A stretch of 64,000 nt of DNA from Treponema sp. GTDB taxonomy: Bacteria; Spirochaetota; Spirochaetia; Treponematales; Treponemataceae. Positions 1-64,000 of the stretch are shown piece after piece. Under the pieces are notes generated by a model that was given only the letters and a program-made list of their open reading frames with translations, made no database searches and had not been told where the DNA came from. Location of the stretch: assembly GCA_017617115.1 (NCBI GenBank), contig JAFZXA010000080.1, forward strand, positions 7,470 through 71,469, given 5' to 3'. Numbering within the stretch: position 1 is the first letter of the stretch; each line of letters begins with the position of its first letter. The translations under genes and the position numbers were made by a program.

Positions 1-147
1 AACAGGTTCTTGAATTTCTACAATTTCTTCTTTAGATTTTTTATGTTCATCTGATTTTTCGGTAGATGTCGATGCACAAGATACTATAAATAAAGTGCAT
101 AAGCTTGCAATAAACGCTCTTTTTATAAACAATTTCCCTTTTTTCAT
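1..147 (-). CDS. 5' part of an exported or membrane-anchored protein (runs off window start)
   Basis: ATG at 147 (-); reads MKKGKLFIKRAFIASLCTLFIVVLCAST..., basic N-terminus plus hydrophobic stretch; open to position 1. Confidence 0.7.
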   Translation of the reverse strand, partial: MKKGKLFIKRAFIASLCTLFIVSCASTSTEKSDEHKKSKEEIVEIQEPV

Positions 148-231
148 AATAGAATATAATACCATATTTTTATATTATTTTACAATGGCAATTATTATAA
201 TTTTATTTTATAATAGAATCAGGGTGGAAAA

Positions 232-1398
232 ATGAACAGATGTACAAAAGCAACAATCTATAAAGATAACTTAAAGCATAACCTTGAACAAATTCGTAAA
301 TATGTAAAACCAGATGTAAAAATTTGTGTTGCAGTCAAAGCCGACGGCTATGGTCATAATGCGGTATTAACAGCCCAGCTTGCAGAAGAACTTGGAATTC
401 ATTTTCTTGCCGTTGCTACAGTTGATGAAGCGCTTGAACTTAGAAATGCCGGTATAAAAGCAAATATCCTTCTTTTGAGTATTTGTACTCCGCCCGAAAT
501 GAATGATCTTTTTGAATATAATATAACTCCGCTTGTTTTTAGCCATGAATATATAAACCTTCTTATAAAAACTTCTGATTTATTTTGTGAAACTCATAAT
601 GTTAATAAAAAATTTAAGGTTCATCTTGCAATAGATACTGGTATGGGCCGCATAGGATGTTATGCAGACGAAGCGGGGGAACAGGCAAAACTGATTTCTG
701 ATTCTGAACATCTTGAACTAGGAGGAATGTGTACTCATTTTGCAGTTTCCGACAGTCTAACAGATGATAATCAGGAATATACAAAAAAGCAGTATGAACA
801 GTTTAAGCTTGCCGTACAAAATGTAAAAGATTGTGGAATAAATCCGGGAATCTGTTCGTGTGCAAACAGTGCTGCAATTCTTAATAATGATGATATGCTT
901 TTTGACATGGTCCGCCCCGGAATTATAACTTACGGCTATTACCCTGATGATATTACAGAGCAATACTTAAAATCAAAAAATAAGGATTTTTCTTTAAAGC
1001 CTGTTCTTTCACTTGAAACTAAAGTTGTTGCAATAAAACATTTTTATAAAGGTCAGTCTGTTTCTTATGGCCGCACCTTTACCTGTGAACAAGACACAGA
1101 CATAGCAGTACTACCAATTGGTTATGCAGACGGTCTTTTAAGACGTTTTTCTCCTGGTCTTGAAGTTACAATCAACGGAAAAAATTATCCTGTGGTTGGA
1201 AGAATCTGCATGGATCAGTGCATGGTAAACATTGGCAAAAACAACAAAGAAGTAAAACTCTGGGATAAAGTTTTGATTTTTGGCCCCCGTGAAAGTGGAG
1301 CCTTGAATACGGCAGATGATCTGGCAAAACTTGGAAACACAATTTCATATGAAGTTCTTACGTCAATAACCAAGCGTGTTCAAAGGGTTATCGAATAA
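232..1398 (+). CDS. alr: alanine racemase
   Basis: PLP-lysine motif AVKADGYGH; DTGMGRIG, MVRPGI, PIGYADG, GRICMDQ, TISYEVLT. Confidence 0.97.
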   Translation: MNRCTKATIYKDNLKHNLEQIRKYVKPDVKICVAVKADGYGHNAVLTAQLAEELGIHFLAVATVDEALELRNAGIKANILLLSICTPPEMNDLFEYNITPLVFSHEYINLLIKTSDLFCETHNVNKKFKVHLAIDTGMGRIGCYADEAGEQAKLISDSEHLELGGMCTHFAVSDSLTDDNQEYTKKQYEQFKLAVQNVKDCGINPGICSCANSAAILNNDDMLFDMVRPGIITYGYYPDDITEQYLKSKNKDFSLKPVLSLETKVVAIKHFYKGQSVSYGRTFTCEQDTDIAVLPIGYADGLLRRFSPGLEVTINGKNYPVVGRICMDQCMVNIGKNNKEVKLWDKVLIFGPRESGALNTADDLAKLGNTISYEVLTSITKRVQRVIE

Positions 1399-1401
1399 TA
1401 A

Positions 1402-1516
1402 TTGTCACACGGATTCGGAATTGCTAACGCAATTCCATATAAAAAATAGACCCCGAAACAAGTTCGGGGTGACATATTAGAGAAACGACGTTAGTCGTTT
1501 CCAATCCGTGTGACAA
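1402..1516. repeat. composite palindromic (REPIN/MITE-like) element with 14-bp terminal inverted repeats and a nested REP-like hairpin
   Basis: TTGTCACACGGATT (1402-1415) / AATCCGTGTGACAA (1503-1516); internal hairpins at 1417-1436, 1448-1474 and 1482-1501; lies between convergent alr and folC. Confidence 0.85.
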
Positions 1517-1538
1517 ACCTTTATATGTTGAAATGTTT

Positions 1539-2873
1539 TTATATCATCATCATCTGTTTAACTTCTGATACAAGATAGAATGACCCTGTTACCAAAAGTA
1601 TGGTTCCGTTTTCTGCTGAATCTTCAAAGGCTTTAAGAATCATTTTTTTGTAGTCTGCATCTGCTGTAAAATCAATGCCGGCATTTTTAAATGCTTTTAT
1701 TTCTGCATCAATATCAGACTGTTTTTTGTTCCCTGGCTTTGTTACATAAACATGCTCAAATCTGTAGCGGAACTCCTTACTAATATCTTTAATATCCTTG
1801 TCTGCCGCACAGGCAAACAAAAGATTAACTTTTTTGTCATCGTACATTCGTCCAAGAGTTTCAAGTGTAAGCTTTATGCTGTTTAATGTATGAGCACCGT
1901 CAAGAACAAGGTGAGGAATACCTTCATAACCTTGTACCTTATCAATAATTTCAAATCGTCCCGGAAGTTTTGCCTTTGCTAGTCCTCGTTCAATAATTCC
2001 TTCATCAAGGTTTGGAAGAATTTTACGAATAGCAATTGCAGCCTGCGCCGCATTCAAAACCTGATGTTTACCAAGCATTCTAAGTTTTGTTTTTATAGGA
2101 CGGTTAAAAATATCGCTTTCAAGTTTAAGGCACATTGTTTTTTCTTCTTCGTTAAAACAATAGGTTGCCTTTTTAATAATTTCATCAACAAAATAACACG
2201 GAGCATGTCGGGTAAATGCCTTTTCTCGAAGAATTATTTTTACATTATCAGTCTGCTGGCGTGCAATTACAACAGGTGTGCAATTTTTAATTATACCTGC
2301 TTTTTCTGCAGCAATTTTTTCAAGAGTGTTTCCAAGAAACTCTGTGTGCTCAAGTTCAATTCCTGTAATACAGCAGAGCTTTGGACGGAGCACATTTGTT
2401 GCATCAAGGCGGCCACCCATGCCAACTTCAAAAACAGACCAGTCAACATTAGCCTGGCGAAAACACAAAAAGGCATACAGAGTAACAAGCTCAAACCAGG
2501 TTATAGGGCGGTCAGCAGGAAGATCAATTATGGAATCAATGTTCGGAACCATTTCTTTTACGGCCGCACGGTATATTTCGTCATCAAAAAATCCGTTTGG
2601 TTTGCAAATGCGTTCGCGGAAATCTGTTATATGAGGGGAGGCGTAAAGTCCTACATTATAACCTGCTTCTTCCAGGATGCAGGCAATCATGCGTGAAACA
2701 GAGCCTTTTCCTTTAGAACCGGCTACATGAATGCAGGGCGCAAAATCCTGAGGATTATCAAATCGTTTGCAGAGAAAATCTATGGTGTCGAGCCAGAAAA
2801 TGTCTTTTTTTGGATTGTTTTCAAAATTAAGATAGTCGTCCAGCCAGTCTTCAAAAACCTCAATCGCATTCAT
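1539..2873 (-). CDS. folC: folylpolyglutamate synthase/dihydrofolate synthase
   Basis: IHVAGSKGKGS P-loop, SPHITDFRERI, EVGMGGRLDATN, LDGAHT, TGSFYLV. Confidence 0.96.
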   Translation of the reverse strand: MNAIEVFEDWLDDYLNFENNPKKDIFWLDTIDFLCKRFDNPQDFAPCIHVAGSKGKGSVSRMIACILEEAGYNVGLYASPHITDFRERICKPNGFFDDEIYRAAVKEMVPNIDSIIDLPADRPITWFELVTLYAFLCFRQANVDWSVFEVGMGGRLDATNVLRPKLCCITGIELEHTEFLGNTLEKIAAEKAGIIKNCTPVVIARQQTDNVKIILREKAFTRHAPCYFVDEIIKKATYCFNEEEKTMCLKLESDIFNRPIKTKLRMLGKHQVLNAAQAAIAIRKILPNLDEGIIERGLAKAKLPGRFEIIDKVQGYEGIPHLVLDGAHTLNSIKLTLETLGRMYDDKKVNLLFACAADKDIKDISKEFRYRFEHVYVTKPGNKKQSDIDAEIKAFKNAGIDFTADADYKKMILKAFEDSAENGTILLVTGSFYLVSEVKQMMMI

Positions 2874-2934
2874 AGTGCTTTTATTATAATTGATTTTATG
2901 ATAATATGCTAGAAAATATTAAGAGGAATAAAAA

Positions 2935-4035
2935 ATGAGTGACGAAATTCAGTACACAGACATAAACAAAAGCTTTGAGGCTGCTCTTGAACGCAGTAAA
3001 AAAATTGAAGCAGAACTTACAAAAAATCCAAAGGCTTATCGAGTTTTAACAGGCGATCGTCCTACAGGACTTTTACATATAGGACATTATTTTGGTTCGC
3101 TTCAGAATCGTGTTCGTCTTGCAAATATGGGCGTTCCTACAATGATTTTGATTGCAGATTACCAGGTTTTAACAGACCACGATGCTTTTGATAAAATAAG
3201 CCAGAATACAAAACAGCTTGTAATTGACTACCTTGCAGCCGGAATTAACCCCGACAAGCAGGATGTTATTATTTATCCTCACAGTTATGTTCCTGAATGT
3301 AACCAGCTTATGATTCCGTTCCTTACACTTGTTTCGAATGCAGAGCTTAGCCGAAACCCGACTGTTAAAGAAGAAATTGAAAGTGCAGGGCTCAAGAATG
3401 TAAATGCCGGAATGTATACATATCCAGTTCATCAGGCCTGTGATATTTTGTTCTGCAAAGGAAATGTTGTACCTGTAGGTAAAGACCAGCTTCCACACCT
3501 TGAAATGACACGTACAATTGCAAGCCGCTTTAATAAAAAGTTCTGTACCGACATGGGAAAAGAACCGGTATTCCCAGAGCCACAGGCACTCCTTTCTAAA
3601 ACACCAATGATTCTTGGTCTTGACGGAAGCCAGAAAATGTCTAAGAGCCGCGGAAACGCAATTATGCTCAGTGCCACCGAAGATGAAACTGCAGCACTCA
3701 TTAAAAAAGCAAAAACAGACCAGGACAGAAACATTACTTATGATCCAATTAAACGACCTGAAGTTTCAAACCTTTTAATGCTTATTTCTCTTTGTACAGG
3801 TGAAGAACCAACTGCCATTGCAGCCAGAATTGGAGATGGTGGTGGCGGCGCCCTTAAGAACGAACTTACAGCAGCCTTAAACGAAAAGCTCCGCCCATTG
3901 CGTGAAGAAAGAAAACGCCTTGAAGCAGATCCTGAATATATTCGAAAGGTTCTTTTGGATGGTGCCCAGAAAGGAAGAGAAATTGGTATTAAGACACTGG
4001 AGCAGGTTAGAGACGTGATGAACATGTGTATATAA
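2935..4035 (+). CDS. trpS: tryptophan--tRNA ligase
   Basis: TGDRPTGLLHIGH (HIGH), YPVHQACDIL, VPVGKDQLPH, KMSKS. Confidence 0.97.
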   Translation: MSDEIQYTDINKSFEAALERSKKIEAELTKNPKAYRVLTGDRPTGLLHIGHYFGSLQNRVRLANMGVPTMILIADYQVLTDHDAFDKISQNTKQLVIDYLAAGINPDKQDVIIYPHSYVPECNQLMIPFLTLVSNAELSRNPTVKEEIESAGLKNVNAGMYTYPVHQACDILFCKGNVVPVGKDQLPHLEMTRTIASRFNKKFCTDMGKEPVFPEPQALLSKTPMILGLDGSQKMSKSRGNAIMLSATEDETAALIKKAKTDQDRNITYDPIKRPEVSNLLMLISLCTGEEPTAIAARIGDGGGGALKNELTAALNEKLRPLREERKRLEADPEYIRKVLLDGAQKGREIGIKTLEQVRDVMNMCI

Positions 4036-4036
4036 A

Positions 4037-4062
4037 AAGGCAGTAAATCTCTGTCTTTATTT
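4037..4062. terminator. probable bidirectional intrinsic terminator
   Basis: AAAGGCAG-taaatct-CTGTCTTT hairpin between convergent trpS and cca. Confidence 0.55.
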
Positions 4063-5424
4063 GTTTGCATTCTTTGCCACTTCCAGCAATTTTTCTTTTG
4101 TATTCATTCCCGGATCCTCAATAACACAATCTAGCAGGTGATTCAAAATAAGCCCAAGCTTCTTGCCGGCCGGAATACCTGCTTCAATTAAATCTTTACC
4201 GTTAACGGCTAAATCTTTAAGACTCAATGCATTGTTCTTTTCAAGCTCTGCCACTATGCGGTCTTTAAATTCAACAAGTAAATCAACTGCAGCACTGAAC
4301 TTGTAATTAACAGGCTTGTTATGCATACCGTACATATCGGCAAGTCGTAAATCAAACAAGTCGTTTATATGCTCCTGACCAACACGAATAATAAAACGTC
4401 TTACTGCCTGCACAGTCCAGTCCGGTGTGTAATTAAACATATGCTCACGAATCAAATGGCATACATTATCAATCATTACATTCGGAAATTTAAGTCGTGT
4501 TAGAATATCTTTTGTAATTTGCGCTCCGACTTTTTCGTGATTATAAAATGTTATGTTCCCGTCAATAATCTTTTTTGTCTGCGGCTTTGCAATATCATGA
4601 AAAAGGGCAGCGAGCCGTACATTAAGTTTTCCGGCCGGAGCTCCATCGCACGCATAAAAAAGATGATTAAGAACATCAAAATCATGAAAGCCGCGCTCAT
4701 CAGACTGAACACAGCCGTTGCATTCCAAAAGCTCTGGAATAAAAATTGCAAGCATTCCGGTCTGAAGTAAAAGCCAAAGTCCAAATGACGGCACATCACA
4801 ATCAAGGATTTTTTCAAATTCATCGCGGAATCGTTCAATAGAAATTGAAGCAATTTTCTTTTGAACATCTTTCTCGGAAAGTTCTAAAAATGTATACTTT
4901 TCTATACTAAAACCTAGTTTACAGGCAAAACGCACGCACCTTACAGGCCGCAGTCCATCTTCAATAAACCGTTCATGTGCCTTTCCTACAGTCCGGATTA
5001 TTTTTTTACGAATATCCTTACGACCACCAAACGGATCAACAACTTTCCCGTCCTTCAAATCTGCGGCAATTGCATTAATCGTAAAATCTCGGCGGGAAAG
5101 GTCTTCTTCAATTGTTGCAGCATAGTTTACCTTATCAGGATGTCTTCCGTCAGAATATCCGCTTTCGGTTCTGAAGGTTGTAACTTCAATTTCAAGTCCT
5201 TCAAAATGAACTGTTACAGTTCCATGTTCAAAGCCGGTTGGAATAACAGTTCTGAATAATTTCATAACATCCTGTGGAGTAGCGTTAGTGGCAACATCAA
5301 AATCATGAGGCTTTTTATGAAGAAAAATATCGCGTACAGCACCGCCAACAAGATAAGCCTTAAAGCCGGCAGCTTCAAAATGAGAATAAAAATCTTTTAA
5401 CACCGAATCAATTTTAATTTTCAT
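4057..5424 (-). CDS. cca: CCA tRNA nucleotidyltransferase / poly(A) polymerase family protein with HD domain
   Basis: LVGGAVRD, DFDVAT, EVTTFR, DLSRRDFTINA, ED.LR, LFHDIAKP; tRNA genes in the window lack encoded CCA. Confidence 0.88.
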   Translation of the reverse strand: MKIKIDSVLKDFYSHFEAAGFKAYLVGGAVRDIFLHKKPHDFDVATNATPQDVMKLFRTVIPTGFEHGTVTVHFEGLEIEVTTFRTESGYSDGRHPDKVNYAATIEEDLSRRDFTINAIAADLKDGKVVDPFGGRKDIRKKIIRTVGKAHERFIEDGLRPVRCVRFACKLGFSIEKYTFLELSEKDVQKKIASISIERFRDEFEKILDCDVPSFGLWLLLQTGMLAIFIPELLECNGCVQSDERGFHDFDVLNHLFYACDGAPAGKLNVRLAALFHDIAKPQTKKIIDGNITFYNHEKVGAQITKDILTRLKFPNVMIDNVCHLIREHMFNYTPDWTVQAVRRFIIRVGQEHINDLFDLRLADMYGMHNKPVNYKFSAAVDLLVEFKDRIVAELEKNNALSLKDLAVNGKDLIEAGIPAGKKLGLILNHLLDCVIEDPGMNTKEKLLEVAKNANK

Positions 5425-5819
5425 ATTCCCATTGCAATCCTGGTTATAACAGTTGAAAATCCAATCAAACCTGCGCCTATAATCAGTGTAAAAATATAAA
5501 AAATCACCGAAAAAAATGCAAAAGTTTTACGGTTTTTCATAAAAACAAATACAATTTCTATAACAATTCCAAAAAAAGACAGAATGCATAAAACTGCTGC
5601 TACAACACTTAAAACATTCAAAATCCTTAACTGAGTTTTGTCTGTAAAAGCCTGAAAATTCCCAATTATGTACAATGCAAAAAGTAAGAGGCAGATTAAG
5701 AAAACAAGAATGACAGAATTGCGCGTTAATTTTCCTAAAATTGAATAAGGAAAAGCACGTTTCTTTTTTGAGATTTTCTGATTTTCTTGTTGAGGCAATG
5801 CCTGTTTCTCTTGTTTCAT
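5421..5819 (-). CDS. hypothetical membrane protein (about 3 TM)
   Basis: 132-aa ORF with three hydrophobic segments; ATGA overlap with cca. Confidence 0.75.
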   Translation of the reverse strand: MKQEKQALPQQENQKISKKKRAFPYSILGKLTRNSVILVFLICLLLFALYIIGNFQAFTDKTQLRILNVLSVVAAVLCILSFFGIVIEIVFVFMKNRKTFAFFSVIFYIFTLIIGAGLIGFSTVITRIAMGI

Positions 5820-5893
5820 AAAGTTTGTATTGTTATAATATTACTGTATATTAATTTTTATTGCAAAGAGATTTGGAATCCCGGGGATTTGTG

Positions 5894-6466
5894 ATGAAGA
5901 ACTTTATATGTTTTTTAATACTTTTGATTTTTGGAGCATTTGTGTTTTTTATTGGATGGACACAAATCAGAGTAAAGCCCGGAACCATTGGAATTGTTCA
6001 GTCAAAAACAAGCGGTATAAGCAGTAAAATTGTAATTCCCGGAAAATTTTCATGGCACAAAGAATTTTTAATTCCTACAAATGCCCAGATAGAAAAATTT
6101 GAATATAAGCCTTATAACGGCACAAAAACAATTACCGGAAAACGAAGCGCCGGAGACTTTTCATTTACTTTCCAGATTTCACTTTCATACGAGCCCGAGC
6201 TTATTGCAGATCTTTTGCACGATAACAAAATCTCGAACCAGGAAGATTTTGAAAGTTATCTTGAAGGTGTTGCTTCCTATTTAGCACAAAGAACATCAGA
6301 CTATCTTATTACTAAGTTCAATACAACTCCATATTTTTCACCACAAAGCGTTACAATAAGCGAACTTGTTAGTGCTATTGCCTTCTACAAAGATTATCCG
6401 GACTTTGACATAAATGTTCTTTCAATTACAGATTACACTTATAACATGAATGAGGCTGCTTTATGA
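5894..6466 (+). CDS. hypothetical membrane-anchored protein (possibly SPFH-like)
   Basis: ATG 5894 preferred over TTG 5861; N-terminal TM then GWTQIRVKPGTIGIVQSKTSG; overlaps glgA start (ATGA). Confidence 0.7.
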   Translation: MKNFICFLILLIFGAFVFFIGWTQIRVKPGTIGIVQSKTSGISSKIVIPGKFSWHKEFLIPTNAQIEKFEYKPYNGTKTITGKRSAGDFSFTFQISLSYEPELIADLLHDNKISNQEDFESYLEGVASYLAQRTSDYLITKFNTTPYFSPQSVTISELVSAIAFYKDYPDFDINVLSITDYTYNMNEAAL

Positions 6467-8025
6467 AATTCTGGATTGTGAGTATGGAATGCGCAGGAAT
6501 TGCAGAAGCGGGTGGTGTAAAAAACGTTTCGTTTTCGCTGTGCAAGGAACTTTCTTTACTTGGTCATGAAGTAACTCTTTTTATACCGTATTTCAAATGT
6601 ACATCTTTAAAACTCATAAAAGATATTAACAAAGAACCGGAAGTTAGTCTTGAAGTTCCAATCTGCGCAAAAAATGAAACTGTTTCGTTCCAGAATGCAA
6701 TATGTACGCAGGGCAATTTCAATGTTATTTTTGTTCATCATCCATGTTACGAAGAAAAAGAAGGTGTTTATACTTACACAGCAAGTGAACAGGAAAAAAA
6801 TCCAACTTTTGTAAAAGGTTTTGGCCACAACGACACCCCTTTTATGGATTCACTTTTTGCAAAAGCAGTTAGTGCCTACGGTAATACTGTTTCAAAAGAA
6901 AAACTCCCTGATATTATTCACTGCCAGGATGCTTCATGTGCGCTTGTTCCTTGTTTTGCCCAGAAAAATGATGTTTTTAATAAAACAGCTTTTGTTGTAA
7001 CAATTCATAATGCAGGTCCAGCCTATCATCATAATTTTTCAAGTATTGGCGAAGCAGCGTGGTACACAGCATTACCGGAAGCAGAACTTGCAGGGGCTTT
7101 AAATGACCTGAAAGTAGAACCGTTTCTTCTTGCTGCAAATGCAGGCGCACATATTACTACTGTTTCTGAACATTATGCAAAAGAACTCATAGACCCGTTC
7201 AACATTGATGAAACTGAAGGTCTTTCCCCAATTTTCTTTAACCGCTACACAAACATCAAAGGCATTACAAACGGAATTGATTTTGAGCGTTATGATCCTA
7301 CAGACAAAAATGAATCGCATCTTCCGTTTGAATTTAATCCCGAAAAAGGGGAGCTGGAAGGAAAATTTAAATGCCGGGACTACTGCGTAGAGCATATTCA
7401 GTATTCGCAGATAGAAGGTGTAAAAACTTATGGAAATATAAATGTACGCCCTCAGGAAAAAGAAAATCAGATTTTTATTTCTTACCACGGACGTATTACA
7501 AACCAAAAGGGCATTTCTGTTTTAATAAAAGCAATTCCGGCTATCTTGAATAATTATGAAGGTGTCAAATTTATTATAGCAGGGCAGGGAGAAATTGCTT
7601 TTGAAAAAGAACTTGCCGAACTTTGTAACAGATTTTCGGGAAAGGTTATCTTCTTAAACGGCTATAACCGAGAAGCAGCACGCCTTGTTAATGCCATAGG
7701 CGACTTTATTGTATTGCCCAGTTTTTTTGAACCCTGCGGTCTTGAAGATTTTATTTCGCAGATATACGGCACCTTACCAATTGCCAATGCCACTGGTGGC
7801 TTAAACAAAATTATTGATTACGAAACAGGCTTTTTATACAAAAACAACAGCCCAGAAAACCTTATTGCCAAACTAAGTGAAGTAATTGCATTAAAACTTT
7901 ACAAACCCGAAAAAATCGAAGAAATGATTAAAAAAGCCGCCATTCACGTACACAAAAATTACCTGTGGCGTAGTGTTATCAATAATGAATATATGCCGTT
8001 CTTTGAAAGTATTTTGAAGAAATAA
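6463..8025 (+). CDS. glgA: glycogen/starch synthase (GT5)
   Basis: EAGGV variant of KxGGL, IIHCQD, TIHN, GITNGID, GRITNQKG, PSFFEPCGL, TGGL. Confidence 0.9.
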   Translation: MKFWIVSMECAGIAEAGGVKNVSFSLCKELSLLGHEVTLFIPYFKCTSLKLIKDINKEPEVSLEVPICAKNETVSFQNAICTQGNFNVIFVHHPCYEEKEGVYTYTASEQEKNPTFVKGFGHNDTPFMDSLFAKAVSAYGNTVSKEKLPDIIHCQDASCALVPCFAQKNDVFNKTAFVVTIHNAGPAYHHNFSSIGEAAWYTALPEAELAGALNDLKVEPFLLAANAGAHITTVSEHYAKELIDPFNIDETEGLSPIFFNRYTNIKGITNGIDFERYDPTDKNESHLPFEFNPEKGELEGKFKCRDYCVEHIQYSQIEGVKTYGNINVRPQEKENQIFISYHGRITNQKGISVLIKAIPAILNNYEGVKFIIAGQGEIAFEKELAELCNRFSGKVIFLNGYNREAARLVNAIGDFIVLPSFFEPCGLEDFISQIYGTLPIANATGGLNKIIDYETGFLYKNNSPENLIAKLSEVIALKLYKPEKIEEMIKKAAIHVHKNYLWRSVINNEYMPFFESILKK

Positions 8026-8029
8026 CCTA

Positions 8030-8058
8030 TTGACACAATTTTATATATTCACTAATAT
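8030..8058 (+). promoter_or_regulatory. sigma70 promoter for tRNA-Thr/tRNA-Tyr
   Basis: TTGACA (8030-8035), 17-nt spacer, TAATAT (8053-8058), 12 nt before the tRNA. Confidence 0.7.
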
Positions 8059-8070
8059 TTAATAACTCTT

Positions 8071-8143
8071 GCTGCTTTAGCTCAGTTGGTAGAGCACGTG
8101 ATTTGTAATCTCGGGGTCGTGGGTCCAAGTCCTACAAGCAGCT
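8071..8143 (+). tRNA. tRNA-Thr(TGT)
   Basis: GCTGCTT/AAGCAGC acceptor stem, GCTC/GAGC D stem, anticodon TGT 8104-8106; T-loop TCCAAGT (atypical C55); no encoded CCA. Confidence 0.92.
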
Positions 8144-8148
8144 TAAAA

Positions 8149-8230
8149 GGGGAGTTCGCATAGCGGCAATTGCAAGGGACTGTAAATCCCTCGGCTCACG
8201 CCTCCAGAGGTTCGAGTCCTCTACTCCCCA
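8149..8230 (+). tRNA. tRNA-Tyr(GTA)
   Basis: GGGGAGT/ACTCCCC acceptor stem, AGGGA-CTGTAAA-TCCCT anticodon arm, long variable arm, GGTTCGAGTCC; no encoded CCA. Confidence 0.96.
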
Positions 8231-8235
8231 GTAAA

Positions 8236-8264
8236 ATGACTGCCATTGTGCAGTCTTTTTTTTT
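8236..8264 (+). terminator. intrinsic terminator after the tRNA pair
   Basis: GACTGC-cattgt-GCAGTC followed by T9. Confidence 0.85.
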
Positions 8265-8267
8265 GGT

Positions 8268-8296
8268 TTGACAAATCCAAACCTATACCTTAAAAT
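8268..8296 (+). promoter_or_regulatory. sigma70 promoter for the MBL-mltG-dnaG-rpoD operon
   Basis: TTGACA (8268-8273), 17 nt, TAAAAT (8291-8296). Confidence 0.7.
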
Positions 8297-8329
8297 GATA
8301 ATAATTAACCAAAAATAAGAGGGGAAAAA

Positions 8330-9265
8330 GTGCTTATTCATTTTTGGGGAGTCCGGGGTTCTTTACCTACACCAATTACTCCTCATCAGGTCCAGTCAAA
8401 AATAATGGCAGCAGTTCAACGAATAACCGTTGACGATCTTAAGGACGAAGAATCACGTGCAAAATTTGTTTCATCACTCCCTTCCTGGATATTTGGTACA
8501 GCAGGCGGAAACACAACCTGTGTAGAAGTTAAATCACTTGGAAACGAACTTATTTTTGATGCAGGAACAGGAATCCGTGTTTTAGGAAAATCTGGAAATC
8601 TACCAAAAGACAACGTATATAATCTTTTCTTTACACACTTTCACTGGGACCACATTCAGGGCCTTCCATTTTTTGATGCCGCCTATAACCCAAACAGTGA
8701 GTTCAACATTTATTCAACTAACGAAAATACAAGAGAATTACTAGAACAGCAGATGAATCAGCCATATTATCCTGTTCCTTTTTCGGCATTAACAAAAAAA
8801 ATGAACTTTATGACTTTGGTTCCGGGAAACACAATAAATATCGGTAAAACTCAGGTTTTGTGCTGTCCAATGTCACATCCTGGAACTTCTTACAGCTATG
8901 CCGTAATTGAAGGAGACAAAAAGTTTGTTTTTGCAACAGATGTAGAGCTTAATTCCAAAGATTTTGACGATTCACCTCTTAAAGAACAGATTTTCAAAAA
9001 TGCAGACTGTCTTGTAATAGATTCACAGTACACAGCCGAAGAAGCATACCGCAAACAGAACTGGGGACATTCAGCTTTCTGTTATGCTGTAGATTTTGCA
9101 GTTCACTGGAAAATTAAAAATCTGTATCTTTTCCATCACGAACCAACTTACGATGACAAGAAGCTTTACTCAATTGTTCAGGCAGCACGCTGGTACGCCC
9201 AGTATATTGCTCACGAAGATATTAATATTGATCTTGCAAAGGAAGACATGGAAATTGAATTATGA
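8330..9265 (+). CDS. MBL-fold metallo-hydrolase
   Basis: FWGVRGS, GGNTTC, DAGTG, THFHWDHIQG (HxHxDH), WGHS, LFHHEP; GTG start after GAGGGG. Confidence 0.92.
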   Translation: MLIHFWGVRGSLPTPITPHQVQSKIMAAVQRITVDDLKDEESRAKFVSSLPSWIFGTAGGNTTCVEVKSLGNELIFDAGTGIRVLGKSGNLPKDNVYNLFFTHFHWDHIQGLPFFDAAYNPNSEFNIYSTNENTRELLEQQMNQPYYPVPFSALTKKMNFMTLVPGNTINIGKTQVLCCPMSHPGTSYSYAVIEGDKKFVFATDVELNSKDFDDSPLKEQIFKNADCLVIDSQYTAEEAYRKQNWGHSAFCYAVDFAVHWKIKNLYLFHHEPTYDDKKLYSIVQAARWYAQYIAHEDINIDLAKEDMEIEL

Positions 9266-9462
9266 TTCCAATGCGAGAACCAGATGAAAAAAAATTCACT
9301 TTATCATATAATTTTACTTCAAATGAAGTAGCAGCCCTTGCAAAATTCCTGCGTGATAATCAGGAAGCATTGCCGGATGGTCTAGAATACTTCTATAAGG
9401 CTCTTGAAGATTCAGTCTATAAATCTTTATCTTTAGATGAGGTAAAAAAATTCTACTCATGA
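9262..9462 (+). CDS. small hypothetical protein
   Basis: 66 aa, ATGA-coupled to both neighbours. Confidence 0.75.
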   Translation: MIPMREPDEKKFTLSYNFTSNEVAALAKFLRDNQEALPDGLEYFYKALEDSVYKSLSLDEVKKFYS

Positions 9463-10514
9463 AAACAAAAGGCAAAGTTTTTCTCATAATTCTATGTATT
9501 CTGCTGCTTGCTCTTACTGCAGGAATTGTTTATGGACATTCACAAATTTCTCCTGTAAACAATAATGATGAAGAAACAGTACGCATAGAAGTTCAGAAGG
9601 GAGATTCTACCTATAAAATTGCACAAAAGCTTGAAGAAGCAGGTCTCATTAAAAATCAGAAATTCTTTTATTACTTTGTACGCTATCCAAAATTAATGAA
9701 GTTTTTTTATCCTAAAGAGCCGGTGCAGGAGCAGATTGTTCTTAAAAGCGGTATTTATCATCTGCAATACGGACTAAATTATGCACAGCTTGTTAATGCT
9801 TTAAGCTCAGGTCAACAGGAATATATAAAAGTTGCAATTCCAGAAGGAAAAACTATTTCGCAAATAGGCGAAATACTTGAAACAGCTGGCATTTGCCAGA
9901 AGGATGTTTTTAAGCAGACCTGTCATTCTCAAAAAATCCTGAACAAATATAATATCCCGGGAGAATCGGCAGAAGGATTTTTATTCCCTGAAACTTACTT
10001 TTTTACAACAGGAATGACAAGTGAAGAAGTTGCCGTTCTTATGATTGACACTTTCTTTGAAAAAATCAGCACAATTGAAGGTCTTTCGGAAAAAACACCG
10101 CAGGAGCTTTACAATATTGTAATACTTGCTTCAATTGTTGAGCGAGAATACAGGGTAGAAGAAGAAGCGCCTCTAATTGCAAGTGTTTTTACAAACAGAC
10201 TTAAAGAAAATATTGGCTTATATTCCTGTGCAACAATCGTTTACATAATAACAGAAATTGAAGGACGACCTCATCCCGATAGAGTTCTGCTTGAAGATAC
10301 TAAAATTGACAGCCCGTATAATACATACAAATGGGCAGGATTAACTCCAGGTCCAATTTCAAACCCTGGACTTGTTGCCTTAAGTGCAGCTGCTAATCCA
10401 CCAAAAACAAATTATTACTTTTTCCAGGTTTCTGATTCTTCGCAGGGAAAACATGTATTTACAAGTACCTTTGATGAACATAAAGCAAGCCATAATTTGA
10501 GTACAAAAAATTAA
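9459..10514 (+). CDS. mltG: endolytic transglycosylase MltG (YceG family)
   Basis: N-terminal TM, IPEG, EGFLFPETY, LASIVERE, SPYNTY..GL.PGPISNPG. Confidence 0.95.
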   Translation: MKTKGKVFLIILCILLLALTAGIVYGHSQISPVNNNDEETVRIEVQKGDSTYKIAQKLEEAGLIKNQKFFYYFVRYPKLMKFFYPKEPVQEQIVLKSGIYHLQYGLNYAQLVNALSSGQQEYIKVAIPEGKTISQIGEILETAGICQKDVFKQTCHSQKILNKYNIPGESAEGFLFPETYFFTTGMTSEEVAVLMIDTFFEKISTIEGLSEKTPQELYNIVILASIVEREYRVEEEAPLIASVFTNRLKENIGLYSCATIVYIITEIEGRPHPDRVLLEDTKIDSPYNTYKWAGLTPGPISNPGLVALSAAANPPKTNYYFFQVSDSSQGKHVFTSTFDEHKASHNLSTKN

Positions 10515-10538
10515 GGATTTTTATAGGTAAACATATTA

Positions 10539-12344
10539 ATGGCCGGATACATTTCGCAGGAAACAATTGAACAGGTTCGCAATCAGACCGACATAGCTTC
10601 GGTAATAGGGGATTATACTGTATTAAAATCGCGCGGACCAAATGATTTCTGGGGTTGCTGTCCTTTTCATGGCGAAAAAACACCTTCTTTTCACGTAGAT
10701 ACCGATAAAAAGTTTTATCACTGCTTTGGCTGTAATGTTTCTGGTGATGTAATTAAGTTTGTAATGGAAATTGAAAAGCTTTCGTATGTCGAAGCAATTG
10801 AAACCCTGGCAAAAAAATCGGGAATACCAATACGCTACAAAGAAGGCAGTGGTCCTGGAGAATACAAAAAAGACGACACAATTGAAAAAAACATTGAGCT
10901 TTATGAACGAACAGCCGGAATGTTTCATTATTTTTTAACTGAAACAGAGCAGGGAAAAAAAGCGCTTGATTATATAACAAAAAGAGGTTTGACCTTAGAA
11001 ACAATTCAAAAATTCAAGCTTGGCTATGCTCCCGCAGACCGCAAATGGCTTAAAAAGTTCCTGCTTGGTAAAAATTTCAGTGAGGATTTTTTAAATAAAT
11101 CGGGACTTTTCAGTCAAAACTATCCTGATTATTCCTTTTTTTCTGACAGGCTTATGTTCCCGATTTTCAATAGAAAAGGTCAGGTTGTTGCTTTTGGTGG
11201 TCGTGTAATTCCTCCGGCAGATGAATCACAACGAAAATATCTTAATTCCGGAGACCTGCCTCAATTTAAAAAACGCGAAACCTTATTTGGCTTTAATTTT
11301 GCAAAGAACTCAATCCGCGAAAAAAAATCAATTATCTTCTGCGAAGGAAATATGGATGTAATTGCATATCACCAGTGTGGTCTTGATTATGCCGTTGCAA
11401 CACTTGGAACAGCACTTACAGAAGAACATATAAAAATGATTTCTGGCTTTGTTGCAGGAGGAACTGTTTTTCTTTCATTTGATTCAGATGGAGCAGGACA
11501 GGAAGCAACCTGGAAAGCTATAAAGCTTTGCCGTGAACATGATTTAACAGTTAAAGTAATTCAACTCAAAGGCGGTAAAGATCCTGCCGAAATTATGCTT
11601 AAATTCGGTGCCGAAAACTTGACGATACAAGTACAAAACGCTATATTAGATAGTGACTATCTTTTGAATAAAGTAGGGAAAAAATACCCTGTTGACACGC
11701 CTGAAGGTAAAACAAAGGCTGCACTTGAGTTTTTTGCCTATATTGACGCTTTAAAGTCTGATATTCAGAAGGAGTCATGCCTTGAGCAAGTTGCTCAGGT
11801 ATTTAATCTGAAACCGGAGGCCGTAAAGAGGGACTTTTTAAATCGAAATCAAGCCCGAGAACGTATAACAATCCGGCAGAATAACAATGAACAAAATAAA
11901 GAGCAGGTTAATCTTGATGCAGAATTGCGTGGATTACTTGCCGTAACAGCCGATTTAGATCAATTCAAAACTTTACGTTCCAGCCTTAATGAAGAAGATT
12001 TCAAAAATCCCGACGCCCAAAAGTTATTCAGAATATATGAAGATTGCTATCAGAAGGGAGCGTTATCAATACCTGACATTATCGAAAGTTGCAGCGGAAC
12101 GGGCTTGGCTCAATATATAACCAATGCTTTATCGCTTGATGTTTATCAAAAAAAGAACTGCAGTGCCTATATTCAGGACACAATAAAGTTTATAAAGAAA
12201 AATAAAATTGATGAACAGCGCGAAGCATTAGTTAAACAAATCCGCGACTTTGTAATTGTTACAGACGATGACAAAAACCAGATGAACAGTCTTCTTACTC
12301 AAAAAATGGAGCTTGATAAACAGGCTCAATTATTAACAAAGTAG
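10539..12344 (+). CDS. dnaG: DNA primase
   Basis: CPFHGEKTPSF/HCFGC zinc finger, RLMFPI, KYLNS, EGNMD, FDSDGAG, KDPAE. Confidence 0.97.
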   Translation: MAGYISQETIEQVRNQTDIASVIGDYTVLKSRGPNDFWGCCPFHGEKTPSFHVDTDKKFYHCFGCNVSGDVIKFVMEIEKLSYVEAIETLAKKSGIPIRYKEGSGPGEYKKDDTIEKNIELYERTAGMFHYFLTETEQGKKALDYITKRGLTLETIQKFKLGYAPADRKWLKKFLLGKNFSEDFLNKSGLFSQNYPDYSFFSDRLMFPIFNRKGQVVAFGGRVIPPADESQRKYLNSGDLPQFKKRETLFGFNFAKNSIREKKSIIFCEGNMDVIAYHQCGLDYAVATLGTALTEEHIKMISGFVAGGTVFLSFDSDGAGQEATWKAIKLCREHDLTVKVIQLKGGKDPAEIMLKFGAENLTIQVQNAILDSDYLLNKVGKKYPVDTPEGKTKAALEFFAYIDALKSDIQKESCLEQVAQVFNLKPEAVKRDFLNRNQARERITIRQNNNEQNKEQVNLDAELRGLLAVTADLDQFKTLRSSLNEEDFKNPDAQKLFRIYEDCYQKGALSIPDIIESCSGTGLAQYITNALSLDVYQKKNCSAYIQDTIKFIKKNKIDEQREALVKQIRDFVIVTDDDKNQMNSLLTQKMELDKQAQLLTK

Positions 12345-12356
12345 GTGAAAAATCTT

Positions 12357-14213
12357 ATGGAAGAAACAAGCATTAACCCTGCTGTAAAAAAACTTCTGGA
12401 TTTTGCAAAAGATAAACCTTTTGTAACTTGGGACGAGGCAACAGATATCTTAGGACAAGATTTTGTAAACTCTCCCGATATGGAAAATGTCCTTAAATTC
12501 CTTAACGAAAACAATATTCAGCTTGTAGAAACAGATCTCATTACCGATGAAGATGCTGAACCAGACATGCCTGACGCTCAGGAAGAAGACATTACCGAAG
12601 ATGATGATGACATCATTCTGGACCAGGATGACGATGATGATGTTGAAGTAACAAATGATGAAATCAAAGAAATTGAAAACTTTGAAAAGGATTCCGAAAA
12701 CGCAAAATCACGTCTTGTAAACAGTGACAAGGATTCAAGCGTTGATGACCCGATCCGCCTTTATCTTCGCGAAATTGGTAAGGAAAATCTTCTTACTGCA
12801 GATCAGGAAGTTGAGCTTTCTAAACAGATGGAAGATGGAAACAACATTATTAAGGACGTTATCAAGGGTTCGGGCATTATGATTCCTGAATTCTATAACA
12901 TTGCACTTAAAGCTTTTACTAGAATTGATATTCACGAACCGGGAAAAACCCGTAAGGAACTCAATGAAGAAATGGCAGATAAACGCCGTCTTAAGAGTGC
13001 TTATGGTGAGCACATTAAGCCCGTTCTTGCCGAAATGAAGCAGTATGTTGCACTTAAAAAGCAGCTTTTTGAAGCAGAACAGTCAAGTACAATCTTTGAT
13101 AATGAACAGCTTGTAGCCCTGCGCAAAAAGATTCTTCCTGAACTTCAGAAAATTGACATTCAGACCGAAGAGCTTGAAAAGTTTACACAAAAATATCGCG
13201 AAGCAACTATAAAAATCGAAGAATATCATCTTAAACAGGAAAAAAAGATGAGAGAGCTTCAGATTACTAATCCTTCTGAACTTCGTAGTCTTGGTAAAAA
13301 GATTTCTATACGTTCCCAGGCTGCTAAAATTACAGAAAAGCTTCATATGAGCGCTGATGAAATCCGCGAGATTTATACTCAGATTCAAAAAATTGACCGT
13401 AAACTTCACAAGCTTGAATTTGATTACGAAAATAACGTTGAAGATATCATTAAAATGGCACAGGAAATTGAAAGCGGCCGTGTAATGATGGAAAGGGCAA
13501 AAAACAAGCTCATCAACGCCAACCTTCGACTTGTAGTTTCTATTGCAAAAAAATATACAAACCGTGGACTTCATTTCTTTGACCTTGTTCAGGAAGGAAA
13601 CATTGGTCTTATAAAGGCAGTAGAAAAATTTGAATACCGTAAAGGCTTTAAATTTTCTACATACGCTACCTGGTGGATTCGTCAGGCAATTACACGTTCA
13701 ATCAGCGACCAGGCAAGAACAATCCGTGTACCTGTGCACATGATTGAACAGATTAATAAGGTTGTTCGTGAAAGTCGCCAGCTTATGCAAAAGCTTGGAC
13801 GTGAACCAACAGATGACGAAATTGCACAGCAGCTTGGATGGCCTTTGAGCCGTGTTAAACAGGTTAAAAATGTTGCCCGTGAACCAATTTCTTTGGAAAC
13901 ACCTATTGGTGAAGAAGAAGATTCATTGCTCGGAGACTTCATTGAAGATAAGGTTGCAGATAATCCTGCCACTCAAACAGAAAAGAAGCTTCTGGAAGAG
14001 CAGGTTTCTACAGTTCTTGCAACTCTGCCTGAACGTGAACAGGAAGTTCTTAAGATGCGCTTTGGTCTTAAAGACGGATATTCTCTTACTTTGGAAGAAG
14101 TTGGTCTTTATTTCGAAGTAACTCGAGAACGTATCCGACAGATCGAAGCTAAGGCATTACGCCGACTTCGCCACCCGCGCCGTGCTAATGGGCTTAGGGA
14201 TTATATGGAGTAA
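12357..14213 (+). CDS. rpoD: RNA polymerase primary sigma factor
   Basis: [57 protein letters not shown]; ATG 12357 follows AGGTGA. Confidence 0.98.
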
Positions 14214-14242
14214 TGTCATTACCGTGTCAGACACGGCAATCT
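14214..14242. repeat. family-A REP-like palindrome (TGTCA...TCT)
   Basis: TGTCATTACCGTGTCAGACACGGCAATCT directly after rpoD stop; 25/29 identical to the reverse complement of 45421-45449. Confidence 0.85.
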
Positions 14243-14301
14243 ATAGACTAAAAAAAAATTATTATATATAATTTTATGATATTTTATTTGAGGAAACCTT
14301 A

Positions 14302-15243
14302 ATGGCAACACAAGACATTTTTGAAAAATTAAAGAAATTACAGACAATTCTTGTAAAAAAATACGAACTGGAACAGAAAAAAGAAGAAGCACCTAAGCAG
14401 CTTGGTTCTCAGGAAGAACTTCTTGCCAGAATGAAGAAAGAATACATCGAAAAAAATAATGAATATGAAGATGTAAAAACAAAGGTTGGACAGTTAAAGC
14501 TTGAGCTTGATGAAGCAGTAAAATCACGCGAAAAGGGTGAAAAGGGAATGGATGACATTCAGACTCACCGTGAATATGAAGCTCTTGAAAAACAGATTTC
14601 TGAAGCAACCGAAAAAGAAAATGAAGTTCGCAAAGAACTTCAGAAAGAAGAAAAACTTCTTGAAGAAATCAAAGAAACATTAAAAATCAATGAAGATATG
14701 ATTGCTTCACAGGAAAGTGACCTTGCATCTTCAAAAGATTCTTTAAATAAAGAGCTTTCAAGCTATGATTCAGAACTTACAAAGCTTAAAAAAGATGAAG
14801 ATAAAATTACTCCTGACCTTGATCAGGAAATTCTTTTCAAGTTCCAGAGAATCATTCAGCGCAATTCAGAAGGTATTGTTGCAGTAAGAAACGGTGTTTG
14901 TACAGGTTGTCATATGATTCTTCCTGCACAGTTTGCAAACCTTGTTCGCGAAGGCGATTCAATAAACTTCTGTCCATACTGCAGCCGCATTCTTTTCTAC
15001 GAAGAATCTGGAGACGAAGATACATACAATTCATACTTTAGTCTTGAAGAAGCCGGAAGCCTTACAGATCTTGATGACGATTTTGGTGATGAAGAAGGTT
15101 ACGACGAAGACGAAAGAGAAGAAAAGCTTTACGAAGATAATGAAGAGCTAGAAAACGAAGAAGACGAAGACCTCGACGAAGATGCAGAAGAAGCAGAAGA
15201 CGAAGAGGATGATGAACGCTCTGAAGAAGAGGAAGAAGAATAA
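14302..15243 (+). CDS. coiled-coil C4 zinc-ribbon protein (CT398/DUF164-like) with acidic tail
   Basis: long coiled coil, CTGCHM...CPYCSRIL, D/E-rich C-terminus; position after rpoD typical of spirochaetes. Confidence 0.88.
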   Translation: MATQDIFEKLKKLQTILVKKYELEQKKEEAPKQLGSQEELLARMKKEYIEKNNEYEDVKTKVGQLKLELDEAVKSREKGEKGMDDIQTHREYEALEKQISEATEKENEVRKELQKEEKLLEEIKETLKINEDMIASQESDLASSKDSLNKELSSYDSELTKLKKDEDKITPDLDQEILFKFQRIIQRNSEGIVAVRNGVCTGCHMILPAQFANLVREGDSINFCPYCSRILFYEESGDEDTYNSYFSLEEAGSLTDLDDDFGDEEGYDEDEREEKLYEDNEELENEEDEDLDEDAEEAEDEEDDERSEEEEEE

Positions 15244-15265
15244 GCTTCCTTGTTATAATTTTTGT

Positions 15266-15670
15266 AAACAAACGGGATATTACCGCGTAAGTTTATCCTG
15301 ATGATAAGATAAAATTATGAGATAAAGTCCGGGCTCCTTCGGAAAAAATGCCGGATAAGAACCGGGCGTCTAATGGCAGCTGCATAATTTCTTGCATAGC
15401 CCATTCAGACGACAGATAGTGCAGCAGAAAGTAAACCGCCTTGAAAAAGGTAAGGGTGAAAAGGTGGTGTAAGAGACCACCGGTTATCTGGTAACAGATA
15501 ATGCGGGTAAACCTCATTTGGAGCAAGGCCAAGCAGCAGTTTGTTATTCCGAGCTTATACTGCGGGTAGGCCGCTAAAGCTTTCTGGTAACAGAAAGTTC
15601 GGATAGATGGTAATTACATAAGACCTCTGGTTTTATGCAGACAGAACCCGGCTTATTGTCCCGTTTGTTT
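15266..15670 (+). ncRNA. rnpB: RNase P RNA (type A)
   Basis: P1 AAACAAACGGGATA/TGTCCCGTTTGTTT; AAAGTCCGGGC; AGTGCAGCAGAAA; GGGTGAAAAGGTGGTGTAAGAG; GGTAAAC; GAGCAAG; ACAGAACCCGGCTTA; extended -10 TGTTATAAT at 15251-15259. Confidence 0.95.
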
Positions 15671-15681
15671 ATTTTATTAAA

Positions 15682-16632
15682 ATGAAAAACAAAAGCGAAC
15701 AGACAAAAAATTTTGCAAAAAGAAAGAATCACATATTACGAAACTCTCTGATAGTTTCTGGCATTCTTCTCTTTATCGCTGCTATAGCATGTCTTGGAAT
15801 CTTTCTAGTAAAAAACTACAACAAAAATAAAATAACAATCAAAACAATTAAACAATCCTGGACACAAAATGATTATAAAAGTGTTTATGAGCAGGGAAAA
15901 GTTTTTCTTCAGGACAAACCTTATAACAATACAGTTCTTACATATTATGGTTATGCCTGTTTTTATCTTGCTATTTCACAGATAGACACATATCAAACCC
16001 AGGAATATCTTGATGAATGTATAAACAATCTGCGTCTTGCAATGTACGAGGCAAGTAATTCTTTATTACCACAGCTTCAATATATGCTTGGAAAAGCATA
16101 TTTTTATAAAAATACAATTACCACCTATTACTATGCCGACCTTGCAATAAAATATCTTACACTTGCCAAAAATAACGGCTATGAAGCAGATGATATTGCA
16201 GAATATCTTGGTCTTTCGTATGCATCACTTGGACAAACCTACGAAAGCATTTCTGCATTTACAGAAGCACTGCTTGTTCGTGAATCAGATTTTTTACTTC
16301 TTAGTATTGCAGAGCAGTATTATAAAGCTAATGAAACTGGAGCTGCACAGCAGTATCTTTTTAGAATTATAAACAACAGTTTCAATGATGAAATTATTCT
16401 TAAAAGCCGTCTGCTTTTAGGAAATATTTATATAGACATTGATGAGCTTGATAATGCAAAAGAACAGTTTGACCTTGTCTTACAAAAAGACGACAACTCA
16501 GCTGATGCACATTACGGACTAGGATTAATATATGAAAAGCAGGAAAATCTTGTTTCGGCAAGGGCGGAATGGAGGAAAGCACGAAAAATTCAGCCAAATC
16601 ATGCAGGTGCAGTAAAAAAATTGTCTGAATAA
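15682..16632 (+). CDS. membrane-anchored tetratricopeptide repeat protein
   Basis: N-terminal TM, TPR patterns (LGNIY, AHYGLGLIYEK, ARAEWRKA). Confidence 0.88.
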   Translation: MKNKSEQTKNFAKRKNHILRNSLIVSGILLFIAAIACLGIFLVKNYNKNKITIKTIKQSWTQNDYKSVYEQGKVFLQDKPYNNTVLTYYGYACFYLAISQIDTYQTQEYLDECINNLRLAMYEASNSLLPQLQYMLGKAYFYKNTITTYYYADLAIKYLTLAKNNGYEADDIAEYLGLSYASLGQTYESISAFTEALLVRESDFLLLSIAEQYYKANETGAAQQYLFRIINNSFNDEIILKSRLLLGNIYIDIDELDNAKEQFDLVLQKDDNSADAHYGLGLIYEKQENLVSARAEWRKARKIQPNHAGAVKKLSE

Positions 16633-16731
16633 TGCTATTTATATAAGAATATTCTTTATTATTTTTTAATATAGTTGTATAATATATTAATTATAAAAAA
16701 ATAAATCGCAAAAAATCATGGGAGGATTTTG

Positions 16732-17769
16732 ATGGGATTTTTTGACAAATTTTCTACCGATATTGGTATCGATCTTGGTACTTGTAATACCCTCATATAT
16801 GTAAAAGATAAAGGTATGGTTGTTGATGAACCTTCTGTTATTGCCGTTGAACGCGGTACTAAAAAAACAGTTGCAGTTGGTTCCGAAGCTAAACGAATGC
16901 TTGACCGTACACCTGGAAATATTATAGCTATTAGACCTCTGGCTGATGGTGTTATTGCTGACATTGACAGCACAGAAAAAATGATAAAATACTTCATTCA
17001 AAAGATTATCCCACGCCATCAGATGTTCAAATCAATCAGAATGAAAATTGGTATTCCTTCCTGCGTAACTGATGTTGAACGACGAGCACTTATTGAAGCA
17101 GCCCTTAAATCTGGTGCAAAGGAAGTTGAAGTAATTCCTGAATCACTTGCTGCCGCTATTGGTGCAAAAATTCCTATTTATGAACCAGCCGGACACATGG
17201 TCTGCGATATTGGTGGTGGTACAACAGAAGTTTCTGTAATTTCACTTGGCGGTATGGTTGTTACACATTCAATTCGTGTTGGCGGTGACAAGTTTGATGA
17301 AGCAATTGTAAAGCATGTAAGAAGCGTACATAACCTTATAATCGGACAGCCTGCTGCAGAACGCCTTAAGATTCAGATTGGTAATGCAGCCCCAGAAAAA
17401 ACAATTGAAAAAATGGAATTAAAGGGTACCGATGCCATTACAGGTCTTCCACGCCGTCTTGAAATAGACAGTGTAGAGGTTCGTGAAGCACTTAAAGATC
17501 CTGTAAACAAAATTGTTGATGAAATTAAGATTGTATTAAGCGAAACTCCTCCAGAGCTTGCAAGTGATATTATTGAACGCGGTATTGTAATGACCGGTGG
17601 TGGTTCAATGCTGCGAGAACTTCCAAGATTAATTTCAAAAGAAACAGGTGTACCTGTAATTCTTGTAGAAAAACCTCTTGAATGTGTAGCTCTTGGAGCC
17701 GGAGAAGCTTTCAGTCTCTTTAAGAATATGTCTTCTGAACGTTCAATTTACGACAGCCTTAACGAATAG
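16732..17769 (+). CDS. mreB: rod shape-determining actin homologue MreB
   Basis: [40 protein letters not shown]. Confidence 0.97.
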
Positions 17770-17798
17770 TACAAAAGTACTTAACAAAAGGTCTTAAT

Positions 17799-18665
17799 AT
17801 GTCTGAAAAAAAGAACAGTTTCAAGTTTAGGTTTCCAGAATTTCTTCTCATTGGACTTTTACTGGTTTCGAATGTTATATTAAATTTCAGTGGCGGCGGA
17901 TTTATATTAAATCTTAAAAAAATCGGTTTTTCTGCAATTTCCACAGTTGAAAAAGGAGTTCATTTTGTAACAAACGGAATAGCCGAAACATTTTCTGCCG
18001 TTAAAGAACTCAAACAGTTAAAAAAAGACTATAACGACCTTGTAATAAAACTTGAAAACTATGAAAAAATGCAGCGTACAAATGCAGACATTCGAAAAGA
18101 AAATGAAAGACTTAAAGAACAACTTGACTTTGCTATTTCTTTAGATGAACAAAATTTTCCGGCACAAATAATCTCCCGTGATTTTGATAATGTTTATACG
18201 TACCTTACAATTGATAAGGGAAGTATAAACGGAATTAAAAAGAATATGCCGGTAATTGCTTATCAAAATGGAAACAGTGGTCTTGTTGGAAAAGTTGTTC
18301 AGGTTGGAACATTTACAAGTCAGATTATGCCTGTTTATAACTTAAACTATATTGTTTCAGCCAGAATACAAAACTCCCGTGATTTAGGACTTGTAAACGG
18401 AACTGGAAGCCAGGACAAGCCTCTTTTACTTCAATACATCCGAAAAAATGTTGCAAGTGATCTCTCTTACGGAGACATTATTGTAACGTCCGGTGAAAAT
18501 GACAACTATCTTAAAGATATACCTATTGGAACTATTTCCAAAATTATAAGTCTTGACTATAACTCATCATTAAATATTGAGCTTATTCCAATTATTGATT
18601 TTTCAAGGCTGGAAAATGTTGTTGTAATAAACCAGAAACAGCTTAACGACAGGCGGGGAGAATAA
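17799..18665 (+). CDS. mreC: rod shape-determining protein MreC
   Basis: TM, coiled coil (ENERLKEQL), IDKGSINGIKKNMPV, GLVGKV, GDIIVTSG, PIG. Confidence 0.95.
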   Translation: MSEKKNSFKFRFPEFLLIGLLLVSNVILNFSGGGFILNLKKIGFSAISTVEKGVHFVTNGIAETFSAVKELKQLKKDYNDLVIKLENYEKMQRTNADIRKENERLKEQLDFAISLDEQNFPAQIISRDFDNVYTYLTIDKGSINGIKKNMPVIAYQNGNSGLVGKVVQVGTFTSQIMPVYNLNYIVSARIQNSRDLGLVNGTGSQDKPLLLQYIRKNVASDLSYGDIIVTSGENDNYLKDIPIGTISKIISLDYNSSLNIELIPIIDFSRLENVVVINQKQLNDRRGE

Positions 18666-18668
18666 AAA

Positions 18669-19193
18669 ATGGTAAAATCAATGCTCATAACCACACTTAT
18701 TCTTTTTTCTGCAACAATTATTGAATCATCTATTCTTTCAAATATAAATTTTCTTCTAGTAGTTCCAGACCTTGTTCTTATTTGCTGTATTTATGTTTCA
18801 CTTTTGAACGGGAAGGTTTACGGCGAAATCTCTGGTTTTATTTCTGGTATTTTTCTTGATTTTATAACTGGAGTTCCGCTTGGATTAAACTGTGTATACC
18901 GTACAATAATCGGTTATATTGCAGGCTTTTTTTCAAATACAATAATCATTACCGGAATTGTTATTCCTATGACTTCTGTTGGAATAGCGACTTTATCTAA
19001 AAAACTTTTACTTTTTTTAATATCCTTGTTTTTTCCAAAACTCAATCTAAATAATTACAGCATTATTTCCTATTATTTTCTTTTTGAATTTTGTGCAAAT
19101 ATAATTCTGGCACCTATAGTATTTAAATTCCTGTCATTTTTCAGGCGTCAGCTTTCAATTCATGACACAAAGGATATGATAGACAATAATTAA
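18669..19193 (+). CDS. mreD: rod shape-determining protein MreD
   Basis: hydrophobic, PDLVLI, GFISGIFLD; between mreC and mrdA. Confidence 0.92.
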   Translation: MVKSMLITTLILFSATIIESSILSNINFLLVVPDLVLICCIYVSLLNGKVYGEISGFISGIFLDFITGVPLGLNCVYRTIIGYIAGFFSNTIIITGIVIPMTSVGIATLSKKLLLFLISLFFPKLNLNNYSIISYYFLFEFCANIILAPIVFKFLSFFRRQLSIHDTKDMIDNN

Positions 19194-19197
19194 AGCT

Positions 19198-21081
19198 ATG
19201 GGTAATAATATTTCAAAATCGGGAAAAGTAATAATTCTCTTTTTTATAACCTGTTCTGCTTTTGTAATTTATATTCTACGACTTTTTTCAATGCAAATAA
19301 CGAATGGCGAAGAATATAAGATTCAGTCACGTACAATTTCAAGTCAGATTAGTACCTTACCGGCTTCACGAGGTGAAATATATGATCGCAATGCCGATAT
19401 GCCTTTAGTTATTAATAACGATTCTTTTGCGGTTGAAGTCACACCAGGCGAAATACCTGCATCAAAGTACGATACTGTAATGGTAAAGCTTGCCGGCTAT
19501 CTTGGTATTCCAAAATCTCAAATAGATGAAAAGATTCCAAAAAATGTAAGACGTTCTTATTCTTCAATTCAAATAAAAACAAATGTGCCTTTCAATATAA
19601 TTTCAAATATTGCCGAAAACAAATCTGACCTTCCGGGTATTTCCTGGGTTTCAAAACCTGTAAGAAACTATGCATATACAACTCTTTCACTTTCACATAT
19701 CATTGGTTATGTAGGCGATATTGATAAGGACGAAATGACAGTTCTGTATAATAAAGGTTATACAAATACAAGTGTTGTTGGAAAAACTGGAATAGAAAAA
19801 CAATATGATGAACTTCTTCAGGGAAAATCTGGACGCGAACTTGCAACAGTTGATGTTCATGGCCGAATTATTTCTGATGAACCAATTGTTGAACCTCCCG
19901 AAATGGGAAAAAAGCTTGTGCTTACAATTGATTCAAGAGTTCAAAAGCTTGTTGAAGATTCTTTAGGTGAACGTGTAGGTGCAAGCGTAGTTCTAAAACC
20001 TGCTACTGGTGAAATACTTGCAATGGTTTCTTATCCAAACTTTGATTCAAACCTTTTTACTTCTGATGATGCAGGAAATCTTTATTCAAAGCTCCTAAAC
20101 GATTCATCAAAACCTCTTATAAACCGTGCAGTTCAAATTTCATATCCGCCGGCATCTACTTTTAAAATTGTTATGAGTGCCGCCATGCTTCAGGAAAAAG
20201 CTTTTCCTTCTTCTAAAACAATTGAATGTAAGGGAAGTATGTTTTATGGTGGACGAACTTTCCATTGTCACGTACATACTGGTCACGGCTGGCTTGATCT
20301 TAAAAATGCAATGGCTCAGTCATGCGATATTTATTACTGGACAATTGGACGCGATTATCTTGGTATAGAAAAAATTGCTTCTTACGCAAAGGAATTTGGT
20401 TTTGGTCAGAGCACACAGATAGACCTGCCAAGTCAGGTTTCGGGTCTTGTACCAACAGCAGAATGGAAACAGAAAAAATATCACGAAAAATGGGTTGGTG
20501 GAGATACAATGTCTGTTTCTATTGGACAAGGTTATATGGAAGCAACACCTCTTCAGCTTGCAAATATGATTGCAATGGTAAGTAATGAAGGAGTCATATA
20601 TAAACCTCATCTTCTAAAAGAAGTCCGCGATCCTGTAACTGACGAAGTTATTCAGGAAGTAAAACCTTCTGTTCTTACAGAATCTACAATCGATAATGCA
20701 GTTTGGAAAGAAATACAGGCAGCTCTTCGTTATACAGTCACAGATGGTACTCCGCAATATCCTATGAATAATAAAATTGTAAAGATTGCCTGTAAAACTG
20801 GTACTGCCGAAGTTGAACCTTACAGTAATCCTAACAGGAAAAATGACCAGAGCTGGCACTCATGGCTCGTTGCGTATGCACCTTATGATGCTCCTCCAGA
20901 AGACAGAATCTGTGTAGCAACAATTGTTGAAGCCTGCAATACATGGGAATGGTGGGCTCCATATTGTACAAACTGTATTATTCAAGGATATTTTGCAAAC
21001 CAGACCTTCGACGAAGCAATTCATGAGCTTGGTTTTGCTTATTTGTTAGAGCAGCATAACAGCCAGGGCCGTATGGAATAA
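19198..21081 (+). CDS. mrdA: penicillin-binding protein 2
   Basis: RGEIYDRN, GKTGIEKQY, YPPASTFK (SxxK), SCD, KTGT. Confidence 0.95.
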   Translation: MGNNISKSGKVIILFFITCSAFVIYILRLFSMQITNGEEYKIQSRTISSQISTLPASRGEIYDRNADMPLVINNDSFAVEVTPGEIPASKYDTVMVKLAGYLGIPKSQIDEKIPKNVRRSYSSIQIKTNVPFNIISNIAENKSDLPGISWVSKPVRNYAYTTLSLSHIIGYVGDIDKDEMTVLYNKGYTNTSVVGKTGIEKQYDELLQGKSGRELATVDVHGRIISDEPIVEPPEMGKKLVLTIDSRVQKLVEDSLGERVGASVVLKPATGEILAMVSYPNFDSNLFTSDDAGNLYSKLLNDSSKPLINRAVQISYPPASTFKIVMSAAMLQEKAFPSSKTIECKGSMFYGGRTFHCHVHTGHGWLDLKNAMAQSCDIYYWTIGRDYLGIEKIASYAKEFGFGQSTQIDLPSQVSGLVPTAEWKQKKYHEKWVGGDTMSVSIGQGYMEATPLQLANMIAMVSNEGVIYKPHLLKEVRDPVTDEVIQEVKPSVLTESTIDNAVWKEIQAALRYTVTDGTPQYPMNNKIVKIACKTGTAEVEPYSNPNRKNDQSWHSWLVAYAPYDAPPEDRICVATIVEACNTWEWWAPYCTNCIIQGYFANQTFDEAIHELGFAYLLEQHNSQGRME

Positions 21082-21098
21082 AGGTGAGGAAGGCAGCT

Positions 21099-22412
21099 AT
21101 GAAAAATAAAGTTTTATCAATGTTCGATTATTTTCTCATACTCGTAATTGCAATTCTTGTTACAATGGGCGTAATGTTTATTTATTCATCAAGCATAAAC
21201 TCCGAAGGACTTTCTGTAACAAATGAATATAAAAAACAGATAATCTGGGCTGCTATTGGTTTTGTTTTACTAATAATTGCCACACTTTATGATTATAGAA
21301 GACTCGAAAATATTTCACCATGGTTTTATATTGGTCTTATTTTAATTTTAATTTATACAAGAATATTTGGACGTCTTGTAAATGGTGCAAAAAGTTGGAT
21401 TGGAATAGGTGAGTTTGGTATTCAACCATCAGAGTTTGGAAAAATATTTTTTATTCTTTATCTGGCGCGTTATTTAGATAACAGTAAAAATGAAAACCAG
21501 CTAAAACGATTTTTAATTGCAATGGCAATTATGATGTTACCAATGGGACTCATTCTTATTCAGCCTGACATGGGAACAGCAAGTGTATATATTCCAATTT
21601 TTCTTTTTATGTGCTTTATTGCAGATATACCGGCAAGATATATTTTATATGTTTTAGCTTTTGGTATGCTTACGATTATATTTGCAATTCTTCCTGTATG
21701 GAATAGTGAAATAGCAGAACATCCATATTCTATAATTACGATTTTAACAAACACTAAATTCCGTGTAATTCTTATTTTTACAACTTCATTTATAGCATCT
21801 GTCAGTCTTATTCTACGCCGATATTTTCACTTTCCGCGTTATATGATCTGGATTTCTTACGGATTTTCAATTATTGCAATTTCATTAATTGGTTCAATGG
21901 CTTTTTCAAAAGTTCTTAAATATTATCAGATAAAACGTCTTATTGTATTTATGAATCCCTATAAAGATCCGTTAGGTTCAGGCTGGAATATCATTCAGTC
22001 AAAAATTGCAATTGGAGCCGGAGGTCCTGTAGGGCAGGGTTTTTTAAATGGAACTCAAAGCCATTACCGTTTCTTACCACAGCAGAGCACCGACTTTATT
22101 TTTAGTATTCTTTCCGAAGAATTTGGATTTTTGGGTGGTTGTATTGTATTTACTCTTTATCTTGGAATCTTTATTCGTATTCTTATGATTATAAGACAAT
22201 GTCCAAACAGATTTGGAACTTATATAGCAGCAGGTATTTTTGGAATGCTGACCTTCCACTTTTTTATTAATGTTGGAATGGTTATGGGGATTATGCCTAT
22301 TACAGGTATTCCGCTTTTGTTTTTGTCATATGGTGGTTCGTCTCTGCTCACCGTCATGACTTGTATGGGCATGCTGATGAGCATTAACTACAGGAAGAAG
22401 GATTTGTATTAA
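21099..22412 (+). CDS. rodA: SEDS glycosyltransferase RodA
   Basis: GAKSWI, IQPSEFGK, QPDMGT, IAIGAGG, TDFIFS, GIPLLFLSYGGSS. Confidence 0.96.
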   Translation: MKNKVLSMFDYFLILVIAILVTMGVMFIYSSSINSEGLSVTNEYKKQIIWAAIGFVLLIIATLYDYRRLENISPWFYIGLILILIYTRIFGRLVNGAKSWIGIGEFGIQPSEFGKIFFILYLARYLDNSKNENQLKRFLIAMAIMMLPMGLILIQPDMGTASVYIPIFLFMCFIADIPARYILYVLAFGMLTIIFAILPVWNSEIAEHPYSIITILTNTKFRVILIFTTSFIASVSLILRRYFHFPRYMIWISYGFSIIAISLIGSMAFSKVLKYYQIKRLIVFMNPYKDPLGSGWNIIQSKIAIGAGGPVGQGFLNGTQSHYRFLPQQSTDFIFSILSEEFGFLGGCIVFTLYLGIFIRILMIIRQCPNRFGTYIAAGIFGMLTFHFFINVGMVMGIMPITGIPLLFLSYGGSSLLTVMTCMGMLMSINYRKKDLY

Positions 22413-22969
22413 TTATACCATCTGGCTTGTTTCTTTTCTTCGGTCATTTCAAATTCATAATCACAAATACCATTAATATCAATAATAAATTTGTAATCAT
22501 TTGCTGATGATGAAGGTTTTGATGACTTTTTATCTTTAAAATCATCATTATAAAGTGTATTAACTACATAAACATATTCCTTATCACACCAAAACCAGAA
22601 ACCATCAACATATTCTTCTGGATCTTCTGAAATAGTGAATCTATATGTTGCAATTGTTTCATATCCAAGAATATCATTTGCAGGATCATTCATCCATTGC
22701 TTAACAATAAACCTACAGGAAGGAGTTTTTTCATATCTGTGTGAATATCTTTTAGCAGGAAAAACAGGAGCTTCTTCTACAGGAATTTCAGCACCTTCTG
22801 CATAAAAATTCTTTATAATATAACCATCAAAAGGATCTTTTGTATATGTAACATATCCTTTTTTTGTAAACCAAGATTCCGAATATACTGAACTTCCAGA
22901 TCCACAAGAAGTAAAAAGAGTAACGAGCATAACGGAAATTAAAGATAAAAAGAAAAGTATTTTTTTCAT
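22409..22969 (-). CDS. hypothetical lipoprotein
   Basis: ATG 22969 after AGGAAG; signal MKKILFFLSLISVMLVTLFTS-C (spirochaete lipobox). Confidence 0.8.
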   Translation of the reverse strand: MKKILFFLSLISVMLVTLFTSCGSGSSVYSESWFTKKGYVTYTKDPFDGYIIKNFYAEGAEIPVEEAPVFPAKRYSHRYEKTPSCRFIVKQWMNDPANDILGYETIATYRFTISEDPEEYVDGFWFWCDKEYVYVVNTLYNDDFKDKKSSKPSSSANDYKFIIDINGICDYEFEMTEEKKQARWYN

Positions 22970-23106
22970 ATTCACTTCCTTGTATTTTAGTGATTTCATT
23001 ATATATAACCAATCAAGAAATGTAAATGTTACAATTATTTTCATTTGTATTATTTGTTTTTATGCGTTATAATTAATGTATAATAAAAAGTTAGAGGATT
23101 TAAAAT

Positions 23107-24381
23107 TTGAAAGATACACTCACAGGGCTAGACAGTTACGATGAATTTATTCCCAAGCTACAGGCACTAATTGATAATCTGGACGATAAAATAATTGTCA
23201 TAGATTATTCAGACATAAAGCATTTTAAATATTTTAATGACACCTACAGTTATAAAACAGGAAACGAACTTCTTGCCGATTACGCAAAACTTTTAATTGA
23301 CAATAATGAATACTTTTTATATGGCTCAAGAGTTGTTTCTGATAATATGGTTACTGTTGGTGTATATGATTTTGATAATAAAGATGATTTATATCAGCAG
23401 ATTTGTATACGAAACAGATTAATTGAACATGCACTGCGAAAAAAATACAAATGCAACAGACTTCGTATTTGTACCGGAATGTATTTTATAAGCAGGCATA
23501 ATAATAACATCGATGCCGAAACTGTAATTTCAAACTGCAACCTGGCAAGAAAAATTGCACGAGAAAATTCACGTGAAGATTCTGTCGTAATCTTTAAAGA
23601 AGAAATGTCTTCAAAAATAAATCACGAAATTGAAATTCTTTCGACTATAGATTCAGCTATAAAAAATAACGAACTGATTACATATTATCAGCCAAAAATA
23701 AATTCCGAAACTGGAGTTATTTGTGGAGCAGAAGCTCTTGTTCGCTGGAAAAAGAGCGACGGTACAATAATTTACCCTGATCAGTTTGTGCCAATTATAG
23801 AACGCAGCGGTCAGATAATTCAGGTTGATTATTTTATGTACCAGCAGGTTTTTCAGTTTATAAGCGAAAGAATTGCAGAAAAAAAGACTGTAGTTCCAAT
23901 TTCCATAAATGTATCACGCCAGCATTTTAAAAAGCTTGATATTATTAATTATATAAAATCGCTTCAAAGAGTATATAAAATTCCACCACAGTATGTTGAA
24001 TTTGAAATAACAGAAACTGTATGCATGGAAGATACAGCAAAAGCTATGAATTTTATACGAACCTTCCACGAAATGGGTTTTAAAGTTTCTATGGATGATT
24101 TTGGTTCTGGTTATTCATCACTTTATCTTTTAAGTGAATTACCGATTGATGTTATTAAAATGGACAAATGCTTTTTACAGTCTCAGAATTTACATGATAA
24201 AGAAAGGGTAATAATTTCGAATATTATAAACATGACTCATCAGCTTGATATAACTGCCTTATGCGAAGGAGTTGAAACCTCTCAGCAAAGCGAATTCTTA
24301 AAATCTGTAGGTTGTGATATTCAGCAGGGCTTTTATTTTTCAAGGCCAGTAACAGGCGAACAAATATCCGATATGCTCTAA
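23107..24381 (+). CDS. EAL phosphodiesterase with degenerate GGDEF domain
   Basis: D.LTGL, FKYFND.Y; GGDEF replaced by VSDNM; YYQPK, EALVRW, EITE, DDFGSGYSSL, EGVET, QGFYFS. Confidence 0.92.
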   Translation: MKDTLTGLDSYDEFIPKLQALIDNLDDKIIVIDYSDIKHFKYFNDTYSYKTGNELLADYAKLLIDNNEYFLYGSRVVSDNMVTVGVYDFDNKDDLYQQICIRNRLIEHALRKKYKCNRLRICTGMYFISRHNNNIDAETVISNCNLARKIARENSREDSVVIFKEEMSSKINHEIEILSTIDSAIKNNELITYYQPKINSETGVICGAEALVRWKKSDGTIIYPDQFVPIIERSGQIIQVDYFMYQQVFQFISERIAEKKTVVPISINVSRQHFKKLDIINYIKSLQRVYKIPPQYVEFEITETVCMEDTAKAMNFIRTFHEMGFKVSMDDFGSGYSSLYLLSELPIDVIKMDKCFLQSQNLHDKERVIISNIINMTHQLDITALCEGVETSQQSEFLKSVGCDIQQGFYFSRPVTGEQISDML

Positions 24382-24393
24382 AAAGAGGAAAAA

Positions 24394-26649
24394 ATGTTAT
24401 CTCCAATTAAACCCAAAGACTCAAAAATTACAGAAGTAAAACAGGAAAATAACTGTATATATTTGTATTCACAAGCCGGTATTTTACGCGTTTTGATTTT
24501 TAATGAAGATATTATCCGCATTTCTTTTACTCAGGAAGAAAGCTTTAATGAAAATCAGGCAGTGGAATTTTTACAGCCTCAAACGCAAACTAAATACGAT
24601 TTAATACATTCGGGTAATTTTTATTTAATAGCTACTTCAAAACTATGCTGTAAAATTAATATTAATACAGGTTCTGTAAGTTTTATAAGAAAAAATGAAG
24701 ACCAGGATAATTTACTTTTTTCTGAAAAGCAAAATCAAAGTCATCATCTGGAACGTTTTGATTCTTTTATAAGTTCCGGAAATGTTAAATTTGAAGAAAT
24801 ACAAACTGCAGATGGTGTAAAAAAACATATTCTTGCTGCAGACAAGGTTTTTGATAAAACACTTTATCATACAAGACTTGATTTTTTACTTGATGAAAAT
24901 GAAAAAATTTATGGGTTAGGGCAGTGCGAAAGTGGTATCTGGGATTACAGAAATTCAAAACAATATCTTAATCAGGGCAATAAAAAAATAGCAATTCCAT
25001 GCTTTGTTTCAAGTAAAGGCTATGCAGTTTTGTTTTCTACACAAAGTCCTTCGATTTACTGTGGAATGAGCGAGCCATATTTTTATACAACTGCCGATTA
25101 TTATCTTGATTATTATTTTATTGCACCAGAAAAAAAAGAGAATATTGTAAAAGGTATAAGACAAATTACAGGAAAAGCTCTTATGCCGCCAAAATGGGCA
25201 TTCGGATACGTTCAATCGCAGGAGCGTTATGAAAGCCAGGAAGAGATTCTGTCTACCGTAGGGGAGTTCAAAAAACGAAATATCCCATTAAGCTGCATTG
25301 TTTTAGACTGGTTAAGCTGGCCTGATGGTTTATGGGGACAAAAATCTTTTGATAAAACACGCTTTGGTGAACCTGACAAAATGGTTGAAAAACTTCATAA
25401 AGATAATGTTCATTTTATGATTTCAATCTGGCCAACTATGGATGAAAAATCAGATAACTACAAAGAAATGCTTGAGCAAAAATGTCTTTTAAGTGGTGTA
25501 AATATCTGTAATTCATTTGAAAAAAAGGCAAGGAATCTGTATTGGAAACAGGCTAAAGAAGGTCTTGCCGATTATGGTATAGAAAGCTGGTGGTGTGATT
25601 CCAGTGAACCTAGTACTCCTGAATGGAACCACTACGAATGTCCACCTGAAGAAGTACAATTTTCAGAGTATATTCAAAATGCACAGGATATAATGCCTTT
25701 AGAAAAGTCAAATGCCTATGGATTATATCATGCAAAAGGAATGTATGAAGGACAAAAATCTGATTTTCCACAAAGAAGAATGCTTATTTTAACAAGAAGC
25801 GGTGTGCTGGGAAGTCAAAAATACGGTGTAACCTTATGGTCAGGCGATACAAGCGCCAGCTGGAAAACACTTAAAAATCAACTTGTTGCAGCTGTGCAAT
25901 TCAGTCTTTCTGGCATTCCATACTGGACTTTTGACATTGGAGGTTTCTTTGTAAAAAAAGGAATAAACTGGTATTGGAATGGAGATTATGAGCAGACTAC
26001 AGAAAATCCAGCATACAGGGAATTATACACGCGATGGCTGCAATTAGGAACATTTCTTCCAATGTTCCGTGCACATGGAACAGACTGCAGGCGTGAACCG
26101 TGGGCTTTTGATGATGATTCTCATATCTTTTATAATACAATCTGCGATTTTATTAAATTACGATACAAGCTTTTACCTTACATTTATTCTATTGCAGGCA
26201 AAGTATGGAAAGAAGATGAACAGTTTATAAGGCCGCTTTTTACATGCTTTGAAGATTCTGATGTTTATGATATTTATGAACAGTTTATGTTTGGCCCGAA
26301 TATTATGGTTTGTCCCGTTATAAAACCAATGTACTACGATAAAGAGGGAAACGAAATAAATGCAGAAAAAACTATAAAAGTATATTTACCAAAAGACTGC
26401 GACTGGTACGACTGGTGGACAGGTCAACAGTATAAAGGCGGACAATGGCTTTTATGTGATGCAGATATTACAAAAATTCCGTTGTTTGTAAAAGCGGGTA
26501 CAGTAATACCTGTTGATCAGGATAATAAAACACTTACGTTACGATTTCCGGATGATAACGGACATTGCGAACCGTTTGAACTATACGAAGATGACGGTAA
26601 AACAAACGAATATCTTGATGGCAAATATAAGATTTATAAGGTTTTCTAA
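24394..26649 (+). CDS. glycoside hydrolase family 31 (alpha-xylosidase/glucosidase)
   Basis: YGLG, PPKWAFGY.QS, WWCDSSEP nucleophile, WSGDT, DIGGF, ELYTRW.Q.G.F.PMFRAHG. Confidence 0.94.
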   Translation: MLSPIKPKDSKITEVKQENNCIYLYSQAGILRVLIFNEDIIRISFTQEESFNENQAVEFLQPQTQTKYDLIHSGNFYLIATSKLCCKININTGSVSFIRKNEDQDNLLFSEKQNQSHHLERFDSFISSGNVKFEEIQTADGVKKHILAADKVFDKTLYHTRLDFLLDENEKIYGLGQCESGIWDYRNSKQYLNQGNKKIAIPCFVSSKGYAVLFSTQSPSIYCGMSEPYFYTTADYYLDYYFIAPEKKENIVKGIRQITGKALMPPKWAFGYVQSQERYESQEEILSTVGEFKKRNIPLSCIVLDWLSWPDGLWGQKSFDKTRFGEPDKMVEKLHKDNVHFMISIWPTMDEKSDNYKEMLEQKCLLSGVNICNSFEKKARNLYWKQAKEGLADYGIESWWCDSSEPSTPEWNHYECPPEEVQFSEYIQNAQDIMPLEKSNAYGLYHAKGMYEGQKSDFPQRRMLILTRSGVLGSQKYGVTLWSGDTSASWKTLKNQLVAAVQFSLSGIPYWTFDIGGFFVKKGINWYWNGDYEQTTENPAYRELYTRWLQLGTFLPMFRAHGTDCRREPWAFDDDSHIFYNTICDFIKLRYKLLPYIYSIAGKVWKEDEQFIRPLFTCFEDSDVYDIYEQFMFGPNIMVCPVIKPMYYDKEGNEINAEKTIKVYLPKDCDWYDWWTGQQYKGGQWLLCDADITKIPLFVKAGTVIPVDQDNKTLTLRFPDDNGHCEPFELYEDDGKTNEYLDGKYKIYKVF

Positions 26650-26763
26650 AATTATTAATAGTGTAGTACATTTAACGTAAGCGTCTAATTAACACCCCCT
26701 AAAAATCAAACAAATTTGAATATACAATCACCTTAATTCCAGAAAATTGAGGTGATTTTTTTT

Positions 26764-27120
26764 ATGATTTTTCCCGTCAAAAGAGTCAAAGAGGAACTGA
26801 TAAACGAGTTTGCGGTTTCAAATATGGATATTGAAACTTTCAGTCAGATGCACAGCATTCAGCCCGAAGCGTTGCGATCCTGGATTCACGAAAAGATGGA
26901 AAGAGCAAAACTAGGACTTCCAGAAAACACCGCAGAAGTTTTCCAGGCATCTGAATTTGTAGAGCTCGATATTCCAGGTGCATCAAAACATCGTATTGCA
27001 GTTGGAATAGACCGTAAAGAACTGATAACAGTCAGGGCAGGGGGAATAGAAATCGATATTCCCATAACAACAGAAGAGACAATACTTTTCAAAATATTCC
27101 AGACGGCGGCAAGTATATGA
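26764..27120 (+). CDS. tnpA: IS66 accessory protein TnpA (HTH)
   Basis: first ORF of the element; HTH-like FSQMHSIQPEALRSW, FVELDI, GGIEIDI; ATG 26764 after GAGGTGA; ATGA overlap with tnpB. Confidence 0.8.
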   Translation: MIFPVKRVKEELINEFAVSNMDIETFSQMHSIQPEALRSWIHEKMERAKLGLPENTAEVFQASEFVELDIPGASKHRIAVGIDRKELITVRAGGIEIDIPITTEETILFKIFQTAASI

Positions 27121-27464
27121 TGTTTGATTTTTCCAATACACGCATTTTCTTAAGACCAGGTGCAACTAATTTCCGAATGAGTAAAGAGCGGCTTATGCAC
27201 GTAATCAGCGATATTATGCAACAGGATCCGTTTAGTGGAGCTGTCTTCATGTTTTGCAATGCACAGAGAAAACATCTAAAACTTGTATGGTGGGATACAA
27301 ACGGCTTCTGGATTGCTCAAAAAATTCTGGAGAAAGGGCAGTGGCCATGGCCGGATACAGCAGAAGAAGCCAGAGAGATAAAAATCGATGAAGTAAAAAT
27401 GCTTCTGAAAGGAATCGATTTCTTCTGTGCCTATGAACCGATGATGTTTGAATGCATTGATTAA
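27117..27464 (+). CDS. tnpB: IS66 accessory protein TnpB (Orf2; not the RNA-guided TnpB)
   Basis: DPFSGAVFMFCN..R..LK.VWWDTNGFWIAQKILEKGQWPWP, LL.GID. Confidence 0.92.
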   Translation: MMFDFSNTRIFLRPGATNFRMSKERLMHVISDIMQQDPFSGAVFMFCNAQRKHLKLVWWDTNGFWIAQKILEKGQWPWPDTAEEAREIKIDEVKMLLKGIDFFCAYEPMMFECID

Positions 27465-27574
27465 TTGTAGATTCTCTATAAATAATTGTCAGTTTTTGAT
27501 ATATTTAAGTAAGTTTTGTGAATATTTATAACTTATGTTATGTGAGACGCCTGTATTAGGTGCTTGGAGAAAAA

Positions 27575-28630
27575 ATGAAAAAATTAATGTTTGGTATAGC
27601 TTGTATAATTTTATTTGTAGGATGTAATAAAAAAACAGAAAATCAGGGAAAAACAATATCTGCCATTGATAATTTATCTGTCAGAGAAGATCTTGTTGAT
27701 TCGCAAGAAAAATCAAATGAAGAACCTTCAGAAGAAAATTTGAATGAAGAACAGAATGTACAATTAATAAAGATTGCAGAATTTCAAAATGATCCGAATA
27801 ATAATGAAACAATTAGTATTCGAACAGATGTAGGAGATGATGACATTTCTGGAAATACAATGTTAATCTCTTCTGAAGGAAAAATACTTATCCATTGTAG
27901 AGATAAGAATGAAGTTTTTTATTTTGATTCTAGAGATAATAAATTACATCCGCTTTTTGATACCAATTTTTTACCTGCGCCAAATTTTGCACATTTTAAT
28001 CAAATCACAAAATCTCATTATTTCTTTTTTGGAAATAATGGAAATTTCTATTTAGTTGATAAAGATTTTAATTTGACGGCAAATATAAATTTTTTATACA
28101 ATTGGGATGTAAGAACCTATTTTGATGCTGCATTATATGATGAAGATTCGGATACTCTATTTTTCTTAGATAATGACAAAGATATTCATTCTATAGCACA
28201 CCCATCTTTGGACGAAAACATAAATCAAAAAAATTATAGAGATTCTACAGAAACTATGACAAGGCTTGGAAATGATGAATATGCTCCACATTTGACTCTA
28301 GATAAAAAACGAAAGTTATATATTGATGGAGTAATATATAAGGGATATTATGATTATGAATCCTATGAAATAAACGATTATAAAGTTAGTTTAAGAAACG
28401 AGGATTATCATATTAATGTTTATGATGGAAACAAAAGTCAATTCTTATACTATACAATTCCAGAAAATGAAAAAATTGAATCAATCACATATCATCCAAA
28501 CGGCGACTGGTATTTCCTGACTATAAACTGGACAACAAATATGCATACTCTGTGGCGAATCGAAAATACTTGGGATCCAGAATGGCGAGAGCAGTGGTAC
28601 AAAGAATATCCATCTGCAGTAAGACCATAA
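27575..28630 (+). CDS. passenger lipoprotein of unknown function inside IS66
   Basis: GGAGA then ATG 27575; MKKLMFGIACIILFVG-C lipobox; 351 aa, no transposase motifs. Confidence 0.88.
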   Translation: MKKLMFGIACIILFVGCNKKTENQGKTISAIDNLSVREDLVDSQEKSNEEPSEENLNEEQNVQLIKIAEFQNDPNNNETISIRTDVGDDDISGNTMLISSEGKILIHCRDKNEVFYFDSRDNKLHPLFDTNFLPAPNFAHFNQITKSHYFFFGNNGNFYLVDKDFNLTANINFLYNWDVRTYFDAALYDEDSDTLFFLDNDKDIHSIAHPSLDENINQKNYRDSTETMTRLGNDEYAPHLTLDKKRKLYIDGVIYKGYYDYESYEINDYKVSLRNEDYHINVYDGNKSQFLYYTIPENEKIESITYHPNGDWYFLTINWTTNMHTLWRIENTWDPEWREQWYKEYPSAVRP

Positions 28631-28695
28631 AATTTATCAGAAAAAATATTAACGTCCCCTTTTTAAAAGTTTTTAAATCTGTTAACATTTAAAAC

Positions 28696-30453
28696 ATGAA
28701 AAGGGAAGTAACAATACAGGAAGCTCTCACAGAACTTGCTGCTGCAAAGATTGAGATTGAATCAATGCAGCAGCAGCTTGTTTTAAAGGACAAGTTGCTT
28801 TCCTCTAAAGACGAAAAAATCACAATTCAGCTGTTCACGATAAATCAGCAGCAGGAACTGTTGAAACAGAAAGATGATGAAATAAAGATCCTTAAAGATG
28901 ATAATAATTCAAAGGATTTAAAAATCTTAGGTCTTGAAGAACGATTAAAAACACAGCTTTCATACCGCTTCGGCTCTCATTCTGAAAAATCCTTTGAACA
29001 GTGGCTTCCTTTGTTCGATGAACTTGATGATTTTCCGGAGAATGAACTACTTACAAAAGAAGAACTTGAAGAAATCAAAGAAGAAAACATCGTTGTTAAA
29101 GCCTATAAAAGGCGAAAGTGCGGCCGTAAAAAGCTTGATGATGATAACATTGAAAGAGTAAGGATTTATCACGATATTCCAGAGTCTGAAAAGACCTGTG
29201 GCTGTGGTGCAAAACTTGTAAGAATAGGGGAGAGAACAACAAAAAGATACAACATCATTCCCGAAAAGCTTTATATTGAAGAACACGTTTATCCGGTTTA
29301 TGCGTGCAGAGTATGTGAAGGAAGCGGGGATGAAGAACATCCTGTATTCCGCCAGGCTCCAGCTGCAAAAAATATAATTCCAAAATCCATAGCAACACCA
29401 GGACTTTTGAGTTATATCTTTGTGAATAAGTACTGCAATCATATGCCTTATTACAGACAGTCGCAGAATTTTGAAAGACATGGATTAGATTTATCCAGGG
29501 CTACAATGGATAAATGGCAGCTTGAAGTTTATGAGAAAATCAAACCTCTGGAAAATGTGATTCTAAAGCATATAAAATCCGGAAAAGTCTTAAACATGGA
29601 TGAAACAACATGCCGGATTTTGAATTACGAGAATGGGAATAAGGAGCGTAAAAAATCCTACATCTGGCTCGCTCACGGCGGCCCGAAAGAGAAAAAACTC
29701 GTAATTTACAGGTATTTTGAAAGCCGGAGTCCGGTATATATAAAGACTTTTATAAACGGGTTTCAAGGATGGCTTCAGACTGATGAATATCCTGGTTATG
29801 AATCGGCCTTAAAAGAACATAATATTCTCTATCCGAAACAAAAGATTATACATGTCTCATGTGCTGCTCATATACGCCGTAAGTTCTATGATGCATTACT
29901 CAACGGTAAATCAAAAGGTGCTGCAAAAGCATTGAAATACATACAGCAGATGTATTATGAGGAAAACCGTCTTAGAGAGCAGAATCTGTCTGATTCTGAA
30001 CTTGTTACCAAGCGAAAAGAAATTATAAAGCCGATTATGAATGAGTTTTATAACTGGCTGATTGAAATTCAGCCTACAGTACCGAAGTCATTTAAGTTTG
30101 GACAGGCTATAAAATATGCCGTTTCTGCATTGCCTCATTTGATGAATTACATAGATTGTCCGGAGATTTATTTAGATAATTCAATCAGCGAGCGCTCAAT
30201 ACGTCCGTATGTTTTATCAAGGAAAAACTTCTTATTTTCTGCATCAGAAGACGGCGCAAGATCAACATGCCTGTTGTTTTCTTTGATAGAATGTGCTAAA
30301 ATAAATAATATCAATCCTGAAGAATATCTTTCTTCAATTTTTGAATTAGCCGCAGATACAACAGGCTGGACTGATTCAAACTGGTCAGAACTTCTTCCTT
30401 GGAACATTAAATTGATCAAAAAATCTGATGTTTCAACGGTCTTAGTAGCCTAA
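28696..30453 (+). CDS. tnpC: IS66 DDE transposase TnpC
   Basis: N-terminal coiled coil, RFGSHSEK, C-x-C...C-xx-C, HMPYYRQ, MDETT, LQTDEY, CAAHIRRKF, DNSISERSIR, RKNFLF. Confidence 0.96.
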   Translation: MKREVTIQEALTELAAAKIEIESMQQQLVLKDKLLSSKDEKITIQLFTINQQQELLKQKDDEIKILKDDNNSKDLKILGLEERLKTQLSYRFGSHSEKSFEQWLPLFDELDDFPENELLTKEELEEIKEENIVVKAYKRRKCGRKKLDDDNIERVRIYHDIPESEKTCGCGAKLVRIGERTTKRYNIIPEKLYIEEHVYPVYACRVCEGSGDEEHPVFRQAPAAKNIIPKSIATPGLLSYIFVNKYCNHMPYYRQSQNFERHGLDLSRATMDKWQLEVYEKIKPLENVILKHIKSGKVLNMDETTCRILNYENGNKERKKSYIWLAHGGPKEKKLVIYRYFESRSPVYIKTFINGFQGWLQTDEYPGYESALKEHNILYPKQKIIHVSCAAHIRRKFYDALLNGKSKGAAKALKYIQQMYYEENRLREQNLSDSELVTKRKEIIKPIMNEFYNWLIEIQPTVPKSFKFGQAIKYAVSALPHLMNYIDCPEIYLDNSISERSIRPYVLSRKNFLFSASEDGARSTCLLFSLIECAKINNINPEEYLSSIFELAADTTGWTDSNWSELLPWNIKLIKKSDVSTVLVA

Positions 30454-30569
30454 TAGGGCGGAAAATTGACGCTTACCATTTAACACAGTAAAGGGCCTAT
30501 TTTACCTGTATGGGTAGACAGAATATGCGTTATAGGTAGTTTTAGAATATATAATTTTTGATATAATTT

Positions 30570-30646
30570 TGCGCGGAGAGGTTTTTAGAACGCAAAATAC
30601 TCCCTTTTCGTCCTGTATTTTGCGGGCTGAAAACCTCGTAAGCGCA
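30570..30646. repeat. family-C intergenic multi-stem hairpin, copy 1
   Basis: TGCGC/GCGCA, GAGGTTTTTAG/CTGAAAACCTC, CGCAAAATAC/GTATTTTGCG stems; loop contains CCCTTTTCGTC; same architecture as 59214-59302. Confidence 0.75.
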
Positions 30647-30660
30647 TAATTGTATTCACT

Positions 30661-33600
30661 TTACAATAGTTTACTCAGTTTTTCCCTTATAAATTCTGAC
30701 TTTTCTTTTAGACCTATTTTTCCTAATTTAATAAATAGAACGCTCGGCATAGTCGGGTCAAGTCGTATGGTTCCAGGATTATCTTTAATAAGCTTCATAA
30801 AATTATCAATACTGATATTTGCTGTGTTTGCAAATTCAACTTTAACTTCACCTTGCTTTTCGCGTAATGATTTTATTTCAAGTTTTCGGCAGAGTATACG
30901 AATTTCAGCCAGAGCAAGAAGGCTAGAAACTTCATCTGGAATAGGACCAAATCGGTCAGAAAGTTCATTTACTATTGCTTCAAATTCCTGGTCTGTTGTA
31001 ATAGAGGCAATCTTTTTATAAATCTCCATTTTAATCTGAGGAACAGTAACATAAGTATCTGGAATGTATCCTGTGTATTCCATTTCCATAAGAACTTCAC
31101 TGTCGGGTTTGTAATCCTTTTGGGCGGTAAGACGGTTTACTGCTTCATTAAGCAGGCGCATATACAAATCAAAACCAACTGCATATACATCGCCGGACTG
31201 ATCCTTACCAAGCAGATTGCCGGCTCCTCGGATTTCCATATCTTTCATGGCAATCTTAAAGCCGCTTCCAAGTTCTGTAAAATCACTTATTACCTGAAGA
31301 CGTTTCATTGCAACTTCACTCAAAGCTCTGTCTTTTGGATAAAGCAGATATGCGTATGCTTTTCTGTCGCTGCGACCAACACGACCACGTAACTGATAAA
31401 GCTGTGAAACGCCATACATATCGGCTCGGTCAATAATGATTGTATTTACATTTGGTATATCAATTCCGTTTTCAATAATTGTTGTTGCAATAAGTACATG
31501 AAAACCTCCCATCTTAAAACGATGGAAAATATCATCAAGTTCACTGCTTGTCATCTGCCCATGTGCAACATCAACAAGGCATTCCGGAACAATTCGTTCA
31601 ATTCTCTGGCGAACTTCGAGAAGAGACTCTACCCTGTTATGTAAAAAGAAAACCTGCCCTCCCCGGTCCATTTCCTGTCTTATAGCAGCTGCTACCCTGT
31701 CATCATTGAATTCATCAATCACAGTTTCAATTGCCTGACGGTTCTGCGGAGGTGTTGTTAAAAGACTCATGTCGCGGATTTTTAAAAGACTCATATGAAG
31801 TGTGCGAGGAATTGGAGTTGCAGACATTGTAAGACAGTCAACATTGTTTTTCATTTCCTTAAGGCGTTCCTTGTCTTTTACGCCAAAACGCTGCTCTTCA
31901 TCAATTATCATAAGGCCAAGATTTTTAAAATGAACATCTTTTTGAATAATGCGGTGCGTACCAACTAAAATATCAAGCTCGCCCTGCTCCAGTTTTTTAA
32001 GGATTTTTTTCTGTTCGGCAGCAGGAACAAAACGACTAAGTCGGGCAATCTTTACAGGGAAGTTTTTGAAGCGTTCAATTAAAGTTTCATAATGCTGTTC
32101 TGCAAGTATTGTTGTTGGTGCCAGAAAGGCTACCTGCTTACCACCCATTACAGCCTTAAAAGCTGCCCTCATTGCAATTTCGGTTTTACCATAGCCAACA
32201 TCACCGCAAATCAAGCGGTCCATTGGAACAGGCTTTTCCATGTCAGCTTTTACTTCTTCTGTTACTGTTATCTGATCAGGAGTATCTTCATAAGGGAACG
32301 CGGCTTCAAAAGCACTTTGCCATTCTTTTTCTTTTGGAAAAGCATACCCTACACTGGCCTTTCGCCTTGAATACAAATCAATAAGTTTTTGTGCAAGATC
32401 TTCTACAGCCTTCTGAACCTTACTCTTTCGGTTTTCCCATGATTTACTGCCAATACGGTCAAGACGAGGTTTTTCACCTTCGTTACCAATATAACGCTGA
32501 ACAAGGTTTACCTGCTCAATCGGTACAAAAGCAAATTCCTGGTCGGCATATTCAAGCTTAATATAATCGCGTTCATTACCAAGCGATTTTACGCGTTCAA
32601 TTCCATGAAAGAGCCCTATTCCCCAGTTTACATGAACTATATAGTCGCCGGGATTGAGCTCAACAAACGTATCAATTACCTGAGATTTTGCTTTATTAAC
32701 AGATTTTGCAACATACTTACGTCGTCCAAAAATCTCATTTTCCTGAATTACCAAAAGCTTAATTTCCGGGATATTAAATCCAGCTGTAATTGCTTTTGGT
32801 ATAAGCTGAACAGGTTTACGGATTTCATCAGGCTCAATATCAGTCCAATCTTTGAATATTTCATGAATACGAAGCTGCTGGTTATCGTTGTCGGTAAAAA
32901 TCGTTATATTCCAGCCATCATTCTGAAGATTCGTGAGCTCTTCTTTCATATAGTTTAAGTTTCCAAAGAAACTACGCGATGGCTCTGTTTTTAAGACAAT
33001 CTGTGTGTTTTGAGCATCATTTTCATCTAAAACTGTCTTAAAATATAGACTATTTGACACTTTTTCGAGTAATAAATTAAGTTCATAAAGCATCATATCA
33101 GGCGGGAGAACAGGTAAAGTCTCTTTTGTCTTTCTGTACATCCCTGAATATTCCCGGTTTATTGCAAGTTCTGCATTTAAAAGGCGGTCATAATCGTAAA
33201 ATAAAACAAATGTATCTGATGCAAGATAATCAAGAATTGAAAATTGTTTGTCCCATAAAAGGCTGTAATAAAACTCCTCGCCTTCTGTTTCTTTTTTAAC
33301 TGAAAGTTCATCAAGCATCATTTCCTGGTATTGAAGAGCATGCTCTGTAAACGGCAGATGGATGTGACCGTGAATTTCATCATCTTCCTGCGTTCCCGAA
33401 GAAATTGCGCTGTTCTGATATTCAGAAAGCTTAAGACGAAGTTTATCTACCAGTTCATCAGTCCAAAGAACTTCTTTTGTAGGACAAATTGTAATACTTT
33501 CTCTAGATTTTAGAGTTATTTGAGAATCTGTTTCAAACTCTTTAAGCGACTCAATTATATCAAAATCAAAAACAATACGAACAGGATTTTCTTCAAGCGG

Positions 33601-34263
33601 TAGAAAAATATCAAGAACCTCTCCCCTAAGACTAAACTCACCCCTGACATTAACGCGTGAAACTCTTGTATATCCAATTTGTGTAAGCTTTTGTGCAATT
33701 TTTACAGTATCAATTGAATCCTTTTTTTTGAGTGTAAATGAAAACTGTTTTGTGTATTCCGGTGGCGGCAGTGCGCTCATAAAAGAACGCTGGGTTATTA
33801 TAAAAATGCGCGGTGAAAGATTTGTTGTAAAAGTCTGCTGTTCCAGCAGTTTTGAAAGGAAACCTGCACGCTGACCAAAAACTACTGAACCACGAGCAGC
33901 CGGTCTGTACGGAATTGTTCCCCATCCTGGAAAAAGAAAAATCTGAGCTTCGGGGAAAATTGCCTGAAGGTCAAGCTTGAGATTATTCATTTCAAATTCA
34001 CTTGGAACAATAATTAAATAATCTTGCGAAAAGCTTTTATATTCTACTGTCTTCTTACTTGAATTACTGTACTGAACTGCCTGAAGTGTTTTATATTTTG
34101 CAGCATTACTAAGTTCACTTAAAAAATATGTAAAAAGACTGCCGTGTGTTCCGCTTATAAGAACAGGAAAGTTTACCTGAGATGAAGTTATTTTATCTGC
34201 TGCGTTTGAGAAATCGTTCCAATTATGTAAAAAATTATTAATAGAAGAATATAATGATTTCAT
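30661..34263 (-). CDS. mfd: transcription-repair coupling factor
   Basis: UvrB-like RGEVLDIF, CarD-like VHVNWGIG, GDVGYGKTE, DEEQRFG, MSATPIPRT, QLRGRVGR, C-terminal TRCF domain. Confidence 0.98.
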   Translation of the reverse strand: MKSLYSSINNFLHNWNDFSNAADKITSSQVNFPVLISGTHGSLFTYFLSELSNAAKYKTLQAVQYSNSSKKTVEYKSFSQDYLIIVPSEFEMNNLKLDLQAIFPEAQIFLFPGWGTIPYRPAARGSVVFGQRAGFLSKLLEQQTFTTNLSPRIFIITQRSFMSALPPPEYTKQFSFTLKKKDSIDTVKIAQKLTQIGYTRVSRVNVRGEFSLRGEVLDIFLPLEENPVRIVFDFDIIESLKEFETDSQITLKSRESITICPTKEVLWTDELVDKLRLKLSEYQNSAISSGTQEDDEIHGHIHLPFTEHALQYQEMMLDELSVKKETEGEEFYYSLLWDKQFSILDYLASDTFVLFYDYDRLLNAELAINREYSGMYRKTKETLPVLPPDMMLYELNLLLEKVSNSLYFKTVLDENDAQNTQIVLKTEPSRSFFGNLNYMKEELTNLQNDGWNITIFTDNDNQQLRIHEIFKDWTDIEPDEIRKPVQLIPKAITAGFNIPEIKLLVIQENEIFGRRKYVAKSVNKAKSQVIDTFVELNPGDYIVHVNWGIGLFHGIERVKSLGNERDYIKLEYADQEFAFVPIEQVNLVQRYIGNEGEKPRLDRIGSKSWENRKSKVQKAVEDLAQKLIDLYSRRKASVGYAFPKEKEWQSAFEAAFPYEDTPDQITVTEEVKADMEKPVPMDRLICGDVGYGKTEIAMRAAFKAVMGGKQVAFLAPTTILAEQHYETLIERFKNFPVKIARLSRFVPAAEQKKILKKLEQGELDILVGTHRIIQKDVHFKNLGLMIIDEEQRFGVKDKERLKEMKNNVDCLTMSATPIPRTLHMSLLKIRDMSLLTTPPQNRQAIETVIDEFNDDRVAAAIRQEMDRGGQVFFLHNRVESLLEVRQRIERIVPECLVDVAHGQMTSSELDDIFHRFKMGGFHVLIATTIIENGIDIPNVNTIIIDRADMYGVSQLYQLRGRVGRSDRKAYAYLLYPKDRALSEVAMKRLQVISDFTELGSGFKIAMKDMEIRGAGNLLGKDQSGDVYAVGFDLYMRLLNEAVNRLTAQKDYKPDSEVLMEMEYTGYIPDTYVTVPQIKMEIYKKIASITTDQEFEAIVNELSDRFGPIPDEVSSLLALAEIRILCRKLEIKSLREKQGEVKVEFANTANISIDNFMKLIKDNPGTIRLDPTMPSVLFIKLGKIGLKEKSEFIREKLSKLL

Positions 34264-34311
34264 TACAAAATACCGATATTATAGTAGAATACAAGATTAA
34301 AGGAGTATACT

Positions 34312-35289
34312 TTGAAAATCCGTAAACTTGCAATTATTATATCAGTTCTTTGTCTTTTTGGACAGTCATTGTTTGCACAGGAATCCGTTGTTCAGGATTA
34401 CTCTGATGCTTCTGTTTCAATAAAATATTACAATCGTTCAATTTATTATCCTGGAATGAATGATGATAATCCAATAAATGTTCATATTACAATCAAGAAT
34501 AACGGTACTGAAACCTTGCGTTTTAAACTTGCCGATGACCGTGCATTCAGTCTTGATTTTTATGCCTATACTGTAAAGAACAGCGCCCTTGAAATGACAG
34601 ATTCTGTAATTGAAAAACGTACTACAAACAGAACTGTATATTTCCGTGAAATTGCACTTGAAGGCGGTGAAGAATATTCATTCATTGAAAATGTAAAAGA
34701 TTATATAAAAGTTGAAGACCCTAGCGTTTATTATCTTGAAATGAGCTTCTATCCTGAACTTTATAAATCAAAATATATTAAGCTTAATTCAAATCGTTTG
34801 ACTTTAGAAATAAGACCTTCTACTTCGGCAGCATCTTCAACTTATGTTCCTGTTAAAGATTCTACTTCTGAAATTTTAAAACCTGAAGAAATTGCCCCGG
34901 ACAAGGTTGTTGAACAGACTATTATTGCAAGACAAAAGTCCCTTTGGGATCAGTACTTCCTTTACATGGATGTTGAATCACTTTTGAAACGAAACTCAGC
35001 ATTGAGTAAAAAATATGTTTCTGTTAGTGCTCAGGAACGTGCACGAATGCTTGAATCATTTAAAGCAGACTTAATGCAGTCTAGAATTGAAAACGATATT
35101 ATTGCTGTTCCGGAACGCTTCCAGATTGAAAAAACAACCTACTCTCCTACTGAAGGAACTGTTACTGTAATTGAATGGTTTAAGTATCCAAACTTCAGCG
35201 AAAAGAAACGTTATACATACAAGGTTCGCCAGCGTGAAGGAATCTGGACAATTTACGATTACACTGTTGTAAATCTTGGAACTGAATAA
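34312..35289 (+). CDS. exported hypothetical protein
   Basis: TTG start after AAGGAG; signal peptide ending SLFA; Ig-like N-terminal and NTF2-like C-terminal appearance. Confidence 0.82.
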   Translation: MKIRKLAIIISVLCLFGQSLFAQESVVQDYSDASVSIKYYNRSIYYPGMNDDNPINVHITIKNNGTETLRFKLADDRAFSLDFYAYTVKNSALEMTDSVIEKRTTNRTVYFREIALEGGEEYSFIENVKDYIKVEDPSVYYLEMSFYPELYKSKYIKLNSNRLTLEIRPSTSAASSTYVPVKDSTSEILKPEEIAPDKVVEQTIIARQKSLWDQYFLYMDVESLLKRNSALSKKYVSVSAQERARMLESFKADLMQSRIENDIIAVPERFQIEKTTYSPTEGTVTVIEWFKYPNFSEKKRYTYKVRQREGIWTIYDYTVVNLGTE

Positions 35290-35310
35290 TTAAACGAACA
35301 GGCGGATTTT

Positions 35311-35955
35311 ATGAAAGCGCTTATTATTTCAGAAGATGAAAAAGTTTACTCTACTCTAAATGATATTCTTATAAAAGCCGATTACGATACAATTATTTAC
35401 AAATGGCTTTTAAAAGCGCTCGACAACATTGAAGAGATTCGTCCTGATTTAATTGTTGTTAGTTCTTCAGAATATCCTCGCCACTGGAAAACACTTGTAC
35501 AATTTGTTAAAAGCGGTATTGGTGGAGACGACATAGATATTTATCTTTATGAGCCTAACCCTATTTCTGATGAAGATCAGGAAAAAGCAAAAGTTCTTGG
35601 AGTTACCGGCTGTTTTGATAAATTTGAAGATTTTGAAAAATTAGTACAGCCTCAAGTTTCTATAAAAGAAGAAGCTGTTGTTCCAAATACCGGTCACTTT
35701 ATGTTTACTCATCCTGTTTCGAAAAAGTTTATAAGCGGTAAATACTTTGATTATAACGGAAAAACTCTTTCGTGTACTTTCTATAATGCTTCTGATTTAG
35801 ATTCAATTAAAGACGGAATGGAAGTTCCAGCCTTCTCGTTTTTTGATAGTCAGAAAACAAGAACAGCACAAGTACTTCTTAAAAGCATTATGAAAGTAAA
35901 TGATTCAAATATTTTTGTTATTGTAGAAATATCAGATATCTATCATGAGAATTAA
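35311..35955 (+). CDS. hypothetical protein with degenerate receiver-like N-terminal domain
   Basis: MKALIISEDE...ALDNIEEIRPDLIVVSS: receiver-like, phospho-Asp position is Ser. Confidence 0.75.
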   Translation: MKALIISEDEKVYSTLNDILIKADYDTIIYKWLLKALDNIEEIRPDLIVVSSSEYPRHWKTLVQFVKSGIGGDDIDIYLYEPNPISDEDQEKAKVLGVTGCFDKFEDFEKLVQPQVSIKEEAVVPNTGHFMFTHPVSKKFISGKYFDYNGKTLSCTFYNASDLDSIKDGMEVPAFSFFDSQKTRTAQVLLKSIMKVNDSNIFVIVEISDIYHEN

Positions 35956-36331
35956 TCGTTTTAAAAAAGCAAAATTTTTCTGTGAATTCTGCGGTAATGA
36001 AGTTCACCAGAATGATAAAGTCTGTCAGTATTGTGGTAAATTCTTTGCTTCTGTTCGCTGCCCTAAATGTGGAAAAGTTGGTCGCACAGAGGAATTTACA
36101 CATGGTTGTCCTAACTGTGGATATGCTGTTAGACCAAGTAATGGAAAAAAAGCATCATTTGGAATAAGAAATCTTTTGGGATTGGGGACTTCTAAAAGCG
36201 GACCCTTCGACGGGCTCAGGGACCGATCTTCTTCAAAAAATTATGATGGTGGGCTTCCGGTATGGATGTATATTCTTGTAATTGCCGTTCTTTTAGCTCT
36301 TGTTGCCGGACTTTACAGTTGTTTGACTTAA
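35945..36331 (+). CDS. double zinc-ribbon membrane protein
   Basis: four CxxC motifs, C-terminal TM; contains in-frame family-B repeat. Confidence 0.82.
   Translation: MRINRFKKAKFFCEFCGNEVHQNDKVCQYCGKFFASVRCPKCGKVGRTEEFTHGCPNCGYAVRPSNGKKASFGIRNLLGLGTSKSGPFDGLRDRSSSKNYDGGLPVWMYILVIAVLLALVAGLYSCLT
36203..36225. repeat. family-B REP-like element inside CDS
   Basis: CCCTTCGACGGGCTCAGGGACCG, translated PFDGLRD. Confidence 0.85.
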
Positions 36332-36351
36332 AACCTTATTTTTGATATATT
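36323..36351 (+). promoter_or_regulatory. sigma70 promoter for tRNA-Leu
   Basis: TTGACT (36323-36328), 17 nt, TATATT (36346-36351). Confidence 0.65.
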
Positions 36352-36364
36352 GATTTACAAGTTA

Positions 36365-36448
36365 GCCCGGATGGCGGAATTGGTAGACGCGCTTGGTTCA
36401 GGTCCAAGTGTCCTTACGGTCATAGGAGTTCAAGTCTCCTTCCGGGTA
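36365..36448 (+). tRNA. tRNA-Leu(CAG)
   Basis: GCCCGGA/TCCGGGT acceptor stem, GGCGGAATTGGTAGACGC D arm, CTTGG-TTCAGGT-CCAAG, long variable arm, GTTCAAGTC; no encoded CCA. Confidence 0.96.
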
Positions 36449-37153
36449 TTCAAATTGAATTTTTGAGGCACAGAAATGCATTTGCTCTGTGCTTTTATTT
36501 TTTAACGCATCCTCTTTAGCTTGTGTGTTATAAATAATATCACCTATTACAGGAAGTCCGCACCAGGCAAGATGACAACGCACCTGATGACGATATCCGT
36601 TTGTAATTGTACATTCAACCAGTGCAGTATTTTTTTCTTTATTAATTTTTTTTATAGTGATGTTTGTTGTATAAAGAACTTTTTTTTCAACTTTTTTAAG
36701 CGCAATTTCTGAATCTTTCGGAAATACAGGACGCACTTCTTTTCGACCAGGTCCAAATGGGCGGAAGTAAGATGTTATTGTCATATTTTCTCCCATCTCG
36801 TCATTGCGAGGAGCAAAGCGACGTGGCAATCCACATCCACATTCCGCCGTATAAGTTTTAATTATCCTATTTTCCTTCTGTTCTTCCTGCAAAAAAGCAT
36901 AACATTCCTGAGTGGCAGCAATTATCATAAGTCCAGCCGTAGCGGTATCAAGCCTATGCAGTAATCCATGCTCTATAGTTTTTTTTCCTTGAACTTCAAT
37001 CAGCTCTGGAAAAAGCTTTGCTGCCTGATAAAAAGCATTATTTGTATCATTTTCATTCAATGGTGCCGAAGGAAGTCCCGCAGGCTTATCTATAATGACA
37101 AATGGTTTTTGAGAATCCGGCTTATGTATTATTTTAATCTGCAGTTCACTCAT
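36398..37153 (-). CDS. RluA-family pseudouridine synthase (no S4 domain)
   Basis: IIDKPAGL, LHRLDTATAGL, KTY.A, GYRHQVRCHLA..GLPVIGD. Confidence 0.9.
   Translation of the reverse strand: MSELQIKIIHKPDSQKPFVIIDKPAGLPSAPLNENDTNNAFYQAAKLFPELIEVQGKKTIEHGLLHRLDTATAGLMIIAATQECYAFLQEEQKENRIIKTYTAECGCGLPRRFAPRNDEMGENMTITSYFRPFGPGRKEVRPVFPKDSEIALKKVEKKVLYTTNITIKKINKEKNTALVECTITNGYRHQVRCHLAWCGLPVIGDIIYNTQAKEDALKNKSTEQMHFCASKIQFEYPEGDLNSYDRKDTWT
36465..36503 (+). terminator. intrinsic terminator of tRNA-Leu, embedded antisense in the RluA CDS
   Basis: GAGGCACAGA/TCTGTGCTTT stem followed by TATTTTTT. Confidence 0.7.
36799..36832. repeat. family-A-like palindromic element inside the RluA CDS
   Basis: CGTCATTGCGAGGAGCAAAGCGACGTGGCAATCC; GC-rich island translated GLPRRFAPRND. 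Confidence 0.8.
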
Positions 37154-38121
37154 TCTGTAAATTCTTTTTTGTTATACATCTGTTTTAATTTTTTTTCCAG
37201 CTCTAGAAATCGTTTTGGAGTTGGTGTAATAAATGTTCGAGGTTTGTTTTCGCCTGGAAGTGTAATTTGCAAAAGCTTTGAATGAAGCATAAGTGTTGCA
37301 TCCGGAAAAATAGGGTCAACTTTATTATAAACAGGATCGCCAACAATAGGGCATCCTAAATATTTCATATGAACGCGAATCTGGTGTGTACGCCCTGTCT
37401 TAAGCCTGACACGCACAAGCGTATAATTTCCATAGCTTGAAATACAATGATACAGCGTTCTTGCATATTTTCCTTCAGACGTATTTTCAACAGCCTTAAA
37501 ACGTTTTCTGTCTTTGGGGTCTCTGATTATTTGTGTACGAATATCACCGGCTACGGCTGGAGGACGGCCTTTTACTATTAAAATATATTCTTTTCGAAGT
37601 GTTTTTTGTCTAAACTGCTGGCCAAGATATTCTTCGACATCACGATTTTTTGCAGTTATAATTATTCCAGAAGTTTCTTTATCAAGACGGTGTACAATTC
37701 CAGGACGGCGGAATTCCATTATTTTTTGTTCACTACCCTCTTTCACTTGTTTTACAGCTTCACGACCCCAATGATAAAGAAGTGCATTTACTAAAGTTCC
37801 GTTCCAGTTACCGCATGCTGGATGAGTTACCATTCCCTGAGCTTTATTTACTACTGTTACATTTTCATCTTCGTAAATAATATCAAGCGGAATATTTTCG
37901 GGTTCAATATTTTCGGGAATGTTATCTTCCCAGAAAATATCAATTAAATCGTTTGCATTAACCTTTTGTGAAAGCTTTGATTTTTTTCCGTTTACAAGAA
38001 TTTCTGTTACTCCGCTTTTAAGCTTTGACCTGTTCATCCCATTTGGTAAAGATGCAATATATTTGTCGAGTCTTTCACCTTTATCATATTGAGCGGGAAC
38101 TTTTACAGTAAATACAGGCAT
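37150..38121 (-). CDS. rluD: RluD-like pseudouridine synthase with S4 domain
   Basis: ERLDKYI, VNKAQGMVTHP, RPGIVHRLDKETSG, TGRTHQIRVH, GCPIVGDPVY. Confidence 0.88.
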   Translation of the reverse strand: MPVFTVKVPAQYDKGERLDKYIASLPNGMNRSKLKSGVTEILVNGKKSKLSQKVNANDLIDIFWEDNIPENIEPENIPLDIIYEDENVTVVNKAQGMVTHPACGNWNGTLVNALLYHWGREAVKQVKEGSEQKIMEFRRPGIVHRLDKETSGIIITAKNRDVEEYLGQQFRQKTLRKEYILIVKGRPPAVAGDIRTQIIRDPKDRKRFKAVENTSEGKYARTLYHCISSYGNYTLVRVRLKTGRTHQIRVHMKYLGCPIVGDPVYNKVDPIFPDATLMLHSKLLQITLPGENKPRTFITPTPKRFLELEKKLKQMYNKKEFTE

Positions 38122-38609
38122 TATTCAAAATCCTCATCTTGATTTTGAGAAGCTTGGGGTAATGAAATTTTTACAGCATCAGGATTTTCTTCAATTTGAA
38201 TATTTGAATCCTGCATACGCTCACGTTTTTTAATTCTGCTTCGTTTAATAAGATTTATTACATAATCAGAAAGACCAATACCAGCGCTAATACAAAGAGA
38301 TGTTACTATAATTCGTTCCATTTCTTTCTGGCTGTAATCGGCAGTAGCAAGAGGATTAAATTTACTTGCTTTGCCTGTGGCATATTTATAACCGTTATAG
38401 GCAATGGCAGAATCTAAAGTAATAAAAGGCATTGCACCAAGAGTAATAACTTCAAAACGACGTAAATCTTTTAGAGGCTGTGCAAATTCATCATCGTTAT
38501 ATGGCTCGGGAGTTGTATTTGTTTGAGTTGACTGATTTGACTGAGCAAAACAATTTGAAGCAGCAAAAAAGAGAAATAATGATAATGCAGTAAACAAAAG
38601 CCTTTTCAT
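38121..38609 (-). CDS. hypothetical exported/membrane protein
   Basis: signal peptide, PEPY..DEF, LRRFEVITLGAMPF; embedded in operon. Confidence 0.8.
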   Translation of the reverse strand: MKRLLFTALSLFLFFAASNCFAQSNQSTQTNTTPEPYNDDEFAQPLKDLRRFEVITLGAMPFITLDSAIAYNGYKYATGKASKFNPLATADYSQKEMERIIVTSLCISAGIGLSDYVINLIKRSRIKKRERMQDSNIQIEENPDAVKISLPQASQNQDEDFE

Positions 38610-38612
38610 AAA

Positions 38613-39317
38613 TTAATATACTCTTTCTCCAAAAATTGCAGTTCCAACCCGTACAAGTGTTGAACCTTCTTCAATTGCAATTTCAAAATCGCCTGACATT
38701 CCCATTGAAAGTTCATTTAGTTCAAACATAGAATATTGTGTTTTGATTTTTTCTGCAAGAAGACGCAAAGTAACAAATGATTTACGAACAAGTGATTTAT
38801 CGTCTGTAAAAGGCGCCATTGTCATAAATCCGGCTGGAATTATATGAGGAAAAGCTCCTTCTTTACACTGTTCCAACGCTTCATATAATTTATCATCACT
38901 TGTAAAACCCGACTTTGATTCTTCACCTGTATGATATTCAAAAAGCACTTTTATCTGTTTATTAAGCTTTGCACATTGTTTTTCAATTTCTTGCAAGAGA
39001 TCAATTCTGTCTACAGATTCAATACAGCTTGCAATTTCAACTGCATGCTTTACTTTATTAGTCTGAAGTTGTCCGATCATGTGTAGTTCTGTTTGGGAAC
39101 ACTTTTCAAAAACAGCAGGAAACTTTGAATAAGCTTCCTGAACACGGTTTTCACCAAATAAAAACTGCCCTGCTTCAACTGCTTCAAATACAGCTTCTAC
39201 CGGATGAAACTTACTTACAGCCATAAGCTTTACAGAACCTTCTGCGCGACCACTCGCCTTTTCTGCTGCTCTTATTTTTGTATTTATAATTTCAAGATTT
39301 TGTTTTATATCACTCAT
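38613..39317 (-). CDS. yggS: YggS/PROSC pyridoxal phosphate homeostasis protein
   Basis: AVSKF, FGENRVQE, HMIGQLQTNKVK, LSMGMSGDF, VRVGTAIFG. Confidence 0.96.
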   Translation of the reverse strand: MSDIKQNLEIINTKIRAAEKASGRAEGSVKLMAVSKFHPVEAVFEAVEAGQFLFGENRVQEAYSKFPAVFEKCSQTELHMIGQLQTNKVKHAVEIASCIESVDRIDLLQEIEKQCAKLNKQIKVLFEYHTGEESKSGFTSDDKLYEALEQCKEGAFPHIIPAGFMTMAPFTDDKSLVRKSFVTLRLLAEKIKTQYSMFELNELSMGMSGDFEIAIEEGSTLVRVGTAIFGERVY

Positions 39318-40195
39318 TTTGTTTCCTCGGCTGCAATTACATCACTAAGCTTTAGCATTTGTTCAATTGTTAAAACTTCTGCCCTGAGCATTGGATCTAT
39401 ACCGGCTTTTTCAAGACAATTTAATGCTTTTTCGCTGTTGTTCAAAAATCCCTGAAGATTATTACGTACAGTTTTTCGTCTTGAACTAAACAAGGCCCTT
39501 TGCATTTTTATAAAAAGCTTAGGATTTGTACAGCGCGGAAAATCTTCTTTTTTAGTAAATACAACAGCGCGTGAATCTACATTAGGCTTTGGCCAGAAGC
39601 TTGCACCTGCTAAATCCATAAGATTTTTTACATTATAAGCCCAGTTGCATAATACCGAAAGCGAAGAATAATCGTCATCGCCTGGTTTTGCGGCCATTCG
39701 AACGGCAACTTCTTTTTGAACTGTAAAAACACAGCGGTCAAAACGGATTCCTTTTTCAATTGTATCGGCTATTATTGTTGCAGCAATATTATATGGCAGA
39801 TTTCCAAAAAAACGTTGTGGAATAATTGTGCCGTTTTGAGTTTGTCCATACCAGTTTTTAATAACATCGCCTTCAATAATACGAAACATTTGTTTATCGC
39901 TGTAATCTTTGAAAAACTGTGAAATTAAAGAAATAAAACCGCGGTCAATTTCAAAGACGGTAAGATTAGTACCGCGTTCAAGAAGCTCGTTTGTCATAGC
40001 CCCTAGTCCCGGTCCTACTTCCCAGACTGTTGTTCCTTCTTTTACATCAAGTGCATCTATGAGTTTTGTTCTTGCAGCACCGTTTATTAAAAAGTTCTGA
40101 CCAAATTTTTTCTGCATTGAAAAGCCGTTGTCATCAAGAATCTTTTTTAGTTCTGCAGGTGAATTATAGTCAGGGTGATTCAATTTATTCTCCAT
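39314..40195 (-). CDS. rsmA: 16S rRNA m6,2A dimethyltransferase
   Basis: KKFGQNFL, EVGPGLG, FEID, NLPYNI, QKEVA.R, FWPKPNVDS. Confidence 0.96.
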   Translation of the reverse strand: MENKLNHPDYNSPAELKKILDDNGFSMQKKFGQNFLINGAARTKLIDALDVKEGTTVWEVGPGLGAMTNELLERGTNLTVFEIDRGFISLISQFFKDYSDKQMFRIIEGDVIKNWYGQTQNGTIIPQRFFGNLPYNIAATIIADTIEKGIRFDRCVFTVQKEVAVRMAAKPGDDDYSSLSVLCNWAYNVKNLMDLAGASFWPKPNVDSRAVVFTKKEDFPRCTNPKLFIKMQRALFSSRRKTVRNNLQGFLNNSEKALNCLEKAGIDPMLRAEVLTIEQMLKLSDVIAAEETK

Positions 40196-41427
40196 ACTGG
40201 TACAAGTGCAAATAGTCCTGTTAAATATTTAATTACAGTATACTCGAAATTTATAAAAATTCCACTAGCGTGAGCAAACACCGGGAAAATTAGACATAAT
40301 AAAATTAAGAAAAGTCCTGAATAAATAAAAACAGTAACAAGCGGCGAAATTATTGAAGTTGCAATTATGCCGATTGGAGCAAACGTCCCAAACAAACTAA
40401 GAGAAACCGGAGCTGTAAAAACCTGAGCCCCTGTAGAAGAACCAAGTGAATTAGCAAAATATCCTGGTAAAAATCTGTTGTATATTGTTCTGAAATATTT
40501 ATTTGTTAGAAGAATGCCTGCCAGCGCTGTGTATGAAAGTATAAAACCTGTGTTGTAAATATCTGCAGGTGAAATTATTGTCTGACATAAAAAGCTGAAA
40601 GCTAAAATTAATAAAAGATCTGGTTTTTCTACATTTGATAAGGTTGCAATAATCATAAAAAAGCTGCATAAAAAAGCACGTAGTAATGAAGGCGAAAAAC
40701 CAGCGAACCAGACAAAAAACAATAACGCAATAATTCTTATTATAAACGAAAGCTTTTTTCTGCCAATTCTTTTTCCAATAAACATTGCAATTCCACTAAA
40801 CATAGAAAGGTGCATTCCAGAAAGTGCAAGTATATGAGAAAGTCCTGCATTCTTAAAACTTAAGGAAACTTCTGAAGATGTATACTCTTTTGCACCACAA
40901 AGCAATGCTAACAGTAAACCACCTCCTGCGCCCCACGAAAACATAATTCTTTTAAATTGAAGGCGGCATAAGGCTCTGAAATAATCAAGCTTTCCATAAA
41001 TTGTTTTTGGAAACGAATATGAAAGACATTCACTAATATAAAATTTTGAACCGTCAGAATTAAAATGCCCTTTTAGAGAATACAAACCACCAGCTTCAAA
41101 AAAAGCACCGGCTTTTGAATAAAGTTTTCCGGGGAAAAATGCTTCTGCAATTTCACAGGGAATCATTACCTTTACATTACCAAAAGCCTGTGAACTTGCC
41201 GCCTCACCCTTACAGTTATGAACTTTTAATTTAGCAGAATAGTATTTACCGTCAGAAGTTTTAGCCGGAGAATTTATAAGCTGCCCTGTTATTTGATTTG
41301 TCTGACCATAAGGAATTAATGAAAAAAAACTGTTCCTGTCCTGAAGTTTTATGAGTCCGGAATAAAAAAGAATTATACAGATTAAAGCCGCTAAAAAAAC
41401 TGAATTATTAGAATACCTCTTTACCAT
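40180..41427 (-). CDS. comEC: ComEC/Rec2 family competence protein
   Basis: AGLSHILALSGMH, SPSLLRA, GFILSY; multiple TMs; no MBL domain. Confidence 0.88.
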   Translation of the reverse strand: MVKRYSNNSVFLAALICIILFYSGLIKLQDRNSFFSLIPYGQTNQITGQLINSPAKTSDGKYYSAKLKVHNCKGEAASSQAFGNVKVMIPCEIAEAFFPGKLYSKAGAFFEAGGLYSLKGHFNSDGSKFYISECLSYSFPKTIYGKLDYFRALCRLQFKRIMFSWGAGGGLLLALLCGAKEYTSSEVSLSFKNAGLSHILALSGMHLSMFSGIAMFIGKRIGRKKLSFIIRIIALLFFVWFAGFSPSLLRAFLCSFFMIIATLSNVEKPDLLLILAFSFLCQTIISPADIYNTGFILSYTALAGILLTNKYFRTIYNRFLPGYFANSLGSSTGAQVFTAPVSLSLFGTFAPIGIIATSIISPLVTVFIYSGLFLILLCLIFPVFAHASGIFINFEYTVIKYLTGLFALVPVWRIN

Positions 41428-42554
41428 CTTAAGCCTGCAAGGGCCTGGCGTGCAGCAGATAAAACTGGTTCCGGATAATTCAAATAAGTAACCGAAAGCA
41501 AAGAATCAAATGCCAACTTATCACCAATAGCACCTAAAGAATTGATTACAGCAAGCACTACCTTTTGAGCAACAGTATTGTTGTATTCAAGCTGCTGATT
41601 CAATTCTCCCAGGTATTTTATAAGCGGGTTAACAGCATCTAAAGGAGAAATATTTACAAGCGAATTAATAAGCGTTACAAACTGATCTTCTGTAACAAGT
41701 CCATTCTGAAAATCCTTTTGAGCAGCAGTAAAGAATGAAAGTACACTATTTGAAGCACGAGTCCATTTGTTTTTATTCAATATTTCAAGTGCTTCAAATT
41801 TAAGTGAAATAAGCGGAGAATCATTCAATACATTTTCTGCAATTTCACAAAGATTGTTTGTAGTTATATTTGCCTGTTTAACAAGATTAAAAATACGCTG
41901 TGTATTTGCAGAATCCTTACTGTGAACAATCTGTAAAACTTCATTCATTGAAACCGGAATGAGTTTTTTAATTGTCTGTTCAATTTCGGAATAATATGCA
42001 GAATACCTTTTGTCATTTAAATTATTATAAAGAATAGAAAATGAGATGTTGTTGCCTATAAAACCAAGGGAACTGATTACTGATTTCAAGAGACTTGAAT
42101 CAGATGAAAGTACAGATGAACTTTGTAAAAATTTGTTTAAGACATCGGTAAAAGGATCTGTATCCATGTTGTCTTTTAATGCAAGAACCTTTGACTGAAC
42201 AGCAATCTGAACAGTATTGCTTCTTGAGAACTTCTGGAAAAGCTCTATAAACTTGTTCATCACCTGTGTTTTTTCGGATTCTGACAAACCCGAAACATAA
42301 TCATTAGGCAAAGAAAGAACAGCTGCAACTGCAAGTCCGTCCATATCTCTGTCGGTACCGGTAATTTCATTATTTTCCAAAACAAAATCTATTGCTTTTT
42401 GCGAAAGCCAGATACCTTCCTGACCCGAAGCTTCTCTTACGGCTGTAGTTTTATCGGCAATATTACCTTTAATAAACTTCTTTTTATATTCCTGACTATT
42501 TACAGCACTGAGAAAAATCATACTTACAATAAACAATAAAACATGTTTTTTCAT
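41421..42554 (-). CDS. exported HEAT-repeat protein
   Basis: ATG 42554 gives signal MKKHVLLFIVSMIFLSAVNS; LGFIG / LGAIGD...AARQALAGL HEAT-like repeats. Confidence 0.78.
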   Translation of the reverse strand: MKKHVLLFIVSMIFLSAVNSQEYKKKFIKGNIADKTTAVREASGQEGIWLSQKAIDFVLENNEITGTDRDMDGLAVAAVLSLPNDYVSGLSESEKTQVMNKFIELFQKFSRSNTVQIAVQSKVLALKDNMDTDPFTDVLNKFLQSSSVLSSDSSLLKSVISSLGFIGNNISFSILYNNLNDKRYSAYYSEIEQTIKKLIPVSMNEVLQIVHSKDSANTQRIFNLVKQANITTNNLCEIAENVLNDSPLISLKFEALEILNKNKWTRASNSVLSFFTAAQKDFQNGLVTEDQFVTLINSLVNISPLDAVNPLIKYLGELNQQLEYNNTVAQKVVLAVINSLGAIGDKLAFDSLLSVTYLNYPEPVLSAARQALAGLRW

Positions 42555-42564
42555 ATCAATTACC

Positions 42565-43797
42565 CTATATATCTTCAATAGTTGGGAATTCACCCTCTGT
42601 AACAGAATCAGGCATTGGCGGAAGATTTACAGTTGGATTATTATCTGTGGATTGCTGTGTATCCCCCGCTTCAGATTTTTTACCTGTTGCAGAACCATCA
42701 TTATTTAAATCATTCTGCGAGCCTTCAGTTACATTTTCAAGACCTTCATCACCTGCTTCAATTTCATCAGTATCAGTGAGTTTAAGGGCTTCGTAAACTT
42801 CCTTTTCACGGTCAGGAAGCATATTATATACAAAGCTCAAAACTTCGTTCTTCATGGTCTGATCAAGATGAATACATTCAAAATGAAGAAGTGATTGATT
42901 TGATGCTTCGTTATATTCAACAGTACGCACAACTCCAAACATAATAATGAGCATATTCTGAATATTAAACTGAAGCTTAATCTGAACATTAGAAACTCCT
43001 TTTCCTCCTATGCGAATAAGAGCACCGGCTTCGGAAATATCTTCAATAAGACATTTATAGCCGTTCTGAGTTTCTACTGCATTGTAATCAATGTTTTCAG
43101 ATTTGATGATGTATAAATTTGCTTTAATTTCGCATTTAGCACGAACAGCCTTTCTTTTTTGGGTACGAATAAGATTGCTTGAATGCTTAAGCGAAATTGA
43201 AGATTCTCCAATAAATAAACCGTGGCCTGTTACAGTTGAATCAAAAACATAGCGGGCATCGCCTTTGCGCCAAAGATAAACGCTTACAAATTTTCCAACC
43301 CATTCTTCTGCAGTGAGTGGAATCATATCTTTTTGGCGTGGTACAGATATAATCATTTCTTTTCCGTTGTTAAGGATTTTTGAAGAAAAAACGCCTTTTC
43401 CAGGAAGAATAATTCTAAGCTTCTGATCTTTTTCAAGATACATTGTAGACTCAACACCTTTTTTGTCGTCAGTCTGATTTTGAAGCTTTGTTCTGTAATC
43501 AAAAAGTTTAGTTATGAGTGCCTGAGTTTTAGGATCATTTTCTGTTCCATTTGCAGCAGCCTGTGAAGTAATATGCGACATACATTTTGTTAAAGACGGC
43601 ATAGACCAGAATAAAGCCTTTGGATAATCAAGGTCACACATCTGGGCAACTGTCCACAAAAGGTTTAAATCTGAAAAAGTAAATTTCTGGTCAAGTCCTG
43701 TTATATAAAATTCTATTCGCTGCTTAAAGACAGAATACAGTCCGGCAATAGCGAGAAGAATTGAAACAGCTATTATAATTCCAATCAGGATGTACAC
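42565..43797 (-). CDS. PilZ-domain (YcgR-like flagellar brake) membrane protein
   Basis: QKRKAVR (RxxxR) and DISEAG (DxSxxG) c-di-GMP motifs; N-terminal TM. Confidence 0.85.
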   Translation of the reverse strand: MYILIGIIIAVSILLAIAGLYSVFKQRIEFYITGLDQKFTFSDLNLLWTVAQMCDLDYPKALFWSMPSLTKCMSHITSQAAANGTENDPKTQALITKLFDYRTKLQNQTDDKKGVESTMYLEKDQKLRIILPGKGVFSSKILNNGKEMIISVPRQKDMIPLTAEEWVGKFVSVYLWRKGDARYVFDSTVTGHGLFIGESSISLKHSSNLIRTQKRKAVRAKCEIKANLYIIKSENIDYNAVETQNGYKCLIEDISEAGALIRIGGKGVSNVQIKLQFNIQNMLIIMFGVVRTVEYNEASNQSLLHFECIHLDQTMKNEVLSFVYNMLPDREKEVYEALKLTDTDEIEAGDEGLENVTEGSQNDLNNDGSATGKKSEAGDTQQSTDNNPTVNLPPMPDSVTEGEFPTIEDI

Positions 43798-43845
43798 AAT
43801 TTCCCCTTTATTATAATATATTAGTATAACACATTAAACGCAAAA

Positions 43846-44481
43846 ATGAAACATAAATCAGTCATATATGAAATAATTGTTTTTTCTCTTATATTTATAT
43901 TTCTTATTGTACCGCCTTTTTTTACTGCACCGGTTTCATCTGATTTTTCATTATTTTCGTGGGATTTTCCGTTGAAGCAGGCTGGCCTTTTTGCTTTTGC
44001 GGTTGTACTTTATATTTTAAGCAGAAATCTTAATACTAAAAAAGGATTTTTTTTCCCGAGTATGCTGGCCCTTTCCTCACTTTTTTTGTGTGCTTTGATT
44101 ATTAAAATTGTTACAAAAACCCCGTTTGTTGAGCATAAAACTACCCTGCCAGTTTCTTCTGTTCAATGGATTTTTTGTGTACTTACGTTTTTATTCAGTG
44201 CTGTTTATGAAGAAATAATATACAGATTTTATTTTAGTGATGCTTTGAAAAGATTATTGGACTTTTCGCCTGCAACCGGTAAAAAATGGGTTTTCTGGTT
44301 TTGTGAAATTGCAGGATTGCTTATTTTTGCATTTGCACATTTTTATTTAGGAATTGCTGCTGTTGTAAACGCTGCCTTTGCTCATGTTGTTTTAAGGCTT
44401 TTATATAAAAAAACAAATTTTATCTGGAACTGCTTTTTTGTTCACTTCCTTTACAACATAATTTCTTTGATTTTGTTGTAA
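43846..44481 (+). CDS. CPBP/Abi family intramembrane metalloprotease
   Basis: EEIIYR, FAFAH, HFLYN motifs; multiple TMs. Confidence 0.88.
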   Translation: MKHKSVIYEIIVFSLIFIFLIVPPFFTAPVSSDFSLFSWDFPLKQAGLFAFAVVLYILSRNLNTKKGFFFPSMLALSSLFLCALIIKIVTKTPFVEHKTTLPVSSVQWIFCVLTFLFSAVYEEIIYRFYFSDALKRLLDFSPATGKKWVFWFCEIAGLLIFAFAHFYLGIAAVVNAAFAHVVLRLLYKKTNFIWNCFFVHFLYNIISLILL

Positions 44482-47400
44482 GTCCAAAGGCTGATTTTTG
44501 TTGTGTATGAAAAGTTTTTTGAAAGACGTGGTGAATCAAAAGTTGTTTTTACTGCATATTCGGCTGCAGAATCCAAAGAAGTGATTATTTGAGATATTTC
44601 TAGACTGATTGTTGATTTGTCGCCCATTTGAATTGTAAAGGAAAGTTCGGGGGAGGAATCAATTGGAGTTTCACAAATTCCTCCATGTCTGAGTTCAAAA
44701 AGTTTTGTGAAATCTGGTTGCGACCCTTCGAGAGCCTCAGGGACCGCGATGGAAGCTTGTGGTCCCTGAGGCTCTCGAAGGGCCACTGTTTGTGGTTCTC
44801 CCATTTGAAATACTTCATCTTTAAGCTGTTGTGAAATTATGTAAGGGTCACTCCAGCTTTGAACACTTGTTGTCAAATAATTTTCAAAAGATGAATCAAA
44901 CAGAAATACAGAATTAAGCTCGAGTGTTGTAAAATACCGTCGTGACTGCGAAAAATCGGTAGAGCCAAAATAAAGCCTCTGGTATTCTGTGCCATCCTTA
45001 AAAATACTTATTACAGTTCCGTTAGTTTCATCAAGTCCATAAGTGTTTATAATTTTGCTGTCTTTTTTACCAGCCTTAGTCATTGTATGCTTTGAAACAA
45101 GATTTACAAAAAACTTTGCAAGACGTTGAGTGTCTGCAGGAATACTGGAGCCGGGATTTGACATGTCTGTCAGGAGCCACATGTCATTCGTTCGCTGAAG
45201 AATAATACCTTGATTGTTTCCCTGAATTATAATTCCGTCTATGTTTGAAATGTCTGCTTCGTGAAGCAGTTGTATTTCCTGCTGGTGACGTTTTTTTTCG
45301 CCTTTTTTTGAAAAGACTGTCAGGTACAAGAGTTCGGTTATTGAAAAGAAAATTATCAGGGAAAGAAGAATGATAAAAACACCTCTGTCATTGTCGGGCT
45401 TGACCCGATAATCTGGTAATAGATTGCCGTGTCGAGCACGGCAATGACATAGTTTCGACAGACTCAACCACCACAAAGCAACATAAGCAAGAGGAATAAC
45501 TGCAAAAATAATAATGTAAACTAAAAGCCTGAGCTTCAGGAATTGCTGCAAATCTGTCACTTTATAAAGGCTTGTGTCTCTTGTTGTTTTTGACTGAAGT
45601 TCGGCAATCTCACTTTCACCTGCAAGATTAAGAATACAGTTAGAAATAAATTCAAAGTTCCTGTAGTCTCCAAAATCTCCTCCAATGTATCCTGTCATTA
45701 GAGTATTTAAGAAGTACTGGTCAGAAATTACAATTATGTTAGAATCAGAGCAGGAATTAAGATTATACAAGCCGCTTAAAGCACCTGTTATCTGTGCACC
45801 AATTATGAGCGTTGATTTTTCTTTGTCGCCTACACTTTCCGGAGTTACATAAAACGGATTTGTTTCGATAAGACGTTTTGGACTTGCCCTGTCTGTTTTA
45901 TAAGTATAAGCAGAAGAACTTGTAACAAGATAAGGCATTGCATTCCCTGAAAGCTCAAGACTAACCGGCCAGAAAAGTGTCATTCCAAGCTTGCAGTACT
46001 GCTGTGGTAAAAGACTAATCCAAAGCGGATAATTTAAAATTTCTGTATAATCGTCATCAGCAGTCATTGTAATTCTGGCACACGAAATATCTGCTGCTAT
46101 TTTGTCTGTAAAGGTAACGCCCCAGTTTTCAAGCATTTCTACAACGTTTGTCCTGTAATTTGCTGTAAGACTCCAGTCTTCTTCAATTGAGCAGCTGTAT
46201 GGACTAACTGCAAAGATAGTATTACCCTTTTGTTCCAGGATATAATTTTCAATTGCAATTGCGTTGTCTATATTTATTTCACTGTCCCCTATTACAAGCA
46301 AAGGCCCCGAAGCAAGTGAAAGGTTTGTTGCAAAGGCCGGGTCATCAATATAAAGCGGATTCGCAAGGATCCCCTGTGAGTTGAGCCATGGAATAATATA
46401 GTTGTAATCTTCATCAAGGCTCATACCATTACCAACAACAATATTTACAACAAAATTTTTTGCCTGAAGAAGATTTTTAATTCGCATAGCCATATCATAT
46501 TCAAGAGTTTGCGAAGACATTAAGAATGGAATTACCTGAGTCATTCCGCGGTATTCAAGGACAATTGCAGAATAAACACTTGAATATGAAGTTGTAGTTG
46601 CTCCAACATTTTGAATCTGCTGGCTTGTAACTCCGTAATTGTCCAGCATTGTTCTAAGCTGTTCATCTTTGTCGGGATCTTTAATTGTGTAATTTATTTT
46701 TTTGTCTAAAAGTGTATATGATGTTAAAAAATCACTAACATCTCGAATCTGCGGATACAGTTTTGCTAGTGTTCCTGAACGGTAATACGTAATTTTAAGG
46801 TTATCTTCAAGATTTTCTGCAAGTTTTTTTGTATAACTGCTCACAGAGTATGATTTTGTTTTTGAAAAATCAAAACGTCGGTAATAGCTCTGGCTGTTGA
46901 GTAAAACAAGAAGAAGAAGTCCAAATATTTCGGAATAAAACAAGTTTTGTTTGCGTGTAAAAACCTTGCCTTTTTTATGCATAATAAGGCGCCAGGTTGA
47001 ATACAAAAATAATACTGTGCAAAGCAAAAGCCACAGAATATCCCTTGTGTCTATTATTCCTTTTGAAGCAGCGTCAAAATGCCAGGCAAAACTGAACTGC
47101 TTGCAGATATGTGTGAAAAATGAATTTGTGTTTACATAAAGCGGAACAACATGAATTGAATTAAAAACAGCAAGCAAAAGTGCGCTAACCACAAAACTTA
47201 TTATGCTGTTTGAAAATATTTCATTTATTAAAAGGCATAATGAAATAAGGCTTGCTCCGTAAAAAATAAGGCATAAAAGTCCTGTAAAAATCTGACCTGT
47301 ATCTACAGTTCCAAAAAGATTTACAAGCAGGCAGACAGGCAGCATCATAAAAATAAGAACTGCAAACTGAGCAAAGATTTTCAGAAAGTTTTTTAAAAGC

Positions 47401-47609
47401 TTTTTACCCCGCGAAACCGGAATAAAATCATCGTAAATGCTTATTGTTTTTTTATAGCAAAGCGCCGGTACCACAAGAATACAGATATACGGAACGTTTG
47501 AAAAATAATTTAAAAGATCTGTGGTTGCGCTTCCGGCAAAAAACTGACCTTTTATAAAAAACATTGCACTTGTAAAAACACTGAACAAAATTAAAGAGAA
47601 TAAAGTCAT
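44451..47609 (-). CDS. ABC permease (GldF-like) + GldG-like domain + DUF4340-like domain fusion
   Basis: N-terminal TMs with HFDAASKGIIDTRD, RFDFSKTK.YS.S, DPD, LEYD; after two TMs a DUF4340-like region (W....PAD, YGLD, LYFG); contains repeat clusters at 44724-44782 and 45386-45472. Confidence 0.82.
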   Translation of the reverse strand: MTLFSLILFSVFTSAMFFIKGQFFAGSATTDLLNYFSNVPYICILVVPALCYKKTISIYDDFIPVSRGKKLLKNFLKIFAQFAVLIFMMLPVCLLVNLFGTVDTGQIFTGLLCLIFYGASLISLCLLINEIFSNSIISFVVSALLLAVFNSIHVVPLYVNTNSFFTHICKQFSFAWHFDAASKGIIDTRDILWLLLCTVLFLYSTWRLIMHKKGKVFTRKQNLFYSEIFGLLLLVLLNSQSYYRRFDFSKTKSYSVSSYTKKLAENLEDNLKITYYRSGTLAKLYPQIRDVSDFLTSYTLLDKKINYTIKDPDKDEQLRTMLDNYGVTSQQIQNVGATTTSYSSVYSAIVLEYRGMTQVIPFLMSSQTLEYDMAMRIKNLLQAKNFVVNIVVGNGMSLDEDYNYIIPWLNSQGILANPLYIDDPAFATNLSLASGPLLVIGDSEINIDNAIAIENYILEQKGNTIFAVSPYSCSIEEDWSLTANYRTNVVEMLENWGVTFTDKIAADISCARITMTADDDYTEILNYPLWISLLPQQYCKLGMTLFWPVSLELSGNAMPYLVTSSSAYTYKTDRASPKRLIETNPFYVTPESVGDKEKSTLIIGAQITGALSGLYNLNSCSDSNIIVISDQYFLNTLMTGYIGGDFGDYRNFEFISNCILNLAGESEIAELQSKTTRDTSLYKVTDLQQFLKLRLLVYIIIFAVIPLAYVALWWLSLSKLCHCRARHGNLLPDYRVKPDNDRGVFIILLSLIIFFSITELLYLTVFSKKGEKKRHQQEIQLLHEADISNIDGIIIQGNNQGIILQRTNDMWLLTDMSNPGSSIPADTQRLAKFFVNLVSKHTMTKAGKKDSKIINTYGLDETNGTVISIFKDGTEYQRLYFGSTDFSQSRRYFTTLELNSVFLFDSSFENYLTTSVQSWSDPYIISQQLKDEVFQMGEPQTVALREPQGPQASIAVPEALEGSQPDFTKLFELRHGGICETPIDSSPELSFTIQMGDKSTISLEISQIITSLDSAAEYAVKTTFDSPRLSKNFSYTTKISLWTYNKIKEIML
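44724..44782. repeat. inverted doublet of family-B elements (REPIN-like) inside CDS
   Basis: CCCTTCGAGAGCCTCAGGGACC (44724-44745) and exact reverse complement (44761-44782), 15-nt spacer. Confidence 0.92.
45386..45472. repeat. cluster of two inverted family-A elements and one family-B variant inside CDS
   Basis: TGTCATTGTCGGGCTTGACCCGATAATCT (45386-45414), AGATTGCCGTGTCGAGCACGGCAATGACA (45421-45449), GTTTCGACAGACTCAACCACC (45452-45472). Confidence 0.88.
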
Positions 47610-48349
47610 TTGTTATCCTCCGAAGTATTCTGATTTTTTGTCAGTGCTACAAATTCTTTTTCAATATCTTTAAGATTTTTTACCGGGTAGATTTTTCCCT
47701 GGTGCATAATAAACGCTTTTAAGCAAAGATTATTTACTTCACTTAGAATATGTGTGGAAATAAGGATTGCTTTTGTTTTACTGAGTTTTTTTATAAGTTC
47801 ACGAAAGGCTATAATCTGCGAAGGATCCAGTCCGTTTATTGGTTCATCAAGTACAAGGTTCGGCGGGTCATGAATTAAAGCCTGAGCAAAGCTTACTCTT
47901 TGCTGCTGTCCTTTAGATAGAATTTTTATCTTATTGTTCAAAAAATCAGACAATTGAAAGGTTTTAATTTGATTTTCAATTGATTTTTCTGCGTCTTCCT
48001 TGCTTAGTCCATGACATCTGGCTGCATAATAAAGAAAATCAATAACTTTCATATCCGGCGGAAGCTGGGTAATTTCCGGAACATAGCCGCAAAGCTCCAT
48101 GGCTTTTTCATTTTGTTCTGTGATATCTACAGGCAATGCTTTTTCATCTTCGCCCCACATTCTTATATGCCCGCTTGTGGGATAATGAAAGCCGCAGATT
48201 GCCTTTATAACAGTAGATTTTCCTGAACCGTTTGGTCCAACAAGTCCTGTAATACTGCCCTTTTCTACTGTAAAAGAAACATTTTCAACTTTGAAAGCTT
48301 GTTTTGAGCGGCTTTTATATTCTTTACAAAAATCAGAAACTTCTATCAA
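47606..48349 (-). CDS. ABC transporter ATP-binding protein (GldA-like)
   Basis: GPNGSGKST, LSKGQ, LVLDEP, STH. Confidence 0.94.
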   Translation of the reverse strand: MIEVSDFCKEYKSRSKQAFKVENVSFTVEKGSITGLVGPNGSGKSTVIKAICGFHYPTSGHIRMWGEDEKALPVDITEQNEKAMELCGYVPEITQLPPDMKVIDFLYYAARCHGLSKEDAEKSIENQIKTFQLSDFLNNKIKILSKGQQQRVSFAQALIHDPPNLVLDEPINGLDPSQIIAFRELIKKLSKTKAILISTHILSEVNNLCLKAFIMHQGKIYPVKNLKDIEKEFVALTKNQNTSEDNK

Positions 48350-48366
48350 AGTTATTTCCCGGCTAC

Positions 48367-49293
48367 TTAATCGATATATGGAATTTCAATATTCATTCTG
48401 TCGCGGCTAAGTTCAGTTTGCGGCCAGACTTCCTGAGCCTCATTCAAAAGCTTTTCAAGGTCTCGGTCTGTATATCGCGGGCTGTAATGAATAATACACA
48501 TTCTGCGCACAGCAGCATCACGTGCAATTGTTGCGGCCTGTTTTGCAGTCATATGTTTTTTTTCTTTTGCCTGGTCAATGAGTTCATCTTCAAACATCCC
48601 TTCACAAACAAGAAGGTCAGAGCCACGAACTTCTTCTGCAATTGTATTTTTATAAAGGGTATCTGTAACAAAACTGAATTTTCTTCCGCTTCGTTTTTCC
48701 CCAAGCACCTGTTCGGGTTTTACTGTTGTTCCATCTGCTGCCTGAACTTCAAATCCGTTTTGAAGCTGTGCCCAAAGAGGTCCAACTGGTACTCCAAGTT
48801 CACGTGCCTTATCGGGATTAAACTCACCAGGACGGTCAAGTTCTTCAAGAGTATATCCCACGCAAACTTTTGTATGATCAAGAGGAAATGCACGAATGTA
48901 AAAATCCTTACCGCTGTGAACCACGCATGGAGCTTCAATTTCTTTTACTACAATGGGATAATTTATATACATATCCAAAACTTTGCGGCTTGTTTCTACA
49001 TATTCTTTAATTTTTGGAGGTCCGTATATATAAAGAGGTTCTGTTCTGTCTACCTGAGCGTTGAGCATAAGAATGCCCGGAAGTCCTGTTACATGGTCGG
49101 CATGAGTGTGCGAAATAAAAATTGCATCGATTTTTTTCCACTTGAGGTTTAACCTGCGCAGACTTACCTGGGTTCCTTCTCCGCAGTCAAAAAGAAAAAG
49201 GTCTCCTTCGCGTCGAAGCAGCACAGATGTAAGATGTCTGTAAGGAAGCGGCATCATTCCACCGCACCCTAAGATGAATGCTTCCATGTTCAT
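48367..49293 (-). CDS. rnz: ribonuclease Z
   Basis: LFDCGEGTQ, SHTHADH, exosite GVPVGP, TDT, H.SPRY. Confidence 0.94.
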   Translation of the reverse strand: MNMEAFILGCGGMMPLPYRHLTSVLLRREGDLFLFDCGEGTQVSLRRLNLKWKKIDAIFISHTHADHVTGLPGILMLNAQVDRTEPLYIYGPPKIKEYVETSRKVLDMYINYPIVVKEIEAPCVVHSGKDFYIRAFPLDHTKVCVGYTLEELDRPGEFNPDKARELGVPVGPLWAQLQNGFEVQAADGTTVKPEQVLGEKRSGRKFSFVTDTLYKNTIAEEVRGSDLLVCEGMFEDELIDQAKEKKHMTAKQAATIARDAAVRRMCIIHYSPRYTDRDLEKLLNEAQEVWPQTELSRDRMNIEIPYID

Positions 49294-49518
49294 TTATAAA
49301 ACCTCAATAAATTCCTTAAAATAATGATTTTCAACACGCGCTTTATTCATTAATTCACCATAAGATTCGTAGCGCTTACCTTCATACAAGGGGCCAAAGA
49401 TTATATATTCCTTTCCGTTATCATCTTTATCGTAATTGAGACTGTAAGTTGTACCTTTATACTTAAACTCAAGCTCCTTTTTTGCCTGTGTATAAAAGTA
49501 AATATCATCTTTGTTCAT
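49294..49518 (-). CDS. small hypothetical protein
   Basis: 74 aa; stop abuts rnz ATG (TAAATG); ELEFKYKGTTYSL. Confidence 0.75.
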   Translation of the reverse strand: MNKDDIYFYTQAKKELEFKYKGTTYSLNYDKDDNGKEYIIFGPLYEGKRYESYGELMNKARVENHYFKEFIEVL

Positions 49519-49577
49519 TCTTCTATAATACTTTTTCTGTATGGTAAAATCAACTTGAATATGGTAAAATTATTGTT

Positions 49578-50531
49578 ATGGTAACAATTAAAGAAGTATC
49601 AGACAAAATAAAAGCGTCTGTTTGTAAAGTTTTTAAAGGTAATGAAGAAATTGTAGACATGATTTTAGCTGCTGTTTTTGCAGGCGGTCATGTTCTTTTG
49701 GAAGATGTGCCTGGAACAGGAAAAACAGTTCTGGCAAAGGCTATTGCAAAATCAAGTGGTCTTAATTTTAGTCGTATTCAGTGTACACCAGACCTTATGC
49801 CAAGCGATGTAACAGGAAGTTCTGTATGGCTTCCTGCAAAATCGGAGTTTGAATTCCGTGCCGGTCCCGTAATGTCAAGCATTGTTCTTGTAGATGAATT
49901 AAACCGTGCAACACCAAGAACTCAGTCTGCGCTTCTTGAAGCAATGGCCGAAGGACAAGTTAGTGCCGACGGTAAAAAACACGAGCTTGATAAACCATTT
50001 TTTGTTATTGCTACCGAAAACCCTGTTGAAAGCGAAGGTACCTTCCCGCTGCCAGAAGCTCAGAAAGATCGATTTATGTTCTGTGTTTCAATCGGATACC
50101 CTTCTAAAAACGAAGAAGTTGAAATTATTACTGCCCAGCGATCACTTGTACACCCTGTTGAATCTGTTACTGCTGTTACAAGCAAAGAAGAAATACTTGG
50201 CTGTATGGAAGAAGCAGTAAATGTACATGTTGATGAAGCTGTTATGGAATATCTTTTGAATCTTGTAGATGCTACACGTAAGGATGATAATCTTGCGGCA
50301 GGCATTTCACCACGAGGTTCTATTGCGCTTTATAAGGCTGCTCAAAGCTATGCAGCAGTCCGTGGAAGAAATTATGTTACTCCCGAAGATGTTAAGCTGC
50401 TTGCCTTCCCATGTTTCCGTAAGCGATTGATTCTTAAAGGAGACGCAATTATTAAAGGCTTAACTGCTGAAACAATAATCCGTCAGCTTTTGGAACAGGT
50501 TCCAATTCCTGATTTTAAGGCACACGTTTAA
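49578..50531 (+). CDS. moxR: MoxR-family AAA+ ATPase
   Basis: GHVLLEDVPGTGKT, RIQCTPDLMPSDVTG, DELNR, EGTFPLPEAQ.DRF, SPRGS. Confidence 0.95.
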   Translation: MVTIKEVSDKIKASVCKVFKGNEEIVDMILAAVFAGGHVLLEDVPGTGKTVLAKAIAKSSGLNFSRIQCTPDLMPSDVTGSSVWLPAKSEFEFRAGPVMSSIVLVDELNRATPRTQSALLEAMAEGQVSADGKKHELDKPFFVIATENPVESEGTFPLPEAQKDRFMFCVSIGYPSKNEEVEIITAQRSLVHPVESVTAVTSKEEILGCMEEAVNVHVDEAVMEYLLNLVDATRKDDNLAAGISPRGSIALYKAAQSYAAVRGRNYVTPEDVKLLAFPCFRKRLILKGDAIIKGLTAETIIRQLLEQVPIPDFKAHV

Positions 50532-50551
50532 TAAACCGGAAAAATCAGTTT

Positions 50552-51634
50552 ATGATAAAGCCAGCAAAAGCCATAAGAACAACACTATATATTGCCGCCT
50601 TTGCCATTTTGTTTTTGCCATACAAATTCATTCAGGCAATTGCTATAAGCATTATTCTAATTTTTGCTGTAAGTTTTATTTGGGCAAAACAATTAGACAA
50701 ATACTTAAGCGTAGACCGTAATGTACGCGAAATTAAAACTGTTTCTTTTGAAAAGCTCACAATCAGTTTTACAATAAAAAATAAAAGCCGTTTTCCAGCC
50801 CTTTTATGTTATGTATTAGACAATGTTCCGTATCTTCATGTTTTTGACAAAGGAAATGAAAAGCTTTTCAGACTGCGTGGCTTTGAACAAAAATCTTTTT
50901 TTTATGAAGTAAATGCCTTAAACCGCGGACTTTATACTGCAGGACCAATTCTTATTAAAACAACAGATCCTCTTGGGCTTTTCCAAATAGTAAAGGAAAT
51001 TGAATGTACTCAAAAAATCCTTGTAAGACCGGCAAGAATCCAGCTTAAAACAATTCCTCTTCCTGGGCTCCCTCAGGGCAGTATAAAAATCAATAATCCT
51101 ATTTATGAAGATATTACAATGCGTCGTGCAATCCGCGAATATAAGGACGGCGATGAACTCAAAAGAATAAACTGGCGTGCAAGTGCAAAATTTGGCGCGC
51201 TTTTTACTAATGAATACGAAAACACTTTTGACGCTCCATTTTTTGTATTCTTAAACCTTGCCAAAGAAGATTATTCCTTAAATATGCGGCATGAAAAAGG
51301 AGAAAAAGCAATAGAAATTGCAGCAAGCATTATAAATATTGCGGCCCGTCTTAAACAACGCTGCGGCTTTGCGGCTTACGGATCAGGCTTTCCTTTTATT
51401 AAACCGGCACAAAATCAGGCAGACTGCATTTTAGATATTCTTTCGCTTATTCAAATGGAAGACGGCAAACTTGAATATGATCCTGAACAAAAACTTAAAC
51501 AGGAGCTTTCTAGCGGAACATTGCTTTTTATAATAGGCCCGGAACAAGTTGATTTGTATAACGATAAAATTGCAGCGCGTCAGTACGGAATTACAACAAA
51601 AACACTTGGAATTATGAAGGAGGTGCATAAATGA
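50552..51634 (+). CDS. DUF58 domain protein
   Basis: RGLY, DPLGLF, IREYKDGD.LKRINWRASA; follows moxR. Confidence 0.9.
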   Translation: MIKPAKAIRTTLYIAAFAILFLPYKFIQAIAISIILIFAVSFIWAKQLDKYLSVDRNVREIKTVSFEKLTISFTIKNKSRFPALLCYVLDNVPYLHVFDKGNEKLFRLRGFEQKSFFYEVNALNRGLYTAGPILIKTTDPLGLFQIVKEIECTQKILVRPARIQLKTIPLPGLPQGSIKINNPIYEDITMRRAIREYKDGDELKRINWRASAKFGALFTNEYENTFDAPFFVFLNLAKEDYSLNMRHEKGEKAIEIAASIINIAARLKQRCGFAAYGSGFPFIKPAQNQADCILDILSLIQMEDGKLEYDPEQKLKQELSSGTLLFIIGPEQVDLYNDKIAARQYGITTKTLGIMKEVHK

Positions 51635-53133
51635 GTCAGAAAGTTATAGAAAAAATGCAAATCTCCTACTTTCATAAGCTCGTTGAACGATTTTTGATTT
51701 TTGCTGTAATCAGTTCTTTTATTTTCTGCGTAATCAGTTTGTTACACGATATTGCTGCAGCAAACGATAAAGACATCATTTCCATCTATACATTTGCTTC
51801 TGTTTTAGTTACACAGCTTATTTCCTTTTTAGTCATTGCAATTTATTTTAATGAAAAATCAAAGACCTCAAATTTTATAAGATTTTTTGCTTTTTATCTT
51901 ATTGCAATAGCAGTAATTCTATTTTTTACATCACGATGGATAAGTGCTCCAATTGTTTTTCTGGCAACTGCAATTCAAACAATTCTTTACTTCAAAGTTT
52001 TTGAACCTTTTTTTGAGCATGACTGCTTTGAAGAACAATGTACTGCAAAAAATAATACTTCACTTCAAAAAGAACTTTATGATTATAATATGCATCTTAG
52101 CCAGTCGGCCATTGGTTACAGGCAGAATAGAACGATGTTTGTAATTCTTGGAGGAATACTTGCAATTCTTGCTGGACTTTGTATTGCTACAGAAATTACT
52201 CCATCTGTTTTTTCTATTTCTTTACTTTTGACTTATTTTATTTGCGCCGGCGCACATTTCTTTTTATATGCTTATTATGTACGCGAAGCAGCTTTTGCTT
52301 CGAACGGATTTTCAAATGTATTTGACTTTCGCCTTCGAACAATTAGAACAAGTGTAATAATATTTGCTTTGTGTTTTTTAGCAGGTATTCTTGTTTCGTC
52401 AAATCATTCACCATTAAAGCTTTATTATCTTTTATACTTTTTCAAACTATTTAAAGCAAAAGATGCAGCTCCAATACCACAAGCTCCTGAACCTGAATTT
52501 GATGAATATGAAAAACGCCTTGAAGAAATACGAGCTATGTCACAAGCCATGACAGATACAAATACAAAAGGTCGTGATATTTTTGCAATTTGCTGCGGAT
52601 TATTTTTTGTAATATCAATTGCATGGTTTTTCTTAAAGCCTTTTGTTTCAAAACACTTTTATAAACTGCTTAGAAATGTAGATTTAAAAGCCATTTTTAA
52701 ACGATTTTTTAAGAATATAAAGGTTCTCTTTAAGAATCTTTTTACAGCAAGAATAAAAAGACCATTAAAAACAAGCCAGAACTCCCGTCGTTTTATGAAC
52801 GAAATGGAAGAGCTTTTGCAAAAATCTAAAAAGTCAAAAGAAAAACGAGCCGAATTAGACAGGCTTTCGCGTGTTTTTGTAAAGCTGATTGACTGGGGCG
52901 AAGAACACAATATTGTGTACACTAAAAATCTGGCACCTGCAGAATATACAGCACTCTTTCACAACAAAAATGCAGACATTGCGGGGCTTTTATTTGAACA
53001 GGCACTTTACGCAAAAGAGCCGCTTACAAAACAACAGGAAGAGGATTTTAATAAGGCAGTAGAGTTAGTTTGTAATAGCGGCCCTTCGAGAGCCTCAGGG
53101 ACCACGATTTTTAATGACGAAGGGCCCCAATAA
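51631..53133 (+). CDS. polytopic membrane protein (possible DUF4129-like C-terminus)
   Basis: about 8-9 TMs, PAEY...LFEQALY; C-terminus partly encoded by a family-B repeat. Confidence 0.8.
   Translation: MSQKVIEKMQISYFHKLVERFLIFAVISSFIFCVISLLHDIAAANDKDIISIYTFASVLVTQLISFLVIAIYFNEKSKTSNFIRFFAFYLIAIAVILFFTSRWISAPIVFLATAIQTILYFKVFEPFFEHDCFEEQCTAKNNTSLQKELYDYNMHLSQSAIGYRQNRTMFVILGGILAILAGLCIATEITPSVFSISLLLTYFICAGAHFFLYAYYVREAAFASNGFSNVFDFRLRTIRTSVIIFALCFLAGILVSSNHSPLKLYYLLYFFKLFKAKDAAPIPQAPEPEFDEYEKRLEEIRAMSQAMTDTNTKGRDIFAICCGLFFVISIAWFFLKPFVSKHFYKLLRNVDLKAIFKRFFKNIKVLFKNLFTARIKRPLKTSQNSRRFMNEMEELLQKSKKSKEKRAELDRLSRVFVKLIDWGEEHNIVYTKNLAPAEYTALFHNKNADIAGLLFEQALYAKEPLTKQQEEDFNKAVELVCNSGPSRASGTTIFNDEGPQ
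53082..53126. repeat. family-B element plus relic second arm at CDS 3' end
   Basis: 53082-53103 identical to 44724-44745; CGAAGGGCC at 53118-53126 complements GGCCCTTCG. Confidence 0.88.
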
Positions 53134-54332
53134 TGCGCATAATTTTCTACAGTTCCAACTCCAACTATTATGAACCCTCCTCTTTTATAAACACAACTTA
53201 CCCGAGTTTTGACGAATTATGGGTCGATTTTTGTAGTTCTAATAAGGAACACCAGTTTTTTACAGTCTCACAACAGCCTGCAATGTTCATGCCTTCCAGC
53301 ACAATCATAATTGAAAGCTATGACACAAAAGAATTTTCTCAAAAAATCCTTGAATTAAAGCCCGATCTTGCAATTGCCGCAAGCTTTTGGATTACACCCT
53401 ACGACTGGCTTCCACTTAAAGATTCTTTTATTGCCGATGAGCTTAGAAAAGCAGGAGTTCGAACTATATGCCACAGTAAAGAAACATCCCTCTTGTGTTT
53501 TGACAAATACAGAACTGTTGCTTTTTTTGAAGCACATGCCTTTAATCATGCACCCGGCCTTTTTGTAGACCACGACCTTTTTTTCTGTGCCGGAAATCAG
53601 ACAGAAGTTTGCGATAACGTTTATAAAGAAAGTGTTTACCGTCAGCTTAAAGAAATGGAATATCCTCTCATTATTAAAAATCCTGTTGGCTTAAGCTCTT
53701 ACGGAATGACAGTAGTTAATTCTTACAGTGAAGCCTACGGATATTTGAATTCCAAAAAGAACAACTCAAACAGACTCATAGAAAAGTTTTTACAGGGCGA
53801 ACAGTTTGGTACCGAAATTTATGGTCATGACGGAAATTATACAGTCATGCCACCTTTCCGCCTGAGCGTAAATCAATATGGAATAACAAGTCCAAAGCTC
53901 TGTGAAAAAACAGGACCGGTTGAAGATTTTGAATACAAAACTGATGAGCTTAAAAAAGAATTACTCCGGCTTTCAAAGGCGCTGAATCTTAATGGTTATG
54001 CCCAAGTTGACCTGATTTTCAGCCAGGGAAAATGGTACATAATTGAAATTAATCCACGCTTGAGCGGTATGACAACAACTTATGCTGCTGCGGCTGGAAT
54101 GAATTTTTATGAATATATTTTTCGTGCAGTAACTGATAATTTTGAAAATGTAAAATTAAAGCCTGTAATAAATAAAAAGATTCCTTTACAGTCGCCGGAA
54201 GAACTTGAAAAGCTTTCGCAAAAAGATGATGTGCTGTTTATTTCACAGATTGAAAATAAAGTAGCAAAACAGGAACGGGAGCGAGGGTTCTGCGAAGTTA
54301 TCTTCCATGCAGTCGTTTCTCAACCTTCTTAA
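53133..54332 (+). CDS. ATP-grasp domain protein
   Basis: DKY, YPLIIK...G.SS.G, LIEKFLQG, IIEINPRLSG. Confidence 0.88.
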   Translation: MRIIFYSSNSNYYEPSSFINTTYPSFDELWVDFCSSNKEHQFFTVSQQPAMFMPSSTIIIESYDTKEFSQKILELKPDLAIAASFWITPYDWLPLKDSFIADELRKAGVRTICHSKETSLLCFDKYRTVAFFEAHAFNHAPGLFVDHDLFFCAGNQTEVCDNVYKESVYRQLKEMEYPLIIKNPVGLSSYGMTVVNSYSEAYGYLNSKKNNSNRLIEKFLQGEQFGTEIYGHDGNYTVMPPFRLSVNQYGITSPKLCEKTGPVEDFEYKTDELKKELLRLSKALNLNGYAQVDLIFSQGKWYIIEINPRLSGMTTTYAAAAGMNFYEYIFRAVTDNFENVKLKPVINKKIPLQSPEELEKLSQKDDVLFISQIENKVAKQERERGFCEVIFHAVVSQPS

Positions 54333-55449
54333 ACCAGAATGCCCTTAATCCTTCTGCAAAACTGTACAGCTTATAAGTAAATGGTTTCAACGGCATATCC
54401 CAGCTGCCAATGCGGTGAATTATGCGGCCGCCAAAGTTTGCCTTGAACATGTAAAGGCCATGCATAGGATGGTTTTCGTCCTCTCCTTCCGGCGGCATTC
54501 CGTACATGTCGTAATATTTTGAACCGTAAGCTTTTGCATCTTTCATAGCAGTCCACTGTAAAAGGTGATTTGGCATAAGATTACGCTTTTTATTGCTGCT
54601 TGCACCATATAAATAAATTGCTTCATCGTGACTGAACAAAGTCATTATAGCGGCAATTTCTTCACCTTCATGCTCAGCTATATAAAGTGAAATAAGCGGC
54701 ACATCTTTTCCCGCATCAATTTCGTGGGCAGATGACTTTATTAAATCTAAATAATAATCTTTTGCATGACTTGAGTTTCCATCGCGGGCATTTGTTTCTT
54801 TTGTCAGTTCATAAAATTTGTCTATTTTTTCTGACAAGTTAACACTTTTTCCAGTATATTTTTTTACTTCAACACCCTTTTTTGCACTAAGCCGTATATT
54901 ATAACGCCACTTAGAATGCATGTGTTCCATAATCTCATCTTCGGTTCCGGTTAAATCAACAAGCGTAGTATCAGGCGGCTGAATATCAACTCTGTTTTTT
55001 CTTAGTCCAAGCTTATCGGCAAAACTGACAATTTTAAGGCCCTTGTTATAAGCATAGCATTCATATAAATCATCAAAGCTAACGTCAGGATCAAAACGAA
55101 TTGCAATTGTATTTGAAGGAAGCTCTGGTTTTAAGGCAAGCGCAATGTCATGTAAAAAAGCACCAAACTCAATTGTCTGGTCATTTGCACTAACTTCTTT
55201 TGTATCAAATGGCAGCGCAGGGAACAAAGGAATATAGGCAATTGAAAATCGTCCGCCTGCAAAAGAACGGTTTAATACAGAAACTTCGTAATCATTCTGT
55301 ACGCCTTCGTATTCAATATCAAGTCTAAATCTTTGATATGTCCATCCATGTCTTGATTTAAATTCACACCAGAAAGGAGTCTGTAAGAAACTTCCGTCAT
55401 TTGTATGTTTTGTGGAGTCAATTTTTTGTACTGTAATCTTGAACATCAT
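54298..55449 (-). CDS. FemAB/FemX-family peptidoglycan peptidyltransferase
   Basis: FLQT..W, IRFDP, QP..T.LVDL, RYNIR, YLYGAS, PNHLLQW, YDMYG, GLYMFK..FGG. Confidence 0.92.
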   Translation of the reverse strand: MMFKITVQKIDSTKHTNDGSFLQTPFWCEFKSRHGWTYQRFRLDIEYEGVQNDYEVSVLNRSFAGGRFSIAYIPLFPALPFDTKEVSANDQTIEFGAFLHDIALALKPELPSNTIAIRFDPDVSFDDLYECYAYNKGLKIVSFADKLGLRKNRVDIQPPDTTLVDLTGTEDEIMEHMHSKWRYNIRLSAKKGVEVKKYTGKSVNLSEKIDKFYELTKETNARDGNSSHAKDYYLDLIKSSAHEIDAGKDVPLISLYIAEHEGEEIAAIMTLFSHDEAIYLYGASSNKKRNLMPNHLLQWTAMKDAKAYGSKYYDMYGMPPEGEDENHPMHGLYMFKANFGGRIIHRIGSWDMPLKPFTYKLYSFAEGLRAFWFKKVEKRLHGR

Positions 55450-56816
55450 TATTCCTCAATTGAACTGTCGGAATATGTATTTGCAATTTCTATAAGCTTA
55501 TTTTTTATTTTAAGGAATTCTACTACAAGCTCAGGATCAAAATGTTTTCCGCTTTCATTATCAATTATTCTAAAGGCTTCATCAAAAGAAACCGTTTTTT
55601 TATAGCAGCGAGGAGAAACAAGTGCATCAAAAACATCGGCCAATGCAACAATTCTTGCACATAATGGAATTTGTTTACCTTTAAGTTTTTCAGGATAACC
55701 GCTTCCATCCCAATGTTCATGATGACTCTTACAAATATCATAAGCCATATTTATAAATTCGCGTTCAAATCCAACAGAAAGAACAGAATTAATCATATTA
55801 CTGCCGGCCAGAGCATGTTCTTTAATTTTATCATATTCTTCAGGTGTAACTTTTGAAGGCTTTACAAGAATTGGATGAGGAATTGTAATATTACCAATAT
55901 CATGAAGCGCCGAAGTTTTTTCAAGCATTTTTATAAATGTTTCGTTTATTGTATCTGTATATAGTCCATTTTTTTTACAGGTATTTGCAATCAGTTTTGA
56001 ATACAAAGTAATTCTTTTTGTATGATTACTTCCTGGTTCATCAGTTTCAATAAGATTTGCAAGATTTATAATTGTATTACTAAGCAGATTTGTTTTTTTA
56101 TTATCAAGGACATTTAACTGTTCTTCTGTTGTATTGAGCTTAGTTTTAAGCCGCTGATTCATATTTATGTAAATAATAAAGAATGATATTGTCAGACCAA
56201 GATTATTTAGTGCAATTCCATAATTTGCAATTTGAATAATCTGAGCTATAAACGGACAGAATATAAACGAAGCAAAGCCAATGTTTTCGGCATTAGAAAG
56301 TTTTTTGTGATGTTTTAAAACAACGAACAGTGCTTCAAGATAAAGAATTGCTTCAATTGCTACAGAAATAATAAACAGATTTCCACGGTGATATACATTA
56401 TCTGGTGAAATGTAATAATAAATATTTATGAACGGACAAAGGCAGGTGAATATTTCATAAACAATTATCATTACAACACAGAAAATCCACCATTTATTAC
56501 TTAGTTTTTCATAGCCGTTATAATATTCAATAATGTAGCGGATATAAAAAAGAAATATTAAAATGCCTGAAAGATAAAAAAGAAAGCTTGAAACAGGAAG
56601 AACAACAAGCTTCCAGGCAGCATCGGTGCCTTCGCTAACCCACATTATAAGGTCAGTAAGACCATAAAACATTGCAGCTATGTTTGTAAACGCAAACCAC
56701 TTTGCCGACTTTTCAATCTGTTTAATTGAAAAAATTGAGATAACAATTATCAAAGAGATTAAAATACTGTAGCCGTCAAGAGTGACGTTTATTGCGTTTA
56801 ATATGTCTCTGTTCAT
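55449..56816 (-). CDS. membrane-bound HD-GYP phosphodiesterase
   Basis: about 7 N-terminal TMs; LHDIG, HHEHWDGSGYP, ADVFDAL, HFDP. Confidence 0.9.
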   Translation of the reverse strand: MNRDILNAINVTLDGYSILISLIIVISIFSIKQIEKSAKWFAFTNIAAMFYGLTDLIMWVSEGTDAAWKLVVLPVSSFLFYLSGILIFLFYIRYIIEYYNGYEKLSNKWWIFCVVMIIVYEIFTCLCPFINIYYYISPDNVYHRGNLFIISVAIEAILYLEALFVVLKHHKKLSNAENIGFASFIFCPFIAQIIQIANYGIALNNLGLTISFFIIYINMNQRLKTKLNTTEEQLNVLDNKKTNLLSNTIINLANLIETDEPGSNHTKRITLYSKLIANTCKKNGLYTDTINETFIKMLEKTSALHDIGNITIPHPILVKPSKVTPEEYDKIKEHALAGSNMINSVLSVGFEREFINMAYDICKSHHEHWDGSGYPEKLKGKQIPLCARIVALADVFDALVSPRCYKKTVSFDEAFRIIDNESGKHFDPELVVEFLKIKNKLIEIANTYSDSSIEE

Positions 56817-59125
56817 TAACCTATGTCGCTATTTAATGCTTTAATTGTACCAACTTCTTTGCCATTTGCAAGTAAATTCTTTCCTGCAATCTGCACTTTT
56901 CCGTTTACTGCTTTGATTTGTACGCTAAAGAATTCATCTATGTTAATCTGCTCTTTTTTAGCGGCTGCAGGGTCTGCACCTTCAAGAACTACCTTTGTGC
57001 CAGGTTCTGCCCATCCTGCGTCAAGAACTTCTACACATTCTTTGCCGTTTTCATCCTTATAGTCTCCGGCCAGCAGCATACCGCGGCTTTCAATTCCGCG
57101 CATAGTGCGTGGTGCAAGGTTTGCAGCAATGATAACGTGCTTGTTTAAAAGTTCTTCCTCTTTAAGATACATTCTGAGTCCCGACTGAATTGTACGAGGT
57201 GTACCGCTTCCATCGTCGAGAGTTTCTATGTAAAGCTTTTCTCCTTCAGGATTTGGCTTTATGTCTACAATTTTTGCAACTGTAAGTTCGATATTTGCGT
57301 TGAAAAAATCGGCCTGTTTTTCCAAAGGAAGTGGCTCTGGTTCTGCGTGTGCTTTCTTTTCCTGTTTTTTAGCTTCTTTTGCGGCTTCTTTCTGCTGCTT
57401 ACCGCTGAACTTTTCGCGGAATGCAAGCATAGTTTTCTGGTCAAGCGGCTTAAAGAATACTTCGGTTGGTCCAACAGTTGTAAGGCCTTCTGTAACTCCA
57501 AGGTCATTCCAGTTAAGGCCAGGCTTAGTTTCCATTCCAACCTTCTTTTCTTCAATTGACTTTCCAAAGTAGCTCATGATTTTCTGAGTATATTCCGGCA
57601 TGTAAGGGTTCATCATAATCATAAGGTCTTTGATTACATAACAAAGGTTGTGAATAAGACTTTCGGCAACTGCAGGGTTTTCTATTCTGGCTTTCCAAGG
57701 TTCTGTTGCCTGGAACTTTTTATTGCAGATATCAGAAATTTCAAACATTGTATGGAAGGCATCTTTAAGCTCTGCCCATTCAAGATAGTCTGTAGCTTTC
57801 TTTTCAAGGTCGCGTACCTGAGTCCAAAGCTCTTCGTCTACAGGAGCATCCGGGATTTTTCCTTCGTAGTATTTATTTACAAACAAAAGTGTGCGGTTTA
57901 CAAGGTTTCCAAGGTTTCCGATAAGCTCGCCGTTGAGTTTTTCCATAAAGTCTTTCCAGGTAAACTGGTAATCCTGCTTTTCAGGACGGTTATAGAAAAT
58001 GTAGAAACGCCAGGCGTCGGCAGGAATACCTGTTTCTATTGCGTCGCTTCCAAAAACTCCGATTCCCATACTCTTAGAGAATTTTCCGTCTTCGTAATTT
58101 AAGAATTCTGTAGAAGACATGTGGTGAAGTTTTGTCCAGTTGTGAGGACTTCCCAAAAGTGTGCAAGGGAAAACAACTGTGTGGAACGGAATGTTGTCCT
58201 TACCGATAAACTGGAACAAGTCTACTTTTTCTTTGCCTTTAGCCTCTTCCGACTCACTTGGCAGCCACCAGCTCTTCCAGTCAAAAGTTCCGCGTCCTGA
58301 TTTTTCAAGTTCATCAGCAAGCTGTTTTGTAATAGAAAGATATCCGATTGGTGCATTGAACCAAACGTAGAATACTTTATTTTCATAACCAGGCTTTGGA
58401 ACAGGAATACCCCATTTAAGGTCGCGTGTAATTGCGCGTTCCTGAAGTCCGTCTCTGATCCATGCCTTTGTCATGTTGATAGCATTATCAGACCACTTTC
58501 CTTCTACACTAGCCTTTTCCATCCATTCGTTGAGCTTTCCGCTGAGTGATGGAAGGTCAATATAAAGATGCTTTGTCTCACGAACCTCTGGAGTTGAACC
58601 ACAGGTATGACAGTGAGGCTCTTTAAGTTCAATCGGGTCAAGAAGTGAACCACACTTATCACACTGATCGCCGCGTGCTTTTTCATAACCGCATTTTGGA
58701 CAGGTTCCGTCTACATAGCGGTCTGCAAGGAACATATCACAGTGAGGACAATAAAGCTGCTTGTTTACATGCTCTTTAATAAGCCCTGCAGCATCAAGGT
58801 CGTTGAATAACCCCTGTGTGATTTCTGTACACTGAGGATTAGAAGTGCGTCCAAACTTATCAAAGTTAATGTTGAACCACTTATAGATTTTTGTATGTTC
58901 CTGATAATAATGATTACAAAGTGAACGAGGATCTTTTTTTTCTTCAAGAGCCTTAGTTTCTGTAGCAGTTCCGTATTCATCAACCCCGCAAACATAAAGT
59001 GTGTCATAACCGCGGCTACGGCAGAAACGAGCAAAAACATCTCCCGAAAGTGACTGAATTATATTTCCTAAATGTGGAATATTATTAACATATGGTAAAG
59101 CAGCAGTGATAAGTCTTCTGTTCAT
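56816..59125 (-). CDS. metG: methionine--tRNA ligase with C-terminal tRNA-binding domain
   Basis: ALPYVN..PHLGN, zinc-knuckle CxxC motifs, YVWF, GKDN, KFSKS, C-terminal OB domain. Confidence 0.97.
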   Translation of the reverse strand: MNRRLITAALPYVNNIPHLGNIIQSLSGDVFARFCRSRGYDTLYVCGVDEYGTATETKALEEKKDPRSLCNHYYQEHTKIYKWFNINFDKFGRTSNPQCTEITQGLFNDLDAAGLIKEHVNKQLYCPHCDMFLADRYVDGTCPKCGYEKARGDQCDKCGSLLDPIELKEPHCHTCGSTPEVRETKHLYIDLPSLSGKLNEWMEKASVEGKWSDNAINMTKAWIRDGLQERAITRDLKWGIPVPKPGYENKVFYVWFNAPIGYLSITKQLADELEKSGRGTFDWKSWWLPSESEEAKGKEKVDLFQFIGKDNIPFHTVVFPCTLLGSPHNWTKLHHMSSTEFLNYEDGKFSKSMGIGVFGSDAIETGIPADAWRFYIFYNRPEKQDYQFTWKDFMEKLNGELIGNLGNLVNRTLLFVNKYYEGKIPDAPVDEELWTQVRDLEKKATDYLEWAELKDAFHTMFEISDICNKKFQATEPWKARIENPAVAESLIHNLCYVIKDLMIMMNPYMPEYTQKIMSYFGKSIEEKKVGMETKPGLNWNDLGVTEGLTTVGPTEVFFKPLDQKTMLAFREKFSGKQQKEAAKEAKKQEKKAHAEPEPLPLEKQADFFNANIELTVAKIVDIKPNPEGEKLYIETLDDGSGTPRTIQSGLRMYLKEEELLNKHVIIAANLAPRTMRGIESRGMLLAGDYKDENGKECVEVLDAGWAEPGTKVVLEGADPAAAKKEQINIDEFFSVQIKAVNGKVQIAGKNLLANGKEVGTIKALNSDIG

Positions 59126-59213
59126 TTTTGATTCCTTTATAAAATTGTGATAATATTTCTATAATATAACAAAAATCTGAGGTTGATACAATAAACATTA
59201 ATAAAACCAGTTC

Positions 59214-59302
59214 TGAAAAATGCGGAGCGAGGGTTCTGTCTTTGCGGAACGCCCTCTTCGTCTAGTGGAGCAAAGACAGGTTCCTCGCGTAAGCATTTTT
59301 CA
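59214..59302. repeat. family-C intergenic multi-stem hairpin, copy 2
   Basis: TGAAAAATGC/GCATTTTTCA, GCGAGG/CCTCGC, CTGTCTTTGC/GCAAAGACAG stems; loop contains CCCTCTTCGTC. Confidence 0.75.
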
Positions 59303-59326
59303 TCTCCTGATTCGTTTAATTTTTTA

Positions 59327-59355
59327 ATGACAATCCACATTTTGTCGTGTATAAT
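59327..59355 (+). promoter_or_regulatory. sigma70 promoter of the MCP gene (probably leaderless)
   Basis: ATGACA, 17 nt, TATAAT (59350-59355), 8 nt before ATG; no SD. Confidence 0.6.
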
Positions 59356-59363
59356 AAAATATT

Positions 59364-61244
59364 ATGACAGTATTTATATCATATGCTATTTTATTAAGTT
59401 TAGTTACCTTAACAAGTGTCTTATTCCTACGATTTTTTGCACTTGATTTTATCTATAACTCTCCGGAAGAGATGTTTATTGGCGGATTTGCAATCAATAT
59501 GATTGTATCTGTCTTTCTGCTGGTTGTGGTTTTGATTATTGCCTGGTTTTATTGCAGACCTTTTGATAAAACCCTTAAAAGAATAAAAGATGAAGGCTAT
59601 TCTCCTACCGAAGAAGAAACAAAAAAGTGTCTTGATACTTACAGAAAACTCAATATTTTAACTATAAGTGCAAATTTTATTGGATTTTTCGTAGGTCAGG
59701 TTTATATGGTATGGGATGGTATTCATGCCGGTCGTGCAGAATGGATACCTGTTCGTGCAGTTCTTATTGTTGCTCAGGCTGTTGCTTTCGGCGGTATTTC
59801 GTGCATGTCTACAGTAAATGGTCTTGATGCACTTTTGGCAAAACCACGTCAGTTTTTAAAAATCCAGTCAGTTGCGAACCTTAAAAAATACCGCTCCATG
59901 ACTCTTACAAGCATTCTTACAATGACCTTTTTTGTAACACTAATCTTTGTTTCGGTAAATATGCTTGCAACACTTTATGGTTCATTTGCAGTTCCAGATG
60001 AAGAGGTCTGGATGCAAAAAGGTGTTCTTTGCTTTATTCTTTCAATAATTCTTGCGGGATATCCTTTCCTTGTAATTATTTTTGGACTTACAGGCCGAAT
60101 GAAGCATGCTTCGCAGGTTATGGAAGATATTGCACAGGAAGGAGACCTTCAGCACCGTATTGATATTACAATTCTTGATGATTTTGGTGTTCTTACAACT
60201 TCTATAAACGAAATGATAGAAAAGCTTTCTGCAATGATTAAAGGTCTTATTGACAGCACAGAAAACGTTTCTTACACGTCAAAAATCATCAATGCGTCTG
60301 TATTTAATGCTTCAACTGCAATTAATGACTTTTCAACTACACTTGATCAGATTAATGCTAACTCAAGTGAACAGAATAACCTTGTATTGGAAGCCGATAA
60401 AAACATTTCGCGCCTTGCAAAGAGTGTTAAAACTATAAAGGAACATCTTGCAGAACAGGCAGACTCCGTAGCTACAATTTCTTCTTCAGTTACACAGATG
60501 ACTGCAAATATTGGTTCTGTTGCCGAAACTGCTGAAAAAGCTCGTTCTTCTGCTGAAATTTTAACTATGAAAAGCCAGGAAGGTCGTGAATCTATTGAAA
60601 ATGCAATTGCAACAATGCAGGCAATTCAAAAGAGCTCTGCCGAAGTTCAGGAATTTGTTAATATCATCAAAAATCTTGCAAGTCAGACAAACCTTCTTTC
60701 TATGAATGCTGCTATTGAGGCTGCACATGCCGGTCAGTTTGGTGCCGGATTTGCTGTAGTTGCCGAAGAAGTTCGTAATCTTGCAGAATCAAGTGCTAAG
60801 AGTGCAAGAAATATTCAGCAGCATATTGAAGAAATGATTGTTACAATTGATAACGGTGTAGAAACTATTAACTCAGCCGGTCAGTCATTTAATGAAATTA
60901 CACAAAAGGTTGAAGAAACCGCTCATTTTGTAGGTGAAATATCTGCCGCAATGGAAGAACAAAAAACTGGTGCAGCAGAAACACAGCAGGCAACAATTAC
61001 TGTTGTTGATGCCGTTCATGCCGTAAATGAACTTGCAGCAACTCAGACCGAAGATGCTACAAAGGTGCGTGAGTTTATGCGTACTGTAGTTAGTGCGTCT
61101 GAATCAACTCTTAAGGCTGTTCAAGACGGCGCAATTGCAACAATGCATTTGAAAGAGTCGGTACATGAAGTAAACGATTCGGCAACAAGCAATACACAGT
61201 CGGTAGACGTTATAGAACAACAGGTTGGACTGTTTAAGCTTTAA
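59364..61244 (+). CDS. methyl-accepting chemotaxis protein (6 TM, HAMP)
   Basis: GDL..RI...DDFG.L HAMP; QTNLLSMNAAIEAAHAG..G.GFAVVAEEVR.LAE. Confidence 0.96.
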   Translation: MTVFISYAILLSLVTLTSVLFLRFFALDFIYNSPEEMFIGGFAINMIVSVFLLVVVLIIAWFYCRPFDKTLKRIKDEGYSPTEEETKKCLDTYRKLNILTISANFIGFFVGQVYMVWDGIHAGRAEWIPVRAVLIVAQAVAFGGISCMSTVNGLDALLAKPRQFLKIQSVANLKKYRSMTLTSILTMTFFVTLIFVSVNMLATLYGSFAVPDEEVWMQKGVLCFILSIILAGYPFLVIIFGLTGRMKHASQVMEDIAQEGDLQHRIDITILDDFGVLTTSINEMIEKLSAMIKGLIDSTENVSYTSKIINASVFNASTAINDFSTTLDQINANSSEQNNLVLEADKNISRLAKSVKTIKEHLAEQADSVATISSSVTQMTANIGSVAETAEKARSSAEILTMKSQEGRESIENAIATMQAIQKSSAEVQEFVNIIKNLASQTNLLSMNAAIEAAHAGQFGAGFAVVAEEVRNLAESSAKSARNIQQHIEEMIVTIDNGVETINSAGQSFNEITQKVEETAHFVGEISAAMEEQKTGAAETQQATITVVDAVHAVNELAATQTEDATKVREFMRTVVSASESTLKAVQDGAIATMHLKESVHEVNDSATSNTQSVDVIEQQVGLFKL

Positions 61245-61257
61245 CAAGCGCGGTAAT

Positions 61258-62952
61258 CTACTTTATATCTTTCCTCATAATTTTACCGGATATTGTTTTT
61301 GGAAGACTGTCTTTGAAGTCTACAATACGCGGATATTTATAAGGTGCAGTAGTTTTCTTTACGAAATTCTGTATATCTTTTACTAAATCATCGCTTGGTT
61401 CATAGCCTTTGGCAAGTACGATTGTAGCTTTTACAACCTGACCGCGGACTGGATCTGGAGCTGCTGTAACTGCACATTCTACAACGGCCGGGTGCTGCAT
61501 AAGTACAGATTCTACTTCAAAAGTTCCGATTCTGTAGCCTGAACACTTAATTACATCGTCGTTACGGCCTGTAAACCAGAAATAGCCGTCTTCGTCGCGC
61601 CATGCGTTGTCAGATGTGTGATAGTAGCCGTCATGCATAACTGCTTTTGTGCGTGCCTGGTCACCAAAATATTCCATGAACAAGCCAGGGAAGTTTCCGT
61701 TTGACATATCAACTACAATTTCGCCGACTTCTCCGTCTTCTACTTCATTTCCTTCTTCGTCAATCAAGGTCACGTTGTAATAAGGTGCCGGTTTACCAAG
61801 ACTTCCCGGTTTTATTGGTTCATTACCAAAATTGAGCAAAGACAAGGTTGTTTCTGTCTGGCCAAAGCCTTCGTGAATTTCTTTACCTGTGATTTCTTTC
61901 CACTTGTTGAAAACTTCTTCACTAAGCGGCTCACCAGCTGTCGACCAATGTAGACAACTTGAGAAATCATATTTAGATAAATCTTCCTGAATTAAGAAAC
62001 GGTAGATTGTTGGAGGTGCACAGAATGATGTTATATGATGTTTTTCAATCTGCTTAATAAGGTCAACAGGCTTAAATTTATCATGATAGTCGTAAATGAA
62101 TACTGCACATTCAGCAATCCACTGACCGTAAAGTTTACCCCAAACTGCCTTTCCCCAGCCTGTATCGGCAACTGTAAGGTGGAGCCCGCCCTTTTGAACC
62201 TGCTGCCAGTAGCTTGCAGTAACAATGTGTCCAAGAGGATAAAGGAAGTTATGAGAAACAAGTTTTGGATGACTTGTAGTTCCCGATGTAAAATATGCAA
62301 GGAAAATATCATCATTTTTGCTTATATCTTCGCGTTTGAGTGCGTGGAATTCCTGAAGTTCACCCTCGCCTACATTTTTATAGCCTTCTGTAAAGTCAAG
62401 CCAGGTCGGGTGATTTTTCTTAAACTCATCACTCATTCCCTGGTCAATTCCAAACGGAGGAACTGCAACAAGAGTTTTTAGTGAAGGACATTCCTTCTGT
62501 GCATCTTCAATATATTTAAAAAGTTCACGATGATCTACTGCAACAACTGCCTTTATATAAGCCGCATTACAGCGGAAAACAATATCTTCTTTTGTGAGCA
62601 TGTGTGTTGCAGGAATTACTGCAGCACCGATTTTATGAAGTGCAACAATAGAAATCCAGAACTCATAACGTCGTTGTAAAATGAGCATTACAAAGTCACC
62701 GCGTTTAATACCGATACTACGGAAATATGCTGCTGCTTTGTCTGTACGTTCCTTGAGCTCACCAAAGGTCATTCGGAGTTCTTCATAGTTATCGTTGCAC
62801 CATATAAATGCAGTTGCATCTGGTGTGCGCTGTGCTAAAACATCAACAACATCGTAGCCAAAGTTGAAGTTTGCAGGGATTTTTATTTTATAATTTGCAA
62901 AAAAATCGTTGTAATCTTTAAATTCTGTTTGTTCTAGAAAGTCTTCTAACAT
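61258..62952 (-). CDS. AMP-binding acyl-CoA synthetase (medium-chain/acetyl-CoA synthetase-like)
   Basis: YFTSGTTSHPK, ADTGWGK, GFGQTET, GRNDDVIK.SGYRIG.FEVES, YKYPR, PKTISGKI. Confidence 0.94.
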   Translation of the reverse strand: MLEDFLEQTEFKDYNDFFANYKIKIPANFNFGYDVVDVLAQRTPDATAFIWCNDNYEELRMTFGELKERTDKAAAYFRSIGIKRGDFVMLILQRRYEFWISIVALHKIGAAVIPATHMLTKEDIVFRCNAAYIKAVVAVDHRELFKYIEDAQKECPSLKTLVAVPPFGIDQGMSDEFKKNHPTWLDFTEGYKNVGEGELQEFHALKREDISKNDDIFLAYFTSGTTSHPKLVSHNFLYPLGHIVTASYWQQVQKGGLHLTVADTGWGKAVWGKLYGQWIAECAVFIYDYHDKFKPVDLIKQIEKHHITSFCAPPTIYRFLIQEDLSKYDFSSCLHWSTAGEPLSEEVFNKWKEITGKEIHEGFGQTETTLSLLNFGNEPIKPGSLGKPAPYYNVTLIDEEGNEVEDGEVGEIVVDMSNGNFPGLFMEYFGDQARTKAVMHDGYYHTSDNAWRDEDGYFWFTGRNDDVIKCSGYRIGTFEVESVLMQHPAVVECAVTAAPDPVRGQVVKATIVLAKGYEPSDDLVKDIQNFVKKTTAPYKYPRIVDFKDSLPKTISGKIMRKDIK

Positions 62953-62966
62953 AATTTATCCTTTTG

Positions 62967-63107
62967 GAAAAATTGACTTGCGGGCCCCAGCGACGGCGTA
63001 AATCAAGGCATCCCCCAGTTTCCCGCTCACCATAATGACTGCGTCATTATGAGTTCGCTAACTGGGTCCCCCTTAATTTCCGCCTGCGTCCCACAAGTCA
63101 ATTTTTC
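62967..63107. repeat. 141-nt rod-like intergenic hairpin (MITE-like)
   Basis: GAAAAATTGACTTG/CAAGTCAATTTTTC 14-bp ends; nested imperfect stems GGCG..AAGG/CCTT..CGCC, CCCAGTT/AACTGGG, CATAATGAC/GTCATTATG. Confidence 0.8.
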
Positions 63108-63117
63108 AAATGTATAT

Positions 63118-63669
63118 TTATATAATAATTGCTAAAAATTTTGCCTTTTTATCATTAAGTGCCTGCATACCGTGTGGTTTTGTGGCATCAAAATAAACAC
63201 TATCACCTTCTTCCAGAATCATTTCTTTTCCATCGATAACCAGTTTCATTGATCCTTCAATCATGTATTCAAATTCGTGGCCCGGGTGGGAATTAAAATG
63301 AATCTCTTTTGTTTCTTCAGGCGTAATTGAAACAATAAAAGGATCAGCTTTGCGGTTCTGAAATCCTGCTGCCAGTGCCTGATATTTATAATCACTTCGG
63401 CGGTCTACTGAAAGTCCCTTGTCCTTTTTTGTAAGGCAGTAAGAGTGCATATGAGGTTCTTTACCAGAGATAAGGGTTCCAAGATCAATGCCATATTTTT
63501 TAGACATTGACTGTAAAATACCAACCGGAATATCTATAGTTCCTGTTTCATATTTTTCATACTGTTCAATAGAAATACCACAAACGCCAGCAGCTTCTTC
63601 AACTGTAACATCCATAATTTCGCGCAAACCCTTTAATCGGTCTGCAACAGCCTTAATCTCCTCGTTCAT
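63118..63669 (-). CDS. XRE-family HTH regulator with cupin domain
   Basis: RLKGLRE, YEKYETG, cupin H.GHEF.Y, GDSVYFDA..PH; upstream of acyl-CoA synthetase. Confidence 0.93.
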   Translation of the reverse strand: MNEEIKAVADRLKGLREIMDVTVEEAAGVCGISIEQYEKYETGTIDIPVGILQSMSKKYGIDLGTLISGKEPHMHSYCLTKKDKGLSVDRRSDYKYQALAAGFQNRKADPFIVSITPEETKEIHFNSHPGHEFEYMIEGSMKLVIDGKEMILEEGDSVYFDATKPHGMQALNDKKAKFLAIII

Positions 63670-63692
63670 AAAACACCTCGATATGATATAAG

Positions 63693-63740
63693 TGCGGTCC
63701 CTGCGGTCCCTGAGCTTGTCGAAGGGGGACCCGACAATCT
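63693..63740. repeat. chimeric family-B / truncated family-A repeat cluster
   Basis: TGCGGTCCC tandem x2 (63693-63710), GGTCCCTGAGCTTGTCGAAGGG (63705-63726), GACCCGACAATCT (63728-63740, 12/13 to 45402-45414). Confidence 0.82.
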
Positions 63741-63743
63741 CCT

Positions 63744-63772
63744 ATCTTAAAGGAAAAATCGGACAATTTCAA
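63744..63772 (-). promoter_or_regulatory. sigma70 promoter for the XRE-cupin / acyl-CoA synthetase operon
   Basis: minus strand TTGAAA, 17 nt, TAAGAT. Confidence 0.6.
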
Positions 63773-63893
63773 TAGAAATATTAAATATTATTAAACTTTT
63801 TTAGTATTATTAAAGTTTATTTGTATTTTTTAATTTTCCAAAATCTTCATTTTTGAAAAATTTATGCTATAATAAAGTATCCCGGAGGATTTT

Positions 63894-64000
63894 ATGCAGC
63901 AAAAAATCTCTGCTGAATATGAAAAATTCCTGAAATTAAACAGAATAAAAGTAAATAAATACATGAACAAAGTTTTATGGTTTTTTATTTTAGCGGGTCC
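63894..64000 (+). CDS. 5' part of a membrane protein (runs off window end)
   Basis: TGCTATAAT, GGAGG SD, ATG 63894: MQQKISAEYEKFLKLNRIKVNKYMNKVLWFFILAG. Confidence 0.7.
   Translation, partial: MQQKISAEYEKFLKLNRIKVNKYMNKVLWFFILAG

Follow-up and report, generated by a model that had tools for sequence, protein, structure and literature searches.

An IS66 element of Treponema with an integron-like cargo slot between its transposition genes

A loaded IS66 element and its lipoprotein

The window, by which we mean the whole 64,000-nucleotide stretch of Treponema DNA analyzed here, carries an intact IS66 element of 3,800 bp at 26677–30476, inside an exact 8-bp target duplication (CATTTAAC, at 26669–26676 on the left and 30477–30484 on the right, both on the forward strand). 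The termini read GTAAGCGTC...GACGCTTAC. The left terminal inverted repeat (26677–26697, forward strand, 21 nt) is of an end type identical in relatives, and the right one (30456–30476, reverse strand) is also a 21-nt arm; the two are 76% complementary. Between them lie three transposition genes, all on the forward strand. tnpA (26764–27120) encodes 118 amino acids counted from the ATG used by relatives, its reading frame opening upstream at GTG 26752; its domain match is a weak one to HTH_Tnp_1 (E 0.06), and the assignment also draws on position and conservation. tnpB (27117–27464) encodes the IS66 accessory protein (PF05717, E 4e-28; NF033819). tnpC (28696–30453) encodes a 585-residue DDE transposase, with PF03050, PF13005, PF13817, PF13007 and NF033517 over cut-off and D302, D363 and E499 as candidate DDE residues. 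Co-oriented tnpA, tnpB and DDE tnpC, GTAA-type repeats and an 8-bp duplication place the element in the IS66 family, and a passenger gene within a single pair of ends makes it a transporter IS66, or tIS66. A composite transposon was rejected, there being one pair of ends. Everything described in the original prediction, from the 3,800-bp IS66 with its 8-bp duplication and intact tnpA, tnpB and tnpC to the 351-residue lipoprotein gene between tnpB and tnpC, is present where it had been placed.

Could the lipoprotein be a one-off secondary insertion in an ordinary IS66, or an artifact of assembly? The original prediction had feared as much. The gene is indeed single copy in the host assembly (78% complete), in which blastn and tblastn found no further copies of the element, and some relatives have tnpB and tnpC contiguous. 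Contigs from other samples, however, span the tnpB–cargo junction (X3, 26809–27600; X4, 27382–27616; and X6, from another study, 27423–27604), the cargo–tnpC junction (X4, 28572–28817) and the junction of the right end with its flank (X3 and X4), and misassembly is therefore ruled out. A related locus, L040, shares the cargo, and many other cargos sit at the same borders. These bridging contigs and loaded relatives refute the idea, to which we attach practically no weight.

The cargo gene (27575–28630, forward strand) encodes a lipoprotein with a signal peptide and Cys17, predicted to be β-propeller-like. Its GC content is 28.6%, against 37–40% for the transposition genes, and it has no matches in Pfam or NCBIfam. 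Fold searches returned generic propellers only (best Z 12.0, rmsd 4.5 over 235 aligned residues, with many ties), so no function can be deduced from them, and neither sequence nor specific structure matched the protein to any named immunity family. Scanning the genome contigs for the cargo gave four loci, two of them through the signal peptide only. The RNA runs contained only a fraction of 0.09–0.18 of the words. Rfam gave no matches at E 0.05 in eight loci, the window element included.

The neighborhoods of homologs are more telling. In two of the 14 other genomes that have the family (G112 and G183), homologs lie directly 3′ of proteins with a variable C-terminal toxin domain bearing the motif DC-G-V-R...PGD...H; the remaining loci viewed are orphan arrays, IS slots or cassette arrays. 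Occurrence both behind a toxin domain and as orphans is the pattern of immunity genes. No toxin homolog was found in the host assembly. One homolog modeled in complex with its adjoining domain scored 0.76, compared with 0.00 for the best control, with contact agreement of at least 59% and a partner pLDDT of at least 85; in calibration, 116 of 157 solved pairs reach the mark used for binding, as opposed to 2 of 215 mismatched pairs. The model supports binding within this pair; its homolog shares only 33% identity with the window protein, and the NlpC/P60 Pfam match falls below cut-off (E 0.02). The cargo is likely an orphan immunity protein, predicted to be of β-propeller type. It would be anchored in the membrane and neutralize the NlpC/P60-like enzymes with which competing treponemes hydrolyze cell walls.

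Orphan immunity arrays are known from polymorphic toxin systems, and recombinase-associated ones from gut Bacteroidales; Tse1–Tsi1 is an amidase with its immunity protein. The cargo resembles both: it is propeller-like and either secreted or lipid-anchored, and its homologs are found behind a papain-like Cys/His domain as well as in arrays lacking the toxin. This likeness is limited to the cargo's likely role.

One slot, many cargos

The original prediction took the element for a single-element transporter IS with an exchangeable internal slot, which different cargos at the same tnpB–tnpC junctions would reveal. That is what its relatives hold: of 23 near-clade elements in which both borders of the slot are present, 18 carry cargo, and these cargos are unrelated. 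The prediction also had the slot moving surface-protein genes, which proved too narrow. Toxin–antitoxin pairs, a GNAT acetyltransferase, an ArsR–permease–thioredoxin set, a radical SAM–NUDIX gene, a RibD-like gene and others occupy it, and we reject a slot reserved for surface proteins. Nor is the lipoprotein a standard fourth gene of an IS66 subgroup, another of the prediction's concerns, for the cargo varies among copies. In a more distant clade tnpB and tnpC are contiguous in 12 of 14 elements. Among 11 IS66 loci from other genera of the family, none of the nine with tnpC in view has room for cargo. A tnpB tree of 44 rows (8 omitted as too distant, truncated or duplicate) places the attI-bearing copies described below within a 30-row group with support of 90/98, a group that is not starred. 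The elements are mosaic, and the tree therefore gives no order of events.

Relatives have many different flanks and target duplications, and an exact 8-bp duplication surrounds three of the seven loaded elements that have both ends and flanks. No genome showed one loaded element at two of its sites. In L040 the window's cargo recurs in the same mfd neighborhood, with a different right flank and a recombined tnpC (84–86% identical). The original prediction proposed looking in relatives for the unoccupied chromosomal site between GH31 and mfd; it was not found in 40 relatives or in 154 loci.

Passenger-carrying IS66 elements have already been described as tIS66, in the part of the TnCentral preprint that defines the term (10.1101/2021.05.26.445724), and cargo alone is therefore not new. 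Examples given in sections of PMC12888890 are ISPa75 with fosZ, ISPsp18, ISPa120 and ISPa128. Like them, the Treponema element is one IS66 (tnpA, tnpB, DDE transposase, GTAAGCGT ends, 8-bp duplications) with its passenger inside the ends. In ISPa75, on the account given there, a single invariant gene follows the transposase, and all 159 strains have it in identical form. In the Treponema elements, by contrast, the passenger occupies the gap between tnpB and tnpC, differs among copies whose backbones are identical, and has attI-like and attC sites as its boundaries. What is new is the probable integron-type loading mechanism rather than the carriage of passengers. Here the original prediction stands as to the slot and missed the mechanism of attI, cassettes and attC.

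Integron-type borders

The order in these elements is tnpA, tnpB, a conserved block, an attI-like site, one or more cassettes and attC, followed by a fixed border and tnpC, all within one pair of ends. In neither the window copy nor its relatives does the element contain an integrase open reading frame. The conserved block (27465–27511, forward strand), common to loaded relatives, contains an extended −10-like motif at 27497–27505 and may be a Pc-like cassette promoter. Several loaded relatives have a perfect TGnTATAAT in it. A consensus promoter scan did not single out the motif, and the scan for promoters and terminators performed at chance level.

Next comes the attI-like site (27512–27543, forward strand), degenerate in the window copy. 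Our matrix, for which only regions lying behind chromosomal intI were used (29 of 42), gives it a score of 6.3, which is equaled or exceeded at 53 sites in the host genome. The site is co-positioned with cleaner ones in L024, L044, L046, L047 and L059, and its crossover point, G|TT, would fall at 27537|27538, 73 nt past the tnpB stop. Just after tnpB the matrix scores 6.3–23.1 in 13 of 34 near-clade loci, each with a G|TT ahead of the first cassette as judged from sequence; the next best score is 1.7. The other 21 have no recognizable attI, none of 15 distant-clade loci scores, and all five near-clade copies that are empty or remnants are without attI. Beyond the crossover lies what looks like a worn copy of the commonest Treponema cassette 5′ leader, with a ribosome-binding site (27538–27574, forward strand). 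It matches a leader of intI-linked arrays at 19 of 27 positions, a score that none of 200 shuffles reaches. Eleven of the 13 leaders match at 19–27 of 27 with no shuffle in 200 their equal; for L040 and L063 the shuffles that equaled the score numbered 1 and 3 of 200.

The slot might have no dedicated attI at all: cassettes would enter a GTT-type attG in a permissive gap between tnpB and tnpC, as in SALIN and CALIN elements, and the IS would tolerate them. IntI does insert cassettes at genomic secondary sites, according to the relevant part of 10.1101/2022.09.11.507474. L048 has no attI block: its cassette leader is joined to a GTTAT on the upstream side. A similar TTAACAC motif is found at the border in the contiguous clade. 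Yet the likeness of the left site to chromosomal attI extends over some 25 nt, well beyond GTT and with equal spacing, and the sites of L049, L050, L052, L063, L069 and L072 outscore every site in the host genome except two of attI type. The block is also absent from the contiguous clade, and was therefore gained. We find entry at a mere secondary site very improbable.

The right border (28649–28695, forward strand) is constant and may hold the tnpC promoter; in relatives the last attC ends here. Of 56 slot segments, 12 were matched by a profile built on 55 attC sites taken from arrays linked to intI. In nine elements (L023, L048, L049, L050, L052, L067, L068, L073 and L167) the last attC terminates on the fixed border, 43–45 or 80–82 nt before tnpC where measured. 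The bottom strands of 10 IS-borne attC sites fold into a stem with unpaired bases, with compensatory changes in 12 of 24 pairs, and these sites belong to the same families as those of the genus's chromosomal integrons. Relatives thus have attC-ended cassettes with the bottom-strand fold. The window copy does not: its attC scan was negative and no attC follows the cargo. Run X3 contains the 3′ part of a 95–96% identical variant of the lipoprotein gene followed by the start of an attC, and in G284 a cargo homolog sits within an attC array. Most complete is L052, which has attI, two cassettes, a terminal attC, both ends and the 8-bp duplication on a single contig.

An integrase is available to the host. 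Elsewhere in its genome lie an intact intI (contig C121, over the TIGR02249 cut-off), which is followed by an attI, and, on contig C72, an array of attC sites; the element's own attI-like site has no adjoining intI, the host's being on that other contig. Across the genus, intI occurs in 4 of 17 genomes with this subgroup's tnpC promoter, as compared with 98 of 338 overall, which is no enrichment among assemblies that are mostly incomplete.

These borders could also be a fossil. An integron head (promoter, attI and first cassettes) would have been captured once or a few times by illegitimate recombination, with only RecA-type exchange since and an attI that IntI no longer uses. Such a history fits the missing empty allele: attI joined directly to the right border turned up in none of the 338 genomes of the genus, where the pattern search gave 10 places against 7 control matches, the one in an IS66 being a loaded copy, and no such joint occurs in eight sequencing runs. 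A short joint in X10 was considered as an empty allele and rejected; it is the attI-less contiguous form. It fits, too, the mosaic of the window's slot and backbone, whose first 1,100 nt are 92–100% identical to L040 and whose last part is 85–89% identical to L038 and L061, while against L052 tnpC is 87–94% and tnpB 74% identical. The 13 carrier genomes in which intI went undetected favor it as well, as does a promoter–attI block in a G007 array that lies outside any IS66. Three observations speak against it. Within each of the pairs L044/L046 and L024/L047 the two copies show 100% identity for the 700 nt leading up to the tnpB stop and the 78 nt that follow, then split right after the GTTATG core into different cassette leaders, so that identical backbones swap cargo exactly past a 6-nt core, and the cassette side has no homology longer than that. 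Several attC types end at the same border nucleotide, across the nine elements listed above. And the slots of L044, L052 and L073 hold multi-cassette arrays with near-pristine attC sites. On balance we regard a fossil as unlikely. We think it probable instead that this is a Treponema IS66 subgroup with an attI and without an integrase, its cassettes likely loaded by host IntI in trans and moved as a unit by the transposase.

A proposed reloadable carrier of cassettes

Loading in trans would run as follows. IntI would recombine attC with attI at G|TT inside the element, and the block after tnpB would be the promoter that drives the cassettes. A promoter of its own at the right border would keep tnpC from being silenced by the cargo. 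IS66 transposition would then take the load to new sites, including hosts without an integron. The window copy would represent a late stage, with attI and leader worn and attC gone, its cassette now changing as IS copies, and paralogous cargo genes, undergo homologous recombination with one another. Because the attI is worn and the attC absent, the cassette is probably locked in and no longer excisable. We lean, by a modest measure, toward the fuller picture of a non-autonomous mobile integron, an IS of ordinary size with attI and promoter built in, that borrows the integrase of a sedentary chromosomal integron, draws on the cassettes pooled there, expresses them and ferries them between gut treponemes, integron-free hosts included, with useful cassettes locked in by loss of attC.

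Mobile integrons are familiar as the class 1 integrons of Tn402- and Tn21-type transposons. The Treponema element likewise has a promoter-like block, an attI-like site and a cassette array within a transposable element. It differs in carrying no intI, and hence cannot recombine alone, in having a 2.6-kb IS as its carrier and in placing the platform between transposition genes (the general outline of integrons used here is that in part of PMC4889954). With the sedentary chromosomal integrons of Treponema, as portrayed in portions of PMC3607928, it shares attC families, cassette leaders and attI layout; unlike them, it is an intI-less attI–cassette platform in an IS, found at numerous places in the chromosome. 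CALIN and SALIN elements are defined by attC only and attributed to loss of intI, rearrangement or secondary-site insertion in the pertinent sections of PMC4889954 and 10.1101/2022.09.11.507474. L044, L052 and L073, with attC and no nearby intI, fall under that definition; the window copy, without attC, is missed by it. The likeness is in attC-bounded cassettes that lie far from intI and may be served by an integrase encoded in another part of the genome. The difference from CALIN and SALIN as set out there is that a mobile element has a conserved attI-like site and fixed borders as part of its structure.

The family shows an aging series, from clean attI with attC arrays, through loss of attC, to loss of attI. 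Cassettes of sedentary integrons are thought to exit mainly by mobilization of the whole integron or by insertion of single cassettes at secondary sites. An IS that has an attI of its own and lacks an integrase would be a third way out, small and reloadable, and such a platform would escape searches that require intI. If this is true, it would provide a concrete origin for some CALIN and SALIN elements and a living model of a transposon becoming a mobile integron. It would also bear on how genes move within the ruminant gut, where the cargos of the slot are toxin–antitoxin, metal-handling, acetyltransferase and likely interbacterial immunity genes.

An IS66 element with a passenger

The original prediction placed a lipoprotein gene within the transposition module of a single IS66 element, and every feature it named is in the sequence. 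An 8-bp target duplication (26669-26676 and 30477-30484) flanks 3,800 bp with IS66-type ends, tnp genes and the lipoprotein gene between them. TnpB and TnpC both pass the IS66 models of Pfam and NCBIfam; TnpA gives only a weak HTH match, yet is 93-98% identical to close relatives. From the tnpB stop to the tnpC start there are 1,231 nt of 28% GC, which contain the 351-aa lipoprotein gene (27575-28630). The host assembly (78% complete) holds one copy. Contigs from three metagenome runs (X3, X4 and, from a separate study, X6) span the internal junctions, and those of X3 and X4 also span the right end. Because these junctions are bridged, the element with its cargo is no assembly artefact. The matching contigs come from animal gut metagenomes.

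The element is a real IS66 and, by definition, a passenger-carrying one (tIS66). tIS are described as confined to two families, IS1595 and IS66 (10.1101/2021.05.26.445724), and passengers occur in 7 of 25 IS66 elements from Pseudomonas (PMC12888890). In ISPa75 an unvarying passenger follows the transposase gene (PMC12888890), whereas in the subgroup of the window copy the cargo varies and sits between tnpB and tnpC.

Exact duplications surround three of the seven loaded elements that have both ends, and two more match over split contigs in genomes G027 and G278 (the left contig of G027 is rearranged or misjoined beyond its first cassette). In various species, IS66 copies of both clades described below lie near the 3' end of mfd, at eight loci including the window (30477-30661; the others are L032/L040, L045, L046, L060, L081, L082 and L089), possibly an insertion hotspot or a target preference; two further copies lie near rodA. 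From rodA to the IS the window (22409-26649) holds a hypothetical gene, a GGDEF-EAL gene and a GH31 gene, an interval whose content varies between species. Two loci, L021 (1-339) and L052 (7227-7565), share an identical 339-nt left flank and the insertion point, with IS backbones just 84% identical and different cargos; one site may have been used repeatedly, or alleles may have been replaced. At L022, L039, L042, L044, L050, L080 and L084 a left end follows a right end after 0-21 nt, often 7-9, which would fit either tandem copies or circle-type junctions.

A slot with changing contents

We searched the element against 338 genomes of the genus, and tnpB against a metagenome collection, and fetched the loci. 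Relatives fell into a near clade, in which complete tnpB copies are at least 72% identical, and a distant one (47-58%). Requiring both slot borders on one contig, and counting one duplicate record once, we found 18 of 23 near-clade elements loaded, with differing cargos, and five empty or with remnants, which bears out the predicted exchangeable internal slot. tnpB and tnpC are contiguous in 12 of 14 distant-clade elements; in other genera of the family tnpC was in view at 9 of 11 loci, none with space for cargo. The cargos comprise relatives of the lipoprotein, other secreted proteins with SH3 or YARHG domains, PIN-type toxin-antitoxin pairs, GNAT, an ArsR-permease-thioredoxin set, radical SAM-NUDIX, RibD-like and alginate-lyase-like genes. 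One distant-clade element, L087, has the same slot filled by a Vat-like hexapeptide acetyltransferase (3892-4527; 257 bits against NF000311, under the cut-off of 300) and lacks att sites; a related gene survives as a 3' remnant in the slot of L051.

We found the lipoprotein family in 15 of the 338 genomes, and its 46 homologs, some with an SH3 domain, lie mainly on short contigs. Structure prediction (mean pLDDT 78.7) gives a beta-propeller-like fold after a flexible, lipid-anchored stalk, with generic fold matches only. In genomes G112 and G183 a homolog lies immediately behind large proteins whose variable C-terminus bears a DC-G-V-R...PGD...H motif, a domain we take to be NlpC/P60-like; the Pfam match to that family is on a sister domain and under the cut-off. 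Partial modules are repeated at both loci. The complex model of the G112 pair scored 0.76 against 0.00 for the best control, with contact agreement of at least 59% and partner pLDDT of at least 85. Of the solved pairs 116 of 157 attain the mark, of the mismatched pairs 2 of 215; these counts are only approximate for the alignments used here. No toxin homolog turned up in the host assembly. The window lipoprotein is likely an orphan immunity protein, a role that our main claim does not require.

Two gut treponeme loci, L095 and L189, resemble polymorphic toxins: large proteins with a conserved junction, variable Cys/His C-terminal domains and no Pfam family, with a gene for a secreted protein of the SH3, YARHG or propeller family behind each. 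At L026, L090, L092, L093, L094 and L183 two to three paralogous secreted proteins form an array behind a conserved gene of ~500 aa; recombinase-like ORFs are adjacent in two genomes, and the array scanned, that of L183, contains no attC.

Integron-like borders

Since array and integrase gene (intI) share orientation in Treponema integrons, according to PMC3607928, attI lies downstream of intI. The gene is present in 98 of the 338 genomes, in 89 above cut-off. Of 42 regions downstream of intI, 29 allowed us to place the first-cassette junction (28 via leader motifs, one by hand), and these 29 share a GGATA-like box, 12-nt spacing and GTTAT. A matrix trained solely on these chromosomal sites scores 6.3-23.1 in 13 of 34 near-clade loci, 63-88 nt past the tnpB stop (next best 1.7); in 15 distant-clade loci it never exceeds -4.1. 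Six of the 13 exceed every host-genome position bar the host's own two attI-type sites. The window site is the lowest, at 6.3, a score reached at 53 host-genome sites; its 73-nt offset from the tnpB stop equals that of five cleaner sites. Behind the core, 11 of 13 leaders match those of intI-linked arrays with a score attained by none of 200 shuffles, the exceptions being L040 (1/200) and L063 (3/200). The strongest evidence for an attI-like left border comes from two pairs, L044/L046 and L024/L047, which are identical across 700 nt upstream and 78 nt downstream of the tnpB stop and split directly after GTTATG.

The block that these IS66 copies carry, a putative promoter plus attI, also stands at the head of part of a cassette array at L031 (4945-5027; G007:C7), with neither IS66 nor intI in the 9 kb fetched. 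The host has another strong attI-type site, with its cassette leader, near the start of C33 and a weaker one at C55:2623, both apart from the intI contig.

At the right border, a profile built from 55 attC sites in 15 intI-linked arrays matches 12 of 56 slot segments. In nine elements the last attC terminates on the fixed border, 43-45 or 80-82 nt upstream of the tnpC ATG where measured. The bottom strands of 10 IS-borne attC form the expected stem with unpaired bases, with compensatory change in 12 of 24 pairs. L073 has three attC sites, the long one identified by eye, and six ORFs upstream of tnpC. attI and terminal attC stand together on single contigs in L049, L050 and L052, the last with both IS ends and an 8-bp duplication as well. 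In L072 an attC-ended cassette precedes two YARHG genes, each terminating on an extra copy of the right-border sequence, and we read this slot as probably enlarged by duplication there. In two elements, at the L067 slot and L023:5807-6036, a transposase-like ORF, presumably of the IS110 family and resembling attC-targeting IS, breaks attC just past the first core motif.

A probable platform without an integrase

None of the elements encodes an integrase ORF, so none is a complete integron. For CALIN and SALIN, PMC4889954 and 10.1101/2022.09.11.507474 take attC alone as the defining feature, whereas this IS66 subgroup has an attI-like site too. No IS66 with an internal attI is mentioned in the literature searched by title and abstract opening, and a prior mention elsewhere is possible.

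The window copy retains a worn attI and leader, and our scan of it found no attC: it is an aged copy. Two findings support the view that its lipoprotein gene was once a cassette: in run X3 a variant of the gene's 3' part (95-96%) runs into the beginning of an attC, and in genome G284 a homolog lies inside an attC array. In many copies attI has gone too, and just the upstream block and a gene for a secreted protein persist. Identities are mosaic: the window slot matches L040 at 92-100% over 1,100 nt and, beyond that, L038/L061 at 85-89%, while against L052 tnpC is 87-94% and tnpB 74% identical. Exchange by homologous recombination between copies is thus another force that shapes the elements.

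The host has a full-length intI above the TIGR02249 cut-off, with attI downstream, on contig C121, and an attC array on C72. Across 17 carrier genomes intI was detected in four, no enrichment over the genus, so cassette exchange is not ongoing in most carriers; a search scoring all candidates found none in G027 (99% complete) or G006 (94%). The predicted empty allele, attI joined straight to the right border, was not found in the 338 genomes or in eight metagenome runs. The scarcity of intI in carriers fits delivery to integron-free hosts. On the sequences compared here, the element most likely works as a mobile integron platform that lacks its own integrase.
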